Source of the DNA: a virus
Taxonomy: Duplodnaviria; Heunggongvirae; Uroviricota; Caudoviricetes
IMG/VR virus record: IMGVR_UViG_2703719389_000008
Length of the DNA: 9,301 nt
Reading direction: 5' to 3' (one strand)
Part shown: positions 1 through 9,301 of the stretch, in pieces
How the letters are laid out: each line of letters starts with the position of its first letter
Position numbering within the stretch: the first letter of the stretch is position 1
Program-made: the position numbers and the translations under genes
The notes under the pieces: model-generated
The model's database searches: none
Told to the model about the DNA's origin: nothing
Seen by the model: only the letters and a program-made list of their open reading frames with translations

Positions 1-537
1 TTACGCATGCTTTTCGGTTCCGGCTCCACCAGTACCCGGGTATTGTGGAATACCAAAAAAAAAAATTGCGCCGGTACCATAACCACCAGCCCGAGTGTCA
101 ATCATCCATGCTGACAGGTTTTGATGAGCAAGTTGCCCGAGTGATTCGGATGTCTGGTCACGCAGCTGGTTGTCGCAGTGCCAGCACAACACCATTGCGC
201 CGGTACCATAACGGTGAATGACGGTTTCGCTGTGATGATAATCGCCGTGTGGCCACTGGCAGGATTTAATATGGCACAACAGCCAGTCAGACAATGCACC
301 AGCACCACCAGCAGCACGAATTACCCGTGCGTTACTGAAAAACGGCAGCAATGTTTTGTCTTCCACCAGCGGCTGGCGAACGGCAGGAACGACCCCGGAC
401 GGCAGATTACGCATGCTTTTCGGTTCCGGCTCCACCAGTACCCGGGTATTGTGGAATACCGGCATGGATTCACGGCCCGGCTTAACGACCACCATCCCGA
501 GTTCCGGTACCAGAACAGGTCGAAGTAATACCCGCAC
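1..537 (-). CDS. Hypothetical prophage protein (178 aa) with a Cys/His cluster resembling an HNH/NinG-like zinc-binding nuclease motif; 3' end is mosaic
   Basis: GTG start at 537 preceded by GGAGGT Shine-Dalgarno 4 nt upstream, immediately after the stop of the upstream 92-aa gene (translational coupling). Motif CHIKSC-x7-DYHH-x15-LCWHCDNQ. Last 54 nt (1..54) duplicate 407..460 in another frame, followed by an A11 run (55..65). TAA stop at 1..3. Confidence 0.45.
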   Translation of the reverse strand: MRVLLRPVLVPELGMVVVKPGRESMPVFHNTRVLVEPEPKSMRNLPSGVVPAVRQPLVEDKTLLPFFSNARVIRAAGGAGALSDWLLCHIKSCQWPHGDYHHSETVIHRYGTGAMVLCWHCDNQLRDQTSESLGQLAHQNLSAWMIDTRAGGYGTGAIFFFGIPQYPGTGGAGTEKHA

Positions 538-538
538 G

Positions 539-817
539 TTACCTCCAGATGCGTTGCTGGAATGTACGGGACGGACGCGGTGGGCGTTCGGAGTTAGGCA
601 ATCTGACTGAGATTATCCAGTGACGGTAGTCGAGACTAAGAGCTTTCTTAACCTCGTATCCGCGCCTGCGGTAACACTGAATTATCCATTCCGCCTGCTC
701 TTCAGTGCATGGAGGGTGCTGGAACCATTCAGACTTGAATGCGTGAGAATACCGCTCGTGCGTGCAGGCAAGAACGGGCGAATTATCAGAATTGTAATAT
801 TTTACGTTGCGTGCCAT
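539..817 (-). CDS. Hypothetical small prophage protein (92 aa), copy A of a duplicated gene
   Basis: ATG at 817 with GGAGA RBS. Paralog of 1601..1879: C-terminal 60 aa nearly identical, N-terminus diverged at protein level but keeping the frame, which supports this strand being coding. Confidence 0.5.
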   Translation of the reverse strand: MARNVKYYNSDNSPVLACTHERYSHAFKSEWFQHPPCTEEQAEWIIQCYRRRGYEVKKALSLDYRHWIISVRLPNSERPPRPSRTFQQRIWR

Positions 818-883
818 CGGTTTTCTCCGGTGGCACGGTGTTACTCAGCGGGAGTTCAGCCCCGCGCAAGATTGTAGATGAGT

Positions 884-1135
884 TTATTCTTCTGCAAAAG
901 CTGAAAAGCCTGCTTTTATTCCAATCTCTTTCAGTGCCTGTAATGAAGTGACAAACTCACCTTCGCGCAAGATAAATCCGTCTGTCACTCGACCATCCAC
1001 AAAATTAATTAACGCAGCCCCATTCTTTCGCAAACACATAATGCGGTAATGACTAACAAGATTTCCATTTTCAACGCACACAGCATAGAGGCCATCTTCA
1101 CAAAAAATTTTACGCAGTTCTTCGATGTTCATCAT
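884..1135 (-). CDS. Hypothetical small prophage protein (83 aa)
   Basis: ATG-ATG start at 1135 with GGAAGGA RBS 5 nt upstream; non-repetitive, balanced composition; lies between the two repeat units. Size and position next to hok recall Rem of Qin but this is not verified. Confidence 0.5.
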   Translation of the reverse strand: MMNIEELRKIFCEDGLYAVCVENGNLVSHYRIMCLRKNGAALINFVDGRVTDGFILREGEFVTSLQALKEIGIKAGFSAFAEE

Positions 1136-1200
1136 CAGAATCCTTCCGGATAATTAGCTCTCCCCTTTAAGGGACCATCCCTCTTATCCCTGCGCGCTAC

Positions 1201-1599
1201 TTAAGTATTTTTGATTCTATTCCGGCACTGGTTGTCGCAGTGCCAGCACAACACCATTGCGCCGGTACCATAACGGTGAATGACGGTTTCGCTGTGATGA
1301 TAATCGCCGTGTGGCCACTGGCAGGATTTAATATGGCGCAACAGCCAGTCAGACAATGCACCAGCACCACCAGCAGCACGAATCACCCGTGCGTTACTGA
1401 AAAACGGCAGCAATGTTTTGTCTTCCACCAGCGGCTGGCGAACGGCAGGAACGACCCCGGACGGCAGATTACGCATGCTTTTCGGTTCCGGCTCCACCAG
1501 TACCCGGGTATTGTGGAATACCGGCATGGATTCACGGCCCGGCTTAACGATCACCAGCCCGAGTTCCGGTACCAGAACAGGTCGAAGTAATACCCGCAC
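1201..1599 (-). CDS. 3'-truncated paralog (132 aa) of the 1..537 HNH/NinG-like gene; probable gene remnant
   Basis: Same GTG start and Shine-Dalgarno context as copy A. Near-identical to copy A through the CWHCDNQ motif, then ends after 7 more codons exactly where the repeat homology stops (about 1228). Confidence 0.4.
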   Translation of the reverse strand: MRVLLRPVLVPELGLVIVKPGRESMPVFHNTRVLVEPEPKSMRNLPSGVVPAVRQPLVEDKTLLPFFSNARVIRAAGGAGALSDWLLRHIKSCQWPHGDYHHSETVIHRYGTGAMVLCWHCDNQCRNRIKNT

Positions 1600-1600
1600 G

Positions 1601-1879
1601 TTACCTCCAGATGCGTTGCTGGAATGTGCGGGACGGACGCGGTGGGCGTTCGGAGTAAGGGAGTCTGACTGAGATTATCCAGTGACGATAGTCGAGACTA
1701 AGAGCTTTCTTAACCTCGTATCCACGCCTGCGGTAACACTGAATTATCCATTCAGCCTGCTCTTCAGTGCATGGAGGATGCTGGAACCAGTCTGATGTGA
1801 ATGCGTGAAAACGCCGTCCGCACCTGCTGGCAAAGACAGCAGAATCATTAGAATTGTGTAATTTGGTATCGTGCGCCAT
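1601..1879 (-). CDS. Hypothetical small prophage protein (92 aa), copy B of the duplicated gene
   Basis: Start chosen at the internal ATG (1879) that aligns with the copy A start (MAHDTKL vs MARNVKY). The longer 1601..2008 ORF in the track would read through a rho-independent terminator. Confidence 0.5.
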   Translation of the reverse strand: MAHDTKLHNSNDSAVFASRCGRRFHAFTSDWFQHPPCTEEQAEWIIQCYRRRGYEVKKALSLDYRHWIISVRLPYSERPPRPSRTFQQRIWR

Positions 1880-1950
1880 CGGTTGTCTCTGCTGGCGCAG
1901 CAGGTGCCAGTTGTTCAGGCTGGCGTGCGAATTGTAAACCAGAATGCCAG

Positions 1951-1978
1951 GAAAAAACAAAACCCGCCGAAGCGGGTT
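1951..1978 (-). terminator. Rho-independent terminator downstream of hok
   Basis: On the minus strand: AACCCGC-TTCG-GCGGGTT (7-bp stem, UUCG tetraloop) followed by TTGTTTTTTCC, about 70 nt after the hok stop. Confidence 0.65.
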
Positions 1979-2046
1979 AAGTGCGGGTGCATTGAGGATG
2001 CCTGACACATCAGAGGTGGCGAGGGATTTCTCCCCCGCCTGGTCTC

Positions 2047-2202
2047 TTACTCCTCAGGTTCGTAAGCTGTGAAGACAGCGACCTCCGTCTGGCCGGTTCG
2101 GATTCGTACCTCGCAGAGGTCTTTCCTCGTTACCAGTGTCGTCACTATGACGGTTAAACAGATGACGATCAGGACGATTAACATCGCCTTTTGCTGCTTC
2201 AT
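2047..2202 (-). CDS. hokD: Hok/Gef-family small membrane toxin (51 aa)
   Basis: Translation MKQQKAMLIVLIVICLTVIVTTLVTRKDLCEVRIRTGQTEVAVFTAYEPEE: Hok-family hydrophobic helix plus conserved RKxLCE and AYE motifs, close to my recollection of HokD/RelF. AAGGAG RBS 9 nt upstream of ATG 2202. The in-frame upstream ATG at 2259 is treated as leader. Confidence 0.85.
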   Translation of the reverse strand: MKQQKAMLIVLIVICLTVIVTTLVTRKDLCEVRIRTGQTEVAVFTAYEPEE

Positions 2203-2479
2203 AGCCTGCTTCTCCTTGCCTTTCGGCACGTAAGAGGCTAACCTAGATTTGCCGTTCATAGATTGAGCCTCAGATTAATGTTAAGCGTCTTGCAGGACGC
2301 GTAATGTTAACTGGGGCTTTTCTCTATCTGCCTTTGGTGTTCATGCCTGAGACAGATAGCCTCAAGCACCCGCAGCCATTCTACTTAACTCCCGTCACCT
2401 CGCCAATATGAAATCAATCAGAAAGGCGAACCATAAGAGCAATAGCAAGACAATAAGGCCCGCATGGTCGTACAAAGAC

Positions 2480-5278
2480 TCAGGCACCGTGACATTTTTT
2501 GTACTTTATTCCCGAGCCACAGGGGCATTGTTCATTCCGGCCGACCGCACCAAAAACTTCAGTTAATTTAGTCTTTGCTGCTTTATGGGCAAGCTGTACG
2601 ATGTAATTTGATTGATTTTGGATTTCTTGACGCTGTACACCTGTGAGGCCTTCGATATAGGGAGCAAGGCGCTGCATTTCGACATCAGCTGCTTTATGCT
2701 GACCCGATAGTGCTAATATGACTGCGTATTGGCTTCGAACCTGAATCAGTCGATGTACTAGACCTGCCTCATTGACAACCGGCAGGACATGTTGCTCCAT
2801 GACTTCCTTGGCACCGTCGTAATCCTTTATGGCAACAAACTCATCCGCCAGATCTTGGCCCACCCTGACCATGGATTCCGGGGCCATGGCCAGATTGTAG
2901 AACTTCATCGAATGAATACGCAGTAATGGTGACAGTTTTCCCTGCGCATCACGAATTCTGGCCAGCAACTCCAGAGCATCAGCCATATGTTTAAAGTGTT
3001 CCTGCATATTTTCGGAATGATTAATAGTTTTCCATAATGCGTCGGCGTTTTTTCCTATGACATCAGCAGGTGTGATACCAAATAAAGAATAGTACCCTTG
3101 TATAACATTACAGCTTAATGTTTCAGCATCCTTGAGTTTTTTTAATCTCCAGAGTGCAATGGCATGGTTGTAGTCAAAGATGCGTTTATGTTCTTCATCT
3201 GGGAGTTGGGGGCGGACTTCCTGTGCCAGCTTTTGAACTTCTCGTGCATCATTGCTTTCTGCCGAAAATAACATTCGTTTCATTGCATAGGCCATCTCTT
3301 CTTGATAGCCGAACTTGTGCTCCGCAAGTAAAGCTCCCATGATGTTTAACCTCTGAGCAATGTGGTCGGATATTCCGTCTTTAAGCTCAACGAAAACAAG
3401 GCCATCCAATGCCCAGAATTTATGAACAGGTCCCAATAAGTCCGATGTTGCAGCACGCTCCAAGCTTGCAAGAATGTCGACCGTCACGCCCATCTCATAA
3501 AACATTTCTTGGCCTGAGAGTTCGATCAACGTCGTGACATCATTGAGCTTAATATAAAGTTGAGTCAACAACGATAACCGTTTTGTATTGCGGGTATTAT
3601 GAAGACTTTCAACTAAAAGGTCTTTCAGCGCTAGTAGCGCTTTGTTCGATATACCCTGATCCATCAGTTCCAGATGTTGCAGTCCTAGCCCCCTGACAGC
3701 ATCATGTACCTTCAGGGTCTGGTTTCCATAAATTTCAATAGTGCCAGTAGCGCGCATTTTCCTAATTAAAGAAGCAGCACTGCTTGGTGAAATGTTCAGC
3801 GAATTGATTAGGAGCGTAGAAATCTCTTCGCGACTCAGCCCTACGTCAGAGAGACTGAACAATGCCAGCGCGCTCTGAAGTAGTGATTCAAATCCCTGAA
3901 ATACACGTGACAGAATAATTTCTTGGGCGGTTTCCGCAGTATGGGTTTGTTGCTGGAGTTCAGCACACAGAGCATCGACATTACGCTCATAATCAGAAAC
4001 GGCGATTTTTGCGGCGCTCTCTACATACAGGGGAAGACCACCAGTGTAAGCCCGTAGCTGCTCGTATCCCATAGCGGTGGCAAATCCTCCGATATCGTTT
4101 ACAACGACAGCTACCGTATCGAGATTCCATCCCTGCAGGCCCTCGCGCTGTAGCCCCGTCATGACCTCCAGTTCGCGAACGTTTTCGTGAGGCTGGCACA
4201 ACAGCACAAAACGAATATGTGTAGTTGCATTCAGAACATCCAGTAGATTTTCCGCAGGTACACGATGGGCGTTATCCAGAACCAGCACCAAGGTGGTACC
4301 CTGCTCTTTCAGGTAGGTATCAAAACTCCTAAGAGCCTCAAAACCACTGGCACCGGGGAGCAAAATCCTGCGCAAACCGTCTTGGTCACGGGCTGTAAAT
4401 CTAGCAGCCATCTCGCGCACCAGCGTACTGGCCAGAGCTGGACCGGGAAGATCACCGGTGTCGTAATAAGCACAAAGTGCAGTGGAGTGTAATGCGGCCT
4501 GTGCGGCCCAAGCTGTCTTGCCTGCACCTGAGAGTCCACAAAGGATACGGATCCGCTCACCAGATGTGAGAGAAGGTTCTTCGTTCTGTGGGCGGTACAG
4601 TGCTGGTGGTGCAGGAAAGTCCTGTAGCTGAACGATCAACTGTTCAAATAGTTCAGTAAGTTCTTCCGTGAAAAACGTATGTTGTCCATTGGTATCGCCT
4701 CCGGTGGCGGCAAGCTGAACCAATCCTGCTAACTTCCAAATCAAGGATTCTGGGGACAATAGTGAAAATTTCAGCTTTTCTGCTTCTGCGATACACCATG
4801 TGGCCGCATCAGCCAGAGTACTCCATGCGGGCGGAAGTGCCGGGTGACGTCCAGCTGTCGACTGGGGCCAGACAATAAGAACATCAGAAGGAAGCTTTTT
4901 ATCGTCAATCATCTTCTGAAGCAGCGGTCCAGGCGCCTGGTTTACAATAATCACAAAAGAAGCCACCCCTTCGCGGTTTGCCGAAGTATGCTCATTTCTG
5001 AGCTTTACAAATCGCTCCAGAGCCCCCGACACATCGTTGGGCATAATAGGTTTTGAACGGGTTTTAACCTGAATGTAGAGACGTTCCTGTTTGGATTTCA
5101 GCTCAATATCCTCATCAAGCTCGACAGTTACTGAGTCCATAGCTGCCCTCTGCGCCAAAAGTAAGCAGCCTACAGCGTAAAGATGCTGGTAAAGGAACCC
5201 CCGGTGTACCGCTTCGATACGCACCAACTGCACAGGATCCAGTACGTCCAGATTTTGTTTGTTTTCACTTCCCCACAT
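2480..5278 (-). CDS. Large multidomain protein (932 aa): PD-(D/E)xK-like nuclease motif, STAND (NB-ARC-like) P-loop NTPase, TPR-like helical repeats, C-terminal SEC-C zinc ribbon; candidate NLR-like antiviral sensor
   Basis: Uninterrupted 2.8-kb ORF with AAGGAA RBS 6 nt upstream of ATG 5278. Walker A GLSGAGKT (nt 4514..4537, verified by translation), Walker B LVLVLDN (4271..4291, verified), GGLPL (about 4028..4042), VHD (aa 524-526), N-terminal D57...Q70-V-K72 (about 5063..5122), C-terminal CPCGSGIKYKKCH (2489..2527). Confidence 0.85.
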   Translation of the reverse strand: MWGSENKQNLDVLDPVQLVRIEAVHRGFLYQHLYAVGCLLLAQRAAMDSVTVELDEDIELKSKQERLYIQVKTRSKPIMPNDVSGALERFVKLRNEHTSANREGVASFVIIVNQAPGPLLQKMIDDKKLPSDVLIVWPQSTAGRHPALPPAWSTLADAATWCIAEAEKLKFSLLSPESLIWKLAGLVQLAATGGDTNGQHTFFTEELTELFEQLIVQLQDFPAPPALYRPQNEEPSLTSGERIRILCGLSGAGKTAWAAQAALHSTALCAYYDTGDLPGPALASTLVREMAARFTARDQDGLRRILLPGASGFEALRSFDTYLKEQGTTLVLVLDNAHRVPAENLLDVLNATTHIRFVLLCQPHENVRELEVMTGLQREGLQGWNLDTVAVVVNDIGGFATAMGYEQLRAYTGGLPLYVESAAKIAVSDYERNVDALCAELQQQTHTAETAQEIILSRVFQGFESLLQSALALFSLSDVGLSREEISTLLINSLNISPSSAASLIRKMRATGTIEIYGNQTLKVHDAVRGLGLQHLELMDQGISNKALLALKDLLVESLHNTRNTKRLSLLTQLYIKLNDVTTLIELSGQEMFYEMGVTVDILASLERAATSDLLGPVHKFWALDGLVFVELKDGISDHIAQRLNIMGALLAEHKFGYQEEMAYAMKRMLFSAESNDAREVQKLAQEVRPQLPDEEHKRIFDYNHAIALWRLKKLKDAETLSCNVIQGYYSLFGITPADVIGKNADALWKTINHSENMQEHFKHMADALELLARIRDAQGKLSPLLRIHSMKFYNLAMAPESMVRVGQDLADEFVAIKDYDGAKEVMEQHVLPVVNEAGLVHRLIQVRSQYAVILALSGQHKAADVEMQRLAPYIEGLTGVQRQEIQNQSNYIVQLAHKAAKTKLTEVFGAVGRNEQCPCGSGIKYKKCHGA

Positions 5279-5347
5279 GACCTATTCCTTGAGCTATTTG
5301 TTTGACGGACTCACATTAGTACTTCAATGTAATCAATTGAACTTGAA

Positions 5348-5377
5348 TTATAATTAAAAGAGGCAAAGAAAAGTCAT
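5348..5377 (-). promoter_or_regulatory. Candidate sigma70 promoter for the 932-aa gene
   Basis: On the minus strand ATGACT (-35-like), 19-bp spacer, TATAAT (-10) within an AT-rich 243-bp intergenic region. Sequence-only guess with a long spacer. Confidence 0.25.
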
Positions 5378-5521
5378 TTGGCCTATTCTCCGTTGATTAA
5401 TACAAACTAACGATACCAACGTTCACCTAGCTCAAAGCTGACAACCAGACTAGGTCTGGGCCTGTGCCATCGAAGTGTCAATTAATATCTGAACTAATGC
5501 TCTTTAATTTCGTCACTTCAA

Positions 5522-5773
5522 TTAATACCGAACATTTCCCTGATAAAATTCCAGTATGCGCTGCATAACTTCGCTCTGACGACACTCGCGACAAATTATA
5601 TTCTGTCGTCTGTTGTAACGGCGTATTTCGCCATCTAGCAATGAATAAATCAGGTCAGGGTCGCTCTTCTTTTTCACTGCCGCTCTCGACATTTTTTTTG
5701 CGGGCTTTTCCCCAGTCCTTACGAGCCTGCTCCGAAGGAAATATTCCATGTCCTGAACCATATACTGCGCCAC
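5522..5773 (-). CDS. Ren-like C-terminal segment; probably the downstream half of a frameshifted 135-aa gene
   Basis: C-terminus ...NIICRECRQSEVMQRILEFYQGNVRY resembles the lambda Ren C-terminus (KECRQSAAMKRVLAVYG, from memory). Overlaps 5655..5930 in the +1 frame across an A8 run. Confidence 0.45.
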   Translation of the reverse strand: MAQYMVQDMEYFLRSRLVRTGEKPAKKMSRAAVKKKSDPDLIYSLLDGEIRRYNRRQNIICRECRQSEVMQRILEFYQGNVRY

Positions 5774-5930
5774 TAACTACCAGCTCTTTCACCAGAACTT
5801 CTATCAGGTGTCTCGTCGCCCCGGTTTCATTTTCCAGTTGTTTACGCGTTTTTCGCCCATCTCTGCGTACCAGTTCCACAATGCGCGCCTTCACTTCTTC
5901 CCGCAGTTCGGGAGTAAAAACTTTTGCCAC
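5655..5930 (-). CDS. Small HTH-like protein; probably the upstream half of the frameshifted Ren-like gene
   Basis: 91-aa ORF. Frame changes relative to 5522..5773 at the A8 homopolymer (5692..5699); an A7 tract would give one continuous 135-aa ORF. Confidence 0.45.
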   Translation of the reverse strand: MAKVFTPELREEVKARIVELVRRDGRKTRKQLENETGATRHLIEVLVKELVVSGAVYGSGHGIFPSEQARKDWGKARKKNVESGSEKEERP

Positions 5931-5967
5931 AAGCCCTCCTGAAAATTACCCCATGACCTGAAATCTG

Positions 5968-6918
5968 TTACCCTCTGAATCCCGGCGGAATTTCGGTGTC
6001 CGGTTCAGAAATATGATTAACACAACGCTGGTTGTTCGTGCCGCTTACCGGGAGCAACCAGGGGTTTTCAAAATTCCGGTCCGGTCCAAAAAACGTCGTC
6101 GCTCGCTGAACAAATTCCGTTCCCGTTTTCCCGGTAGCAGCCAGGTATCTTGTGTAACGCCTTACACCATCCAGCATGGCCTCTGGTGGCACCCCCTCGC
6201 GTAATCTGGCCTTCCAGGCACTGAAAGCGGATTTCTTCGGGTTTGCCCCGGCTCGTAACGGGTATTCCCGCCAGACCTGTTCGAACACATCCGGATAATC
6301 CACTCGTCCCACAGGCTGCCCGGTGTTTTCCGGGACTACCCGATCGGCTTCCCGCTGAATGGCGGAATCGGCTTCAGGCTGCTGCAGTTGGTGTGATTGC
6401 TCCGGCCCAGCGGTCATCGCCTGCTGCACAGCGCCCGAATCGGCTTTCAGCGCATACGCTGAATCGGCTTCCGGTGTCGTGCCTGCGGGCTGGCCAGGAG
6501 TGACGGTCTGAACATCCCCTACATGGTTCGTGGCGTTTTTTACGCCATGGACCATAGTGTTTTGATCTTCTTTATCTGTATCTCTATCTGTATCTTTATC
6601 TGTCGTGACTCGTCGTGACATGTGCGTGACATTTCGTGACGCGCCGTGACAATCGCCATTTTGTTCCCGCTTTCTTTCCCTCTCACGCTGCGCCCTCTTG
6701 CGCTCTGCCGGAGATTTTGCGGTTTGCGAAATATTGCCGTTGTCCTCTTTAAGCACCTGGCGTTTTTCCCATCCAGTGATTAAATCACCATCAAGTACCC
6801 GCCCCTGCATCGTCTGCAAAATTGAATCAATTACCTCTTCTGTCACGTCGAGCGCACTTGCCAAATCTTCTGTCGTGACATCAATGTGACCTCGCGTGAC
6901 ATTTCGTGACGCGCTCAC
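5968..6918 (-). CDS. Phage replication initiator (replisome-organizer type), main reading frame, with repeat-encoded low-complexity linker and DnaD/phage-associated-like C-terminal domain
   Basis: 316-aa ORF (GTG at 6918). Aa 15-40 EDLASALDVTEEVIDSILQTMQGRVL match the second half of the replisome-organizer N-terminal domain; linker TDKDTDRDTDKED is encoded by DNA direct repeats; C-terminal block VWREYP...AWKARL...RYTRYL...ATTFF...ENPW. Sits directly after ydaS-ydaT, the O position of a lambdoid phage. Confidence 0.7.
   Translation of the reverse strand: MSASRNVTRGHIDVTTEDLASALDVTEEVIDSILQTMQGRVLDGDLITGWEKRQVLKEDNGNISQTAKSPAERKRAQRERERKREQNGDCHGASRNVTHMSRRVTTDKDTDRDTDKEDQNTMVHGVKNATNHVGDVQTVTPGQPAGTTPEADSAYALKADSGAVQQAMTAGPEQSHQLQQPEADSAIQREADRVVPENTGQPVGRVDYPDVFEQVWREYPLRAGANPKKSAFSAWKARLREGVPPEAMLDGVRRYTRYLAATGKTGTEFVQRATTFFGPDRNFENPWLLPVSGTNNQRCVNHISEPDTEIPPGFRG
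6561..6650. repeat. Origin-like repeat block: three 12-bp tandem repeats in an AT-rich stretch plus five helically phased CGTGAC hexamers
   Basis: 12-bp units ATCTGTATCTCT / ATCTGTATCTTT / ATCTGTCGTGAC at 6574, 6586, 6598. CGTGAC at 6604, 6614, 6625, 6635, 6645 (10-11 bp spacing). Lies inside the replication gene. Confidence 0.6.
6874..6914. repeat. Second phased hexamer array, including a 21-bp exact direct repeat of the origin-like block
   Basis: (C/T)GTGAC at 6874, 6885, 6895, 6905. GCGTGACATTTCGTGACGCGC at 6894..6914 is identical to 6624..6644. Confidence 0.55.
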
Positions 6919-7039
6919 CAGGAGCGTGGATATACACTGCCATCACTGTTGCAATTGGCTGCCCTGACACCCTGGCAATTGTTCGCCACTTAGGGTCATT
7001 TGGCATGTCATGCCATAATCTGAGCCAGGCGTTAGCCAT
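6881..7039 (-). pseudogene. N-terminal fragment of the replication initiator in a different frame (52 codons); apparent +1 frame break relative to 5968..6918
   Basis: ATG at 7039 preceded by GAGGTGAG Shine-Dalgarno. Translation MANAWLRLWHDMPNDPKWRTIARVSGQPIATVMAVYIHAPGERVTKCHARSH (verified codon by codon) carries the W-L-[KR]-L...D-P-K signature of replisome-organizer N-terminal domains. Ends at TGA 6881..6883 inside the hexamer array. Confidence 0.4.
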
Positions 7040-7110
7040 ACTCACCTCTTCTGATACCGAATCTTTTTACTCACGAATTGCCGGAAGCGATTCGATATGG
7101 CTATTGTCAG

Positions 7111-7536
7111 TCAATGTACTGCCACAGCATTTCCTGCCGGGCCACCACGGTTCATCTGATTGAAACCGGCGATTGCCACTGCGACAAAATCATCAGCGTC
7201 TCTCACCAGTCGCTCCCGCGTCTCCACCAACTCCCGAAAATAAGCTGAACTGTGGCTGCGCATTCTGGCCACCAGCAAAGGTGGCATTGCCTTTTCGATC
7301 GCTGGTAACAACGCCTGAATTTTTTCAACTGCATCAGGGGTGTCTTTCTCTACCCAGCGGAAAATTTTCTGGGTATTGCGAGCCAGGGCTTCCGGATGGC
7401 TGTCGTCATACAGTTCAGGAAACGTCATACCCAACTCAAAATAAGCCTGGGTTATTCCAGCTGCTGGAACTTTTTCGCCATCAGGACGCGCCCAGGCATT
7501 CATCGCCATGCGGATGTGTTCATGCTTGATTTTCAT
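7111..7536 (-). CDS. ydaT: YdaT-family protein (141 aa), CII-like position in the early-right operon
   Basis: N-terminus MKIKHEHI... characteristic of the Rac YdaT family; start overlaps the ydaS stop by 17 nt. Confidence 0.8.
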   Translation of the reverse strand: MKIKHEHIRMAMNAWARPDGEKVPAAGITQAYFELGMTFPELYDDSHPEALARNTQKIFRWVEKDTPDAVEKIQALLPAIEKAMPPLLVARMRSHSSAYFRELVETRERLVRDADDFVAVAIAGFNQMNRGGPAGNAVAVH

Positions 7537-7801
7537 GAATCAAGCTCCTAGTAAGTGGTTGTGTTAACGTTTTGGTATCTTCCAGCTCGGGCCAAATATT
7601 CATCCAATCAAAAGGCCTTAGTTGCTGACGTGTAACTTCACCATTACTGGCTCGCTCAATAAGGACACATAACGATGCCCCTAACATTTGACCTTTACTC
7701 AATGCCTTTCTTAGATAACCGATGCTAGTACCACACTCACATGCAAACATACGCTGTTCATCTGACGAAAGAGAATTGAGAAATATTCTTAATTCTTCCA
7801 T
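7520..7801 (-). CDS. ydaS: Cro-like HTH regulator, YdaS family (93 aa)
   Basis: HTH segment GTSIGYLRKALSKGQ and conserved E(V)TRQQLRPFDW block; AAGGAG RBS 5 nt upstream of ATG 7801; divergent from the repressor gene. Confidence 0.75.
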   Translation of the reverse strand: MEELRIFLNSLSSDEQRMFACECGTSIGYLRKALSKGQMLGASLCVLIERASNGEVTRQQLRPFDWMNIWPELEDTKTLTQPLTRSLIHENQA

Positions 7802-7826
7802 AGCTACTCCTTAGTAAACACAGCAA

Positions 7827-7895
7827 AGAATACCCACAGGTAAACAAAAGTCAATACCCTTGGGTTGTTTACCTTGCGGTAATCGCATCTATTAT
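7827..7895. promoter_or_regulatory. Divergent immunity promoters with operator repeats
   Basis: Minus strand: -35 TTGACT (7849..7854) and -10 TATTCT (7827..7832), 16-bp spacer, driving ydaS. Plus strand: -35 TTGTTT (7865..7870) and -10 TATTAT (7890..7895) ending 6 nt before ATG 7902. 10-bp inverted repeat AGGTAAACAA (7838..7847) / TTGTTTACCT (7865..7874), third GTAAACA at 7815..7821, plus TACCC-N2-GGGT(A/T) half-palindromes at 7831..7842 and 7855..7866. Confidence 0.5.
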
Positions 7896-7901
7896 TTACC
7901 T

Positions 7902-8321
7902 ATGGACAAATATGAATTTAGACGACAACAACTCATCAAAATTCGTGATGAGAAATGCGATGGTAAAGCGGTTAACGTGGCCAGAAAGATCGGTCGCGAG
8001 CCTTCTTATGTATCAAGAATGTTGTACCCAGAGGGGAAAAAAGGAAAAAAACGGATCGCTGATGATATGGTGGAGATTATAGAAGAGTCCTTTGGGTTAC
8101 CCCGGGGATGGATGGATGGTATCGTTTCATCATCAACGAACACAGCCTCCAATTATGAAACAAGGGTTCTAACGCCACGACAACGTATTTTTTTAGATCT
8201 CTTAGACGAACTGCCAGAAAGTGAAGCGGATAACTTATTAAAAACTCTTGAAGAGAAAAAACAGTATTACAATATGATCTACGAAGAAATCCGTAAAAAG
8301 AAAGCACAAAACGCATCATAA
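7902..8321 (+). CDS. CI-like prophage repressor (RacR/DicA-type HTH protein, 139 aa)
   Basis: HTH segment GKAVNVARKIGREPSYVSRML and C-terminal LDLLDELPESEADNLL, similar in layout to DicA/RacR-type repressors. No Shine-Dalgarno before ATG 7902 and a -10 just upstream, consistent with a leaderless cI-like transcript. The track's TTG start at 7860 is rejected. Confidence 0.7.
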   Translation: MDKYEFRRQQLIKIRDEKCDGKAVNVARKIGREPSYVSRMLYPEGKKGKKRIADDMVEIIEESFGLPRGWMDGIVSSSTNTASNYETRVLTPRQRIFLDLLDELPESEADNLLKTLEEKKQYYNMIYEEIRKKKAQNAS

Positions 8322-8363
8322 CTCACCAAACAACCAGTCACCAGTTAAGACACATCAAAAAAT

Positions 8364-8403
8364 TACCCATGGGTATTTACTTTTTGGATACCCATGGGTA
8401 TCC
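8364..8403. promoter_or_regulatory. Pair of perfect palindromes upstream of ydfA, candidate operator
   Basis: TACCCATGGGTA at 8364..8375 and GGATACCCATGGGTATCC at 8386..8403, centres 25 bp apart. Confidence 0.4.
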
Positions 8404-8586
8404 TTCCTTTCATACCAACCCACCCCACCCCACAGAATGCAGGGCAATACTTCGAGTTACCAGGCAGTGGTCAGGGGTTAAGTAGCCAGCCCGAGGCGTA
8501 AGAACATGACGGCAGGGTTCAACTTTAATAACTATGCAGCAGGTTTTTGTTCCGCTACCCCGGCGTTAAGGGGAAATGAGGTCAAC

Positions 8587-8742
8587 ATGGATACTATCGA
8601 TCTTGGCAACAACGAATCTCTGGTGTACGGCGTGTTTCCCAACCAGGACGGTACGTTCACCGCGATGACGTATACCAAAAGCAAAACGTTTAAAACCGAA
8701 AATGGTGCCCGTCGCTGGCTGGAAAGAAACTCAGGTGAGTGA
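8587..8742 (+). CDS. ydfA: YdfA-like small protein (51 aa)
   Basis: Translation MDTIDLGNNESLVYGVFPNQDGTFTAMTYTKSKTFKTENGARRWLERNSGE matches K-12 Qin YdfA in length (51 aa); sequence agreement is from memory. GAGGT RBS before ATG 8587; the track's 8506 start is an upstream in-frame extension. Confidence 0.75.
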   Translation: MDTIDLGNNESLVYGVFPNQDGTFTAMTYTKSKTFKTENGARRWLERNSGE

Positions 8743-8743
8743 T

Positions 8744-8872
8744 ATGGATTTCGACACAATCATGGAAAAGGCTTACGAAGAATACTTCGAAGGTCTTGCC
8801 GAAGGCGAAGAAGCTCTCAGCTTCAACGAATTTAAACAGGCGCTTTCCAGTTCGGCAAAATCTAACGGCTGA
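8744..8872 (+). CDS. ydfB: YdfB-like small protein (42 aa)
   Basis: Translation MDFDTIMEKAYEEYFEGLAEGEEALSFNEFKQALSSSAKSNG. ATG 8744 lies 1 nt after the ydfA stop with AGGTGAG RBS. Below the ORF-track size cutoff. Matches YdfB in size and position. Confidence 0.7.
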   Translation: MDFDTIMEKAYEEYFEGLAEGEEALSFNEFKQALSSSAKSNG

Positions 8873-8901
8873 TAAGCGAAACAGCACCGCGAGGAATCAG
8901 T

Positions 8902-9120
8902 ATGCAGAAACGAGAACCCGTCATCATCGCGCCAGACTATACCGATGATGAACTTTATGAGTGGATGCACCAGAAAATTAATGCAGCGCAGGATCTGAAA
9001 TGGGCCAATGAAGCCAGAGCTAAGCAGGCTGAAAATCTGTCCGCTCTGGAGCAGGATATCACCAATCTGGAAAAAGCAGCGGCATTAAGCATTGCCAGAA
9101 TGATTACATACCCGCGTTAG
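8902..9120 (+). CDS. ydfC: YdfC-like protein (72 aa)
   Basis: GAGGAA RBS before ATG 8902; size and position after ydfA/ydfB match Qin ydfC. Confidence 0.75.
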   Translation: MQKREPVIIAPDYTDDELYEWMHQKINAAQDLKWANEARAKQAENLSALEQDITNLEKAAALSIARMITYPR

Positions 9121-9301
9121 TAGCTAATCAACAAAGCTAAGGTTAGTAATTAAGGAGTTCTCCACGGGTGAGGTGGAGTGCGTGCGCCGGACACGGGTGA
9201 GCATCCGGCATTGACAGTTTACTGAAAGGATATTTCCCTGAAAAGTCAGACCATAACGCGAAAGCGCACGGCGAGGTAGCTGGTTCATAGATAGCCTGTC
9301 G

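Follow-up and report, generated by a model that had tools for sequence, protein, structure and literature searches.

A very probably complete hokW-type hok/sok/mok toxin–antitoxin cassette downstream of a STAND-like gene in a lambdoid prophage setting

Locus organization

The window (the whole 9,301-nt stretch of viral DNA analyzed here) carries all of its relevant genes on the minus strand, as seen in the list of its open reading frames (ORFs) with translations. A hok toxin gene of the HokD/HokW type (2047..2202, minus strand) encodes 51 aa plus a stop codon (protein MKQQKAMLIVLIVICLTVIVTTLVTRKDLCEVRIRTGQTEVAVFTAYEPEE). The ORF matches the Pfam family HOK_GEF (PF01848) with an E-value of 4e-23 (4.3e-23) and 81 bits (cut-off 22), the toxin is 96% identical to K-12 HokD (2 residues differ), and the ORF is already named hokD in 99.8%-identical genomes. 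The hokD-type assignment made in a first-pass annotation of this DNA therefore holds, as does its placement of hok directly downstream of a STAND gene behind a 277-bp leader: the STAND-like ORF (5278..2480, minus strand, 932 aa) ends with TGA at 2482..2480, and the intergenic stretch from there to the hok ATG (2479..2203) measures 277 nt. The hok Shine-Dalgarno sequence AAGGAG lies at 2212..2217 (minus strand), within a CAAGGAG that is invariant in 41 loci. Downstream, the good terminator described earlier is present as an intrinsic terminator of the hok mRNA (1951..1978, minus strand), with the stem AACCCGC-TTCG-GCGGGTT at 1978..1961 followed by the T-run TTGTTTTTTC; the same sequence terminates K-12 hokD. 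No relBE genes were detected in the window by either the ORF list or the Pfam search, in agreement with the earlier description. The setting is that of a lambdoid prophage, in which the cassette is flanked by replication genes (for a replication initiator and a YdaS/YdaT pair) on one side and by a DUF968 gene on the other. In L001, a near-identical genome, the sequence just past the window's edge encodes RusA and the antiterminator Q.

The mok reading frame

The in-frame upstream ATG at 2259 (2259..2257) reported previously lies 57 nt 5′ of the hok ATG and opens a 70-aa ORF, which we identify as mok (2047..2259, minus strand, 70 codons, MNGKSRLASYVPKGKEKQA followed by Hok). Its geometry is that of mokW and mokC, and it matches PHROG 251 ('MokW-like host killing') with an E-value of 2.7e-31. 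The mok Shine-Dalgarno sequence GAGGCU (2266..2271, minus strand), whose GAGG is invariant in 41 loci, pairs alternately with one of two leader elements, ucb or dcb. The first-pass annotation contrasted this ATG with an overlapping, out-of-frame mok that it considered typical. Such a mok does occur in plasmid R1, where the mok ATG occupies nt 116-118 and the hok ATG nt 174-176, so that mok is in the +1 frame at an offset of 58 nt (PMC9841398), on an R1-identical plasmid locus (L006), and in K-12 mokB/hokB. It is nevertheless the in-frame 57-nt arrangement that forms the majority (97 of 105 sampled loci), and it is annotated in this way for mokC/hokC of K-12 and mokW/hokW of phage 933W. Because the 57-nt in-frame offset recurs in mokC, mokW, a close IncFII variant of the R1 locus, and those 97 loci, the ATG at 2259 represents the most frequent form of mok. 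Ribosomes starting there would produce a 70-aa protein with the whole of Hok inside it.

Two closely related IncF plasmid hok loci with identical Hok proteins (L005 444-503 and L006 236-296) differ by one nucleotide in the N-terminal region of mok, which places mok 58 nt upstream and out of frame in the R1-identical L006 and 57 nt upstream and in frame in L005. The pair fits the view that mok translation, rather than the Mok protein, is what matters. An in-frame mok for the R1 type, suggested by the in-frame ATG of the IncFII variant L005, was rejected, as the R1 sequence (L006) has one extra nucleotide.

The Sok antisense RNA and its promoter

Opposite the mok translation-initiation region, a putative antisense Sok gene is indicated by homology to sokW and sokC, a promoter, and a hairpin followed by a U-tail. 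The predicted Sok RNA (~71 nt, about 2251..2321, plus strand) comprises a 5′ single-stranded tail and a long hairpin, and then GGGGCUUUU. Its coordinates were carried over from the sokW misc_RNA of 933W through an alignment that is gap-free from the sok promoter to the Sok terminator, and its 5′ end, at mok nt +9, occupies the same position relative to mok in the annotated sokC of K-12. The segment 2251..2327 folds at −33 kcal/mol (z = −5.8). The sok promoter (2216..2244, plus strand) consists of a −35 element TTGCCT (2216..2221), a 17-nt spacer, and a −10 element TAACCT (2239..2244), and is identical to that of sokW in the 933W alignment. By our own count it matches the consensus at 8 of 12 positions. 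A sigma-70 consensus scan, which needs at least 9 of 12 positions, did not report it; this is a matter of threshold and not of absence. The aligned segment on the sok strand of the R1-type locus reads TTGCGC-17-TATCCT, which we assign as the R1 sok promoter and which matches the consensus no better than the window's. Mutation of the sokW −10 region abolishes antitoxin activity (PMC8621323).

The Rfam family RF01794 (sok) matched the window at 2371..2197 over the full model (1-157) with 110 bits and an E-value of 5.8e-25 (gathering score 59), and also matched three further loci (L003, L004, L006), those of K-12 hokC and hokB and of an R1-identical plasmid. Although this family is named 'sok antitoxin', every locus tested matched on the hok-sense strand, with the match ending at the hok ATG. 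RF01794 is a model of the hok mRNA leader and not of Sok's own strand, and strand calls taken from it are wrong for Sok. Because the match is hok-sense and ends at the hok ATG, it is evidence for a homologous leader with the sok gene on the opposite strand. The earlier statement that no sok-like promoter–terminator pair could be assigned with confidence was mistaken, given this score and the sokW alignment that places Sok at ~2251..2321 (plus strand). The atypical regulation that it implied falls as well, since sok is recognizable and an in-frame mok is annotated in mokC and mokW and present in 97 of 105 loci.

Sequence variation in the cassette is concentrated in one hypervariable block (2251-2270), which covers the spacer of the mok Shine-Dalgarno sequence, the mok start codon, and codons 2-6, and coincides with the 5′ tail of Sok. 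Among 71 unique hokD-type copies, the mean minor-allele fraction was 0.17–0.24 at 2270..2251 versus ≤0.05 for most of the remainder, and outside the block the cassette is >95% conserved. At least ten alleles of the block were seen (e.g. MNGKS, MLDTC, MSHKC, MLYTR, and MLNTC). To judge from these sequences, the block is consistent with a diversifying Sok specificity that lets co-resident prophage copies avoid cross-neutralization.

The hok mRNA and its predicted folding switch

The consensus scan identified a hok/mok mRNA promoter at 2378..2406 (minus strand), with a −35 element TTGGCG (2406..2401), a 17-nt spacer, and a −10 element TAGAAT (2383..2378). This −10 aligns with those of the hokC, hokB, and R1 loci, and together with the start region it is conserved across hokD-type loci. 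The promoter ends 6 nt 5′ of GGGTGCTTGAGG, which aligns with the experimentally defined +1 of the R1 hok mRNA. The predicted full-length mRNA (~419 nt, 1953..2371, minus strand) would start at G2371 or G2370 (position 1 of the Rfam model aligns at 2371, the R1 +1 at 2370) and end in the terminator T-run; with the former start, an mRNA position p lies at 2372 − p in the window. The minimum free energy (MFE) of the 419-nt RNA was −167.3 kcal/mol (z = −7.87 versus shuffles).

All control elements described for the family could be located on the minus strand. The translational activator element tac (GGGUGCUUGAGG, 2360..2371) forms the mRNA 5′ end (nt 1-12) and is invariant or covarying across the family. 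Its partner in the nascent, metastable hairpin lies at 2343..2353 (nt 3-13 paired with nt 19-29 in the MFE structure predicted for the 5′-terminal 50 nt). The element ucb, the anti-Shine-Dalgarno of mok (AAGCCCC, 2313..2319), has the mok Shine-Dalgarno sequence as its partner in the predicted full-length structure and tac in the truncated one, whereas dcb (AGCCUC, 2234..2239) is the partner of the mok Shine-Dalgarno sequence in the MFE fold of the truncated mRNA. Near the 3′ end, the fold-back inhibitory element fbi (CCUCAAUGCACCC, 1985..1997, nt 375-387) is paired with tac over 12 bp in the MFE fold of the full-length RNA. A stable 3′-UTR hairpin (GGCGGGGGAGAAAUCCCUCGCC, 2018..2039) is present in all MFE folds and aligns with the GGCGGGCGCAGGCCCGCC hairpin of R1 (~nt 361 of the R1 sequence), at which the truncated R1 mRNA presumably ends. 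The predicted folds make this hairpin the likely 3′ end of the processed, truncated window mRNA.

The MFE fold of the full-length RNA is closed, combining tac/fbi with ucb/SD-mok. The open state (tac/ucb with SD-mok/dcb) is the MFE fold for 3′ ends from nt 355 to 374, except nt 370, for which the RNA remains closed, and the first 50 nt form the local tac hairpin. Metastable, closed, and open states have been described for the R1 hok mRNA (PMC9841398), and the window folds appear to reproduce these three states. As controls, the same procedure recovered tac/fbi for R1 and 933W; the tac/ucb stem was not reproduced for R1 at 361 nt, and among several 933W truncations just one gave the open tac/ucb stem. 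Because the open states of these controls are inconsistent and alternative folds lie close in energy, we regard the predicted switch in the window as supportive rather than decisive.

Comparative evidence bears on the same pairings. We compiled loci that encode relatives of the window Hok, 43 from genomes and 80 from viruses, and based the covariation analysis on an alignment of 41 sequences (A3). When the 5′ end of each locus was searched for duplexes with the 3′ UTR of that locus, tac/fbi was recovered in register with compensatory changes, e.g. GGGUGCUUGAGG / CCUCAAUGCACCC in the window type, GGGCGCUUGAGA / UCUCAAGCGCCC in Photorhabdus, and GGGUGCCUGAGA / UCUCAUGGCACCC in hokB, with U-A to C-G exchanges in 9 of the 41 loci. 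For the closed structure, 85% of cells were paired versus 34–44% with slid partners, double-sided changes occurred in 75 cells versus 24 in shuffles, and the covariation score was reached by none of 500 shuffles. The open structure behaved alike (tac/ucb helix 98.9% paired; SD-mok/dcb invariant and 100% paired), and the alternative-pairing helices overall were 86–100% paired across the 41 loci. Conservation among the 71 unique copies was strongest in the regulatory elements. The window leader aligns element by element with R1, hokC, and hokB, so that an intact sok/mok arrangement is recognizable, an outcome that the first-pass annotation had itself named as contrary to its reading.

A complete hokW-type cassette

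The analysis showed where each sequence element lies and that it is present and conserved, and it yielded the predicted alternative folds; this covers the Hok ORF, mok with its Shine-Dalgarno sequence, the Sok gene, tac/fbi, the alternative pairings, and the RF01794 match. We are highly confident that ~2406..1951 (minus strand) is a self-contained, intact hok/sok/mok type I toxin–antitoxin cassette, i.e. a hokW/mokW/sokW (complete hokD-type) allele of lambdoid prophages. Its transcription, processing, Sok instability, cleavage by RNase III, and toxicity are expected by analogy: 3′ exonucleolytic processing, an unstable Sok, RNase III cleavage, and toxicity have been demonstrated in R1 (PMC9841398) and, in part, in hokW/sokW (PMC8621323).

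The cassette would work as follows. An mRNA of ~419 nt would be made from its own promoter, with the 5′ tac element held in a local hairpin while the RNA is nascent. In the full-length mRNA, tac would pair with fbi near the 3′ end and ucb would mask SD-mok, permitting neither translation nor Sok binding. Slow 3′ trimming to the hairpin at 2039..2018 would remove fbi, shift the pairing to tac/ucb and SD-mok/dcb, and render mok translatable. Because mok is in frame, its translation would also read through hok. Short-lived Sok (about 2251..2321, plus strand), supplied from its own promoter, would pair with the mok start region, causing a translation block and cleavage; if Sok transcription stopped, Hok would be made and damage the inner membrane.

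The closest annotated relatives are found in the Stx2 phages 933W and VT2-Sakai (Sp5), with 92.8% nucleotide identity to the cassette over 2391..1975. The 933W annotation gives mokW a length of 213 nt and hokW one of 156 nt; since the two end at the same stop codon, hokW is in frame and 57 nt shorter. It also lists sokW as an antisense RNA of 71 nt. As in the window, mok is in frame 57 nt upstream with 70 codons, Sok extends ~71 nt from mok nt +9, the context is a lambdoid prophage, and the sok promoter, tac, ucb, dcb, and fbi are identical; HokW and the window Hok are both 51 aa long and differ at 6 of 51 residues. The two differ in the terminator downstream of fbi, in the neighbors on both sides, and in mok codons 2-6, where the hypervariable block described above, which forms the 5′ tail or recognition region of Sok, is replaced (AACGGCAAATC against CTGAACACATG). 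Judged on this block, the window Sok and sokW probably do not cross-react. Takada et al. showed that hokW is toxic and is neutralized by sokW expressed from its own promoter, which makes hokW/sokW an experimentally shown type I system, and that hokW/sokW affects phage release (PMC8621323).

An intact sequence does not by itself imply activity, because the chromosomal hok loci of K-12 have been reported as inactive (PMC12214031, which cites Pedersen and Gerdes). The cassette could accordingly be a sequence-intact but silent relic that fails to kill because its expression is too weak or its RNA too tightly closed. Both promoters, that of sok and that of hok, do deviate from consensus, and chromosomal hokA, hokB, and hokC gave no post-segregational killing according to the introduction of a recent survey (bioRxiv 10.1101/2025.08.07.668861). 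We nonetheless consider a silent relic unlikely: there is no disabling lesion (ORFs are open, and start codons, Shine-Dalgarno sequences, and pairings are intact), the regulatory elements are the most conserved parts among the 71 unique copies, and outside the Sok-tail block the cassette is nearly identical to the toxic, sokW-neutralized hokW (PMC8621323).

Independence from the STAND gene

The cassette is widespread outside its present neighborhood. At least 865 of 5,426 complete E. coli genomes contain ≥80% of 1900..2560, and homology to other copies ends upstream at recurrent points (2456, ~2437, ~2391, and ~2384), the first of which lies 23 nt past the STAND stop. The 77 nt at 2456..2380 occur in ~1,400 genomes, and the STAND–hok junction occurs in 16 of the 5,426 E. 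coli genomes. Clustering of the 640 nt that precede the cassette sorted 66 viral loci whose flanks are complete into 35 unrelated groups, and a unit reaching ~1953 from either 2456 or 2391 is found after at least 35 unrelated upstream contexts. The neighboring STAND-like gene constitutes independent cargo; its insertion lies 85 nt 5′ of the hok +1.

A sequence scan of the stretch from the STAND stop (2480) to the hok promoter found no terminator, and read-through transcripts from the STAND gene are possible on top of the cassette's own control. One could go further and take hok for the last gene of a STAND operon, expressed by read-through only and without regulation of its own, an arrangement found in K-12, where hokD sits behind relBE with 16 nt of native leader. 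This we regard as very improbable. The promoter, tac, ucb, mok, sok, dcb, and fbi are all present and conserved, the 2456 boundary lies downstream of the STAND stop, and many unrelated genes precede the same cassette, while its junction with the STAND gene is confined to those 16 genomes. The first-pass annotation had also named cotranscription of hok from the STAND gene, without regulation of its own, as an outcome contrary to its reading; a promoter-like site of its own and at least 35 upstream contexts do not support it.

The immediate adjacency of the two genes, again with no terminator between them, and the frequency of defense genes in the slot upstream of the cassette could also suggest that hok/sok and the STAND gene form one unit, with Hok acting, for instance, as an abortive-infection effector, or with the cassette as an addiction module retaining a defense gene. 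The rarity of the pairing (16/5,426 genomes), the many other neighbors, the ~1,400 genomes that have the cassette without the STAND gene, and a survey in which hok was not enriched near known defense systems overall (bioRxiv 10.1101/2025.08.07.668861) leave this with almost no credibility.

The upstream slot as a possible cargo hotspot

In lambdoid (pro)phages, the slot upstream of hok/sok is highly variable (35 clusters among 66 loci). In other phages, 7 of 18 distinct largest ORFs upstream of the cassette matched PADLOC defense models, namely PtuB (Septu), KwaB (Kiwa), PD-Lambda-2_C, a PD-T4-6/mad6-type kinase, PDC-S39, Hp3, and PDC-S15 (loci L050, L057, L061, L066, L067, L097, and L105, about 1-1300). 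The 932-aa protein of the window (2480-5278, minus strand), named 'SEC-C metal-binding domain-containing protein' in RefSeq, combines an N-terminal region showing weak matches to Cap4/DUF4297/LmuA-like nucleases with a P-loop (GLSGAGKT) and a long, helical C-terminal part that ends in a SEC-C zinc motif. Searches against PADLOC, NCBIfam, PHROGs, and PDB sequences gave weak or partial matches (LmuA/Cap4-like, AAA, SEC-C), and no known defense family could be assigned from them. We tentatively suggest, as a possibility that we rate below even chances, that the cassette marks the downstream edge of a defense-rich cargo hotspot of lambdoid prophages and that the 932-aa protein is an uncharacterized defense system. 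In a weaker version of this idea, hok/sok may help to retain the inserts of the slot, or cooperate with them. Because hok showed no overall enrichment near known defense systems in the survey (bioRxiv 10.1101/2025.08.07.668861), the upstream pattern, if real, would be specific to this prophage subfamily. It could be used to rank uncharacterized neighbors, such as the STAND/SEC-C protein, for phage-challenge tests.

Relation to K-12 and plasmid loci

As the first-pass annotation stated, hokD follows relBE in Qin. K-12 hokD (relF), in the cryptic prophage Qin, shares its 3′ UTR, fbi, and terminator with the window in identical form, and the Qin locus and the window type occupy the same position within their lambdoid prophages, ahead of the Q-antiterminator region (ydfU and ydfT on that side in K-12; DUF968, RusA, and Q in L001). 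K-12 hokD keeps only 16 nt 5′ of its ATG, with homology beginning at window position 2216, inside the hok Shine-Dalgarno sequence; relBE stands in place of the promoter, tac, ucb, mok start, sok, and dcb, whereas the window has the complete form. Accordingly, the relBE-hokD (relBEF) arrangement is absent from the window, which has no relBE and a full leader. K-12 hokD has been described as disabled by rearrangement (PMC12214031) and as having lost its 70-codon ORF through relBE integration (PMC6379469). The K-12 relBE-hokD is the derived, truncated state, and a hok locus without relBE is the ordinary one.

Window position 2216 corresponds to the K-12 breakpoint (L002 2289) and also to the insertion point of a ~1.1-kb element in two viral contigs (L121 and L125). 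We considered whether this insert (388-1484) is relBE and rejected it, as the gene it carries is for an IS-type (integrase-core) transposase. Judging by these coinciding positions, an IS-mediated rearrangement may have produced the relBE-hokD junction of K-12.

K-12 hokC (gef)/mokC/sokC resembles the window in its in-frame mok 57 nt upstream, its RF01794 match, and its alignable leader elements, and differs in nucleotide sequence (~74% identity), in a Sok hairpin that is ~18 nt shorter, and in the loss of the fbi region to IS186. The hok/mok/sok (parB) locus of R1 has the same set of elements in the same order with the same alternative pairings (PMC9841398). It differs, besides the frame of mok, in a longer metastable region, a shorter Sok hairpin, and a plasmid-borne rather than prophage-borne location; its toxin is ~44% identical (a figure given for HokW, PMC8621323).

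The window cassette is already known as a kind, and essentially as the same allele. The well-known relBE-hokD of K-12 is truncated, and the window holds the ordinary complete cassette, which PGAP and phage annotations already call hokD or mokW/hokW/sokW. Because annotation pipelines mark just the 51-aa coding sequence, sok and mok are left unannotated in most genomes.

Additional observations

In the hok gene, the Tyr47 codon (window 2061-2064, minus strand) is UAC followed by G and reads UACG, which we take to be the TadA editing motif. Low-level A-to-I (Tyr to Cys) editing has been reported for K-12 hokC, hokD, and hokE at the position-46 cysteine site (PMC12214031).

Downstream of hok, the window carries two tandem copies, 1062 bp apart and imperfectly matched (93%), of a segment (166-834 and 1228-1896) that spans a gene for a 92-aa hypothetical protein and the 5′ part of the DUF968/HNH-like gene. 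An exact 54-nt segment occurs three times (window 1-54, 407-460, and 1469-1522), and the near-identical genome L001 contains only a single copy.

Follow-up and report, generated by a model that had tools for sequence, protein, structure and literature searches.

A single gene in a 9,301-nucleotide window of caudoviricete DNA (IMG/VR record IMGVR_UViG_2703719389_000008; "the window" denotes this whole stretch) likely encodes a self-contained antiviral STAND protein of the Avs, or bacterial NLR-like, kind, carried as accessory cargo of a Qin-like lambdoid prophage. The 932-aa product combines, in this order, a nuclease domain, a STAND NTPase core (NBD-HD-WHD, aa 236–540) in which Walker A, Walker B, GxP and the WHD histidine are all present, and a run of TPR-like repeats, with a SEC-C zinc knuckle at the C-terminus (Table 1). 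An earlier note on this DNA had described the same arrangement of effector, STAND NTPase and repeat sensor, a description now backed by profile matches for the nuclease, the P-loop and the SEC-C motif and by the invariance of the catalytic residues. The identical protein WP_000264572.1 is annotated as "SEC-C metal-binding domain-containing protein"; since annotation pipelines call it nothing more, defense surveys based on PADLOC v2 miss it.

Gene and Domain Architecture

The open reading frame runs unbroken from start to stop, as the earlier note had stated, and the computed probability of 932 stop-free codons arising by chance is approximately 4e-20. A check of the sequence placed every motif quoted in that note at its quoted residue, namely the P-loop GLSGAGKT, the Walker B segment LVLVLDN (preceded by a Thr), the GGLPL form of the GxP motif, and the VHD tripeptide at aa 524–526. 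The nuclease motif suggested there, D57 with Q70-V-K72, is likewise present; it aligns with DDID...VQVK of HamA, with EDFE...IQVK of LmuA and also with AbCap4, and it is accompanied by a Pfam Cap4_nuclease match (PF14130, E-value 5.9e-6) whose score of 27.1 bits is barely over the cut-off of 26.2. This score and the D...QxK triad, which is located in conserved beta-strands, place the domain in the Cap4/LmuA/HamA superfamily, and the PADLOC model for LmuA matched the same N-terminal region. Pfam also identified AAA_22 (1.2e-7), AAA_16 and SEC-C (8e-10), the last corresponding to the tail AVGRNEQCPCGSGIKYKKCHGA at aa 911–932 and bearing out the SEC-C ending that had been read from the sequence.

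The profile searches that the earlier note had recommended (Pfam, PADLOC) thus gave matches at the level of domains, and no whole-protein family was found in PADLOC, NCBIfam or Pfam. The matches in PADLOC were limited to LmuA at the N-terminus and to models hitting the SEC-C tail, and none of the PADLOC v2 models for Avs/AVAST (Avs1–Avs5, types I–V) or PD-Lambda-4 (= Avs8) matched at E ≤ 1. When the PDB was searched by sequence, both the single-sequence and the 30-sequence-profile searches returned SEC-C peptides only and no STAND protein. At the sequence level no similarity was therefore detectable to the Avs models of PADLOC or to the Avs chains in the PDB, and the kinship with characterized Avs proteins is at the level of fold and architecture only. 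At that level, the structure prediction and Foldseek search that had also been proposed were informative: the best PDB match of the AF2 model (pLDDT 79) was SeAvs3 bound to terminase (8dgc; 3e-13), followed by the archaeal STAND-TPR protein 6mfv and by plant NLR resistosomes. The model displays a helix-helix-hairpin-helix arrangement at aa 483–538, and from its position we infer that H525 of the VHD tripeptide is the counterpart of the "MHD" histidine of NB-ARC proteins.

Table 1. Features of the gene, of its predicted product and of the flanking backbone, with positions in the window
Feature	Position	Residues	Strand	Basis or remark
932-aa open reading frame	2480..5278	1–932	minus	ATG start; stop codon 2480-2482; = WP_000264572.1
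Cap4/LmuA/HamA-type PD-(D/E)xK nuclease domain, presumed effector	4679..5245	12–200	minus	
Nuclease catalytic motif D57 ... Q70-V-K72, core ELDEDIE ... YIQVKTR	5063..5110		minus	Conservation and alignment
STAND nucleotide-binding and helical domains	3959..4573	236–440	minus	
Walker A GLSGAGKT, K254	4514..4537	248–255	minus	Conservation
Walker B TLVLVLDN, D335 and N336	4271..4294	329–336	minus	Conservation
GxP motif GGLPL	4028..4042	413–417	minus	Conservation
Winged-helix region of STAND core, H525-D526 ("VHD")	3659..3958	441–540	minus	Model and conservation
TPR-like alpha-solenoid, ~370 aa, presumed sensor	2552..3658	541–909	minus	
SEC-C zinc knuckle, C918, C920, C929, H930	2483..2545	912–932	minus	Pfam 8e-10
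Shine-Dalgarno sequence AAGGAA, 6 nt ahead of ATG	5285..5290		minus	Read from sequence
Candidate own promoter ATGACT-N19-TATAAT	5347..5377		minus	Read by eye, inside cassette
Mobile cargo cassette, 2973 bp (ORF, 151 bp upstream, 23 bp downstream)	2457..5429		minus	Homology break
hok/sok toxin-antitoxin locus, backbone, outside the system	2047..2371		minus	Pfam HOK_GEF 4e-23; Rfam sok RF01794, 110 bits
DUF977 gene, frameshifted, backbone, outside the system	5522..5930		minus	Pfam, two ORFs

Conservation and Distribution of the Family

Relatives of the protein (E ≤ 1e-30) fall into approximately 392 clusters at 50% identity, and their length is steady at about 930 aa. Among 105 aligned family sequences the residues expected to be catalytic are essentially fixed: D57 and Q70 occur in all of them and K72 in 104, the Walker A residues G251, G253 and K254 are each present in 105, and so is D335 of Walker B. 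Residue 336, which follows it, is Asn in 95 sequences and Asp in the other 10, and this predominance of a D-N pair suggests that the switch is probably driven by nucleotide binding and not by hydrolysis. The GxP motif retains P416 throughout (105/105) and G414 in 97, whereas H525 and D526 of the winged-helix region were found in 100 and 95 of the 105 sequences, respectively.

The genera represented include Salmonella, Klebsiella, Vibrio, Pseudomonas and Rhizobium, and clusters drawn at 90% identity extend over several genera. Within E. coli, DNA 100% identical to the ORF is present in two complete genomes, and 16 of 5426 genomes hold DNA that matches it with an identity of 99.3% or more. A megablast search of 50,697 phage genomes with the gene as query yielded no match, and at the protein level the phage genomes contributed just two metagenomic contigs, at 34–39% identity. 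In a single metagenomic relative (P0337) the nuclease appears to be replaced by a TIR_2-like N-terminus, a match (E-value 1.2e-4) that is under the Pfam cut-off, and this region joins the remainder of the protein exactly at the conserved linker.

The family is also associated with known defense genes and with mobile elements other than prophages. Gabija adjoins the family gene in Yersinia, Pantoea and V. cholerae, AbiH adjoins it in Pseudomonas and Alteromonas, and DruA (Druantia) lies near it in Variovorax, such that one of the three is located no more than 8 kb away in all six non-E. coli contexts examined, a sample too small to be read as statistical enrichment. Besides prophages, 54 plasmids carry members of the family, as does Tn7-like cargo.

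Prophage Locus

Homology to Qin-like prophages that are devoid of the gene ends at position 2456 and restarts at 5430, which delimits a cassette whose sole gene is the one encoding the 932-aa protein. In Qin-like prophages this sharply bounded slot has DUF977 on one side and hokD on the other. In three further loci (L003, L004 and L005) it holds 1245–1507 bp of other cargo, and the hotspot proposed in the earlier note is evident from four different cargos found between identical flanks in other E. coli genomes. Its comparison with the position of relBE in Qin was also apt, as relBE of K-12 is directly upstream of hokD. The adjacent slot is occupied by RosmerTA in one E. coli genome.

As for the leader, the 243-bp gap at 5279–5521 is indeed AT-rich, with 37% GC vs. 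48% for the ORF; however, only 151 of the 243 bp belong to the mobile cassette. A promoter/terminator scan, which considered spacers of 16–18 nt, reported no minus-strand sigma-70 consensus promoter in the leader, and expression in the lysogen is accordingly putative.

Among the backbone neighbors, the hok gene was correctly recognized from the sequence, whereas the neighbor that had been called Ren-like is a DUF977 protein according to Pfam, and none of the searches that were run links it to Ren. The disrupted reading frames that had been reported around the gene are real. The two DUF977 ORFs (5655..5930 and 5522..5773) match profile positions 1–83 and 70–133, respectively, an additional C at 6925 breaks a replisome-organizer-like gene in two, and DUF968 is truncated and duplicated. 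In the closest genome, NZ_CP148579, DUF977 is likewise annotated as frameshifted and, together with terB and the integrase, is among the pseudogenes near the gene; the replisome-organizer-like gene is whole in that genome.

Proposed Mechanism

By analogy with SeAvs3, EcAvs4 and SeAvs7, from which the type of ligand, the oligomerization, the degradation of DNA and the abortive outcome are taken, a working model can be put forward. At rest the protein would be a closed monomer, probably bound to ADP, with the WHD histidine H525 helping to hold the closed state. Upon infection, the TPR-like sensor of about 370 aa would bind a ligand made by the phage, most likely a conserved phage protein, although a sensor so much smaller than those of characterized Avs proteins means that a phage-protein ligand is not assured. 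Binding of the ligand may open the NTPase core and allow ATP to be bound through K254 and D335, and the opened protein could then oligomerize, gathering the N-terminal nucleases (D57, Q70, K72) into an active assembly. The nuclease so activated would be expected to cut DNA indiscriminately, stopping replication of the phage but sacrificing the infected cell.

If the protein does protect against phages, the bacterial NLR-like repertoire would gain a widespread family. With its unusually short chain of 932 aa, the protein would offer a convenient minimal model of the coupling between sensor and Cap4-type nuclease through a STAND switch. The cargo slot on the hokD side of Qin-like prophages could, moreover, be mined for more defense genes.

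The SEC-C Tail and Alternative Explanations

The last 21 residues match the CxCxSGx8C[HC] knuckle of the C-terminal zinc domain of SecA, and nothing else of SecA was found in the 932-aa protein. The tail of SecA has SecB and the ribosome as partners, and the SEC-C motif is found in YchJ and YecA as well. Weak matches of the PADLOC CBASS E2 and PDC-S12 models, which were confined to the tail, hint that similar tails exist in other defense proteins. The tail could be an accessory module for autoinhibition, for oligomer contacts or for docking to a host factor, and its role could show a further way in which immune sensors make use of host machinery. We considered whether the last of these roles might extend to sensing itself. 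On this account the protein is a compact Avs-like chassis whose tail is plugged into a host partner (SecB, the ribosome or an acidic surface), so that sensing is indirect or host-assisted; the sensor would inspect phage proteins that are unfolded or still being synthesized, or else guard the host factor from interference by the phage. This would amount to chaperone- or ribosome-coupled pattern recognition, unlike the direct binding of folded phage proteins in the large pockets of other Avs proteins. In its favor, the tail is as SecA-like as a peptide of 20 residues allows (E-value 3e-5 to the SecA C-terminal peptides 1sx0 and 1ozb), it keeps R914, K925, K927 and K928, and it is retained in about two-thirds of the full-length representatives of a very diverse family (~66/104). 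Some of the members devoid of it have K/R-rich tails instead, which would fit electrostatic docking, and a sensor of this size is small for recognizing an entire phage protein fold directly. There is also precedent for host factors as components of bacterial NLR-like sensors: EF-Tu is reported to belong to the SeAvs7 complex, and the title of a reference in the SeAvs7 paper names DnaJ for bNACHT25. Nevertheless, approximately one-third of the full-length relatives end directly after the last sensor helix, which indicates that the tail is not essential to the core mechanism, and the AF2 model is of low confidence in this region (pLDDT 45–74). SEC-C motifs, furthermore, are present in many unrelated proteins that have no link to SecB. 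Taken together, we regard host-docked sensing as an unlikely explanation.

The surroundings of the gene suggest another possibility, namely that the STAND-controlled nuclease serves the mobile element, be it through addiction or stabilization, through action against plasmids or other mobile DNA, or by sensing a small molecule or DNA damage in the manner of MalT with maltotriose. The gene adjoins hok/sok in a slot that contains relBE in K-12, and large conjugative plasmids often carry members of the family. Yet neither an antitoxin-like partner nor a conserved neighbor was found across the contexts examined, the neighbors that do recur (Gabija, AbiH) are anti-phage systems, the effector-STAND-TPR design matches that of characterized Avs proteins, and a DNA-binding output domain like that of MalT is absent; the apparent exchange of effectors in the TIR_2-like relative would be Avs-like too, with the caveat that this is a sub-threshold match in one metagenomic protein. 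A role in service of the element is hence improbable in our estimation. Still less credible is the idea that the gene is an inactive relic, or that it encodes a non-defense signaling ATPase hitch-hiking in a decaying prophage. The prophage is certainly in decay, with the integrase, DUF977, terB and, in the window, a replication gene disrupted; few E. coli genomes carry the gene, which in one strain is broken by an IS3 insertion. However, a chance origin of the open frame is negligible at the probability given above, of the 16 E. coli genomes with the gene, 15 have it whole, both enzymatic centers are invariant over about 100 lineages at no more than 50% identity, and no non-defense family claimed the protein in the profile and PDB searches. 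The reading that we favor remains that of an Avs-like antiviral protein.

Comparison with Known Systems

The earlier note implied that the protein was new, but a 99%-identical protein already serves as a seed in a census of STAND proteins, which used such seeds to search for defense-related clades (Lee, Makarova, Wolf, Koonin, Gao et al., 2026; bioRxiv 10.64898/2026.01.04.697583). Searching the tables of that census with motif strings revealed seed #193 (Table S1), WP_021564393.1, listed under "Escherichia" with the NTPase at residues 227–435, and 2 of its 209 listed residues differ from the protein described here; a near-identical protein is thus already catalogued as a STAND NTPase. The text of the census names EcAvs19, 22, 23 and 24 as E. 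coli representatives; neither it nor the part of the tables that was searched mentions a SEC-C knuckle, and six other accessions of the family were not found in those tables. No paper turned up in literature searches with WP_000264572 and WP_021564393, and a search for SEC-C in conjunction with STAND, Avs or defense returned only Rugutis, an unrelated lactococcal SEC-C protein.

Several known systems were compared with the locus and set aside. Lamassu does not apply, there being no SMC-like LmuB either in the window or across the 33 kb around the locus in NZ_CP148579, nor does CBASS Cap4, given that neither Pfam nor PADLOC gave a SAVED match and no cyclase gene is nearby. A two-gene system with AbiH or Gabija was likewise rejected, as neither is a neighbor of the gene in E. 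coli and their orientation and distance differ between genera. In Cap4 a SAVED domain and a cyclic oligonucleotide control the nuclease, in Lamassu the SMC-like LmuB controls LmuA, and in Hachiman the helicase HamB controls HamA; the nuclease of the present protein instead shares its chain with a STAND NTPase, and the genes nearby encode no such partner. MalT activates transcription through a LuxR-type DNA-binding domain and has a sugar, maltotriose, as its ligand. A regulator of this type is not indicated here, since no HTH match was obtained and the C-terminus is a SEC-C zinc knuckle according to Pfam, and from both MalT and PH0952, which are STAND proteins with helical-repeat sensors, the 932-aa protein differs in having a nuclease as its output and in residing on mobile elements among defense genes.

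The closest parallels are SeAvs3 (8DGC) and SeAvs7. Differences from them are apparent in the D-N form of Walker B and in the SEC-C zinc knuckle at the end of the chain, as well as in size, SeAvs3 having 2028 aa and the present protein less than half of that. Nonetheless, the order of an N-terminal Cap4-like nuclease, a STAND NTPase and a C-terminal TPR-like sensor in one polypeptide is shared with both, as are the conserved WHD histidine and a lifestyle in defense islands and on mobile elements, and by analogy the expected logic would be shared too, in which a ligand leads to an oligomer and the oligomer to activation of the nuclease.

Architecture and predicted structure of the STAND protein

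The earlier note had read a single intact ORF in this region, and this was borne out: the STAND gene is one stop-free run with a chance probability of about 4e-20, and every motif quoted for its 932-aa product was found at the quoted residue. Pfam analysis identified SEC-C (residues 914-931, 8e-10), AAA_22 (239-364, 1.2e-7; AAA_16, 4e-4) and, barely over the cut-off, Cap4_nuclease (25-77, 5.9e-6). The PADLOC matches were confined to LmuA over residues 26-119 (5e-7) and to the SEC-C tail; none of its Avs/AVAST models matched, even at E<=1, and no full-length model was found in NCBIfam. In a PDB search, a profile built from the first 215 residues retrieved HamA, LmuA and AbCap4, with D57 and Q70-V-K72 falling at the signature positions DDID...VQVK and EDFE...IQVK in the matched nucleases; the QxK motif suspected from the sequence is thus corroborated, and the "variant" is the usual signature of this nuclease clade. 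An AlphaFold2 model built from a 30-sequence alignment had a mean pLDDT of 79. With this predicted model as the Foldseek query, the top solved structure was the antiviral STAND protein SeAvs3 in its phage terminase-bound form (8dgc, 3e-13), followed by the archaeal STAND-TPR protein PH0952, plant NLR resistosomes, HamA and AbCap4.

Features of the STAND gene, its product and the surrounding prophage (nt, window; aa, STAND protein; counts, 105-sequence family alignment)
Feature	Position	Strand	Remark
STAND ORF	nt 2480..5278	minus	ATG start, 932 aa, uninterrupted
Nuclease	aa 12-200
Nuclease motif	D57 + Q70-V-K72		D57, Q70 kept in 105/105; K72 in 104/105
Linker	aa about 201-235
NBD-HD	aa 236-440
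GLSGAGKT	aa 248-255		K254 kept in 105/105
LVLVLDN	ends at D335-N336		D335 kept in 105/105
GGLPL	aa 413-417		P416 kept in 105/105
Winged helix with H525-D526	aa 441-540
VHD	aa 524-526		H525 kept in 100/105; D526 in 95/105
TPR-like solenoid	aa 541-909
SEC-C zinc knuckle	aa 912-932; nt 2483-2545
C-terminus			CPCGSGIKYKKCH
Mobile unit	nt 2457..5429
Upstream gap	nt 5279-5521		243 bp
Candidate promoter	nt 5377-5347	minus	ATGACT-N19-TATAAT
Candidate Shine-Dalgarno	nt 5290-5285
Chimeric left end	nt 1-1599
Exact repeats	nt 1-54, 407-460, 1469-1522
DUF968(N-terminus)-hypothetical block, two copies	nt 97-834, 1225-1896		93% identical
rem	nt 884..1135		83 aa
Truncated DUF968	nt 1201..1599
Replisome-organiser-like gene	nt 5968..7045		extra C at 6925
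Immunity region	nt 7111-8321
YdaT-like	nt 7111..7536	minus
YdaS-like	nt 7520..7801	minus
153-aa ORF	nt 7860..8321	plus
Inserted A in A-run	nt 8357		between genes

Conservation of the family and its SEC-C tail

A word-indexed search identified 933 homologues, almost all of 927-944 aa, in Enterobacterales, Vibrio, Shewanella, Aeromonas, Alteromonas, Pseudomonas and some Betaproteobacteria, and an exhaustive profile search yielded 392 clusters at 50% identity (E<=1e-30). When the STAND protein was aligned with 104 full-length representatives, the sensor was the least conserved region. Residue 336 is Asn in 95 sequences and Asp in 10, which gives most members a D-N Walker B instead of D-D/E, a pattern suggesting that nucleotide binding may outweigh hydrolysis, in agreement with the report on SeAvs7 (Lee et al., 2026).

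About 66 of the 104 representatives carry the SEC-C tail. Some 35 others (about a third) end straight after the final sensor helix, and three tail-less family proteins (P0224, P0315 and P0316) bear K/R-rich tails instead, which hints at electrostatic docking as the tail's job. Against PADLOC, the tail of the STAND protein aligned with C-terminal stretches of the CBASS "E2" and "E1-E2" models and of the candidate PDC-S12 (E 5e-5 to 3e-4), so zinc knuckles of the SecA type seem to be a repeated terminal feature of unrelated defence proteins. A metagenomic family protein of 893 aa, P0337, is 30% identical over 743 residues, retaining NTPase, sensor and SEC-C tail, and carries a TIR-like domain in place of the Cap4 nuclease (TIR_2, 1.2e-4, below the Pfam cut-off). 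The junction falls exactly on the conserved LQDFPxPP linker, and this one protein, with its sub-threshold match, hints at effector swapping on the STAND chassis.

The locus in E. coli prophages

Of 5426 complete E. coli genomes, 16 carry the STAND gene, always on the chromosome and at least 99.3% identical, and it is annotated there only as "SEC-C metal-binding domain-containing protein". In the reference genome NZ_CP148579 it lies within a lambdoid prophage beside tRNA-Ser/mtfA, in the order Q, RusA, DUF968, hypothetical gene, hokD, STAND gene, DUF977, replisome-organiser-like gene, YdaT and YdaS, followed by a divergently transcribed repressor-like gene, ydfABC and dicB. The backbone is Qin-type, and likening the slot to that of relBE was apt, as K-12 Qin holds relB-relE there, immediately upstream of hokD. 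The neighbour taken to be Ren-like belongs to DUF977, with no tie to Ren found. Decay of neighbouring genes was confirmed: DUF977 is frameshifted in both the window and NZ_CP148579, where integrase and terB are pseudogenes, and in the window only, an extra C splits the 356-aa replisome-organiser-like replication gene into ORFs of 316 and 54 aa. This insertion and that of an A at 8357 could be real mutations or sequencing errors.

Relative to prophages without the STAND gene, homology ends at 2456 and restarts at 5430, which defines a mobile unit of the ORF with 151 bp upstream and 23 bp downstream. In other E. coli genomes these flanks enclose other cargo: a DUF5677 pseudogene with a 76-aa ORF, a 251-aa hypothetical gene or a 269-aa hypothetical gene. 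Strain AHB10 (locus L002, NZ_OZ546984.1, 3645-10052) has its STAND gene split after about residue 200 by ISEc52 (IS3 family), and RosmerTA (RmrA, 5.5e-102; RmrT, 7.5e-10) occupies the slot between a 92-aa hypothetical gene and hokD; hence two cargo slots flank hokD. The leader is AT-rich as described (37% GC in the upstream gap, 48% in the ORF). A consensus scan of it found no minus-strand promoter; by eye, a candidate with a perfect -10 hexamer, missed by the scan because of its 19-nt spacer, was located in the 151-bp leader inside the cassette, together with a good candidate Shine-Dalgarno.

Elsewhere in the window, the left end carries a second copy of the DUF968-hypothetical block, then rem and a join to a truncated DUF968. 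This arrangement was not found in any complete E. coli genome and reflects either recombination between two Qin-like prophages or an assembly artefact. In the immunity region, the YdaT- and YdaS-like genes face an ORF that has no Pfam match and occupies the usual repressor position.

Context of homologues in other hosts

AbiH lies 60 bp downstream of the homologue in a Pseudomonas/Aeromonas-type metal-resistance element. In Alteromonas a Tn7-like element carries the homologue as cargo alongside AbiH, a SocA/Panacea gene and an M78-HTH pair, and in Variovorax HNH, M78-HTH and DruA genes are in its vicinity. Gabija is adjacent and divergent in Yersinia (GajA, 1e-238; GajB, 8e-192) and in Pantoea, where it was identified by Pfam domains only. 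In Vibrio cholerae, GajA/GajB are immediately upstream, with AbiH (4.5 kb from the homologue) and a PIN-domain gene beyond and an AAA_13 gene downstream. AbiH thus directly abuts the homologue in Pseudomonas/Aeromonas and Alteromonas, in differing orientations, and Gabija does so in Yersinia, Pantoea and V. cholerae; this recurrence may exceed general defence-island clustering. Because no neighbour is common to all these contexts and E. coli carries none of them, the STAND gene is self-contained. Homologues reside on 54 plasmids (Klebsiella, Pseudomonas megaplasmids, Rhizobium and Agrobacterium), and 90%-identity clusters span several genera; such mobile spread is what one would expect of a defence gene.

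Proposed mechanism

Beside the domains, residues, selection and context observed, an Avs-like sensing mechanism is probable, with ligand, oligomer, substrate and outcome modelled on SeAvs3/EcAvs4 (Gao et al., 2022) and SeAvs7 (Lee et al., 2026). The resting protein would be a closed monomer whose TPR sensor binds a phage product; ATP-bound protomers would then oligomerise, and the assembled Cap4-type nuclease domains would degrade DNA and abort infection. Sensing assisted by a host factor through the SEC-C tail is rather unlikely, even with a tail nearly identical to the SecA zinc domain that binds SecB and the ribosome, and with reported precedents in EF-Tu for Avs7 and DnaJ for bNACHT25. That the gene serves the mobile element itself, or that its product senses a small molecule, is improbable, and we consider an inactive relic or a non-defence ATPase very unlikely.

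Comparison with known systems

The proposed design of an effector joined to a STAND NTPase and a repeat sensor is supported: by architecture, predicted fold and context the protein is Avs-like; by sequence it lies outside every family modelled in PADLOC v2. Its novelty is much lower than the earlier note claimed, since Table S1 of the STAND census of Lee, Makarova, Wolf, Koonin, Gao et al. (bioRxiv 2026) lists WP_021564393.1 as seed #193 of 656 ("Escherichia", NTPase 227-435), a sequence differing from the STAND protein at 2 of 209 residues. The protein was therefore already known to the census and is of an established, catalogued type. In that study, 198 STAND clades were assigned to the defence-associated class and members of 30 additional sensor clusters were cloned, with Enterobacteriaceae favoured; the E. 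coli representatives that it names are EcAvs8, 19, 22, 23 and 24. There is a real chance that the STAND protein already bears a name there. SEC-C is mentioned neither in its main text nor in the part of its tables considered here. What remains distinctive is the small size and the SecA-type tail; as a candidate of an established type, the STAND protein is strong, clean and easy to test.

What the first reader, a model, noticed from the sequence alone, without database searches (positions are those of the whole stretch)
5063..5122. Putative nuclease active site in the N-terminal effector domain
Aa 53-72 read ELDEDIELKSKQERLYIQVK: acidic residues, then about 12 residues, then hydrophobic-Q-x-K. 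This matches the D...(E/Q)xK core of restriction-endonuclease-fold nucleases (Mrr/Cap4-like). If it is the effector, activation would degrade DNA as in nuclease-type Avs proteins. The call rests on a short motif only.
Basis: inference. Interest (0 to 1): 0.5.

Follow-up and report, generated by a model that had tools for sequence, protein, structure and literature searches.

The report
Cap4 nuclease site, prophage STAND protein
The flagged 20 residues are the catalytic core (D57 ... Q70-x-K72) of a Cap4-type DNA-cutting domain at the head of a 932-residue NLR-like (STAND) immune protein carried by an E. coli prophage; the design is well known from Avs3 and Avs7, but I found no report that this particular family has been tested.

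The parts
2480..5278 (-). Whole gene: 932-aa Cap4 nuclease - STAND NTPase - helical-repeat sensor - SEC-C protein (identical to WP_000264572.1, annotated 'SEC-C metal-binding domain-containing protein')
   Evidence: ORF list; 100% match in E. coli chromosomes; Pfam domains; full-length model with pLDDT 80.9
4619..5236 (-). Cap4-type PD-(D/E)xK nuclease domain (aa 15-220), the predicted effector
5183..5206 (-).
   Evidence: G27, Q31 and H32 are invariant in 97/97; aligns with HGFLFQ of HamA and GFNYQ of LmuA
5063..5122 (-). The flagged segment, aa 53-72: end of strand 1 (E53), strand 2 (D57, E59), a variable loop, and strand 3 (Q70-V-K72); the catalytic core
   Evidence: aligned to HamA E41/D45/D47/Q58/K60, with mutagenesis in PMC11914072
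5108..5110 (-). D57, predicted metal-binding aspartate (equivalent to HamA D45)
   Evidence: 97/97 invariant; first residue of strand 2; alignment
5063..5071 (-). Q70-V71-K72, the (D/E/Q)xK element (equivalent to HamA Q58-V-K60 and LmuA Q57-V-K59)
   Evidence: Q70 and K72 are 97/97 invariant; end of strand 3; alignments
4079..4558 (-). P-loop nucleotide-binding domain of the STAND NTPase (aa 241-400), with Walker A GLSGAGKT (aa 248-255, nt 4514-4537) and Walker B LVLVLD (D335, within nt 4265-4291)
   Evidence: Pfam AAA_22 on aa 239-364; G248/G251/G253/K254/T255/D335 invariant; Foldseek 6mfv STAND, E 4.6e-13
3659..4078 (-). Helical and winged-helix domains (aa 401-540), with a GLPL-like motif GGLPLY (aa 413-418) and an MHD-like V-H525-D526
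   Evidence: Secondary structure of the model; motif residues invariant or nearly so; matches to plant NLRs and MalT; the motif names are my reading by eye
2555..3658 (-). Alpha-solenoid (TPR-like) region (aa 541-908), the presumed sensor
   Evidence: All-helical repeats, blocks mostly pLDDT 80-96; best match over the whole chain is a STAND protein with a TPR sensor
2483..2554 (-). C-terminal tail with the SEC-C zinc motif CPCGSGIKYKKCH (aa 918-930)
   Evidence: PF02810, 38.8 bits against a cutoff of 20.4; matches SecA C-terminal peptides in the PDB; present in 32 of 33 full-length homologues

Best explanation
Aa 53-72 form the catalytic heart of a Cap4-type (DUF4297, PF14130) PD-(D/E)xK nuclease domain. 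D57 at the start of strand 2 and Q70-x-K72 on strand 3, probably helped by E53 and E59, would bind a divalent metal and cleave DNA. The domain is the N-terminal effector of a single-polypeptide STAND (NLR-like) protein made of a Cap4 nuclease, a P-loop NTPase with helical and winged-helix domains, a helical-repeat sensor of about 370 aa and a SEC-C zinc tail. It is carried as a moron in a lambdoid E. coli prophage. The proposed mechanism follows SeAvs3 and SeAvs7. In the resting state the nuclease is held inactive. Binding of an infection cue to the sensor allows ATP-dependent oligomerisation. That brings Cap4 domains together into an active nuclease, which degrades double-stranded DNA indiscriminately and stops phage replication at the cost of the cell. 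What is shown here: the sequence, the fold, residue-level equivalence to experimentally validated catalytic residues, strict conservation, the STAND architecture and the mobile/defence context. What is inferred: catalysis itself, DNA as the substrate, activation by oligomerisation, the trigger and anti-phage function.
Against: No experiment exists for this protein or family in the literature I could search. The Pfam score clears its cutoff by less than 1 bit, and sequence-only matches to solved Cap4 nucleases are weak (E 0.27-0.45), so the assignment rests mainly on a predicted structure. No PADLOC Avs model matches, and no solved Avs is detectable by sequence. The full-length model does not rank SeAvs3 or EcAvs4 among its top matches for the NTPase-sensor part. 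I could not obtain model coordinates to confirm that the candidate residues cluster in space. The effector-swap evidence is a single cluster with a sub-threshold TIR hit.
Confidence: 0.8

Rival explanations
1. The N-domain has the Cap4 fold but is not the killing activity. It would serve as a DNA-binding or oligomerisation module, and the output would come from something else, such as ATPase-driven sequestration or the SEC-C tail.
For: Catalytically dead PD-(D/E)xK domains are used as scaffolds in defence proteins, for example the DUF1837 domain of type I-B HamA. Cap4 domains do mediate tetramerisation in SeAvs7.
Against: Every residue of the validated catalytic triad is invariant in 97/97 divergent representatives, along with the flanking acidic residues, while the neighbouring loop varies freely. 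Dead domains typically lose these residues. No other enzymatic domain is detected in the protein.
Confidence: 0.07
2. The protein is not an immune sensor. It would be a prophage housekeeping or competition factor, such as a regulated nuclease acting in replication, recombination or host takeover, that happens to have STAND architecture.
For: It lies directly downstream of the prophage replication module and a Ren-like gene. No known Avs HMM matches. STAND clades switch between defence and non-defence roles.
Against: Relatives sit outside prophages: among defence genes in Vibrio, and next to AbiH on a metal-resistance mobile element in Pseudomonas, with no conserved phage neighbours. Relatives also occur on many plasmids. 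The gene is rare and patchy (16 of 5426 E. coli genomes), and decayed copies exist (IS insertions, an internal deletion), as is typical for defence cargo. The ren-nin position is a usual site for morons.
Confidence: 0.1
3. The motif belongs to an Mrr-type or a generic type II restriction-endonuclease domain rather than a Cap4-type domain.
Confidence: 0.03

Closest known systems
SeAvs3 (Salmonella Avs3; PDB 8dgc)
   Different: SeAvs3 is about 2000 aa with a very large terminase-binding sensor, whereas this protein is 932 aa with a sensor of about 370 aa. There is no detectable sequence similarity outside the nuclease fold, no PADLOC Avs hit, and the tail carries a SEC-C motif. The trigger is unknown.
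SeAvs7 (Cap4-STAND-TPR, senses major capsid protein with EF-Tu; PMC13581612)
   Same: The same three-part layout with a Cap4 effector of about 225 aa. Inactivating Cap4 abolishes toxicity and defence, and the Cap4 domains tetramerise on activation.
   Different: The spacing of NTPase motifs differs: SeAvs7 has K292/D358/R395, this protein has K254/D335. The SeAvs7 structure was not in the PDB copy I searched, so no direct comparison was possible. I found no evidence for a shared sensor.
HamA Cap4 domain of type I-B Hachiman (E. coli K-12 AbpA; PDB 8zue)
   Different: HamA is controlled by a partner helicase (HamB) and carries a DUF1837 domain. Here control would come from a fused STAND NTPase.
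LmuA (Lamassu) and CBASS Cap4 nucleases (PDB 9ux8, 9nxx, 6vm6, 7yib)
   Same: The same Cap4 nuclease fold and E..D.E...QVK motif. They are activated by oligomerisation.
   Different: They are activated by an SMC-like complex (Lamassu) or by cyclic oligonucleotides through a SAVED domain (CBASS), not by a fused STAND sensor.
PH0952-type archaeal STAND ATPase with TPR sensor (PDB 6mfv)
   Same: The best structural match for the NTPase-helical-winged-helix-repeat body (Foldseek E 4.6e-13, TM 0.53 normalised to the target).
   Different: The match spans the NTPase-sensor body, and 6mfv (641 residues) is too short to carry an additional nuclease domain like this one. It is not known as an immune protein.

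Membership tests
Cap4-type nuclease domain (Pfam PF14130, formerly DUF4297) | Scores above the curated Pfam gathering threshold | tested here: met
   27.1 bits against a cutoff of 26.2, aa 25-77, profile positions 7-63 of 200. The margin is small and only the N-terminal third of the profile aligns. Many homologues carry the precomputed PF14130 label.
Cap4-type nuclease domain (Pfam PF14130, formerly DUF4297) | The three-dimensional fold matches solved Cap4-type nucleases better than other PD-(D/E)xK enzymes | tested here: met
Cap4-type nuclease domain (Pfam PF14130, formerly DUF4297) | The catalytic D ... Q-x-K residues are present at the positions validated by mutagenesis in family members | tested here: met
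   D57/Q70/K72 align without gaps to HamA D45/Q58/K60 (mutants) and to LmuA D44/Q57/K59. They are invariant in 97/97 representatives.
Cap4-type nuclease domain (Pfam PF14130, formerly DUF4297) | Metal-dependent DNA endonuclease activity | not testable with these tools
   Requires purified protein and mutants.
PD-(D/E)xK (restriction-endonuclease-like) superfamily | An alpha-beta-beta-beta-alpha-beta core, with the aspartate at the start of strand 2 and the (D/E/Q)xK element on strand 3 | tested here: met
Mrr-type nuclease (as in EcAvs4) | Sequence or structural match to the Mrr catalytic domain | tested here: not met
STAND NTPase / antiviral STAND (Avs-like) | A P-loop NTPase with conserved Walker A and B followed by helical and winged-helix domains (the STAND module) | tested here: met
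   GLSGAGKT and LVLVLD are invariant. The model shows the NBD, HD and WHD in order. Foldseek matches 6mfv STAND at E 4.6e-13, then plant NLRs NRC2, Roq1 and RPP1, then MalT. No Pfam NB-ARC or NACHT hit; only the generic AAA_22 and AAA_16.
STAND NTPase / antiviral STAND (Avs-like) | A C-terminal repeat sensor and an N-terminal effector domain in a single polypeptide | tested here: met
   Alpha-solenoid at aa 541-908; Cap4 effector at aa 15-220.
STAND NTPase / antiviral STAND (Avs-like) | Membership of a named Avs family (Avs1-5 HMMs; Avs7-24 of Lee et al. 2026) | tested here: inconclusive
   No PADLOC v2 Avs/AVAST model matches at E <= 1, so it does not match PADLOC v2's Avs (AVAST) models. The supplementary tables that list Avs7-24 and the 589 clades are not held, so identity with a later-named family cannot be excluded.
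STAND NTPase / antiviral STAND (Avs-like) | Association with defence islands or mobile elements | tested here: met
   Beside a Gabija-like gene pair, AbiH and a PIN gene in V. cholerae. AbiH is adjacent in Pseudomonas. A prophage moron in E. coli. Found on 54 plasmids. Only a few loci were inspected, with no statistics.
STAND NTPase / antiviral STAND (Avs-like) | Trigger-dependent oligomerisation and anti-phage protection | not testable with these tools
   Needs phage challenge and co-expression screens.
SEC-C zinc-binding motif (PF02810) | A CxC...C(H/C) motif scoring above the Pfam cutoff | tested here: met
   38.8 bits against a cutoff of 20.4, aa 914-931. It matches SecA C-terminal peptides 1sx0 and 1ozb and is conserved in 32 of 33 homologues.

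The most novel reading that the evidence does not exclude
This is a compact, previously unnamed antiviral STAND family. It is almost fixed at 932 aa, and its sensor is just under the 400-aa limit used in the 2026 survey of Avs sensors. Its conserved C-terminal SEC-C zinc tail, the motif SecA uses to dock on SecB and the ribosome, would recruit a host factor or nucleic acid as part of sensing. That would be comparable to the use of EF-Tu by SeAvs7 and would give a new trigger logic for a Cap4-armed NLR-like protein.
Probability: 0.12. Interest if true: 0.6.

Novelty: new member of a known kind. Interest (0 to 1): 0.3.

Why it matters
The result turns a guess based on a motif into a residue-level, testable assignment. 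D57, Q70 and K72 are the residues to mutate, and K254 is the NTPase control. It also identifies a widespread, mobile Cap4-STAND family with no experiment I could find: 539 cluster representatives, present on prophages, plasmids and defence islands across Proteobacteria and beyond. An E. coli prophage copy is available and easy to clone. The biology is expected rather than surprising, because Cap4 nucleases fused to STAND sensors are established in Avs3 and Avs7. The open questions worth work are the trigger and the function of the SEC-C tail.

Tried and rejected
- Megablast of the gene against 50,697 phage records found nothing. tblastn later found only two distant metagenomic phage contigs.
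- Sequence searches of the PDB with the single protein and with the full-length profile found only SEC-C peptides and no STAND or Avs. The N-domain profile gave only weak hits, E 0.27-0.45, so fold comparison was needed.
- PADLOC gave no Avs hit. NCBIfam and PHROGs matched little beyond the SEC-C tail; NCBIfam's one other hit was a weak, far sub-threshold DUF4297_antiphage match on aa 26-73.
- I tried to establish whether the family is one of Avs7-24. The supplementary tables of Lee et al. 2026 and its preprint are not held, the main text gives no accessions or sizes, and Brenes & Laub 2025 is not held. Literature searches for the accession and for SEC-C together with Avs found nothing.
- The original Cap4 paper (Lowey 2020) is not in the library, so I used the HamA and LmuA papers for the validated residues.
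- Two paper look-ups and two paper searches failed on term syntax.
- The promoter and terminator scan around the gene gave nothing above shuffled background, and composition shows no sharp foreign signature.
- Model coordinates are not exposed to scripts, so I could not measure distances between the candidate catalytic residues.
- Effector swapping was looked for. Members with short N-termini turned out to be truncated copies of the same domain. Only one TIR-like exception was found.
- The Mrr-type assignment was rejected.

Full report
**1. The observation**

The window holds one long ORF on the minus strand, 5278..2480, encoding 932 aa.

Taken alone, the pattern is weak.

The extended pattern does better. 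E-x3-D-x-E ... Q-x-K appears in 0.5% of shuffles. Preceded by the GF.YQ helix motif at aa 27-31, it appears in 0 of 2000.

**2. What the segment is**

Four independent lines agree.

(a) Profile match. Pfam Cap4_nuclease (PF14130, formerly DUF4297) matches aa 25-77 at 27.1 bits, against a curated cutoff of 26.2. PADLOC's LmuA, DUF4297 and HamA models hit the same stretch. PGAP names a fragment of this same gene, split by an IS element, 'dsDNA nuclease domain-containing protein'.

(b) Fold.
- An AlphaFold2 model of aa 1-235, built on 59 homologues, is confident (pLDDT 87.8, pTM 0.82).
- Its topology is H15-42, E49-52, E57-61, E65-72, H80-98, E105-112. This is the alpha-beta-beta-beta-alpha-beta core of restriction-endonuclease-like nucleases.
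- D57 is the first residue of strand 2, and Q70/K72 are at the end of strand 3.
- Foldseek against the PDB returns HamA (8zue, E 2.5e-6), LmuA, AbCap4, SeAvs3 (8dgc, TM 0.57), MspJI and HerA-DUF4297.
- The domain is therefore Cap4-type, not Mrr-type.

(c) Residue equivalence.
- A profile of the family aligns to native E. coli K-12 HamA (AbpA) without any gap across the motif (hhalign E 2.5e-5).
- The pairs are E53/D57/E59/Q70/K72 with HamA E41/D45/D47/Q58/K60.
- The HamA paper names D45, Q58 and K60 as the Cap4 active-site residues shared with CBASS Cap4. It shows that D45A or K60A removes DNase activity and that alanine substitutions abolish defence (PMC11914072).
- LmuA shows the same E..D.E...QVK arrangement, and its lysine mutant (K57A in V. 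cholerae) is the standard catalytic-dead control.

(d) Conservation.
- In 33 full-length homologues (49-81% identical), E53, D55, D57, E59, Y68, Q70, K72 and R74 are invariant. The intervening loop (aa 61-65) is 21-48% conserved.
- An exhaustive search with the NTPase-sensor part (aa 236-932) found 539 cluster representatives.
- Of the 96 full-length ones, 95 carry a homologous N-domain.
- In 97 complete N-domains (38-74% identical to this one), D57, Q70, K72, G27, Q31 and H32 are each 97/97. E53 is E in 95 and D in 2. E59 is E in 95 and Q in 2.

**3. The protein around it**

The full-length model (pLDDT 80.9) shows the following order:
- The Cap4 domain.
- A P-loop domain with Walker A GLSGAGKT (aa 248-255) and Walker B LVLVLD (D335), both invariant.
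- A helical domain containing GGLPLY (aa 413-418).
- A winged-helix domain containing an invariant H525-D526.
- An alpha-solenoid (aa 541-908).
- A low-confidence tail with a SEC-C zinc motif, CPCGSGIKYKKCH.

Reading GGLPLY and VHD as the GLPL and MHD motifs of NB-ARC-type STAND ATPases is my own inference by eye.

The best structural match for the whole chain is an archaeal STAND ATPase with a TPR sensor (6mfv, E 4.6e-13). Plant NLR resistosomes and MalT follow. By sequence, no solved STAND or Avs is detectable, and no PADLOC Avs model matches.

**4. Context**

- The gene is identical to WP_000264572.1, annotated 'SEC-C metal-binding domain-containing protein'. It occurs in only 16 of 5426 complete E. 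coli genomes, always on the chromosome.
- It sits in a lambdoid prophage integrated next to a tRNA-Ser gene beside mtfA. On one side are the replication initiator and a Ren-like/DUF977 gene. On the other are hokD, DUF968, rusA and Q. This is a typical moron position.
- In V. cholerae, a 61%-identical relative lies beside a Gabija-like pair (an OLD-TOPRIM ATPase and a UvrD helicase), AbiH and a PIN gene.
- In Pseudomonas, it lies on a metal-resistance mobile region, with AbiH 60 bp downstream.
- Relatives are on 54 plasmids from Klebsiella, Rhizobium, Pseudomonas, Agrobacterium and Streptomyces, and on two metagenomic phage contigs.
- No partner gene is conserved across these settings, so it looks like a single-gene system.
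- One relative (P0357) has a TIR-like N-terminus on the same body (PF13676, 23 bits, below the cutoff). That is a probable effector swap.

**5. Most likely mechanism**

The model follows SeAvs3 and SeAvs7, which are Cap4-STAND-TPR proteins. In SeAvs7 the apo sensor and NTPase sequester Cap4. Target binding and ATP drive tetramerisation, which assembles the active nuclease, and inactivating Cap4 abolishes both toxicity and defence (PMC13581612).

I propose the same sequence here: an autoinhibited monomer, sensing by the solenoid, ATP-dependent oligomerisation, juxtaposed Cap4 domains, then metal-dependent and sequence-independent cleavage of double-stranded DNA that aborts the infection.

The identity and integrity of the active site, the STAND architecture and the mobile/defence context are shown here. 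Catalysis, the substrate, the oligomeric state, the trigger and protection are inferred. My confidence is about 0.9 that the segment is a Cap4-type active site and about 0.7 for the full Avs-like mechanism, giving 0.8 overall.

**6. Rivals**

- A scaffold-only, non-catalytic domain (0.07) is unlikely given the invariant triad.
- A non-immune prophage function (0.10) fits poorly with the non-phage contexts, the patchy distribution and the decayed copies.

**7. Comparison with what is known, and novelty**

In function and architecture this is a Cap4-armed antiviral STAND. It differs from SeAvs3 and SeAvs7 in three ways: its small size (932 aa, with a post-winged-helix region of about 390 aa), the lack of sequence similarity outside the nuclease fold, and the conserved SEC-C tail.

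The 2026 survey of Avs sensors considered only sensors of 400 aa or more. Its main text does not mention SEC-C or zinc. Its supplementary tables are not available to me, so I cannot say whether this clade already has a name.

The domain labels themselves are already public: PF14130 is precomputed on relatives, and PGAP uses the name 'dsDNA nuclease domain-containing protein'. I rate this a new member of a known kind, with interest 0.3. The finding is correct and useful for experiments, but a specialist would expect it.

The most novel reading still open is that the SEC-C tail mediates host-factor-assisted sensing (probability about 0.12).

Noticed in passing
window 1-2010 (repeats 1-54 = 407-460 = 1469-1522; 166-465 ~ 1228-1527): There is a tandem duplication with a 1062-bp period. 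It covers the 5' part of a DUF968/HNH-like gene (ORFs 1..537 and 1201..1599, minus strand) and the small gene upstream of it (539..817 versus 1601..2008). The first 54 bases of the window recur exactly twice. The best-matching E. coli record (H1) is annotated with a single intact DUF968 gene at this position.
   Followed up: partly
window 2483-2554 (aa 909-932): The SEC-C zinc motif (CPCGSG.K.KKCH) at the extreme C-terminus is conserved in 32 of 33 full-length homologues, and the TIR-like variant keeps it. Variants of about 900 aa lack it (P0165-7, P0204, P0233-5, P0240). The same motif occurs in the lactococcal single-gene defence system Rugutis and produces hits to the PADLOC E2 and PDC-S12 models. 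Its role in a defence protein is unexplained.
   Followed up: partly
L007 1501-5552 (NZ_OZ546984.1); proteins P0105, P0107-P0111: Decayed copies of the gene exist. One E. coli copy is split by an ISEc52 element after about aa 200. Several metagenomic ORFs fuse Cap4 aa 1-90 to an IS3 integrase. A 144-aa Klebsiella protein seen on 234 contigs is an in-frame deletion that joins aa 1-88 to the last ~55 aa, including SEC-C.
   Followed up: partly
L003 10860-11762, L004 8882-9784, L005 7307-8014; L002 2465-3424: In three Pseudomonas loci an AbiH-family gene lies 60 bp downstream of the homologue. In V. cholerae one lies 4.5 kb upstream. The E. coli prophage has none. This could be a recurrent neighbour or an independent defence gene.
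   Followed up: no
protein P0357 (893 aa): This is the only family representative without the Cap4 domain. Its N-terminal ~100 aa resemble a TIR domain (PF13676, 23 bits, below the cutoff of 28), on the same NTPase-sensor-SEC-C body. It is a probable effector swap.
   Followed up: partly
window 4025-4042 and 3692-3712 (aa 413-418, 523-529): GGLPLY and K-V-H-D-A-V-R resemble the GLPL and MHD motifs of NB-ARC-type STAND ATPases, and both are conserved across the family. Pfam's NB-ARC model does not match, however.
   Followed up: no
window 5522-5930 and 2047-2259: The flanking morons are a Ren-like exclusion protein (5655..5930, minus strand; annotated DUF977, and frameshifted in H1) upstream and a HokD/MokW-type toxin downstream. 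The Cap4-STAND gene therefore sits in a small cluster of accessory and exclusion genes between the replication and nin/Q modules.
   Followed up: partly

What the first reader, a model, noticed from the sequence alone, without database searches (positions are those of the whole stretch)
5279..5521. AT-rich 243-bp leader upstream of the STAND gene with a candidate promoter and a hairpin
The interval between the Ren-like stop and the STAND start is visibly more AT-rich than the flanks. It contains a plausible sigma70 promoter on the minus strand (TATAAT from 5348..5353, ATGACT from 5372..5377) and a 6-bp-stem hairpin CCAGAC-TAG-GTCTGG (5447..5461). This looks like an independently transcribed insert (moron) rather than part of the early operon.
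Basis: partly seen in the sequence, partly recalled or inferred. Interest (0 to 1): 0.4.

Follow-up and report, generated by a model that had tools for sequence, protein, structure and literature searches.

The report
Leader of a prophage defence-gene insert
The AT-rich stretch is the junction where a roughly 3-kb candidate anti-phage gene was inserted into a variable slot of a lambda-like E. coli prophage; about two thirds of it travels with the gene and probably carries its promoter, but the promoter and hairpin motifs are no better than chance, so this is an ordinary feature.

Summary
The spacer 5279-5521 has GC 0.37, in the lowest 2% of 243-nt windows here. ATGACT lies 19 nt upstream. The hairpin CCAGAC-TAG-GTCTGG is at 5445-5459, two bases off. 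None of these exceeds chance, and the hairpin is neither conserved nor followed by a U-tract.

Comparative data support the "insert" reading. Related phages and prophages with other cargo are homologous to the window only up to 2456 and from about 5430. The DUF977(Ren-like)-to-hok interval shows at least 35 ORF arrangements in 57 loci, including Kiwa, PD-Lambda-2 and OLD-like systems.

The leader is therefore composite. Bases 5430-5521 are phage backbone and hold the hairpin. Bases 5279-5429 belong to the cassette and hold the promoter-like site. The same gene with this leader (window 5459..2456, 92% identical) also sits in an integrase/tRNA-Leu island.

The gene encodes a Cap4-nuclease, STAND NTPase, TPR and SEC-C protein, similar in layout to Avs proteins. 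Independent transcription is likely but unproven. No terminator was found on either side of the gene, so read-through from the early operon is also expected.

The parts
5430..5521 (-). Phage-backbone block, the 3' flank of the DUF977/Ren-like gene. It is shared with phages Tritos and Evi and with prophages of Ecol_316, N61, L059 and L078-80, all of which carry different cargo.
   Evidence: blastn breakpoints at 5430-5433; alignments A2, A4 and A5; GC 0.424; no compensatory pairs.
5445..5459 (-). 6-bp hairpin CCAGAC-CUA-GUCUGG, read on the minus strand. It is not followed by a U-tract, it is broken in L013, Ecol_316, Tritos/Evi and L089, and it is not part of the consensus fold.
5279..5429 (-). 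Cassette-specific leader of the 932-aa gene (GC 0.338). It is absent from phages with other cargo and is present upstream of the same gene in the integrase/tRNA-Leu island L089.
5372..5377 (-). -35-like hexamer ATGACT (4/6 matches), 19 nt upstream of the -10. It reads GTGACT in L089. Its first two bases are removed by a 12-nt deletion in the EC13-type variant.
5347..5352 (-). Perfect -10 hexamer TATAAT inside the palindrome AATTATAATT. It reads TATATT in L089. The predicted transcription start is near 5340, giving a 5' UTR of about 62 nt.
   Evidence: the start position is an inference
5323..5341 (-). Perfect inverted repeat TTCAAT-N7-ATTGAA immediately downstream of the -10. It is identical in L089. 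It could be an operator-like site or a 5'-terminal mRNA hairpin; its function is unknown.
5285..5290 (-). Shine-Dalgarno AAGGAA, 7 nt before the ATG. About 25 nt around it is the only upstream sequence shared with the more distant copies (Serratia, Enterobacter, Yersinia).
2480..5278 (-). 932-aa cargo gene: Cap4-type PD-(D/E)xK nuclease, STAND P-loop NTPase, helical-repeat (TPR-like) domain and a C-terminal SEC-C zinc motif.
   Evidence: Pfam; Foldseek hits to 6mfv (E 3e-13) and Avs3 8dgc (E 2e-12); neighbours in defence islands
2457..2479 (-). 3' tail of the cassette. It holds the first arm (ATGCGGGC, 2465..2458) of a stem-loop that is complete in L089 and L090. The phage junction at 2456/2457 removes the second arm.

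Best explanation
The 243-bp spacer is a composite recombination junction at the upstream edge of a defence-gene cassette (about 2457-5429). The cassette sits in the variable DUF977(Ren-like)-to-hok slot of a Rac/Qin-type lambdoid prophage.

Shown: the DUF977-proximal 92 nt (5430-5521) are phage backbone. The 151 nt next to the gene (5279-5429) came in with the 932-aa Cap4-STAND-TPR-SEC-C gene.

Inferred: this portable leader supplies a sigma-70 promoter and a strong ribosome-binding site. The most likely promoter is TATAAT 5352..5347 with the weak -35 ATGACT at 19 nt. With it the gene would be expressed from the repressed prophage. No terminator separates the gene from the early operon, so during lytic growth it is probably also read through from the pR-like promoter.

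The hairpin at 5445-5459 is most likely a chance feature of the backbone with no role.
For: Boundaries: five phages/prophages with other cargo are homologous to the window only up to 2456 and from 5430-5433.

Hotspot: 57 IMG/VR loci with both flanks show at least 35 ORF arrangements in this interval. Cargo includes KwaB (E 1.5e-159), PD-Lambda-2_C, RmrA and an ATPase-Toprim protein (PADLOC), with a cytosine-methyltransferase-like ORF (not family-searched) next to the ATPase-Toprim gene. Many of the large cargo ORFs lie antisense to the early operon, so they must be self-transcribed (annotated).

Portability: the gene plus leader, window 5459..2456, is 91.75% identical in L089, directly downstream of an integrase whose E. 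coli homologues lie next to tRNA-Leu, beside a type I restriction subunit gene (hsdR). The -10/-35 spacing of 19 nt is kept there (TATATT, GTGACT).

Other family members are stand-alone genes. They are often divergent from Gabija gajAB across a 345-nt intergenic region, so they need a promoter of their own.

The site ranks 4th in the window by weight-matrix score, after the hok and pR-like promoters. It scores 8.97, against a mean of 5.5 for equal-sized pieces of the gene's own coding sequence.

The cassette leader is the most AT-rich segment. The cassette occurs in prophages with at least three different immunity modules.
Against: The promoter score is matched by 19-27% of shuffles. The 19-nt spacer lies outside the usual 16-18 nt and there is no extended -10. 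A natural 12-nt deletion (EC13, L014) weakens the -35.

Conservation between the two leader versions (about 90%) is no higher at the hexamers than elsewhere, so it does not single out the promoter. There are no transcript data.

No terminator was found between DUF977 and the gene or after the gene. Read-through alone could therefore express it during induction.
Confidence: 0.6

Rival explanations
1. There is no promoter of its own. The gene is transcribed only by read-through from the early (pR-like) operon, and the AT-rich spacer is inert sequence left by recombination.
For: The motifs are no better than chance. No terminator-like site lies between DUF977 and the gene. The gene has the same orientation as the early operon. 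Recombination remnants are common in hotspots (PMC13586616).
Against: The same leader accompanies the gene in the integrase/tRNA-Leu island, where no phage early operon lies upstream. Relatives sit divergent from their neighbours. A defence gene expressed only after induction would not protect the lysogen. In this strain the upstream DUF977 is frameshifted, which would favour polarity.
Confidence: 0.2
2. The hairpin and backbone block (5430-5521) act as a tR2-like terminator or RNA 3' end. They would insulate the cassette from the early operon.
For: The position just after the Ren-like gene is analogous to lambda tR2 (my own knowledge). The block is shared by phages with different cargo, and about 45 nt are identical between the window and the Ecol_316/N61 prophages.
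Against: No U-tract follows the hairpin and the terminator scan lists nothing. The hairpin is broken in L013, Ecol_316, Tritos/Evi and L089. There are no compensatory pairs and the covariation term is -0.54. Fold z-score is -1.2. The RNA strand is G-rich rather than C-rich, unlike a Rho utilisation (rut) site. Most DUF977 prophages lack the block.
Confidence: 0.07
3. The leader is a regulated promoter. The TTCAAT-N7-ATTGAA palindrome at +1..+19 would be an operator for a repressor encoded elsewhere, keeping the toxic nuclease gene low until needed.
For: The 6+6 palindrome is perfect, lies exactly at the predicted start site and is identical in L089. The Providencia homologue has an Xre-type HTH gene 27 nt upstream.
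Against: No regulator gene is present in this cassette. At least two such hairpins occur in 10% of shuffles. The prophage immunity region shares no matching operator, with the longest shared words only 8 nt.
Confidence: 0.1
4. The spacer encodes a structured cis-regulatory RNA or a small RNA.
For: It is a long 5' region with two small hairpins.
Against: There is no credible Rfam match in 5279-5521; the only one is a eukaryotic snoRNA model at E 0.7. Folding energies are ordinary. There is no covariation. The leader is not conserved beyond the closest relatives.
Confidence: 0.03

Closest known systems
Morons of lambdoid phages (Hendrix/Juhala concept; my own knowledge)
   Same: An extra gene lies between two conserved phage genes and is absent from close relatives. 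It has precise boundaries and its own AT-rich upstream region with a promoter-like site. It is likely to benefit the lysogen.
   Different: No terminator of its own is present, because the 3' stem-loop is truncated by the junction. The gene body has the same GC as the phage. Promoter activity is not demonstrated.
[quoted passage not shown]
   Same: Conserved flanking genes bracket highly variable cargo that includes known anti-phage systems. Cargo is swapped by recombination, which leaves short intergenic remnants.
   Different: This is a different phage type (Rac/Qin-like lambdoid) and a different slot, between the DUF977/Ren-like gene and hok/sok in the nin-equivalent region. I found no description of this slot in the papers I could search.
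Avs (antiviral STAND) proteins with Cap4 nuclease effectors, such as SeAvs3 and SeAvs7 (PMC13581612; PDB 8dgc)
   Same: The layout is the same: N-terminal Cap4-type nuclease, STAND NTPase and a helical-repeat sensor. It is a single-gene system found in prophages and defence islands.
   Different: No PADLOC Avs model matches, and no solved structure matches the nuclease/NTPase/TPR body by sequence; the only sequence hits are to the C-terminal SEC-C motif. The protein has an extra C-terminal SEC-C zinc motif. The trigger and the defence phenotype are unknown.
Lambda tR2 terminator downstream of ren (my own knowledge)
   Same: The position is the same, immediately after the Ren-like gene.
   Different: No terminator features are present here.

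Membership tests
sigma-70 promoter | -10 hexamer close to TATAAT | tested here: met
   TATAAT 6/6 at 5352..5347 on the minus strand
sigma-70 promoter | -35 hexamer close to TTGACA, 16-18 nt upstream of the -10 | tested here: not met
   The best is ATGACT (4/6) at 19 nt. Hexamers at 17-18 nt match 0-1 of 6. The tool scan does not list the site.
sigma-70 promoter | Match stronger than expected from composition | tested here: not met
   19-27% of dinucleotide shuffles score at least 8.97
sigma-70 promoter | Elements preferentially conserved in independent copies | tested here: inconclusive
   L089 keeps TATATT, GTGACT and the 19-nt spacing, but the whole leader is about 90% identical. The EC13 type deletes part of the -35.
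sigma-70 promoter | Mapped transcription start or reporter activity | not testable with these tools
   No transcript data are available
intrinsic (Rho-independent) terminator | GC-rich stem followed directly by a U-tract | tested here: not met
   A 6-bp stem is present, but it is followed by UUGUCAGCUUUG. The terminator scan finds none in 5279-5521.
intrinsic (Rho-independent) terminator | Stem conserved or covarying in relatives | tested here: not met
   The stem is broken in L013, Ecol_316, Tritos/Evi and L089. None of the 37 consensus pairs is compensatory.
moron | Gene present in some related phages and absent in others, with defined boundaries between conserved genes | tested here: met
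   Boundaries at 2456/2457 and about 5430; present in 16 of 5426 genomes
moron | Own promoter | tested here: inconclusive
   A promoter-like site lies in the portable leader, but it is not above chance
moron | Own terminator | tested here: not met
   None was found. The 3' stem-loop of other copies is truncated.
moron | Base composition distinct from the surrounding phage genes | tested here: inconclusive
   Leader GC is 0.338, but gene GC is 0.480 against 0.487 for the window
prophage defence hotspot | Conserved flanks with highly variable content | tested here: met
   At least 35 ORF arrangements in 57 DUF977-to-hok intervals, 1.0-4.6 kb long
prophage defence hotspot | Known defence systems among the cargo | tested here: met
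   KwaB 1.5e-159, RmrA 6e-107, PD-Lambda-2_C 1.7e-41, HEC-04/ATPase-Toprim 1.7e-34; an ATP-dependent nuclease is annotated in N61
prophage defence hotspot | This cargo protects against phage | not testable with these tools
   Needs plaque assays
Avs / antiviral STAND | STAND NTPase core | tested here: met
   Pfam AAA_22 above its cutoff; AAA_16 matches only below its cutoff (21.4 vs 32.6 bits). The model (pLDDT 79.7) matches the STAND-TPR structure 6mfv at E 3.4e-13, Avs3 8dgc at 2.2e-12, plant NLRs and MalT.
Avs / antiviral STAND | N-terminal effector and C-terminal repeat sensor | tested here: met
   Cap4_nuclease scores 27.1 bits against a cutoff of 26.2. Residues from about 540 to 910 are all-helical repeats with TPR-protein hits.
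Avs / antiviral STAND | Match to an established Avs family model | tested here: not met
   PADLOC gives only domain-level hits (LmuA N-terminus, SEC-C-containing E2 models) and no Avs model. The only solved structures matched by sequence are SEC-C peptides.

The most novel reading that the evidence does not exclude
The DUF977(Ren-like)-to-hok interval of Rac/Qin-type lambdoid prophages is a defence hotspot comparable to those of P2/P4, and I found no description of it. Its occupant here is an uncharacterised Avs-like family (Cap4 nuclease, STAND, TPR, SEC-C). This gene moves between phages and integrase/tRNA-Leu islands as a self-contained unit together with a roughly 150-180-nt promoter-bearing leader.
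Probability: 0.45. Interest if true: 0.45.

Novelty: new member of a known kind. Interest (0 to 1): 0.27.

Why it matters
For the spacer itself, little is at stake. It is an ordinary AT-rich upstream region with a plausible but unproven promoter, and its hairpin appears to be meaningless.

The useful results are these:
- Exact cassette limits (2457 to about 5429/5459), which tell an experimenter what fragment to clone with its native control region.
- Evidence that the Ren-like-to-hok slot of Rac-type lambdoid prophages collects defence systems.
- A widespread, untested single-gene STAND nuclease with a SEC-C motif as a candidate anti-phage system.

Tried and rejected
- **Rfam scan of the whole window**: nothing credible in the spacer.
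- **Single-sequence and alignment folding of both strands**: ordinary energies and no covariation.
- **A promoter built on the perfect TTGACA at 5481..5476:** rejected, because the hexamers 16-18 nt downstream (CAGACC and neighbours) are not -10-like in the window or in relatives.
- **A sigma-54 reading of TGGCAC (about 5467):** rejected by eye, because the -12 element is missing.
- **LexA, CRP and IHF sites:** checked by eye only; none is convincing.
- **Operators shared with the prophage immunity region:** the longest shared words are 8 nt.
- **Exact 20-mer searches of genome and metagenome collections for more leader copies**: 14 of the 16 hits were chance matches in unrelated taxa. The other 2 were near-identical E. 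coli-type contigs, so they added no diversity.
- **Promoter scores upstream of other hotspot cargo genes**: too noisy to generalise.
- **Literature searches for this hotspot or this protein family**: nothing specific. Brenes & Laub 2025 is not held in the library.

Full report
**Setting.** Over 1225-9301 the window is 99.8% identical to a Rac/Qin-type lambdoid prophage of E. coli Z1322HEC0003. On the minus strand the gene order is as follows:
- a pR-like promoter and a cro-like gene
- ydaT
- a replisome organiser
- a DUF977 gene (annotated in other records as Ren-like or LygF)
- a 932-aa gene (2480-5278)
- hok/sok
- further downstream genes

**Checking the observation.**
- *AT-richness.* The spacer 5279-5521 has GC 0.370. 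The window as a whole has 0.487, and the two flanking genes have 0.48 and 0.47. Only 2% of 243-nt windows are as AT-rich, and the others lie in the immunity region.
ATGACT is 5377..5372, and the spacer is 19 nt.
- *Tool scan.* The tool's sigma-70 scan requires a 16-18 nt spacer and does not list the site.
- *Weight-matrix scan.* I ran my own scan with frequencies recalled from the Harley & Reynolds compilation and a penalty for spacer length. It ranks the site 4th in the window. The top two are the hok promoter (2406..2378) and the pR-like promoter (7854..7827), which is a reasonable sanity check.
- *Chance level.* 27% of dinucleotide shuffles of the spacer score as well, and 19% of shuffles of 5279-5429.
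- *Hairpin.* CCAGAC-TAG-GTCTGG is at 5445-5459, two bases off. A perfect hairpin of 6 bp or more turns up in 31.5% of shuffles.
- *Folding.* Energies of the spacer are ordinary on both strands, with z-scores from -0.8 to -1.2.

The features exist, then, but none is more than chance would give.

**Cassette boundaries.** I compared the window with five phages/prophages that carry other genes between DUF977 and hok: Tritos, Evi, HannyBb, and the prophages of Ecol_316 and N61. In all five, homology on the hok side ends at 2456. In four of them homology resumes at 5430-5433; in HannyBb it resumes at 5528.

The spacer is therefore composite:
- 5430-5521 is phage backbone. It holds the hairpin and a perfect TTGACA that has no usable -10.
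- 5279-5429 belongs to the insert. It holds the promoter-like site, a perfect TTCAAT-N7-ATTGAA palindrome at the predicted start site, and the ribosome-binding site AAGGAA.

The backbone block is not universal. Among 80 IMG/VR loci with a DUF977 homologue, only the cassette-bearing loci and four others have it.

**Portability of the leader.** The cassette occurs in 16 of 5426 complete E. coli genomes. It is always in this slot, but in prophages with at least three different immunity modules.

A 92%-identical protein (P0002) is encoded on contig L089. The gene there sits directly downstream of an integrase whose E. coli homologues lie next to tRNA-Leu. It also sits beside a type I restriction subunit gene (hsdR). 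Nucleotide homology to the window runs from 5459 to 2456 at 91.75%. About 180 nt of leader therefore travel with the gene outside any phage early operon. In that copy the -10 is TATATT, the -35 is GTGACT, and the 19-nt spacing is kept. The whole leader is about 90% identical, however, so this comparison does not single out the hexamers.

More distant copies share only about 25 nt around the ribosome-binding site:
- A Serratia ficaria copy is 81% identical.
- A group about 73% identical occurs in Enterobacter, Yersinia and others. It lies divergent from Gabija gajAB across a 345-nt intergenic region, so it must have a promoter of its own.
- The Providencia copy has an Xre-type HTH gene 27 nt upstream and lies near AbiGi.

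**The slot is a hotspot.** In 57 IMG/VR loci with both flanks, the DUF977-to-hok interval is 1.0-4.6 kb long and shows at least 35 ORF arrangements. PADLOC recognises the following among the representative cargo proteins:
- Kiwa KwaB (E 1.5e-159)
- RmrA (6e-107)
- PD-Lambda-2_C (1.7e-41)
- an ATPase-Toprim/HEC-04 protein (1.7e-34), next to an ORF that looks like a cytosine methyltransferase (judged by eye; it was not run against any family library)

N61 carries an annotated ATP-dependent nuclease on the opposite strand. Many large cargo ORFs are antisense to the early operon, so self-transcription is the rule in this slot.

**The cargo gene.** Pfam finds Cap4_nuclease, AAA_22 and SEC-C above their cutoffs, plus a sub-threshold AAA_16 match. 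PADLOC finds only domain-level hits. By sequence, the only solved structures matched are SEC-C peptides.

An AlphaFold2 model (mean pLDDT 79.7) matches a STAND-TPR protein, 6mfv, at E 3.4e-13. It also matches Avs3 (8dgc) at 2.2e-12, plant NLR resistosomes and MalT. The protein has an Avs-like layout with an added SEC-C motif, but it is not a member of any Avs family that I could test.

**Mechanism.**
- *Shown:* this is an inserted cassette with defined ends, in a defence hotspot, with a leader that moves with the gene.
- *Inferred:* the leader provides a sigma-70 promoter, most likely the TATAAT site, so that the gene is expressed in the lysogen.
- *Inferred:* no terminator-like site lies between DUF977 and the gene, or between the gene and hok. 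Early-operon transcripts therefore probably also run through it after induction.
- *Hairpin:* I assign it no function.

I put 0.6 on this account as a whole. I put about 0.5 on the specific TATAAT site being the promoter.

**Novelty.** The kind of feature is well known: a moron, or a prophage defence hotspot (PMC9122126, PMC13586616). This slot and this protein family did not turn up in the literature I could search. The spacer itself is ordinary.

Noticed in passing
window 5522-5930 (minus strand); A-run 5692-5699; codon 5524..5522: The DUF977/Ren-like gene is a pseudogene in this strain. It has A8 where relatives have A7, which shifts the frame. It also has TTA>TAA three codons before the ancestral TGA stop (5515..5513). 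RefSeq marks the near-identical copy (>=99.8% identical) in NZ_CP148579 as 'frameshifted'.
   Followed up: yes
window 2415-2456 (minus strand): The hok-side junction lies inside a small SD-preceded hydrophobic ORF (MLVLKCALAIAAVMAIYCLAVVLTDRLSD) that is intact just upstream of the hok promoter in Tritos, Evi, HannyBb, Ecol_316 and N61. Only its 3' third remains in the window.
   Followed up: partly
window 2457-2479; L089 4979-5030; L090 6799-6850: After the stop codon, other copies have a stem-loop ATGCNNGC-N12-GCNNGCAT. The arms differ in a compensatory way (TG/CA in Serratia, against an inferred GG/CC). The phage junction removes the second arm, so the prophage copy lacks this possible 3' stabiliser or terminator.
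   Followed up: partly
window 5410-5459 vs L089 1999-2050 and Tritos/Evi: About 50 nt at the upstream cassette edge resemble both the cassette-less phage backbone and the island copy L089. The recombination that moved the cassette therefore seems to have occurred within a sequence common to both contexts, or one context carried a little of the other along.
   Followed up: partly
window 1-54, 166-834, 407-460, 1228-1896, 1469-1522: There are internal repeats. 166-834 is 93% identical to 1228-1896 (the DUF968 / hypothetical-gene region). 1-54 is 100% identical to 407-460 and to 1469-1522. The left 1.2 kb of the window is not collinear with NZ_CP148579. This could be a duplication or an assembly feature.
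   Followed up: no
window 1957-2038 (minus strand): A sub-threshold Rfam match to the isrK Hfq-binding sRNA (27 bits against a gathering score of 50, E 0.012), just downstream of hok.
   Followed up: no
window 2197-2371 (minus strand), hok 2047-2202: An intact hok/sok type I toxin-antitoxin locus (sok at 110 bits, E 6e-25). Its promoter-like site at 2406..2378 has the best promoter score in the window. A transcript of the 932-aa gene would run into it, because no terminator intervenes.
   Followed up: partly
L093-L097 (Enterobacter, Yersinia, metagenomes): Homologues of the 932-aa protein at about 73% identity are repeatedly found divergent from Gabija gajA-gajB. Other copies sit near AbiGi, a type I restriction subunit gene (hsdR) and a Schlafen-like (SLFN_AlbA_2) gene.
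   Followed up: partly
NZ_OZ546984 (H73) and L014: In one lineage the cassette gene is interrupted by an IS3-family element (ISEc52).
   Followed up: no

Follow-up and report, generated by a model that had tools for sequence, protein, structure and literature searches.

A probable replication origin inside the replisome-organizer gene of a lambdoid, Qin/Rac-like E. coli prophage

The window analysed here is the whole stretch of 9,301 nucleotides from a virus of the Caudoviricetes (IMG/VR record IMGVR_UViG_2703719389_000008). Its minus strand carries a gene whose intact alleles are annotated as 'phage replisome organizer', the name used in RefSeq, or as 'hypothetical protein'. In the window this gene is broken: alignment to intact alleles that are otherwise 99.9% identical revealed an extra C at position 6925, and the resulting frameshift leaves two ORFs (Table 1). 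The intact protein matches PHROG 3729 ('replication initiation protein') over its full length (1-356 of 356, E 5.5e-253). The match to PF09681 (Phage_rep_org_N) is collinear (5-122 against 1-118 of 121) and falls below threshold, at 12.8 bits relative to a cut-off of 23.3, as does the match to TIGR01714, seen for one of 17 family members (E 0.17). When the family alignment (A2) was compared by hhalign with a 130-bit PF09681 protein, the two aligned over 95 collinear columns (77%, E 2e-5). This gives moderate support to the view that the E. coli protein and the Phage_rep_org_N replisome organizers are remotely related. The earlier note had likened the gene to lambdoid O-type and replisome-organizer genes; of these, the organizer assignment is borne out by the hhalign comparison, and a lambda O homologue is rejected, there being no match to Pfam Phage_rep_O.

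A Pfam scan at E values up to 1 returned HTH_Crp_2 and Phage_rep_org_N alone, both weakly. Of 17 family members, 5 matched HTH_Crp_2, the best of them with E 6e-6. In the AF2 model, the N-terminal domain consists of helices and a beta-hairpin, consistent with one winged helix. When this model was compared with the PDB by Foldseek, no entry scored E below 1, and the top, non-significant ones were winged-helix regulators of the MarR, CAP and Rex types. The N-terminal domain is followed by a linker that AF2 predicts to be disordered, containing ...CHGASRNVTHMSRRVTTDKDTDRDTDKED... and encoded by the minus strand of a block of DNA repeats. The coding of this low-complexity linker by the block had been correctly read in the earlier note.

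The most conspicuous of these repeats is the hexamer CGTGAC, read as GTCACG on the sense strand of the gene. Five exact copies stand on the plus strand from 6604, spaced 10, 11, 10 and 10 bp (array 2), just as had been described. The window as a whole holds 15 copies of CGTGAC/GTCACG compared to 3.97 +/- 1.97 expected from 200 dinucleotide-preserving shuffles, of which none reached 15 (highest value 11), and nine of the 15 are packed into the 307 bp from 6604 to 6910. A further array, missed in the earlier note, lies 260 bp upstream of array 2 in the same gene (array 1). The hexamers of array 2 fall in codon frames 1, 2, 0, 2 and 0 and encode the peptide CH..SR..VT..SR..VT. Those of array 1 fall in frames 2, 0, 1 and 0 and encode SRNVTRGHIDVT, a loop of the N-terminal domain modelled with low confidence (AF2 pLDDT below 50 at residues 47-51) and covering indel-rich columns of the alignment. 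Both sites are conserved in homologues, which hold an array at the same positions, and the lone inverted copy of the hexamer recurs in the majority of GTCACG-type relatives at nucleotide 191 of the gene. Across homologues the arrays stand 178 to 350 bp apart, with no preferred helical phase modulo 10.5.

Table 1. Features of the replisome-organizer gene and of the proposed origin (window coordinates; aa, amino acids of the intact allele)
Feature	Position	Strand	Description
Replisome-organizer / replication-initiator gene	5968-7039	-	Intact allele 356 aa (for example WP_001262378)
N-terminal ORF of broken gene	6881-7039	-	52 aa
Second ORF of broken gene	5968-6918	-	316 aa
Iteron array 1	6874-6910	-	Four direct hexamers, 10-11 bp pitch, same orientation as array 2
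Array 1 hexamers	6905-6910, 6895-6900, 6885-6890, 6874-6879	-	6885-6890 is the variant GTCACA
Lone inverted hexamer copy	6842-6847	+	31 bp downstream of array 1
Basic helix, aa 110-126	6661-6711	-	PAERKRAQRERERKREQ; AF2 helix; proposed iteron reader
K114 codon	6697-6699	-	Co-varies with iteron hexamer across the family
Q117 codon	6688-6690	-	Co-varies with iteron hexamer across the family
Iteron array 2 (proposed origin-core array)	6604-6650	-	Five direct GTCACG hexamers on the gene sense strand, 10-11 bp pitch
Array 2 hexamers	6645-6650, 6635-6640, 6625-6630, 6614-6619, 6604-6609	-	
A+T-rich block (proposed DNA-unwinding element)	6561-6603	-	72% A+T, ~43 bp, abuts array 2
Three 12-bp tandem units	6569-6580, 6581-6592, 6593-6604	-	From repeat search
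GATC (Dam site)	6564-6567	.	Single; between A+T block and palindrome
Inverted repeat (palindrome)	6523-6536 / 6542-6555	.	14-nt arms, 86% complementary, 5-nt loop; beside A+T block
C-terminal part	5971-6309	-	Helical domain aa 244-332 (pLDDT mostly above 80) plus tail
24-aa tail, aa 333-356	5971-6042	-	Resembles C-terminal tail of E. coli DnaT

Of the two arrays, array 2 alone is adjoined by an A+T-rich block, which stands out from the 46% A+T of the whole initiator gene. Three 12-bp tandem repeats had been reported in this AT-rich stretch, and both Tandem Repeats Finder (2.9 copies of a 12-bp unit with 91% matches, 6569-6603) and a separate repeat search recovered them; on the sense strand the units are GATAAAGATACA-like and encode DKDTDRDTDKED. 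Their copy number differs between alleles. In relatives, array 2 is followed by a (GATAAA)n-like or purine-rich A+T-rich run, and comparison across the family indicates that this run is the conserved element and the 12-bp periodicity a local E. coli feature. The 12-bp repeats proposed as part of an origin are present and are not the conserved unit. The GATC site is placed identically in four divergent relatives. The palindrome, which encodes MVHGVKNATNH and scores as a terminator-like hairpin on the plus strand, persists in Shigella phage 75/02 Stx, where one base pair has undergone a compensatory change from T:A to C:G; this was the sole compensatory pair among loci that are too similar for a covariation test and in which the conserved peptide LVHGEK is a confounder. 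With the palindrome and array 1 included, the element is larger than the 6561-6650 first assigned to it, within which the repeat block does lie. Searches for further sites were negative: the DnaA box TTATCCACA had no match with at most one mismatch near 6500-6950, with two-mismatch matches at chance level; IHF sites around the repeat block did not exceed chance; and the one weak sigma-70 promoter match in the block (9 of 12, antisense strand) was also at chance level.

To survey the family, homologues were gathered by peptide patterns lying outside the iterons and reduced to one genome per species, giving 78 loci. Arrays with at least two links at 9-12 bp were found in 64 of the 78 and arrays with at least three links in 55, compared to a maximum of 1-2 such links in shuffled sequences; clear arrays were absent from 14. 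Both arrays were present in 51 of 78, at gene nucleotides ~130-165 and ~340-460. The spacing was 10 bp in 201 cases and 11 bp in 43, and a pitch of 10-11 bp cannot be produced by codon periodicity. Among the 26 GTCACG-type species, the 174 hexamer sites were spread over the three codon frames (50/73/51), and information content fell from 2.0 bits within the hexamer to at most 0.6 bits in the flanking positions. Codon choice is forced: Val-Thr pairs were written GTC-ACG in 71 of 110 cases (5.7% expected) and Ser-Arg pairs TCA-CGn in 52 of 70 (12.4% expected). The hexamer itself differs by lineage (GTCACG, CGAACG(C), GTAACG, GCAACG, GGAACG or GTGACG), and the two arrays of one gene share one hexamer despite encoding unrelated protein segments. 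Since the 10-bp pitch spans three codon frames and codon choice is forced, these comparisons show that the object of selection is the DNA and not the peptide.

The arrays travel with the N-terminal part of the gene only, the C-terminal domains and neighbouring genes being variable. The earlier note had named the absence of the repeats from intact homologous genes as a refutation, and this is not what is seen, since the repeats occur in intact alleles and also in viable phages: the gene in phages Evi and vB_EcoS-640R1 is 97% identical to the one studied here, and phage Evi (L005) has identical hexamer positions and no adjacent loader gene. A bona fide Pfam Phage_rep_org_N protein (L060, 130 bits) combines the basic helix RLRKQRQRD with four GTCACG words and a GATA-rich run; as in the E. 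coli gene, its low-complexity linker mirrors direct repeats in the DNA beside an A+T-rich region. This comparative evidence fits the proposal of the earlier note that iterons and an A+T-rich stretch within the initiator gene make up an origin.

Across the family, the hexamer class tracks two residues (X1 and X2) of the basic-helix motif xR-X1-x-x-X2-[RK]-E. Genes of the GTCACG class have K..Q in 27 of 29 cases, and those of the CGAACG class have A/S/G followed by an aromatic residue (W/Y/H/F) in 22 of 22. In the GTAACG class, 11 of 12 have V (9) or A (2) at X1 and 10 of 12 have an aromatic X2, and the GGAACG class has K..W in 3 of 3. In a nearest-neighbour test, which was the only control for kinship and not a tree-based method, 21 of 72 cases had, judged on the remainder of the domain, a closest relative of a different hexamer class. 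For the most part the motif then agreed with the hexamer and not with the neighbour; the exceptions were the L153/L156/L291 group, in which both neighbours have A..Y. The covariation could be trivial if iterons overlapped the X1 and X2 codons, an explanation we rejected because just one of 128 codons checked does so.

The C-terminal part shows domain shuffling in both PHROGs and homologues. Its tail resembles that of DnaT in NCBIfam (E 0.0015) and in PDB chains (E 0.018-0.065), and sister alleles carry the Pfam DnaT-like ssDNA-binding domain PF17948. The next gene in the window is DUF977/Ren-like and not a helicase-loader gene, whereas in relatives an IstB/DnaC-like or DnaB-like gene lies next to the organizer. 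With no loader gene following, the proposal that the C-terminal domain and tail form a helicase/primosome recruitment module is a conjecture from the 24-residue DnaT-like tail.

Taken together, positions 6523-6910 probably constitute the replication origin of a Qin/Rac-like lambdoid E. coli prophage, located inside its own replisome-organizer initiator gene; the binding of the initiator, the unwinding and the firing of the origin are what we infer from the sequence comparisons. Along the minus strand the origin would comprise array 1 (four GTCACG words), ~230 bp of coding sequence, array 2 (five GTCACG words), and then ~43 bp at 72% A+T, the GATC site and the palindrome with its 14-bp arms. 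Initiator molecules would bind the words in succession along one helical face, most likely by way of the basic helix at residues 110-126, with K114 and Q117 specifying GTCACG. Formation of this nucleoprotein array would then melt the adjoining A+T block, and the C-terminal domain with its DnaT-like tail would recruit the host DnaB-DnaC or primosome machinery in the E. coli lineage, where, in contrast to relatives with a neighbouring DnaC-like or DnaB-like gene, no helicase loader appears to be encoded. Array 1, upstream, would serve as an auxiliary or control site for the same protein. Because the initiator gene is frameshifted in the window, the origin in this particular copy could fire only with initiator from a related co-resident prophage, unless the frameshift is a sequencing error.

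A different role for the same binding sites has to be considered, namely that the arrays bind the initiator mainly for control and that replication starts elsewhere. Such control might take the form of autoregulation of the operon, copy-number control through handcuffing of one array to the other, as at P1 incA and F incC, or the shutting out of related phages whose initiators are titrated. The presence of one word in two arrays of a gene, with an A+T block at only one of them, would suit this explanation, as would the occurrence of up to four related copies per E. coli genome, which therefore makes cross-talk possible; cloned lactococcal origins do act as phage-resistance decoys (PMC8965321). 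Yet array 2 always leads straight into an A+T-rich run of the kind that marks an unwinding element, and exactly this layout within an initiator gene is found in the lambda, SPP1, TP901-1 and Tuc2009 origins, which have been defined by experiment. Origin and control roles are, moreover, compatible. We consider it unlikely that control is the main function of the arrays, and the explanation is at its most plausible for array 1 alone.

It is very improbable that the arrays are bound by a protein other than the initiator, be it a host factor, the neighbouring YdaS/YdaT regulators, or a partition or packaging protein. Plasmid R1 parC, a type II centromere, has two sets of roughly 11-bp direct repeats, and two clusters of short direct repeats with a one-turn pitch bear a superficial likeness to such a site. 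However, the window genes include no partition ATPase, no DnaA boxes or IHF sites were found at the block, and only one gene segment, which encodes the organizer's N-terminal part, is always present with the arrays; the hexamer type co-varies with residues of the organizer, and the Pseudomonas, Ralstonia and cyanophage relatives lack YdaS/YdaT. An explanation that would deny the DNA any function, and to which we give almost no credence, is that the block is a by-product of coding or mutation, arising by slippage in the linker or as the junction of recombination between N- and C-terminal modules. The period of the 12-bp units is indeed compatible with codons and their copy number varies between alleles, the linker is predicted to be disordered, and modules are exchanged directly after the block. 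For the 12-bp periodicity itself, which is unconserved outside E. coli, this explanation may hold. The hexamers, by contrast, have a 10-11 bp period that is incompatible with peptide repeats or in-frame slippage, use three frames with codon choice forced 6- to 12-fold over background, and switch jointly in both arrays, whose encoded peptides are unrelated. On these sequence grounds the by-product explanation is already refuted for the hexamers.

If the origin is read as proposed, its parts can be combined into a more specific scheme, which we put forward tentatively and with somewhat less than even expectation that all of it holds: a lone basic alpha-helix reads the origin, array 1 controls it, and the DnaT-like tail replaces a loader. 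Here the helix at residues 110-126, instead of the winged helix, may read 6-bp words stacked one per helical turn, with K114 and Q117 setting the word. K..Q may thus correspond to GTCACG, A..W to CGAACG and V..Y to GTAACG, so that changes at these residues may switch the origin specificity of a prophage. The second, control array may be carried by a surface loop of the initiator's own DNA-binding domain, and in the E. coli lineage, where a phage loader is lacking, the DnaT-like tail may plug into the host DnaT/PriA-DnaB-DnaC pathway.

The design is a known one, apparently in a family for which an origin within the initiator gene has not been described before. The gene region occurs in 3413 of 5426 complete E. 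coli genomes, in up to four copies per genome, and its origin has apparently not been mapped previously. In the literature searched we found no experiment in which a member of this Gram-negative branch was assayed for binding or for origin activity. Searches for GTCACG together with iteron, or for replisome organizer together with iteron or E. coli prophage, returned nothing relevant, and two 'Eru' papers on Stx-phage replication modules make no mention of origins or iterons for this module. Locating the origin shows where prophage replication starts after induction and indicates which co-resident prophages are able to cross-activate or titrate each other. As a compact cis element of ~130 bp (~390 bp with the second array), it could be used in vectors or for decoy-type phage resistance, and the hexamer switches found in nature, matched by changes at two residues of the initiator, provide a data set for the evolution of origin specificity.

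Placement of the origin inside the initiator gene is a textbook principle, and in lambda the A+T region is also flanked by a palindrome. Lambda ori consists of four iterons and a 39-bp high-AT region inside gene O; O dimers bind the iterons, each of which is an inverted repeat of 18 bp, and in-frame deletions of the A+T region leave the O protein functional (PMC6022878). The proposed origin resembles it in the succession of iterons and a ~40-bp region of high A+T in the linker-coding middle of an initiator gene, in being transcribed from the early operon, and in the length variation of the A+T block, which parallels the deletions tolerated in lambda. It differs in that the E. coli protein has no sequence homology to O, the 6-bp cores are asymmetric direct repeats at a 10-11 bp pitch, there are two arrays instead of one, and the gene next to the initiator is DUF977 where lambda has the loader P. 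The likeness to E. coli DnaT is confined to the tail, in which the last 24 residues (GTNNQRCVNHISEPDTEIPPGFRG, residues 333-356) align with the DnaT C-terminal tail; the remaining protein is unrelated, and a full-length match to the NCBIfam DnaT equivalog failed (18.2 bits, cut-off 201).

In the plasmid origins P1 oriR/incA and F oriS/incC, the repeat bound by the initiator occurs in two clusters, one at the unwinding element and the other for control. The arrangement described here likewise has two clusters of one repeat associated with a rep gene, one of them joined to the putative unwinding element. The plasmid iterons, in contrast, are 17-22 bp long with a pitch of ~22 bp and lie outside coding sequence, their origins use DnaA boxes, of which none was found here, and their Rep initiators are of the WH1-WH2 type, to which Pfam and Foldseek gave no match. 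Closer parallels are the PF09681/TIGR01714 organizers, SPP1 gp38, Rep2009 and ORF13, which share an origin inside the initiator gene. SPP1 oriL has direct repeats along with an unwinding element that is AT-rich, within gene 38, bound by gp38 (PMC6316719), and the repeats to which TP901-1 ORF13 and Tuc2009 Rep2009 bind lie in the genes of these proteins and act as the origin (PMC8965321). TP901-1 ORF13 showed no homology to this family (hhalign probability 0.1), and its gene has no 10-bp hexamer arrays. Common to the replisome organizers and the E. coli protein is a low-complexity linker that mirrors direct repeats and is followed by an A+T-rich unwinding region; the present branch differs in lacking an adjacent helicase loader in the E. 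coli lineage and in carrying a second array within the coding region of the N-terminal domain.

The repeat block that the earlier note had placed inside the replication gene was recovered in all its parts. Three 12-bp units are present at 6569-6604, within a 72% A+T stretch (6561-6603), and five exact CGTGAC hexamers (GTCACG on the sense strand of the organizer gene, the putative replication initiator gene) are present at 6604, 6614, 6625, 6635 and 6645; the minus strand reads through the block as the low-complexity linker CHGASRNVTHMSRRVTTDKDTDRDTDKED. The extent that had been proposed, 6561-6650, holds for these parts but is too small for the element as a whole, which also includes a second array (array 1) and a palindrome. 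Hexamer copies in the window number 15, compared to 4.0 +/- 2.0 in shuffles, and no shuffle out of 200 gave as many. The residues encoded by array 1, 43-55, lie in a loop of low confidence in the AF2 model (pLDDT <50 at residues 47-51), where indels are more frequent than anywhere else in the family alignment. The palindrome is kept in relatives, and also in a phage that has just the C-terminal half in common, with a single base-pair change that is compensatory; the segment also encodes a conserved peptide, so selection may act on either level. Followed by GTTTTGA on the + strand, the palindrome also resembles an intrinsic-terminator hairpin by score, for transcription in the direction antisense to the replication gene.

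Features of the replication module and its surroundings, in window coordinates
Feature	Position	Strand	Remarks
932-aa protein	2480-5278	-	between replication module and hokD
DUF977 / Ren-like gene	5522-5930	-	downstream of organizer
Organizer gene	7039 to 5968	-	after YdaT-like gene, before DUF977
DnaT-like tail	5971-6042	-	aa 333-356, organizer C-terminus
Further direct repeats ATCGGCTTC..., GAATCGGCTT	6343-6381, 6437-6470	-	aa ~190-235
Palindrome	6523-6555		14-nt arms; directly past A+T block, after a GATC
Inverted hexamer copy	6842-6847	+	N-terminal domain coding region
Array 1	6874-6910	-	four hexamers, one degenerate; orientation and pitch as in array 2 (the five hexamers abutting the A+T block)
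YdaT-like protein	7111-7536	-	
YdaS-like Cro-type protein	7520-7801	-	
DicA-like repressor	7860-8321	+	divergent from minus-strand genes

Repeats within a coding sequence can reflect either the peptide or the DNA. The period of the hexamers, 10-11 bp, is no multiple of three, and the nine hexamers fall in codon frames 2,0,1,0 (array 1) and 1,2,0,2,0 (array 2), one word being read as Ser-Arg, Val-Thr or x-His depending on the frame. Because the period is non-triplet and the frames are mixed, the low-complexity peptide is the shadow of the DNA repeat, and not the reverse. Codon and frame statistics were compiled from 26 GTCACG-type genes, each from a different species. Their 174 hexamers are split 50/73/51 between the frames, and each hexamer position carries 2.0 bits of information, compared to at most 0.6 bits in the flanks. 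Relative to the codon usage of the same genes, Val-Thr is written GTC-ACG in 71/110 cases (5.7% expected) and Ser-Arg is written TCA-CGn in 52/70 (12.4% expected). The 12-bp units have a codon-compatible period and vary in copy number among E. coli alleles; in other genera the block is (GATAAA)n or a purine-rich run, in which the 12-bp units are not tandem. At the sequence level, the conserved feature is A+T richness, not the 12-mer. Unlike the hexamers, the further direct repeats at 6343-6381 and 6437-6470 behave as peptide repeats, with a codon-compatible period of 24 bp that encodes a repeated (P)EADSA in the disordered linker; this segment is deleted in some E. coli alleles.

When IMG/VR was scanned at the DNA level for three GTCACG words with 4-5 bp between them, 120 loci were obtained. 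At 55 of these, tblastn identifies an encoded N-terminal-domain homologue, profile search does so at 17 more, and most of the remainder resemble organizers in which a basic helix comes first, the array next and an acidic run last. One locus encodes a bona fide Pfam Phage_rep_org_N protein (130 bits), with four GTCACG words and then GATATAGATATAGATAAAG... Several viral contigs lack recognisable N-domain homology (L010, L016, L025, L035, L053, L092, L095, L123 and others); their ORFs run from an Arg/Lys-rich helix through the array to an acidic or A+T-rich run, and some are from high-GC phages, probably actinobacterial. Given this shared layout, hexamer and layout may be common to several organizer families without detectable N-domain similarity. 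In a sub-lineage of ~36-41% identity (the viral contigs L081 and L101, and L204), the first GTCACG array lies between helices 1 and 2, at gene nt ~86-106; array 1 elsewhere sits after helix 3. The array looks to have been inserted anew at whatever site the fold can accommodate.

Since this first set had been picked by DNA pattern, a second, unbiased set was assembled using peptide patterns from conserved parts of the domain outside the iterons, with one genome per species. The resulting 80 loci, from Proteobacteria, Acidobacteria and others, show 36-99% identity to the E. coli protein. At least two hexamer links at 9-12 bp were found in 64 of the 78 usable loci and at least three in 55 (shuffle maximum 1-2), and in 51/78 both conserved positions of the gene (nt ~130-165 and ~340-460) hold an array. 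Spacings in the survey were 10 bp (201 times) or 11 bp (43 times). The word itself varies between loci: GTCACG (26-30) and CGAACG(C) (~22), along with GTAACG, GCAACG, GGAACG, GTGACG and a few others. Protein searches added a Manatee Spring podovirus (CGAACG, three copies in one array and five in the other), Ralstonia phage Firinga (GCAACG, 5 + 4 copies) and Pseudomonas phage phita81A (GTCACG, 4 + 4 copies). Both arrays of any one gene share the word, even as one encodes a folded-domain loop and the other a disordered linker. A concerted change of word across both arrays is what would be seen if one factor reads both, and is otherwise hard to explain.

Only the organizer, in its N-terminal part, accompanies the arrays constantly. 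Its neighbours vary, being YdaS/YdaT in enterobacteria and unrelated small ORFs in Pseudomonas; a DnaB-like helicase lies downstream in Firinga and a cyanophage, and an IstB/DnaC-like loader is adjacent in four enterobacterial relatives, with none in the E. coli lineage. When mutual information between the N-terminal alignment and hexamer class was calculated, uncorrected for the tree, the two highest-ranking columns, 114 and 117, belonged to the basic helix PAERKRAQRERERKREQ; iteron-encoded residues also ranked near the top, as expected. We compared the motif of this helix, xR-X1-x-x-X2-[RK]-E, with hexamer class. X1..X2 is K..Q in 27/29 GTCACG loci and A/S/G..W/Y/H/F in all 22 CGAACG loci. 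For GTAACG, X1 is V (9) or A (2) in 11/12 loci and X2 is aromatic in 10/12, while GGAACG goes with K..W (3/3) and GTGACG with T..Y/W (2/2). The codons for X1 and X2 do not overlap the iterons, so that this link is not a coding artefact. As for shared ancestry, in 21/72 loci the closest relative, as measured over the remainder of the domain, belongs to another hexamer class, and in most of these the motif tracks the hexamer, not the neighbour; L146 (ERKRAQRE, GTCACG) and L160 (ERVRRYRE, GTAACG), for example, have 77% core identity. The exception is the L153/L156/L291 group, with A..Y in both neighbours. Among distant organizer types from the DNA-pattern set, RK..Q precedes the GTCACG array in three and is absent in four others. 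Such correlations provide good, if indirect, support for binding of the words by the initiator itself, probably via the basic helix.

Intact alleles of the organizer gene are 1071 bp long and encode 356 aa, named 'phage replisome organizer' or 'hypothetical protein' in RefSeq and matched full length by PHROG 3729 'replication initiation protein'. Compared to these otherwise 99.9%-identical alleles, the gene in the window carries one C too many, at 6925, and loses its frame after residue 38, for which reason only a 316-aa ORF is listed in the window. The insertion was not found in any of the best RefSeq matches; it is a pseudogenising mutation private to this copy, or else an error of sequencing. 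As the iterons are read in all frames, the shifted frame still gives VT/CH/SR (ERVTKCHARSH*). In the AF2 model (mean pLDDT 62), residues 1-92 make up a confident N-terminal domain, helical with a beta-hairpin, and are followed by a disordered segment (93-108), a helix (110-126), a disordered linker (128-243) and a confident helical C-domain (244-332); C-terminal domains are exchanged between alleles. The last 24 residues, GTNNQRCVNHISEPDTEIPPGFRG, are closely similar to the C-terminal tail of DnaT from E. coli (NCBIfam E 0.0015; PDB chains 6aep, 2ru8 and 9zbt), and the protein outside this tail is unrelated to DnaT. Sister alleles contain a DnaT-like ssDNA-binding domain (PF17948). The viable phages Evi and vB_EcoS-640R1 carry a 97%-identical organizer gene, and no helicase-loader gene was found beside the organizer in phage Evi or the E. 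coli prophages examined. From these observations, it is reasonable to suppose that the organizer would rely on the host DnaB-DnaC or primosome pathway.

Layout, conservation and codon choice provide strong comparative support for a putative origin within the initiator gene, as the earlier note had suggested. Direct repeats at one-turn pitch are followed by an A+T-rich stretch, inside an initiator gene transcribed by the early operon. Lambda ori likewise has four iterons and a 39-bp high-AT region within O (PMC6022878), and SPP1 oriL has direct repeats together with an AT-rich unwinding element within gene 38, whose product gp38 binds oriL, which is sufficient for reconstituted theta replication (PMC6316719). 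Lactococcal TP901-1 ORF13 and Tuc2009 Rep2009 bind repeats inside their own genes (PMC8965321). By analogy, a stack of initiator molecules on the five words of array 2 would distort the DNA and open up the neighbouring A+T block, after which the organizer's C-terminal module would bring in the helicase. A controlling or auxiliary function is possible for array 1, with the P1 and F plasmids as a precedent.

The window is part of a lambdoid prophage of E. coli of the Qin/Rac type. The region 5900-7200 is matched in 3413/5426 complete E. coli genomes at >=80% identity, with up to four copies per genome and best matches of 99.9%; same-word prophages co-resident in one genome may compete or cross-activate. 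Leftward on the minus strand, the organizer gene is followed by DUF977, a 932-aa SEC-C/AAA protein, hokD and DUF968. The DUF977 gene is present as two overlapping ORFs (5655-5930 and 5522-5773) matching the two halves of the Pfam model; it is annotated as frameshifted in the closest RefSeq genome too, and is intact (138 aa) in another. In the 932-aa protein, an AAA ATPase core is preceded by an N-terminal Cap4-nuclease / DUF4297 / LmuA-like region and followed by a SEC-C zinc motif at the C-terminus; its gene resembles anti-phage defence cargo carried by the prophage. At the left end of the window, the DUF968 / small-ORF region shows a direct duplication of ~1062 bp (166-465 vs 1228-1527, 99% identical), and a 54-bp segment occurs three times (1-54, 407-460 and 1469-1522), the window beginning within one copy; only one DUF968 gene is present at the corresponding place in the reference genomes examined.

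In E. coli the element is found extremely often; the concept of an origin within the initiator gene is itself textbook. The description of TIGR01714 states that a low-complexity region mirrors DNA direct repeats able to serve as the phage origin, so the principle was already known. In the literature, we found neither the origin of the E. coli/Proteobacteria branch described nor its twin arrays, its hexamer switching or the correlation with the basic helix; the series of hexamers and residues constitutes a testable specificity code. The system would work like lambda ori/O, yet is no member of that class: O homology was not found in the organizer protein with Pfam, and lambda iterons are 18-bp dyads (PMC6022878), whereas those of the organizer gene are short asymmetric direct words. 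The organizer misses the Pfam and TIGRFAM replisome-organizer models, and profile-profile comparison with the genuine Phage_rep_org_N member gave 77% probability over 95 collinear columns. Its best placement is within the replisome-organizer superfamily, as a divergent Gram-negative branch; the genuine member used in this comparison shows the same origin-like layout.

What the first reader, a model, noticed from the sequence alone, without database searches (positions are those of the whole stretch)
6874..7039. Replication initiator appears frame-disrupted inside a second hexamer array
The conserved N-terminal domain is split between two frames. Its first half (MANAWLRLWHDMPNDPKW..., from ATG 7039 with a strong Shine-Dalgarno) ends at TGA 6881..6883. 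Its second half (...EDLASALDVTEEVIDSILQTMQGRVL) is in the +1 frame that opens at GTG 6918. The junction lies in an array of four phased (C/T)GTGAC hexamers that includes a 21-bp exact copy of origin sequence (6894..6914 = 6624..6644). Gain of one 10-bp repeat unit would produce exactly this +1 shift. Explanations: an inactivated cryptic prophage, an assembly error in repeats, or repeat-number switching.
Basis: partly seen in the sequence, partly recalled or inferred. Interest (0 to 1): 0.6.

Follow-up and report, generated by a model that had tools for sequence, protein, structure and literature searches.

The report
Prophage replication initiator broken by one base
A prophage replication-initiator gene in an E. 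coli lineage is knocked out by one inserted base, an ordinary pseudogene; the nearby repeat array did not cause it and is a conserved second set of probable initiator-binding sites.

Summary

The proposed cause is wrong. Intact relatives (356 aa, one ORF) have the same four hexamers. The window differs by one extra G (minus strand; + strand C at 6925), 15 nt upstream of the array. The closest complete genome differs in 5.36 kb only by this base.

It is not an assembly error. Ten independent contigs carry the extra base: six isolate assemblies and four metagenome contigs. None of 2,059 copies in 5,426 complete E. coli genomes carries it. It is a young, lineage-specific pseudogene in a lambdoid prophage that is already decaying.

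The gene carries a lambda-like origin in its linker: five GTCACG iterons followed by a 73% AT tract. The "second array" is a family-wide feature. In 37 of 58 relatives from different species, one word fills both arrays and almost nowhere else in the gene. That word differs between relatives (GTCACG, GTAACG, CGAACG). It sits in all three codon phases and freezes synonymous sites.

Repeat-driven changes do occur in other lineages, always in frame. One example is a 270-bp deletion across the 21-bp repeat in Shigella sonnei.

The parts
5968..7039 (-). Replication initiator ('phage replisome organizer') gene, here a pseudogene. It is 1072 nt in the window and 1071 nt (356 aa) in intact relatives.
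   Evidence: intact single ORFs in E. coli relatives (for example WP_001262378.1); end-to-end match to phrog_3729 'replication initiation protein' (E 5.5e-253, 356/356).
6925..6925 (-). The lesion: one inserted G on the minus strand (C on the + strand), between codons His38 (CAC) and Leu39 (CTC).
   Evidence: it is the only gap or mismatch in a 241-column alignment with three intact genes; it is the only difference from NZ_CP148579.1 over 5362 nt.
6881..7039 (-). Residual 52-codon ORF: 38 native residues, then 14 out-of-frame residues, then TGA. The Shine-Dalgarno GAGGTG lies at 7043..7048.
5968..6918 (-). Downstream 316-codon ORF from GTG 6918, with no Shine-Dalgarno upstream (CACGCTCCTG). 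It lacks the first 40 residues of the conserved N-terminal domain. It has been deposited as CTT43583.1 and others.
6875..6910 (-). Array B: four phased GTCAC(G/A) words inside the coding sequence of the N-terminal domain (peptide SRNVTRGHIDVT).
   Evidence: Conserved and co-varying with array A across the family. Third-codon-position conservation is 0.82 against 0.60 and 0.59 in the two flanks.
6842..6847 (+). One inverted GTCACG copy 28 nt downstream of array B (reads GACGTGACA = DVT on the coding strand).
   Evidence: Kept in 12 of 13 GTCACG-type relatives, with fixed synonymous positions.
6605..6650 (-). Array A: five GTCACG iterons at 10-11 nt spacing in the interdomain linker. This is the probable origin proper.
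6555..6603 (-). AT-rich tract next to array A (GC 0.27), with three 12-nt repeats (6569..6603) that encode DKDTDRDTDK. This is the probable DNA-unwinding element.
   Evidence: (repeat family D2). No comparable trough lies next to array B.
6894..6914 (.). 21-bp exact repeat shared with 6624..6644, offset 270 nt (90 codons, in frame).
   Evidence: The same repeat is the crossover point of a 270-bp deletion allele in Shigella sonnei.

Best explanation
The gene at 5968..7039 (minus strand) is the replication initiator of a lambdoid prophage. It sits after the Cro-like (YdaS) and CII-like (YdaT) genes. Like lambda O, it carries its own origin in the linker between its two domains: five GTCACG iterons followed by an AT-rich tract.

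In the E. coli lineage the window comes from, one G was inserted after codon 38. This is shown. Translation from the good start site therefore ends after 52 codons. The remaining 316-codon frame has no ribosome-binding site and lacks the most conserved part of the DNA-binding domain. I infer that no functional initiator is made, so the prophage can no longer start its own replication, although its origin DNA is intact.

The hexamer array next to the lesion played no part in it. It is a conserved second cluster of the same iteron word, written into a variable surface loop of the initiator's own N-terminal domain. I infer that it is an auxiliary binding site for the initiator, used for autoregulation or to build or loop the origin complex.
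For: Shown:
- The insertion is one base, and the hexamer count equals that of intact genes.
- It is the only difference from the closest complete genome over 5362 nt.
- All 10 contigs found through the truncated product carry it: six NCBI isolate assemblies and four ENA metagenome contigs. Nine are 100% identical over 5842 nt. The tenth differs at 21 positions and still has the insertion.
- None of 2,059 copies in 5,426 complete E. coli genomes has it.
- The intact protein is a full-length member of phrog_3729. Its N-terminal part (residues 1-105/110) is encoded at 100% identity in seven Escherichia phage records, and one of these (vB_EcoS-640R1) carries the whole protein at 97% identity.
- Decay in the same prophage: the DUF977 gene is frameshifted in the window and in the closest genome. 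That genome also has a frameshifted integrase and a TerB pseudogene, next to complete head, tail and lysis genes.

Arrays:
- GTCACG is four times over-represented and clustered.
- An AT trough (GC 0.27) lies next to array A only.
- In 37 of 58 full-length relatives from different species, the commonest word of region B recurs at least twice in region A and 0-1 times in the rest of the gene. The word classes are GTCACG, GTAACG and CGAACG.
- The words occupy all three codon phases.
- Synonymous sites inside the words are frozen in 13 genera while the spacers vary.
- The AlphaFold model has a confidence dip at residues 47-52, between two helices. This fits a tolerant loop.
Against: - No expression or replication data exist. 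Loss of function is inferred from the truncation.
- The 316-aa ORF could be translated at a low level from GTG 6918 or an internal ATG, and might keep the C-terminal (helicase-loading) function.
- Binding of the initiator to either array is inferred only from lambda and SPP1 precedent and from covariation.
- 21 of 58 relatives do not show the two-array pattern with the simple 6-mer test.
- The N-terminal domain matches the curated 'replisome organizer' models only below threshold.
Confidence: 0.9

Rival explanations
1. Gain of one 10-bp hexamer unit in the array shifted the frame, possibly reversibly as repeat-number switching.
For: The arithmetic works: 10 nt gives a +1 shift. Repeat number does vary in the family. 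L016/P0003 has 6 + 7 copies against 4 + 5 here.
Against: The array is identical base for base, with the same four copies, in intact genes. The extra base lies 15 nt upstream in non-repetitive sequence, CCAC-G-CTCC. All the repeat-number changes seen in relatives are in frame: +21 nt, a 270-nt deletion, and a duplication of the origin segment.
Confidence: 0.01
2. The extra base is a sequencing or assembly error in a repetitive region.
For: The window is a short draft contig (9301 bp, CYCY01000057.1). The complete genome that is otherwise identical lacks the base.
Against: The same base is present in 10 of 10 contigs from different accession series (CY.., NKOG, JBBGQJ, AAVTDE) and from four unrelated metagenome assemblies, including one 21-SNP variant. 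The site is neither a homopolymer nor a repeat.
Confidence: 0.03
3. The two frames are used on purpose: either programmed ribosomal frameshifting, or two separate conserved genes.
For: The upstream ORF has a strong Shine-Dalgarno, and the two ORFs overlap by 38 nt.
Against: Every other copy examined is a single continuous ORF. This includes the phage copies and relatives in Beta- and Alphaproteobacteria. The split arrangement is confined to one near-clonal lineage. By reading the sequence, I see no slippery heptamer or prfB-like +1 site between 6925 and 6881.
Confidence: 0.02
4. The truncated 316-aa product is made and is useful. For example, it could interfere with replication of incoming related phages, or load helicase without binding the origin. 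In that case the frameshift was selected rather than being neutral decay.
For: The lineage is widespread enough to appear in six isolate assemblies and four metagenomes. The prophage keeps likely host-beneficial cargo: a 932-aa gene with a nuclease-like domain, an ATPase domain and a SEC-C motif, and hok. Locking a prophage in place is a known route to domestication (general knowledge).
Against: There is no Shine-Dalgarno before GTG 6918. The lesion is very young, with zero other changes in 5.36 kb, so its persistence says little about selection. No independent recurrence of N-terminal truncations was found: the apparent one, P0021, is a contig-edge artefact.
Confidence: 0.1

Closest known systems
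Phage lambda / Stx-phage O protein with ori-lambda inside the O gene
   Same: - The initiator gene follows cro and cII in the early right operon.
- The origin lies in the middle of the initiator gene and consists of iterons followed by an AT-rich region (PMC7466680).
- Extra iterons appear as in-frame extra residues in the protein: 13 aa for two iterons in Stx phages (PMC7466680). Here it is 7 aa for two hexamer units.
   Different: - There is no detectable sequence similarity to lambda O; no Pfam O-family hit was found.
- The repeated word is a 6-mer at 10-11 nt spacing, not a 19-bp inverted repeat.
- A second, conserved iteron cluster lies about 230 nt upstream, inside the DNA-binding-domain coding sequence. 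Lambda is not known to have one.
- In this E. coli version, no P- or DnaC-like loader gene follows.
Bacillus phage SPP1 gp38 (G38P), the replisome organizer, with oriL inside gene 38
   Same: An origin-binding 'replisome organizer' whose binding repeats and AT-rich unwinding element lie within its own gene, and which binds a second repeat set elsewhere (oriR) (PMC6316719). There is weak full-length similarity of residues 5-122 to the Phage_rep_org_N models.
   Different: - SPP1's second site is about 13 kb away, not within the same gene.
- The similarity to PF09681 and TIGR01714 is below the curated cut-offs.
- The host phylum differs.
Frameshift pseudogenes of decaying lambdoid prophages in E. 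coli and Shigella
   Same: A single-base indel in an early gene, alongside other pseudogenes in the same prophage: DUF977 here, plus integrase and TerB in the sister genome. Other broken alleles of the same gene exist in other lineages (P0024, P0028, P0031).
   Different: Nothing substantive. This is a typical example.

Membership tests
Frameshift pseudogene | Orthologues encode one continuous ORF across the site | tested here: met
   the gene is 356 aa and intact in close relatives, and a single ORF in distant ones.
Frameshift pseudogene | An indel whose length is not a multiple of three, causing a premature stop | tested here: met
   a +1 nt insertion at 6925; stop at 6881..6883 after 52 codons.
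Frameshift pseudogene | The lesion is reproducible, not an assembly artefact | tested here: met
   present in 10 of 10 independent contigs.
Lambda-type replication module (origin inside the initiator gene) | The initiator gene lies downstream of cro-like and cII-like genes in the early operon | tested here: met
   YdaS/Cro-like gene at 7520..7801 and YdaT/CII-like gene at 7111..7536, directly upstream on the same strand. A divergent repressor-like gene lies at 7860..8321.
Lambda-type replication module (origin inside the initiator gene) | Phased direct repeats (iterons) in the interdomain linker, followed by an AT-rich tract | tested here: met
   five GTCACG words at 6605..6650, then GC 0.27 at 6555..6599. 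The AlphaFold model is disordered over residues 128-245.
Lambda-type replication module (origin inside the initiator gene) | Sequence homology to lambda O | tested here: not met
   no O-family Pfam hit, even at E <= 10. It works like lambda O but is not a member of that protein family.
Lambda-type replication module (origin inside the initiator gene) | The initiator binds the iterons and the segment supports replication | not testable with these tools
   This needs EMSA or footprinting and a plasmid origin assay.
Phage replisome organizer, N-terminal domain (PF09681 / TIGR01714) | Score above the curated cut-off | tested here: not met
   12.8 bits against a cut-off of 23.3; 15.5 bits against 49.8. 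Both alignments span almost the whole model (1-118/121 and 1-119/119), so remote homology is plausible but unproven. RefSeq nevertheless names the protein 'phage replisome organizer'.
PHROG 3729 'replication initiation protein' | Full-length profile match | tested here: met
   E 5.5e-253, residues 1-356 on profile 1-356.
Phase-variable (contingency) repeat locus | The frame-shifting indel lies in the repeat tract, and out-of-frame copy-number variants occur among close relatives | tested here: not met
   the indel is outside the tract; the variants seen are in frame.
Programmed ribosomal frameshift | A conserved two-frame arrangement with a slippery site | tested here: not met
   the two-frame arrangement occurs only in this lineage; no slippery site seen on reading.

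The most novel reading that the evidence does not exclude
The second hexamer array is a conserved functional element that, as far as I could find, has not been described. This widespread proteobacterial phage initiator family writes a second cluster of its own binding sites into the coding sequence of a surface loop of its DNA-binding domain, about 200-250 nt upstream of the origin iterons. The two clusters evolve together (word class and copy number). They would act together, for example by looping or wrapping the origin complex, or by letting the initiator block its own transcription or translation. The near-identity of the two clusters also makes the gene prone to in-frame deletion, as in the S. 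sonnei allele.
Probability: 0.45. Interest if true: 0.5.

Novelty: new member of a known kind. Interest (0 to 1): 0.2.

Why it matters
The flagged finding is a routine case of prophage decay. Its practical value is in annotation. The deposited 316-aa 'replication protein' (CTT43583.1 and others) is a fragment of a pseudogene. This prophage, which carries a candidate defence gene and hok, is probably unable to replicate on its own in this lineage.

The by-product is more useful. The initiator family is found in prophages and phages across Proteobacteria (E. coli, Shigella, Pseudomonas, Bordetella and many others), and I found no experimental work on it. It turns out to have a recognisable, co-evolving two-cluster iteron signature. 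That signature predicts the origin and the initiator's recognition word directly from sequence. It also gives a clean test case for how DNA-binding sites and protein-coding constraints share the same bases.

Tried and rejected
- Pfam on the two fragments separately gave nothing.
- Exact look-up of the 52-aa fragment found no called gene. It was probably too short to be called.
- Exact-pattern scans for the insertion-bearing 33-mer in the GTDB species representatives and in JGI metagenomes found nothing. The carriers came instead from the exact look-up of the 316-aa product.
- The AlphaFold model of the full protein is poor overall (mean pLDDT 53, linker disordered). Its Foldseek search of the PDB gave no significant match, only weak winged-helix and sigma-region-4 type hits (best E 0.34). 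I make no fold claim.
- P0021 (283 aa, 922 members) looked like a frequent N-terminal truncation. It is a contig-edge artefact: the gene starts at base 6 of its contig.
- Literature searches for this family's iterons or for GTCACG origins found nothing relevant. The one candidate, PMC2647930, concerns a plasmid-like island.
- Programmed frameshifting was considered and rejected, from the family-wide single ORF and the absence of a slippery site.

Full report
**1. The observation**

On the minus strand, ATG 7039 is preceded by GAGGTG at 7043..7048. It opens a frame reading MANAWLRLWHDMPNDPKWRTIARVSGQPIATVMAVYIH. After that the frame continues as APGERVTKCHARSH and stops at TGA 6881..6883. The next frame, open from GTG 6918, reads SASRNVTRGHIDVTTEDLASALDVTEEVIDSILQTMQGRVL... 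and runs to 5968 (316 codons).

Four GTCAC words lie at 6906-6910, 6896-6900, 6886-6890 and 6875-6879. The 21 bases at 6894..6914 equal those at 6624..6644 exactly.

GTCACG occurs 15 times in the window against 3.67 expected, and 0 of 200 shuffles reach 15. Eight of the 15 fall in two phased clusters.

**2. What broke the gene**

A megablast of 5960..7100 against 5,426 complete E. coli genomes finds the region in 2,974 of them. The best hits are 1140 nt long against 1141 nt in the window. They are annotated as one 1071-nt gene, 'phage replisome organizer' or hypothetical protein, of 356 aa.

The alignment with three of these genes is identical in all 241 columns except one. The window has an extra G between CAC (His38) and CTC (Leu39). 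This is + strand position 6925. The hexamer array is the same, base for base, with four copies, in the intact genes. So the frameshift is a single-base insertion in non-repetitive sequence 15 nt upstream of the array. It is not a gain of a 10-bp unit.

**3. Real mutation or artefact**

A 65-nt query centred on the insertion matches 2,059 places in 1,728 complete genomes. None matches at 100%; the best rows are 64 nt long and lack the base.

An exact look-up of the 316-aa product finds it called on 16 contigs. One is the window itself (CYCY01000057.1, 9301 bp, GCA_001277395.1). The ten returned places (six NCBI isolate assemblies, four ENA metagenome contigs) include five other NCBI isolate assemblies and four ENA metagenome assemblies. 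All ten contigs that were returned carry the inserted base.

Nine of them are 100% identical to the window over 5842 nt. The tenth differs at 21 positions and still has the insertion. The complete genome NZ_CP148579.1 differs from the window over 5362 nt by this one gap and nothing else.

The lesion is therefore genuine, heritable, very recent and confined to one near-clonal E. coli lineage. The deposited proteins are labelled E. coli.

**4. What the gene is**

The intact protein matches phrog_3729 'replication initiation protein' end to end (E 5.5e-253). Its C-terminal half matches 'DnaD-like helicase loader' and primosomal PHROGs. The Pfam and TIGRFAM replisome-organizer N-terminal models align over their full length, but below their cut-offs.

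The gene follows a Cro/YdaS-like gene and a CII/YdaT-like gene. It faces a divergent repressor-like gene.

Its N-terminal part (residues 1-105/110) is encoded at 100% identity in seven Escherichia phage records, and at 73-74% identity in Pseudomonas and Aeromonas phages. No classical model phage appears among the hits.

In the sister genome the prophage is about 44 kb and lies next to tRNA-Ser and mtfA. It has complete head, tail and lysis genes, but a frameshifted integrase, a frameshifted DUF977 gene and a TerB pseudogene. The DUF977 frameshift is also in the window. The initiator lesion is one more step in ongoing decay.

**5. The origin and the 'second array'**

Array A consists of five GTCACG words at 6605..6650, spaced 10-11 nt. 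It lies in the linker, which the AlphaFold model predicts to be disordered (residues 128-245). It is followed at once by a tract of GC 0.27 that holds three 12-nt repeats. This is the lambda layout: iterons plus an AT-rich region in the middle of the initiator gene (PMC7466680). SPP1 oriL, inside gene 38, is similar (PMC6316719).

It is not a recent local copy. I collected 60 relatives from one genome per species across Gamma-, Beta- and Alphaproteobacteria, plus metagenomic relatives. The results are as follows.

- In most of them, the most frequent 6-mer of the first 700 nt of the gene forms two clusters, at gene nt ~117-181 and ~350-490.
- In 37 of 58 full-length genes, the top word of region B occurs at least 3 times there and at least 2 times in region A. 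It occurs 0-1 times in the rest of the gene.
- The word differs between relatives (GTCACG 19 genes, CGAACG 10, GTAACG 3, and other words in the remaining 5), but it is the same in both arrays of any one gene.
- The words fall in all three codon phases.
- In 13 GTCACG-type genes from different genera, the four words are invariant while the spacer bases vary. Third-position conservation is 0.82 in codons 42-56, against 0.60 and 0.59 in the flanks.
- An inverted copy (window 6842..6847) is kept in 12 of the 13.
- At the protein level this segment is a variable-length insert between two helices, with a confidence dip at residues 47-52.

I infer that array B is a second cluster of initiator-binding sites under selection at the DNA level. 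What it does (autoregulation, or origin-complex architecture) is untested.

**6. Repeat-driven change does occur, but elsewhere and in frame**

- L016/P0003 has two more hexamers in each array: +7 aa in array B, giving 6 + 7 copies.
- A Shigella sonnei allele (P0024, found in at least 63 blocks of the collection) has lost exactly 270 nt.
- P0017 carries a tandem duplication of the origin segment.

**7. Consequence (inferred)**

The well-initiated ORF yields a 52-residue peptide with 38 native residues. The 316-codon frame has no Shine-Dalgarno and lacks WLRLWHDMPNDPKWRTIAR, the most conserved stretch of the family. No slippery site is visible on reading, and every other copy examined is a single ORF. 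Programmed frameshifting is therefore very unlikely. The prophage keeps an intact origin but most probably makes no initiator.

**8. Verdict**

This is an ordinary, young frameshift pseudogene in a decaying lambdoid prophage. The conserved, co-varying two-cluster iteron architecture of this unstudied initiator family is the only part worth a follow-up. Five literature searches found no description of it, but the library is incomplete.

Noticed in passing
window 2480..5278 (-): A 932-aa protein sits in the moron position after the replication genes. It combines an N-terminal Cap4-like dsDNA nuclease domain, an AAA_22/AAA_16 ATPase domain and a C-terminal SEC-C motif. It has only a weak LmuA (Lamassu effector) match in PADLOC (E 5e-7). 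It is a candidate single-gene defence protein that no PADLOC model clearly covers. In the 95%-identical prophages L002 and L003 a different cargo occupies this position.
   Followed up: partly
window 5522..5930 (-): The DUF977 / Ren-like gene just downstream of the initiator is also split, into overlapping ORFs of 91 aa and 83 aa. The same frameshift is annotated in the closest complete genome, so it predates the initiator lesion.
   Followed up: partly
window 1..537 and 1201..1599 (-); also 539..817 and 1601..2008 (-): There are two near-identical copies of a DUF968 N-terminal fragment. Each is preceded by a copy of a small gene (92 or 135 aa), and an 83-aa gene (884..1135) lies between the units. 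This looks like a local tandem duplication that the closest complete genome appears not to have (annotates one DUF968 gene and one 92-aa gene there); the whole-window match there covers 95% in 3 pieces. The contig ends inside the repeat.
   Followed up: no
L077:1501-2295 (Shigella sonnei, GCA_013825925.1): This is an in-frame 270-bp deletion allele of the same initiator. The crossover lies inside the 21-bp repeat shared by the two iteron arrays and removes most of the DNA-binding domain. It is widespread in S. sonnei assemblies.
   Followed up: yes
P0035 / P0038 (E. coli, 367-369 aa); window about 6540..6560: These are mosaic initiators. An unrelated N-terminal domain is joined to the same C-terminal half, near the conserved 'QNTMVHG' motif just 3' of the AT-rich tract. 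That motif is conserved even in relatives only 46% identical. It may be a module-exchange junction, or part of the origin.
   Followed up: no
L014:3987-4736, L015:3972-4697, L077:2302-3048, compared with window 5655..5930: In distant relatives and in the S. sonnei prophage, a DnaC/IstB-like helicase loader gene follows the initiator directly. In the window's prophage type a DUF977 gene follows instead, and no loader gene is present. The last 24 residues of the initiator weakly resemble the C-terminus of primosomal DnaT (E 0.0015).
   Followed up: no
window 2047..2259 (-): A Hok/Gef-family toxin gene (hokD-like, 70 aa as the ORF is listed) lies between the 932-aa gene and the DUF968 genes.
   Followed up: no

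What the first reader, a model, noticed from the sequence alone, without database searches (positions are those of the whole stretch)
7815..7901. Compact divergent immunity switch with interdigitated operator repeats and a leaderless repressor start
The 100-bp interval between ydaS and the repressor holds a 10-bp inverted repeat (AGGTAAACAA/TTGTTTACCT) flanking the -35 of the ydaS promoter. There is a third GTAAACA copy and two half-palindromes of a TACCC-N2-GGGTA family. The repressor ATG has no Shine-Dalgarno and sits 6 nt after a TATTAT -10, as for lambda cI from PRM.
Basis: partly seen in the sequence, partly recalled or inferred. Interest (0 to 1): 0.45.

Follow-up and report, generated by a model that had tools for sequence, protein, structure and literature searches.

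The report
Lambda-type prophage immunity switch operators
The 100-bp gap between the two divergent regulator genes is an ordinary lambda-style prophage on/off switch with three repressor-binding palindromes (TACC-N4-GGTA) and a repressor mRNA that probably starts at its own AUG; the same layout recurs in relatives across Proteobacteria.

Summary
The operators are three palindromes, TACC-N4-GGTA: OR1 7831-7842, OR2 7855-7866 and OR3 7870-7881. The 10-bp inverted repeat is OR1's right half-site plus flank and OR3's left half-site plus flank. Its outer bases are not conserved in relatives.

In 36 relatives from gamma- and beta-proteobacteria, including phages mEp043 and CharmingMan, the three sites sit at fixed offsets from a conserved MDKYE start. 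A YdaS-type Cro gene lies alongside in most of them. Two perfect TACCCATGGGTA copies lie downstream of the repressor gene (8364-8375, 8389-8400). They form an OL/PL built like PR.

The leaderless start is well supported. There is no Shine-Dalgarno sequence. A -10-like hexamer lies 6-7 nt before the ATG in 31 of 45 loci. The distant homologue PaaR2 of prophage CP-933P, shown experimentally to be leaderless, has the same geometry.

The repressor pairs this DNA-binding domain with a DicA/PaaR2-like helical C-terminus instead of an S24 autoprotease. It is a new member of a known kind, of modest interest.

The parts
7520..7801 (-). cro-like gene (YdaS type, 93 aa), first gene of the rightward (PR) operon
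   Evidence: ORF list. PDB 8c7k/8co2 'phage antirepressor protein Cro', E 1.5e-10. phrog_35, E 2.4e-23. Pfam YdaS_toxin hit is below the curated cut-off, 25.9 against 30 bits. Homologous Cro partners sit next to the repressor homologue in about 30 related loci.
7807..7812 (-). Shine-Dalgarno sequence AAGGAG of ydaS, 5 nt before its ATG
   Evidence: Read from the sequence.
7827..7854 (-). PR: -35 TTGACT (7854-7849), 16-nt spacer, -10 TATTCT (7832-7827). Predicted start near 7819-7821.
   Evidence: Promoter scan. In the 36-locus alignment the TCAA of the -35 and the A that gives T(-7) of the -10 are nearly invariant.
7831..7842 (.). OR1, TACCCACAGGTA, overlapping the PR spacer and -10.
   Evidence: Exact match. 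The site is present at about -73 from the ATG in most related loci.
7855..7866 (.). OR2, TACCCTTGGGTT, with an imperfect right half as in most relatives. It abuts the PR -35 and is centred 41.5 nt before the repressor ATG.
   Evidence: The majority E. coli allele is TACCCACAGGTT.
7870..7881 (.). OR3, TACCTTGCGGTA, overlapping the PRM -35 and spacer and centred 26.5 nt before the ATG.
   Evidence: The offset is identical in phage mEp043.
7868..7895 (+). PRM: -35 TTTACC (7868-7873), 16-nt spacer, -10 TATTAT (7890-7895)
   Evidence: Promoter scan. TTTACC is invariant in the family. A -10-like hexamer lies 6-7 nt before the ATG in 31 of the 45 loci examined (37 loci had a qualifying hexamer within 3-11 nt).
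7902..8321 (+). Repressor gene (139 aa). The ATG at 7902 is the predicted +1 of a leaderless mRNA. The N-terminal HTH domain spans residues 1 to about 72, the linker 76-87, and the DicA/PaaR2-like helical hairpin 92-138.
   Evidence: RefSeq uses the same start. Full-length match to phrog_5736 beginning at residue 1. MDKYE is nearly invariant as the N-terminus. AlphaFold model, pLDDT 86.7. Homology to PaaR2 (E 1e-8) and to the DicA C-terminal domain (E 1e-7).
7805..7820 (.). It lies over the ydaS Shine-Dalgarno sequence and 5' UTR.
   Evidence: Kept in Salmonella L131. An extra half-site left of OR1 occurs in 6 of 37 loci against 1.2 expected. Low confidence.
7892..7908 (.). Candidate weak auxiliary site: TTATTTACCT (9/10 copy of the right arm) running into TACCTATGGACA, over the PRM start and ATG.
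   Evidence: Not conserved outside the E. coli/Salmonella lineage. Low confidence.
8364..8375 (.). OL2, perfect palindrome TACCCATGGGTA, directly upstream of the PL -35
   Evidence: Pairs of sites 25-26 bp apart lie downstream of the repressor in mEp043, CharmingMan, L131, L132 and L135.
8389..8400 (.). OL1, perfect palindrome TACCCATGGGTA, over the PL spacer and -10
   Evidence: Half-sites are kept and central bases vary among 80 IMG/VR copies.
8376..8404 (+). Putative PL: -35 TTTACT (8376-8381), 17-nt spacer, -10 TATCCT (8399-8404). Same build as PR.
   Evidence: Read from the sequence. Below the scan threshold. mEp043 has an annotated putative PL at the equivalent place.
7111..7536 (-). cII-like gene ydaT (141 aa)
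   Evidence: Pfam YdaT_toxin, 39.6 bits, above the cut-off. phrog_163 'CII-like activator', E 3.4e-45.
7526..7543 (.). YdaT operator OM, TTGATTTTCATGAATCAA, at the ydaS/ydaT junction (PRE analogue)
   Evidence: Exact match to TTGATT-N6-AATCAA, 0.08 expected. This repeat was footprinted at the same position in CP-933P (PMC9986795).

Best explanation
The interval is the OR region of a lambda-type lysis/lysogeny switch in an E. coli lambdoid prophage.

Three palindromic operators (core TACC-N4-GGTA, extended TTTACC-N4-GGTAAA) lie between divergent promoters.
- OR1 (7831-7842) covers the spacer and -10 of PR, which drives ydaS(cro)-ydaT(cII)-replication genes.
- OR2 (7855-7866) abuts the PR -35. 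It is centred 41.5 nt upstream of the repressor start, the position from which lambda CI activates PRM.
- OR3 (7870-7881) contains the PRM -35.

Inferred mechanism:
- Dimers of the 139-aa repressor fill OR1 and OR2 (24 bp apart) to shut PR and probably stimulate PRM.
- At high concentration the repressor fills OR3 and shuts PRM.
- The YdaS-type Cro uses the same sites with the opposite preference.
- A second pair of sites (8364-8375, 8389-8400) controls a PL built like PR. The helical C-terminal domain may allow OR-OL looping over about 530 bp.
- PRM (TTTACC-16-TATTAT) starts at the A of ATG 7902, so the repressor mRNA is leaderless.
- YdaT bound at 7526-7543 provides the PRE-type establishment input.

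Shown here: the sites, their conservation, their geometry, and the protein homologies.
Inferred: protein binding, order of filling, activation of PRM, looping, and the transcription start points.
For: Site statistics. Exact TACC-N4-GGTA occurs 4 times against 0.06 expected, and only in the OR and OL clusters. In the interval there are 3 sites with at most 1 mismatch against 0.1 expected.

Phylogenetic footprint. The 42 genome loci and two phages were found through the repressor's N-terminal domain. Most carry the three sites at about -73, -48 and -33 from the ATG. In the 36-locus alignment only these features are conserved: the half-sites, TCAA of the PR -35, T(-7) of the PR -10, the PRM -10, and ATGGAyAAATAyGA.

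E. coli population. In 80 copies the substitutions fall mostly in the central N4 of the sites rather than in the half-sites. The main exception is a common OR3 GGTA to AGTA change.

OL. Downstream pairs of sites 25-26 bp apart recur whatever the distance from the repressor gene.

Leaderless start.
- There is no Shine-Dalgarno sequence.
- A -10-like hexamer lies 6 or 7 nt upstream of the ATG in 31 of the 45 loci examined; 37 loci had a qualifying hexamer within 3-11 nt.
- MDKYE is nearly invariant as the N-terminus.
- RefSeq and phrog_5736 use the same start.
- PaaR2 has GATAAT-N6-ATG. It was shown to be leaderless by 5' RACE and N-terminal sequencing (PMC8630535).

Proteins.
- The repressor is distantly homologous to PaaR2. 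Its C-terminal domain is homologous to that of DicA.
- The AlphaFold model shows an HTH N-terminal domain and a helical hairpin. The nearest folds are the SPC32H repressor and XRE / lambda cI N-terminal domains.
- YdaS matches solved Cro structures. It co-occurs with the repressor domain in about 30 loci.
- The YdaT operator is an exact match.
Against: - No binding, footprint or transcript data exist for this element or, as far as I could find, for any member of the MDKYE family.
- PL scores below the promoter-scan threshold.
- The two OL palindromes also score as terminator-like hairpins.
- OR2 and OR3 are only 15 bp apart centre to centre. This is unlike lambda (23-24 bp), so the lambda logic of cooperativity and PRM activation may not transfer.
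- That Cro uses the same sites is inferred only from the absence of any other conserved motif.
- This prophage copy looks defective: the RefSeq twin has a frameshifted integrase and a frameshifted DUF977 gene.
Confidence: 0.8

Rival explanations
1. Two separate interdigitated operator families serve two regulators: the GTAAACA/TGTTTAC repeats (7814, 7840, 7866, 7893) serve one of them, for example YdaS, and the TACCC-N2-GGGTA palindromes serve the other.
For: The four copies are arranged almost symmetrically about position 7856, two pointing each way and 26-27 bp apart. The 10-bp inverted repeat is rare by chance, reached by 0.65% of shuffles. CP-933P was described as having two overlapping repeat types (PMC8630535).
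Against: Every GTAAAC/GTTTAC copy is continuous with a TACC or GGTA half-site or a degenerate one, so it is the extended half-site TTTACC/GGTAAA. The bases beyond it are not conserved in 36 relatives, nor in the 85%-identical Salmonella relative. No second motif co-varies with the Cro partner.
Confidence: 0.08
2. A five-site operator. Besides OR1-3, two weak sites act as auxiliary repressor or Cro sites. One is TACTCCTTAGTA(AACA) at 7805-7820, over the ydaS ribosome-binding site. The other is (TTATT)TACCTATGGACA at 7892-7908, over the PRM start. They would tighten repression of ydaS and add PRM autorepression. This extends the best explanation rather than replacing it.
For: Each site keeps one consensus extended half-site. 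Spacings to the neighbouring site are 26 and 27 bp. The left site is unchanged in Salmonella L131 although neighbouring bases differ. An extra half-site left of OR1 occurs in 6 of 37 loci against 1.2 expected. CP-933P has four spaced repeats, two of them conserved in only one half.
Against: About 0.8 sites with at most 2 mismatches are expected per interval by chance, so the two extra sites are not significant on their own. Half of the left site is the Shine-Dalgarno sequence and half of the right site is the conserved MDK codons. Neither position is conserved family-wide. The six loci are not independent lineages.
Confidence: 0.3
3. The two TACCCATGGGTA palindromes at 8364-8400 are the transcription terminator of the repressor gene and not an OL operator.
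For: The scan reports two terminator-like hairpins there, followed by a T-rich tail TCCTTCCTTT. They lie 43-79 nt after the stop codon.
Against: The sequence is the same 12-mer family as the OR sites. Equivalent pairs occur 25-26 bp apart in relatives even when other genes separate them from the repressor gene (L004, L005, L132, L135). The arrangement copies PR: GGGTA, -35, 6-7 nt, TACC..GGGTAT. Population variants change the central bases but keep the half-sites. Both functions could coexist.
Confidence: 0.1
4. The repressor is translated from a leadered mRNA. Either translation begins at the upstream in-frame TTG at 7860 (a 153-aa ORF), or transcription begins further upstream.
For: A longer ORF with a TTG start exists. 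Some gene callers extended homologues upstream. A PRE-type transcript activated by YdaT would necessarily carry a leader.
Against: The upstream extension overlaps the operators and is not conserved as protein. MDKYE is the nearly invariant N-terminus. There is no Shine-Dalgarno sequence for either start. The -10 hexamer at 6-7 nt is conserved. The homologue PaaR2 is experimentally leaderless.
Confidence: 0.04

Closest known systems
CP-933P (Sp12) PaaR2 / YdaS / YdaT switch of E. coli O157:H7 (PMC8630535, PMC9986795)
   Same: - Divergent repressor and ydaS-ydaT operons separated by about 100 bp (97 there, 100 here).
- A repressor with an N-terminal HTH, a DicA-like helical C-terminus and no S24 domain. 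It is a distant homologue: 23% identity over 90 aa, E 1e-8.
- A YdaS-type Cro.
- A closely related YdaT with the identical TTGATT-N6-AATCAA operator at the ydaS/ydaT junction.
- The same leaderless geometry, a -10 hexamer then 6 nt then ATG.
- 16-bp palindromes of the same form: TTTAGT-N4-ACTAAA there, TTTACC-N4-GGTAAA here.
- An OL/PL copy of the operators.
   Different: - Different operator half-site (TACC/GGTA against TAGT/ACTA), so presumably a different immunity specificity.
- No paaA2-parE2 toxin-antitoxin genes after the repressor. DUF1391/ydfB/ydfC follow instead.
- A different number and spacing of sites.
- Nothing here has been tested experimentally.
Immunity region of coliphage mEp043 (NC_019706) and phage CharmingMan
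   Same: - Orthologous module. The repressor DNA-binding domain is 65% identical.
- The Cro is of the same family, E 3e-35.
- OR aligns base for base, with three TACC-N4-GGTA sites, the same OR3-to-ATG offset and TAGAAT-N6-ATG.
- Two OL sites lie at an annotated putative PL.
   Different: - The mEp043 and CharmingMan repressors carry an S24 (LexA-like) autocleavage domain, 221-228 aa in all. The window repressor has a 65-aa helical domain instead.
- mEp043 has a lambda-type CII rather than YdaT.
- I found no published operator study of mEp043.
Bacteriophage lambda OR/PRM/PR/OL
   Same: - Tripartite OR between divergent promoters.
- One site over PR and one over PRM. The middle site is about 42 nt upstream of PRM.
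- Leaderless cI mRNA, with 6 nt between the -10 and the ATG.
- OL copies of the operators.
- CII/PRE input.

The lambda facts come from established knowledge and from PMC8630535.
   Different: - No sequence similarity between the repressor, Cro or CII proteins and their lambda counterparts.
- 12-16-bp sites instead of 17-bp sites.
- OR2-OR3 spacing of 15 bp instead of 23 bp.
- Two OL sites rather than three.
- No RecA-cleavable domain.
DicA/DicC of the Qin prophage and RacR/YdaS/YdaT of the Rac prophage (E. coli K-12)
   Same: - Same position in a lambdoid prophage.
- The DicA C-terminal domain is homologous: 33% identity over 46 aa, E 1e-7.
- The left arm from about 8550 onward (ydfA/B/C) is about 98% identical to Qin.
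- Rac shares YdaS/YdaT-type genes.
   Different: - The DicA DNA-binding domain and DicC are unrelated to the window proteins.
- RacR is unrelated.
- Different operators.
Repressor Rep of Salmonella phage SPC32H (PDB 5d50/5d4z), inactivated by an antirepressor
   Same: It is the best structural match to the AlphaFold model, though a weak one (E 1.4e-3). It too is a short phage repressor without an S24 domain.
   Different: There is no detectable sequence match. No antirepressor gene or LexA box was found in this window. The fold match is marginal.

Membership tests
Lambda-type (lambdoid) immunity switch | Divergent repressor and cro genes, with a cII-like gene and replication genes downstream of cro | tested here: met
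   The ORFs and their family matches show the repressor on the + strand and ydaS/cro, ydaT/cII and an O-like gene on the - strand. RefSeq context.
Lambda-type (lambdoid) immunity switch | Multiple related palindromic operators overlapping two divergent promoters | tested here: met
   Three TACC-N4-GGTA sites overlap the scanned PR and PRM. They are conserved in 36 relatives.
Lambda-type (lambdoid) immunity switch | A second operator set (OL) at the leftward early promoter | tested here: met
   Two perfect sites at 8364-8400, and equivalent pairs in relatives. The promoter itself is only a weak consensus match.
Lambda-type (lambdoid) immunity switch | The repressor and Cro bind these operators with opposite preference and produce bistability | not testable with these tools
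   Needs EMSA, footprinting and reporter assays.
Lambda-type (lambdoid) immunity switch | RecA-stimulated autocleavage of the repressor (S24 domain) | tested here: not met
   No Pfam domain. The C-terminus is a 65-aa helical hairpin. Relatives with the same DNA-binding domain do carry PF00717.
Leaderless repressor mRNA (lambda cI / paaR2 type) | No Shine-Dalgarno sequence, and a -10 hexamer placed so that +1 is the A of the ATG | tested here: met
   TATTAT at 7890-7895, then 6 nt, then ATG at 7902, with no Shine-Dalgarno sequence. The geometry is kept in 31 of the 45 loci examined and in paaR2.
Leaderless repressor mRNA (lambda cI / paaR2 type) | The mapped 5' end of the mRNA coincides with the start codon | not testable with these tools
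   Needs 5' RACE or dRNA-seq. Done only for paaR2 (PMC8630535).
CP-933P PaaR2-YdaS-YdaT module | PaaR2-like repressor, YdaS-like Cro, and YdaT with the TTGATT-N6-AATCAA operator | tested here: met
   PaaR2, E 1e-8. YdaS against 8c7k, E 1.5e-10. YdaT Pfam match above the cut-off. Exact operator.
CP-933P PaaR2-YdaS-YdaT module | Three-gene paaR2-paaA2-parE2 operon, with a toxin-antitoxin pair after the repressor | tested here: not met
   The repressor is followed by the OL region and then DUF1391/ydfB/ydfC.
CP-933P PaaR2-YdaS-YdaT module | Operator half-site GTTTAGTAA | tested here: not met
   The half-site here is (T)TTACC.
mEp043-type immunity (MDKYE repressor domain + YdaS-type Cro + TACC-N4-GGTA operators) | Shared DNA-binding domain, shared Cro family and the three-site OR at fixed offsets | tested here: met
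Rac prophage RacR-YdaS-YdaT | RacR-type repressor | tested here: not met
   BLASTP finds no similarity, E 2.3.

The most novel reading that the evidence does not exclude
The MDKYE DNA-binding domain, its YdaS-type Cro and the fixed three-site TACC-N4-GGTA operator form one ancient immunity module spread across gamma- and beta-proteobacteria. The module has repeatedly exchanged its C-terminal effector domain, S24 autoprotease against a DicA/PaaR2-like helical domain, without changing operator specificity.

On this reading, the widespread E. coli prophage studied here, present in about 15% of complete genomes, would be a non-SOS-cleavable version. It would confer standing immunity against homo-immune S24-type phages. 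It would itself be inducible only through an antirepressor or not at all. It might also carry two lineage-specific auxiliary sites over the cro ribosome-binding site and the PRM start.
Probability: 0.3. Interest if true: 0.45.

Novelty: new member of a known kind. Interest (0 to 1): 0.3.

Why it matters
The result gives a concrete operator code (TTTACC-N4-GGTAAA, three sites at OR and two at OL) for an immunity type found in 822 of 5426 complete E. coli genomes and in relatives from Neisseria to Xanthomonas.

I found no published operator study for this type. That makes repressor, Cro and immunity-specificity predictions testable.

It adds a large comparative set to the few known leaderless repressor genes (lambda cI, paaR2).

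It also documents a case where the DNA-binding domain and operators stay fixed while the induction domain is swapped. This bears on how prophages become non-inducible.

None of this changes the general picture of lambdoid switches.

Tried and rejected
- RacR homology: none.
- DicC as the Cro homologue: no.
- PDB sequence search with the repressor: only chance-level hits.
- Pfam on the repressor: no family.
- Rfam: nothing in or near the interval, only sok at 2197-2371.
- LexA box (CTGT-N8-ACAG): only chance-level 1-mismatch hits, none near the switch.
- Promoter scan for PL: nothing above threshold. PL was proposed by analogy with PR and with mEp043.
- Literature search for the operator motif and for mEp043 operators: nothing.
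- The 80 IMG/VR loci are 99-100% identical at the protein level. They were useful only for population variation.
- The upstream TTG start at 7860 was rejected.
- A family-wide test of the two extra repeat copies was inconclusive.
- A group of Klebsiella loci (L010, L012, L014-L016) and a few distant ones (L027, L039, L041, L044, L048) lack the full three-site layout. They were left out of the alignment.
Full report
**What is there**

The window is part of a lambdoid prophage of E. coli. Bases 7400-8400 are 100% identical to NZ_CP148374.1, and 822 of 5426 complete genomes hold at least 80% of this stretch. In the RefSeq twin the prophage lies next to mtfA and a tRNA-Ser gene, and its integrase is frameshifted.

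On the minus strand lie three genes:
- a cro-like gene of the YdaS type (7801-7520);
- a cII-like ydaT gene (7536-7111);
- an O-like replication gene.

On the plus strand, starting at ATG 7902, lies a 139-aa repressor. The interval between the two start codons is 7802-7901, exactly 100 bp.

**Checking the observation**

- AGGTAAACAA lies at 7838-7847 and TTGTTTACCT at 7865-7874, forming a perfect 10-bp inverted repeat.
- A third GTAAACA lies at 7814-7820.
- TACCCACAGGTA lies at 7831-7842 and TACCCTTGGGTT at 7855-7866.
- TATTAT lies at 7890-7895, followed by six bases and then the ATG. No Shine-Dalgarno sequence is present.

The 10-bp inverted repeat is reached by only 0.65% of dinucleotide shuffles of the interval.

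One is a third palindrome inside the right arm (TACCTTGCGGTA, 7870-7881). Another is a 9/10 fourth copy of the arm (TTATTTACCT, 7892-7901). The third is a pair of perfect TACCCATGGGTA palindromes downstream of the repressor gene, at 8364-8375 and 8389-8400.

Exact TACC-N4-GGTA occurs four times in 9.3 kb against 0.06 expected, and only in these two clusters.

**What the repeats are**

The repressor has no Pfam family. Its first 72 or so residues are 50-85% identical to the N-terminal domain of many 221-242-aa LexA/S24-type phage repressors.

Using that domain I fetched 42 loci from one-genome-per-species contigs, spanning Enterobacterales, Aeromonas, Neisseria, Burkholderiales and Xanthomonadales. 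I also fetched the immunity regions of phages mEp043 and CharmingMan.

Most of these loci carry three TACC-N4-GGTA palindromes starting about 73, 48 and 33 nt before the repressor ATG. In mEp043 the region aligns base for base with the window, and the OR3-to-ATG distance is the same.

In an alignment of 36 loci the conserved columns are:
- the half-sites (extended form TTTACC / GGTAAA);
- TCAA next to OR2, which is the TTGA of the PR -35 on the other strand;
- one invariant A left of OR1, which is T(-7) of the PR -10;
- a -10-like hexamer before the ATG;
- ATGGAyAAATAyGA.

Its outer bases (ACAA / TTG) are not conserved. They already differ in the closest diverged relative, Salmonella locus L131, whose repressor is 85% identical.

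There is one operator family here, not two interdigitated ones.

Among 80 near-identical IMG/VR copies, substitutions fall mostly in the central four bases of the sites. Most copies have OR2 = TACCCACAGGTT, and about a third have OR3 GGTA changed to AGTA.

**Promoters and geometry**

The scan gives two promoters:
- PR: TTGACT (7854-7849), 16-nt spacer, TATTCT (7832-7827);
- PRM: TTTACC (7868-7873), 16-nt spacer, TATTAT (7890-7895).

OR1 covers the PR spacer and -10. OR2 abuts the PR -35 and is centred 41.5 nt before 7902. OR3 contains the PRM -35 and is centred 26.5 nt before 7902. Centre-to-centre spacings are 24 bp and 15 bp.

The downstream pair has the same build as PR. The order is GGGTA, then TTTACT (8376-8381), then seven bases, then TACCCATGGGTA overlapping TATCCT (8399-8404). 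This promoter falls below the scan threshold, and the palindromes also score as terminator-like hairpins.

Equivalent pairs 25-26 bp apart occur in mEp043 (at an annotated putative PL), CharmingMan, L131, L132 and L135. In some of these loci other genes separate the pair from the repressor gene. That argues for OL/PL rather than a simple terminator.

**Leaderless start**

Several lines of evidence support a leaderless repressor mRNA.
- There is no Shine-Dalgarno sequence.
- A7902 is the seventh base after the -10 and the only well-placed purine.
- A qualifying -10-like hexamer was found within 3-11 nt of the ATG in 37 of the 45 loci examined. In 31 of those 37 it lies 6 or 7 nt before the ATG.
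- MDKYE is nearly invariant as the N-terminus.
- RefSeq and phrog_5736 use the same start.

The distant homologue PaaR2 of prophage CP-933P was shown to be leaderless by 5' RACE, N-terminal sequencing and mass spectrometry (PMC8630535). Its gene in phage Evi has GATAAT, six bases, then ATG. The transcription start in the window itself remains an inference.

**The proteins**

The repressor is a mosaic.
- Its N-terminal domain belongs to the MDKYE family.
- Its C-terminal 50 or so residues are homologous to the C-terminus of DicA from the Qin prophage (E 1e-7), to PaaR2 (23% identity over 90 aa, E 1e-8), and to the CI of phage Tritos, which has a different DNA-binding domain.

The AlphaFold model has a mean pLDDT of 86.7. 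It shows a helical HTH domain, a disordered linker (residues 76-87) and a helical hairpin (residues 92-138). The best fold match, though a weak one, is the antirepressor-controlled Rep of Salmonella phage SPC32H. XRE-type domains follow, including the lambda repressor N-terminal domain.

There is no S24 domain, so RecA-dependent autocleavage is not expected. No LexA box was found in the window.

The YdaS-type Cro co-occurs with the repressor domain in about 30 of the loci. It matches solved 'Cro' structures 8c7k and 8co2. Because no other motif is conserved in OR, I infer that Cro uses the same sites.

**Establishment input**

TTGATTTTCATGAATCAA at 7526-7543 straddles the ydaT start codon. It matches exactly the TTGATT-N6-AATCAA repeat footprinted by YdaT at the same place in CP-933P, the PRE analogue.

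**The extra copies**

TACTCCTTAGTA(AACA) at 7805-7820 and (TTATT)TACCTATGGACA at 7892-7908 each keep one consensus extended half-site. They lie 26 and 27 bp from the neighbouring operator.

Sites with at most 2 mismatches are not rare by chance: about 0.8 are expected per interval. Half of each site is explained by the Shine-Dalgarno sequence or by the MDK codons. Still, an extra half-site left of OR1 occurs in 6 of 37 loci against 1.2 expected, and the left site is unchanged in Salmonella. I rate auxiliary function at about 0.3.

**Comparison and verdict**

This element works like lambda OR/OL. It is a heteroimmune relative of the experimentally characterised CP-933P PaaR2-YdaS-YdaT switch, and its OR/cI/cro module is orthologous to that of phage mEp043.

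It fails two CP-933P features (no paaA2-parE2 genes, a different half-site) and one lambda feature (no S24 domain). I found no paper describing this operator motif.

It is a new member of a known kind. The 'interdigitated operators' reading is replaced by three palindromic operators plus an OL pair.

Noticed in passing
window 7526-7543: TTGATTTTCATGAATCAA is an exact copy of the YdaT (CII-like) operator OM that was footprinted in CP-933P. It straddles the ydaT start codon at the ydaS/ydaT junction and is probably the PRE analogue that drives establishment transcription of the repressor.
   Followed up: partly
window 8364-8404: Two perfect TACCCATGGGTA palindromes 25 bp apart lie downstream of the repressor gene. 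They are arranged around TTTACT-17-TATCCT exactly as OR2/OR1 are arranged around PR. This is a candidate OL/PL that also scores as a terminator-like hairpin.
   Followed up: yes
window 7902-8321 (residues 89-139): The repressor's C-terminal helical domain is shared with DicA (Qin), PaaR2 (CP-933P) and the CI of phage Tritos. It replaces the S24 autoprotease found in most relatives with the same DNA-binding domain. This is a domain swap that should remove RecA-dependent induction.
   Followed up: partly
window 2480-5278 (minus strand): A 932-aa protein has an N-terminal Cap4-type nuclease region, an AAA_22 ATPase domain and a C-terminal SEC-C zinc motif. It has a weak LmuA N-terminal match in PADLOC. 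It sits between hokD and DUF977 like a moron and is a candidate anti-phage defence gene.
   Followed up: partly
window 1-2300: Direct repeats are present. Positions 166-465 and 1228-1527 are 99% identical with a spacing of 1062. Positions 1-54, 407-460 and 1469-1522 are identical. The DUF968 region looks duplicated or rearranged, whereas the RefSeq twin annotates a single DUF968 gene. It could be a real tandem duplication or an assembly artefact.
   Followed up: no
window 2047-2371 (minus strand): A hokD toxin gene with its sok antisense RNA (Rfam RF01794, 110 bits, 2197-2371).
   Followed up: no
window about 8550-9120 against K-12 Qin (L049): From about 8550 onward the sequence (ydfA-like DUF1391, ydfB, ydfC) is about 98% identical to the Qin prophage of K-12. 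The immunity module to its left is unrelated to dicC-dicA. This is a sharp mosaic junction just past the OL region.
   Followed up: partly
IMG/VR loci L051-L130 (OR region equivalent to window 7799-7910): Within E. coli, polymorphisms in OR fall mostly in the central four bases of the three operators. The window's OR2 centre (CTTG) is a minority allele and most copies have CACA. About a third of copies carry OR3 GGTA changed to AGTA. This may tune affinity or specificity.
   Followed up: partly
loci L010, L012, L014-L016 (Klebsiella): These repressor homologues keep sites at -73 and, in most, at -33. They lack the middle site and the adjacent cro gene. This is a different arrangement and was not analysed.
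   Followed up: no

What the first reader, a model, noticed from the sequence alone, without database searches (positions are those of the whole stretch)
8364..8403. Two perfect palindromes upstream of ydfABC sharing a motif with the immunity region
TACCCATGGGTA (8364..8375) and GGATACCCATGGGTATCC (8386..8403) are exact palindromes 25 bp apart in the 265-bp interval before ydfA. Degenerate versions of the same motif occur at 7831..7842 and 7855..7866. In Qin the dicB-operon promoter downstream of dicA is repressor-controlled, so these are candidate operators by which the immunity repressor silences ydfABC.
Basis: partly seen in the sequence, partly recalled or inferred. Interest (0 to 1): 0.45.

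Follow-up and report, generated by a model that had tools for sequence, protein, structure and literature searches.

The report
Prophage early-left operators and promoter
The two palindromes are most likely the repressor-binding sites (OL1 and OL2) that bracket the early-left promoter of a lambda-like E. coli prophage and keep ydfABC-dicB switched off; this is a textbook arrangement, seen here for a repressor type whose binding motif seems not to have been described.

Summary
TACCCATGGGTA occurs exactly at 8364-8375 and 8389-8400. The second copy extends to an 18-bp palindrome (8386-8403).

The context is a lambda-like immunity region. A cro-like and a cII-like gene run leftward. A 139-aa repressor gene (7902-8321) runs rightward, followed by the palindromes and then ydfA-ydfB-ydfC (then dicB, exo and int in an identical prophage).

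The palindromes bracket a promoter-like site: OL2, then TTTACT, 7 bp, then OL1, whose last two bases start TATCCT. The window's PR has the same layout.

Evidence:
- Relatives of the repressor's DNA-binding domain in 23 loci from many genera carry TACC-N4-GGTA at the same positions. It is the top dyad of 2304 tested.
- 19 of 26 loci have a downstream pair 25-26 bp apart with the same promoter layout.
- In phage mEp043 this pair aligns in register with lambda OL1/OL2 and PL.
- Prophages with other repressors share sequence only from 8411 onward.

Binding itself is inferred, not shown. The RNA hairpin could also terminate repressor transcripts, but relatives do not support that. Verdict: a new member of a known kind, of low to moderate interest.

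The parts
8364..8375 (.). OL2: promoter-distal operator, TACCCATGGGTA, directly upstream of the -35 hexamer. It spans about -48 to -37 from the predicted start.
   Evidence: Exact palindrome. The equivalent site is conserved 25-26 bp upstream of OL1 in 19 of 26 related loci. It aligns with lambda OL2 through mEp043.
8389..8400 (.). OL1: promoter-proximal operator, TACCCATGGGTA, in the spacer and overlapping the first two bases of the -10 hexamer (about -23 to -12). In this window only, it extends to the 18-bp palindrome 8386-8403.
   Evidence: The flanks GGA/TCC vary among E. coli alleles. It aligns with lambda OL1 through mEp043.
8376..8404 (+). Predicted PL promoter: -35 TTTACT (8376-8381), 17-bp spacer, -10 TATCCT (8399-8404). 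The predicted start is A8412.
   Evidence: It matches 8 of 12 consensus positions and is joint best in the interval. In relatives, the hexamer after OL2 is TTGnnn or TTTAnT, and the hexamer starting at the last TA of OL1 is TAnnnT in 19 of 19. It is in register with lambda PL -35/-10, and identity to lambda begins at CATCAGCAGG. The start site has not been mapped.
8412..8586 (+). Predicted 5' leader of the early-left operon. It is shared with prophages of other immunity types and is C-rich at its 5' end.
   Evidence: Homology with phages of other immunity types starts at window 8408-8412.
7902..8321 (+). Immunity repressor gene (139 aa). The N-terminal helix-turn-helix domain is of the mEp043-cI type. 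The C-terminal helical domain is DicA-like. There is no S24 peptidase domain.
7831..7842 (.). OR1: TACCCACAGGTA, overlapping the -10 of PR.
   Evidence: A site at -71 to -75 from the repressor ATG is present in 17 of 23 related loci.
7855..7866 (.). OR2: TACCCTTGGGTT, abutting the PR -35. It is centred about -41.5 from the predicted PRM start.
7870..7881 (.). OR3: TACCTTGCGGTA, whose left half forms the PRM -35 hexamer TTTACC.
   Evidence: The 15-bp OR2-OR3 spacing is conserved across genera.
7827..7854 (-). PR-like promoter for the cro-like gene: -35 TTGACT (7854-7849), 16 bp, -10 TATTCT (7832-7827).
   Evidence: 9 of 12. The layout operator, -35, 6 bp, operator, -10 is the same as at PL.
7868..7895 (+). 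PRM-like promoter: -35 TTTACC, 16 bp, -10 TATTAT. It ends 6 nt before the repressor ATG (7902), which implies a leaderless mRNA.
   Evidence: The -10-like TAgAAT 6-7 nt before the ATG is conserved in relatives. There is a precedent in PaaR2 and lambda cI (PMC8630535).
7520..7801 (-). Cro-like gene (YdaS family helix-turn-helix).
   Evidence: Homologues accompany the repressor domain in 18 of 23 related loci.
7111..7536 (-). cII-like gene (YdaT family).
8587..9120 (+). ydfA (8587-8742), ydfB (8744-8872) and ydfC (8902-9120): the first genes of the operon served by PL.

Best explanation
The two palindromes are the left operators, OL2 (8364-8375) and OL1 (8389-8400), of a lambda-like prophage. 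They bracket and overlap its early-left promoter PL: -35 TTTACT at 8376-8381, -10 TATCCT at 8399-8404, predicted start A8412.

Dimers of the 139-aa repressor encoded just upstream (7902-8321) are inferred to bind the dyad TACCYnnRGGTA through an N-terminal helix-turn-helix domain. They probably bind cooperatively, because the sites are 25 bp apart, close to the spacing of lambda OL1 and OL2. Bound repressor would block RNA polymerase. That would silence the operon ydfA-ydfB-ydfC, which in an identical prophage continues to dicB, exo and int.

The same protein would bind OR1-OR3 (7831, 7855, 7870) to shut off the cro-like gene and to regulate its own leaderless transcript. The cro-like protein probably uses the same sites.

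Shown here: the sequence features, their positions, and their conservation with the repressor domain. Inferred: binding, cooperativity, repression and the transcription start.
For: 1. Position. The gene order is cII-like, cro-like (both leftward), OR, repressor (rightward), palindromes, ydfABC. In the 100% identical prophage it continues with dicB, exo and int.

2. Shared motif between the OL and OR regions.

3. PL and PR are inverted copies of one layout. PR reads [AACCCAAGGGTA]TTGACT-6 bp-[TACCTGTGGGTA]TTCT. PL reads [TACCCATGGGTA]TTTACT-7 bp-[TACCCATGGGTA]TCCT.

4. From repressor to motif. 23 loci were chosen only because they encode a relative of the repressor (39-82% identity in the N-domain). 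They come from Yersinia, Edwardsiella, Klebsiella, Brenneria, Aeromonas, Paraburkholderia, Stenotrophomonas and others. TACCCnnGGGTA with at most 1 mismatch is present in 21 of 23, and lies at -71 to -75 from the ATG in 17. TACC-N4-GGTA ranks first of 2304 possible dyads: 63 hits against a mean of 2.3, sd 3.0.

5. 19 of 26 loci have a downstream pair 25-26 bp apart. A -35-like hexamer abuts the first site, and a TAnnnT hexamer starts at the last TA of the second in 19 of 19.

6. From motif to repressor. Of 19 viral contigs carrying the exact pair, 17 encode the repressor domain.

7. In the cultured lambda-like phage mEp043, whose cI has 76% identity in this domain, the pair aligns in register with the annotated lambda OL1, OL2 and PL. 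It sits just upstream of lambda-identical nutL and N.

8. Relatives of other immunity types (Tritos, vB_EcoS-689R5, K-12 Qin) keep the downstream operon. Upstream of window 8408-8412 they carry their own repeats, which match their own OR.

9. Klebsiella loci lack a detectable homologue of the window's cro-like gene, yet keep the motif beside the repressor gene. In one of them, L013, no divergent cro-like ORF is evident.

10. Longer homologues carry a Peptidase_S24/LexA C-domain, so they are genuine cI-type repressors. The predicted N-domain is a helix-turn-helix of the XRE type.

11. Experimental precedents exist for the same architecture: Qin DicA at dicBp (PMC10448788) and CP-933P PaaR2/YdaS at PL933P (PMC8630535).
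Against: No binding, repression or start-site data exist for this immunity type, and I found no paper containing the motif.

The promoter matches only 8 of 12 consensus positions and was not called by the standard scan. A second 8-of-12 candidate lies downstream, at 8409/8433.

OL has two sites, whereas lambda has three.

The two identical palindromes also make a strong RNA hairpin followed by a T-rich stretch, so part of their conservation in this lineage could serve termination.
Confidence: 0.85

Rival explanations
1. The palindromes act mainly, or additionally, as an intrinsic terminator. Transcribed from the repressor promoter, the two copies pair into a 16-bp hairpin followed by UCCUUCCUUUC. 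This would stop read-through from the repressor gene into the toxic ydfABC-dicB operon.
For: The terminator scan flags both the 16-pair and the 7-pair stems. RNA 8322-8425 folds to -25.4 kcal/mol, z = -4.5, and none of 200 shuffles folds as well. No other hairpin lies between the repressor stop (8321) and the palindromes. By contrast, vB_EcoS-689R5 and mEp043 each have a separate canonical terminator there.
Against: Any two identical palindromes must pair, so the hairpin is an automatic by-product. The tail has no run of more than three U. In relatives the sequence after OL1 is the -10 region and the transcript start, with only 4-5 T in 8 nt in most loci. Complementarity between OL2 and OL1 across 21 pairs is no higher than the motif composition predicts: 57 of 84 against 53.4, permutation p about 0.13. 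The common E. coli allele already breaks perfect pairing.
Confidence: 0.2
2. The sites are bound mainly by the cro-like (YdaS-family) protein, not by the 139-aa protein.
For: A cro-like homologue accompanies the motif in 18 of 23 related loci. In lambda and in CP-933P, the Cro-type proteins bind the same operators as the repressor (PMC8630535).
Against: This complements the main explanation rather than replacing it. Five Klebsiella loci keep the motif next to the repressor gene with no detectable homologue of the window's cro-like gene. The N-domain of the repressor is far more conserved than the rest of the module: 10 invariant and 14 nearly invariant columns, all within residues 1-72.
Confidence: 0.1
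3. The palindromes are chance or generic features with no regulatory role. Examples would be a widely dispersed repeat, restriction-site clusters (CCATGG) or recombination scars at a mosaic junction.
For: They lie immediately next to a mosaic junction at 8411. One of the 19 viral contigs with the pattern is an unrelated tandem array.
Against: Statistics on the window argue against chance. The 49-bp block occurs about once per genome that has it, and only on chromosomes. Half-sites, spacing and promoter layout are conserved across three proteobacterial classes, while flanks and central bases vary.
Confidence: 0.03

Closest known systems
Bacteriophage lambda OL1/OL2 and the PL promoter
   Same: The position is the same: distal to the repressor gene, at the head of the early-left operon. 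The dyad operators share a consensus with OR. One operator overlaps the -10 and spacer, and one lies just upstream of the -35, about 24-25 bp apart. The inverted PL/PR arrangement flanks the repressor gene. The repressor mRNA is leaderless. OR2 is centred near -42 of PRM. In mEp043 the homologous pair aligns base for base in register with lambda OL1, OL2 and PL.
   Different: The operator sequence is different (TACCYnnRGGTA, against the lambda 17-mer). OL has two sites rather than three. OR2 and OR3 are only 15 bp apart. The repressor has an unrelated N-domain sequence and no S24 autocleavage domain. The downstream operon begins with ydfABC rather than N and nutL.
Qin cryptic prophage DicA/DicC with dicBp (E. 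coli K-12)
   Same: The downstream operon is the same (ydfA-ydfB-ydfC-dicF-dicB). The repressor is short and non-cleavable, with a homologous C-terminal domain. An operator lies between the -35 and -10 of the operon promoter. DicA repression of dicBp is shown experimentally (PMC10448788).
   Different: The DNA-binding domain and operators differ: Qin has TTAGTCATGGCTAA-type sites, and none of the TACC-N4-GGTA motif was found in the K-12 locus. Identity to DicA is 33% over the last 46 aa only. The K-12 leader is about 100 nt shorter.
CP-933P / Sp12 PaaR2-YdaS-YdaT immunity region with PL933P (E. coli O157:H7)
   Same: It has a YdaS-type Cro analogue and a YdaT-type cII analogue. The repressor mRNA is leaderless. 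OL operators resembling the OR operators lie at a PL that both PaaR2 and YdaS repress about 100-fold (PMC8630535).
   Different: The repressor and the operator consensus differ (18-bp palindromes built on GTTTAGTAA). A toxin-antitoxin pair lies downstream of that repressor.
Phage mEp043 cI and its OL/OR (cultured lambda-like phage)
   Same: It shares the DNA-binding domain (76% identity over residues 1-72). It shares the operator motif and the OR and OL architecture.
   Different: mEp043 cI is 228 aa long. This is the long form that, in related proteins, carries a Peptidase_S24 C-domain; I did not scan mEp043 cI itself. Its PL drives a lambda-type nutL-N operon. I found no published operator analysis.
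Rep repressor of Salmonella phage SPC32H (PDB 5D50, Rep-Ant complex)
   Same: It is the best structural match to the predicted repressor (Foldseek E about 1e-3). It is a short repressor with a helix-turn-helix N-domain. The entry title shows that it is solved in complex with an antirepressor.
   Different: Sequence identity is only 16-23%, and the resemblance rests on a predicted model. No antirepressor was looked for here.

Membership tests
Lambda-like left operator/promoter region (OL/PL) | It lies beyond the repressor gene, on the side away from cro, at the head of the early operon transcribed away from the immunity region. | tested here: met
   Gene order in the window and in the identical prophage L001.
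Lambda-like left operator/promoter region (OL/PL) | It has repeated dyad-symmetric sites that share a consensus with the sites between the repressor and cro genes. | tested here: met
   Two exact copies at OL and three degenerate copies at OR.
Lambda-like left operator/promoter region (OL/PL) | The sites overlap the -35/-10 elements of a sigma-70 promoter that drives the operon. | tested here: inconclusive
   The hexamers match 8 of 12 with a 17-bp spacer. The layout is conserved in 19 loci and is in register with lambda PL. The start site is not mapped, and the standard scan did not call it.
Lambda-like left operator/promoter region (OL/PL) | The sites are specific to the immunity type. They travel with the repressor's DNA-binding domain and are replaced in heteroimmune relatives. 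| tested here: met
Lambda-like left operator/promoter region (OL/PL) | The repressor binds the sites and represses the promoter. | not testable with these tools
   This needs EMSA or footprinting and reporter assays.
Qin DicA-dicBp system | The repressor is a DicA orthologue that recognises DicA-type operators. | tested here: not met
   Only the C-terminal 46 aa align, at 33% identity. K-12 operators differ, and the TACC-N4-GGTA motif is absent from the K-12 locus.
Qin DicA-dicBp system | The controlled operon is ydfABC-dicF-dicB. | tested here: met
   ydfA, ydfB and ydfC are in the window. dicB follows in the identical prophage L001. dicF is annotated in the related phage Tritos.
Intrinsic (Rho-independent) terminator | It has a stable G+C-rich stem-loop immediately followed by a run of U. 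| tested here: inconclusive
   The stem is 16 bp at -25.4 kcal/mol but has only 6 G-C pairs. The tail UCCUUCCUUUC has no U run longer than 3.
Intrinsic (Rho-independent) terminator | The stem is maintained by compensatory change in relatives. | tested here: not met
   Inter-operator complementarity is not above the composition control. T-richness after OL1 is not conserved.
LexA/S24-type autocleavable cI repressors (mEp043 cI type) | The N-terminal DNA-binding domain is homologous. | tested here: met
   Identity over residues 1-75 is 76% to mEp043 cI and 57-85% to LexA-family proteins.
LexA/S24-type autocleavable cI repressors (mEp043 cI type) | It has a C-terminal Peptidase_S24 domain. | tested here: not met
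   No Pfam hit. The C-terminus aligns with the DicA/Tritos-type helical domain instead.

The most novel reading that the evidence does not exclude
The two identical operators could do double duty. As DNA they bind repressor at PL. As RNA, transcribed from the repressor promoter, they would pair into a 16-bp hairpin that terminates read-through into the cell-division-inhibitor operon. This would replace the separate terminator that heteroimmune relatives carry. The lineage-specific change to two perfect palindromes, one extended to 18 bp, would then be selected rather than accidental. A second reading is also not excluded: this TACC-N4-GGTA immunity specificity may be shared by prophages from alpha-, beta- and gamma-proteobacteria, which would predict cross-immunity among them, for example with mEp043.
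Probability: 0.2. Interest if true: 0.4.

Novelty: new member of a known kind. Interest (0 to 1): 0.25.

Why it matters
The repressor gene is present in 822 of 5426 complete E. coli genomes, among them O157:H7, O55:H7 and O111 strains. In every record listed it is annotated only as a hypothetical protein, and it has no Pfam domain.

Assigning it a binding motif (TACCYnnRGGTA) and a map of OR1-3, OL1-2, PR, PRM and PL makes this switch annotatable and testable. [quoted passage not shown]

The work also gives a clear example of modular exchange in lambda-like phages. The junction between the immunity module and the early-left operon falls at the predicted transcription start, both here and between mEp043 and lambda. 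The repressor is itself a hybrid of a cI-type DNA-binding domain and a DicA-type C-terminal domain.

None of this changes the established picture of lambda-like regulation.

Tried and rejected
- Standard promoter scan. It did not call the PL candidate, which scores 8 of 12 against a threshold of 9. I kept the candidate because of the comparative evidence and the alignment with lambda.
- Pfam on the repressor gave no hit. Sequence search against solved structures gave only insignificant hits to ADAR Z-alpha domains, which I dismissed.
- Rfam on the whole window found only sok. Nothing was found in the leader or at the palindromes.
- Literature searches for the motif string and for the repressor accession found nothing. 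Papers mentioning mEp043 do not analyse its operators. One search failed on a term that was too short.
- Hairpin-selection test. The apparently compensatory changes in strain A19 (OL2 CACA, OL1 TGTG) looked like support for an RNA stem. The permutation control over 21 pairs shows no excess over motif composition, and TACCCACAGGTA is a common variant in the family. I therefore rejected this as evidence.
- A possible fourth site, 7897-7908 (TACCTATGGACA), overlaps the repressor start codon. It is not conserved outside E. coli and I did not count it.
- The three TACCCGGGTA 10-mers at 33, 439 and 1501 have the same half-sites without the two central bases. They lie in duplicated coding sequence and I judged them coincidental.
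- Alignment of the loci selected by the pattern cannot show conservation of the palindromes, because they were chosen for having them. I used it only for the flanks and replaced it with loci selected by the repressor gene.
- The 49-nt megablast count of 92 genomes is a lower bound, because the method needs a 28-nt exact word.

Full report
**1. The observation**

The sequence reads AAAAAT-TACCCATGGGTA-TTTACTTTTTGGA-TACCCATGGGTA-TCCTTCC over 8358-8407. TACCCATGGGTA is an exact palindrome at 8364-8375 and at 8389-8400. The second copy is embedded in the exact 18-bp palindrome 8386-8403.

A 13-nt exact direct repeat lies at 25-bp spacing. An exact palindrome of 18 bp or more is expected 0.027 times per shuffled window. 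Matches to the 12-mer with up to 3 mismatches number 9, against 2.8 expected, and no shuffle out of 200 reached 9. All four matches with 2 or fewer mismatches are at 7831, 7855, 8364 and 8389.

**2. Context**

A 100% identical stretch lies in a prophage of E. coli Z1323HEC0108, integrated next to a tRNA-Ser gene. The order there is:
- leftward: Q, rusA, DUF968, hokD, SEC-C protein, replication gene, YdaT-family (cII-like) gene, a transcriptional regulator that matches the YdaS (Cro-like) family in Pfam
- rightward: a 139-aa "hypothetical protein", ydfA, ydfB, ydfC, dicB, ydfD-like, exonuclease, integrase

This is the lambda layout. The 139-aa gene (window 7902-8321) sits in the cI position, and the palindromes sit in the OL/PL position.

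PHROGs calls the 139-aa protein a transcriptional regulator and the neighbours a repressor and a cII-like activator. Pfam has no model for the 139-aa protein.

**3. The promoter**

The scan finds two divergent promoter-like sites between the repressor and cro-like genes.
- PR, minus strand: TTGACT (7854-7849), 16 bp, TATTCT (7832-7827).
- PRM, plus strand: TTTACC (7868-7873), 16 bp, TATTAT (7890-7895). It ends 6 nt before the repressor ATG at 7902, which implies a leaderless mRNA, as for lambda cI and PaaR2 (PMC8630535).

Read on its own strand, PR is [AACCCAAGGGTA]TTGACT-TTTGTT-[TACCTGTGGGTA]TTCT. The finding region is [TACCCATGGGTA]TTTACT-TTTTGGA-[TACCCATGGGTA]TCCT. The layout is identical: an operator, a -35 hexamer abutting it, 6-7 bp, and an operator whose last TA begins the -10 hexamer. 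The repeat finder reports the two regions as inverted repeats of each other (I1 and I2).

The PL candidate is TTTACT, 17 bp, TATCCT. It matches 8 of 12 positions, one short of the scan threshold, and is joint best in the interval.

**4. Does the motif follow the repressor?**

A scan of one genome per species found 23 loci encoding relatives of the repressor. The similarity is confined mostly to the first 75 residues or so, at 39-82% identity. The loci come from Yersinia, Arsenophonus, Edwardsiella, Klebsiella, Brenneria, Leclercia, Aeromonas, Paraburkholderia, Herbaspirillum, Alcaligenes, Stenotrophomonas and several metagenome-assembled genomes.

These loci were chosen on protein similarity alone. 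Results:
- 21 of 23 carry TACCCnnGGGTA with at most 1 mismatch, and 17 have one at -71 to -75 from the ATG. The window's 7831 site is at -71.
- The whole intergenic architecture is conserved: TTTACCnnnnGGTAAA (OR1), about 8 bp, GTCAA-TACCnnnnGGTT (OR2), ATT, TACCnnnnGGTAA (OR3, which supplies the PRM -35), a TAgAAT-like -10, and 6-7 nt to the ATG.
- An unbiased count of all 2304 dyads of 4-nt half-sites with gaps of 0-8 puts TACC-N4-GGTA first. It has 63 hits in 22 of 23 loci, against a mean of 2.3 and sd of 3.0.
- Downstream of the repressor gene, 19 of 26 loci (including the window, mEp043 and CharmingMan) have a pair 25-26 bp apart. The hexamer after the first site is TTGnnn, TTTAnT or TAGACA. 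The hexamer starting at the last TA of the second site is TAnnnT in 19 of 19. The final T lies outside the operator, so it is evidence for a -10 element.

In the reverse direction, the exact pair occurs in 19 viral contigs, and 17 of them encode the repressor domain. One exception is an unrelated tandem array. In the other, the pair lies near the end of the stored stretch.

**5. Anchoring to lambda**

The cultured lambda-like phage mEp043 has a cI with 76% identity to the window's N-domain. Its OR has the same architecture. After a canonical terminator, its OL pair (TACCTATAGGTA and TACCTGTAGGTA) precedes the N gene.

Aligned with lambda, the mEp043 pair falls in register with the annotated lambda OL2 and OL1, and TAGACA aligns with the lambda -35 TTGACA. 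Near-perfect identity begins at CATCAGCAGGACGCAC and runs through nutL. From established knowledge of lambda, that point is -1/+1 of the PL transcript.

By the same register, the window's start is predicted at A8412, 7 nt after TATCCT.

**6. Heteroimmune relatives**

Phages Tritos and vB_EcoS-689R5, and K-12 Qin, carry the same ydfABC operon behind different repressors. Their similarity to the window begins only at 8408-8412, which is at the predicted start site.

Upstream of that point each has its own repeats, and these match its own OR:
- Tritos: GTACT/AGTAC-type sites.
- 689R5: TAAATACTTTTAGATTTA-type sites.
- Qin: TTAGTCATGGCTAA between TTGACC and TAATCT.

So the palindromes belong to the immunity module, as operators should. 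For Qin, repression of dicBp by DicA is experimentally shown, and operators at both promoters are described (PMC10448788). For CP-933P, PL933P is repressed about 100-fold by PaaR2 and by YdaS (PMC8630535).

**7. The repressor**

Homologues fall into two forms. Both share a highly conserved N-domain, with 10 invariant and 14 nearly invariant columns, all within residues 1-72.
- Short proteins like the window's have a C-terminus like that of the Tritos cI (72% identity in the tblastn) and of DicA (33% over 46 aa).
- Proteins of 220-242 aa have a Peptidase_S24 (LexA-family) C-domain.

The window protein is therefore a hybrid: a cI-type DNA-binding domain joined to a DicA-type, non-cleavable C-domain.

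The AlphaFold model has mean pLDDT 84.7. It shows a four-helix N-domain with a helix-turn-helix (helices 23-30 and 34-40), a disordered linker (77-87) and a C-terminal helical hairpin. The best structural match is the Rep repressor of a Salmonella phage solved in complex with its antirepressor (5D50), followed by XRE-family helix-turn-helix proteins.

Five Klebsiella loci keep the motif beside the repressor gene but lack a detectable homologue of the window's cro-like gene. In one of them, L013, no divergent cro-like ORF is evident. This favours the repressor as the primary reader of the motif.

**8. Distribution and variation in E. coli**

The repressor gene is in 822 of 5426 complete genomes, usually once per genome. 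It is annotated as hypothetical in all 14 records listed.

In five genomes chosen by the gene alone, the half-sites, the -35 TTTACT and a -10 of the form TATYCT (TATCCT in four, TATTCT in strain H3) are conserved. The central four bases and the flanks vary. The common allele is AAA-TACCTATGGGTA-TCC for OL1. Strain A19 (91% identity) has TACCCACAGGTA and TACCTGTGGGTA, with a strongly diverged upstream flank.

The perfect 18-bp palindrome is therefore specific to this lineage. The 49-bp block occurs once, rarely twice, per genome that has it, and only on chromosomes.

**9. The terminator rival**

RNA 8322-8425 folds into a 16-bp hairpin between the two copies (-25.4 kcal/mol, z = -4.5), followed by UCCUUCCUUUC. 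No other terminator lies between the repressor stop and PL.

Against this:
- Two identical palindromes must pair, so the hairpin is an automatic by-product.
- The U-tract is poor.
- Relatives do not keep T-richness after OL1.
- Complementarity between the two operators is no greater than motif composition predicts: 57 of 84 against 53.4, p about 0.13.

I keep this as a possible secondary role in this lineage, at about 0.2.

**10. Mechanism (inferred)**

Repressor dimers occupy OL1 (about -23 to -12) and OL2 (about -48 to -37). They are likely cooperative at the 25-bp spacing, and they exclude RNA polymerase from PL.

At OR, sites 1 and 2 would shut PR. OR2 is centred at about -41.5 from the PRM start, which would allow activation of PRM as in lambda. 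OR3 overlaps the PRM -35, which would allow negative autoregulation.

Loss of repressor would release ydfABC-dicF-dicB-exo-int. The repressor lacks an S24 domain, so an antirepressor might cause this, as Rem does for DicA (PMC10448788).

**11. Verdict**

The feature is a standard OL/PL region of a lambda-like prophage, for an immunity type whose operator motif I could not find described in the literature I could search. It is a new member of a known kind, of low to moderate interest.

Noticed in passing
window 8408-8412; L047 about 4140; L049: The junction between the immunity module and the early-left operon falls at the predicted -1/+1 of PL. This holds between this prophage and heteroimmune ydfABC prophages, and between mEp043 and lambda, where identity starts at CATCAGCAGG. 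Modular exchange appears to occur exactly at the transcription start.
   Followed up: partly
window 8412-8586: A predicted 5' leader of about 175 nt before ydfA is conserved among heteroimmune prophages. It begins with a C-rich, G-poor run (CCAACCCACCCCACCCCACAG), which could be a Rho-loading site. K-12 Qin lacks most of it. An in-frame upstream ATG at 8506 is used by some annotations, giving a 78-aa YdfA. There was no Rfam hit.
   Followed up: partly
window 7912-8082 and A-runs near 8034-8055; proteins P0009, P0013, P0016, P0019: Some E. coli alleles of the repressor are called from the alternative-frame ATG at 7912 (MNLDDNNSSKF...). They rejoin the main frame near the GGGGAAAAAAGGAAAAAAA runs. 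These are frameshifted alleles that lose the helix-turn-helix, which suggests the repressor is inactivated in some cryptic copies.
   Followed up: no
window 166-465 vs 1228-1527; 1-54 = 407-460 = 1469-1522: A direct duplication of about 1062 bp (99% identity) lies in the DUF968-like gene region, with a 54-nt segment present three times. The identical-immunity prophage L001 has a single 1056-bp DUF968 gene at this position.
   Followed up: partly
window 33-42, 439-448, 1501-1510: There are three copies of the 10-bp palindrome TACCCGGGTA. It has the operator half-sites without the two central bases and lies inside the duplicated coding sequence. It is probably coincidental.
   Followed up: no
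window 2047-2371 (-): A hok/sok type I toxin-antitoxin locus: an Rfam sok hit at 2197-2371 (110 bits) and a HokD-like ORF at 2047-2259.
   Followed up: partly
window 2480-5278 (-): A 932-aa protein has an N-terminal Cap4-nuclease-like segment, an AAA ATPase domain and a C-terminal SEC-C motif, plus a weak PADLOC LmuA hit (E = 5e-7). It is a possible anti-phage defence gene carried as prophage cargo.
   Followed up: partly
L008, L010, L012-L014 (Klebsiella): LexA-family repressors with the same DNA-binding domain and the same motif (a site at about -73 and a downstream pair) lack a detectable homologue of the window's cro-like gene. In L013 no divergent cro-like ORF is evident. They may be stand-alone regulators or remnants of prophages.
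   Followed up: partly
L028 2637-2722: An unrelated G+C-rich viral contig has a tandem array of five TACCCA(T/C)(G/A)GGTA units separated by runs of C. It matched the search pattern by chance, and the stored stretch encodes no repressor homologue.
   Followed up: partly
L047 4049-4078 (mEp043): Upstream of the mEp043 OL2 lies a wider dyad, TTACCTG-N10-CAGGTAA, with the same half-sites but a longer gap. It could be a third, atypical operator or just a hairpin. The window has no counterpart.
   Followed up: no
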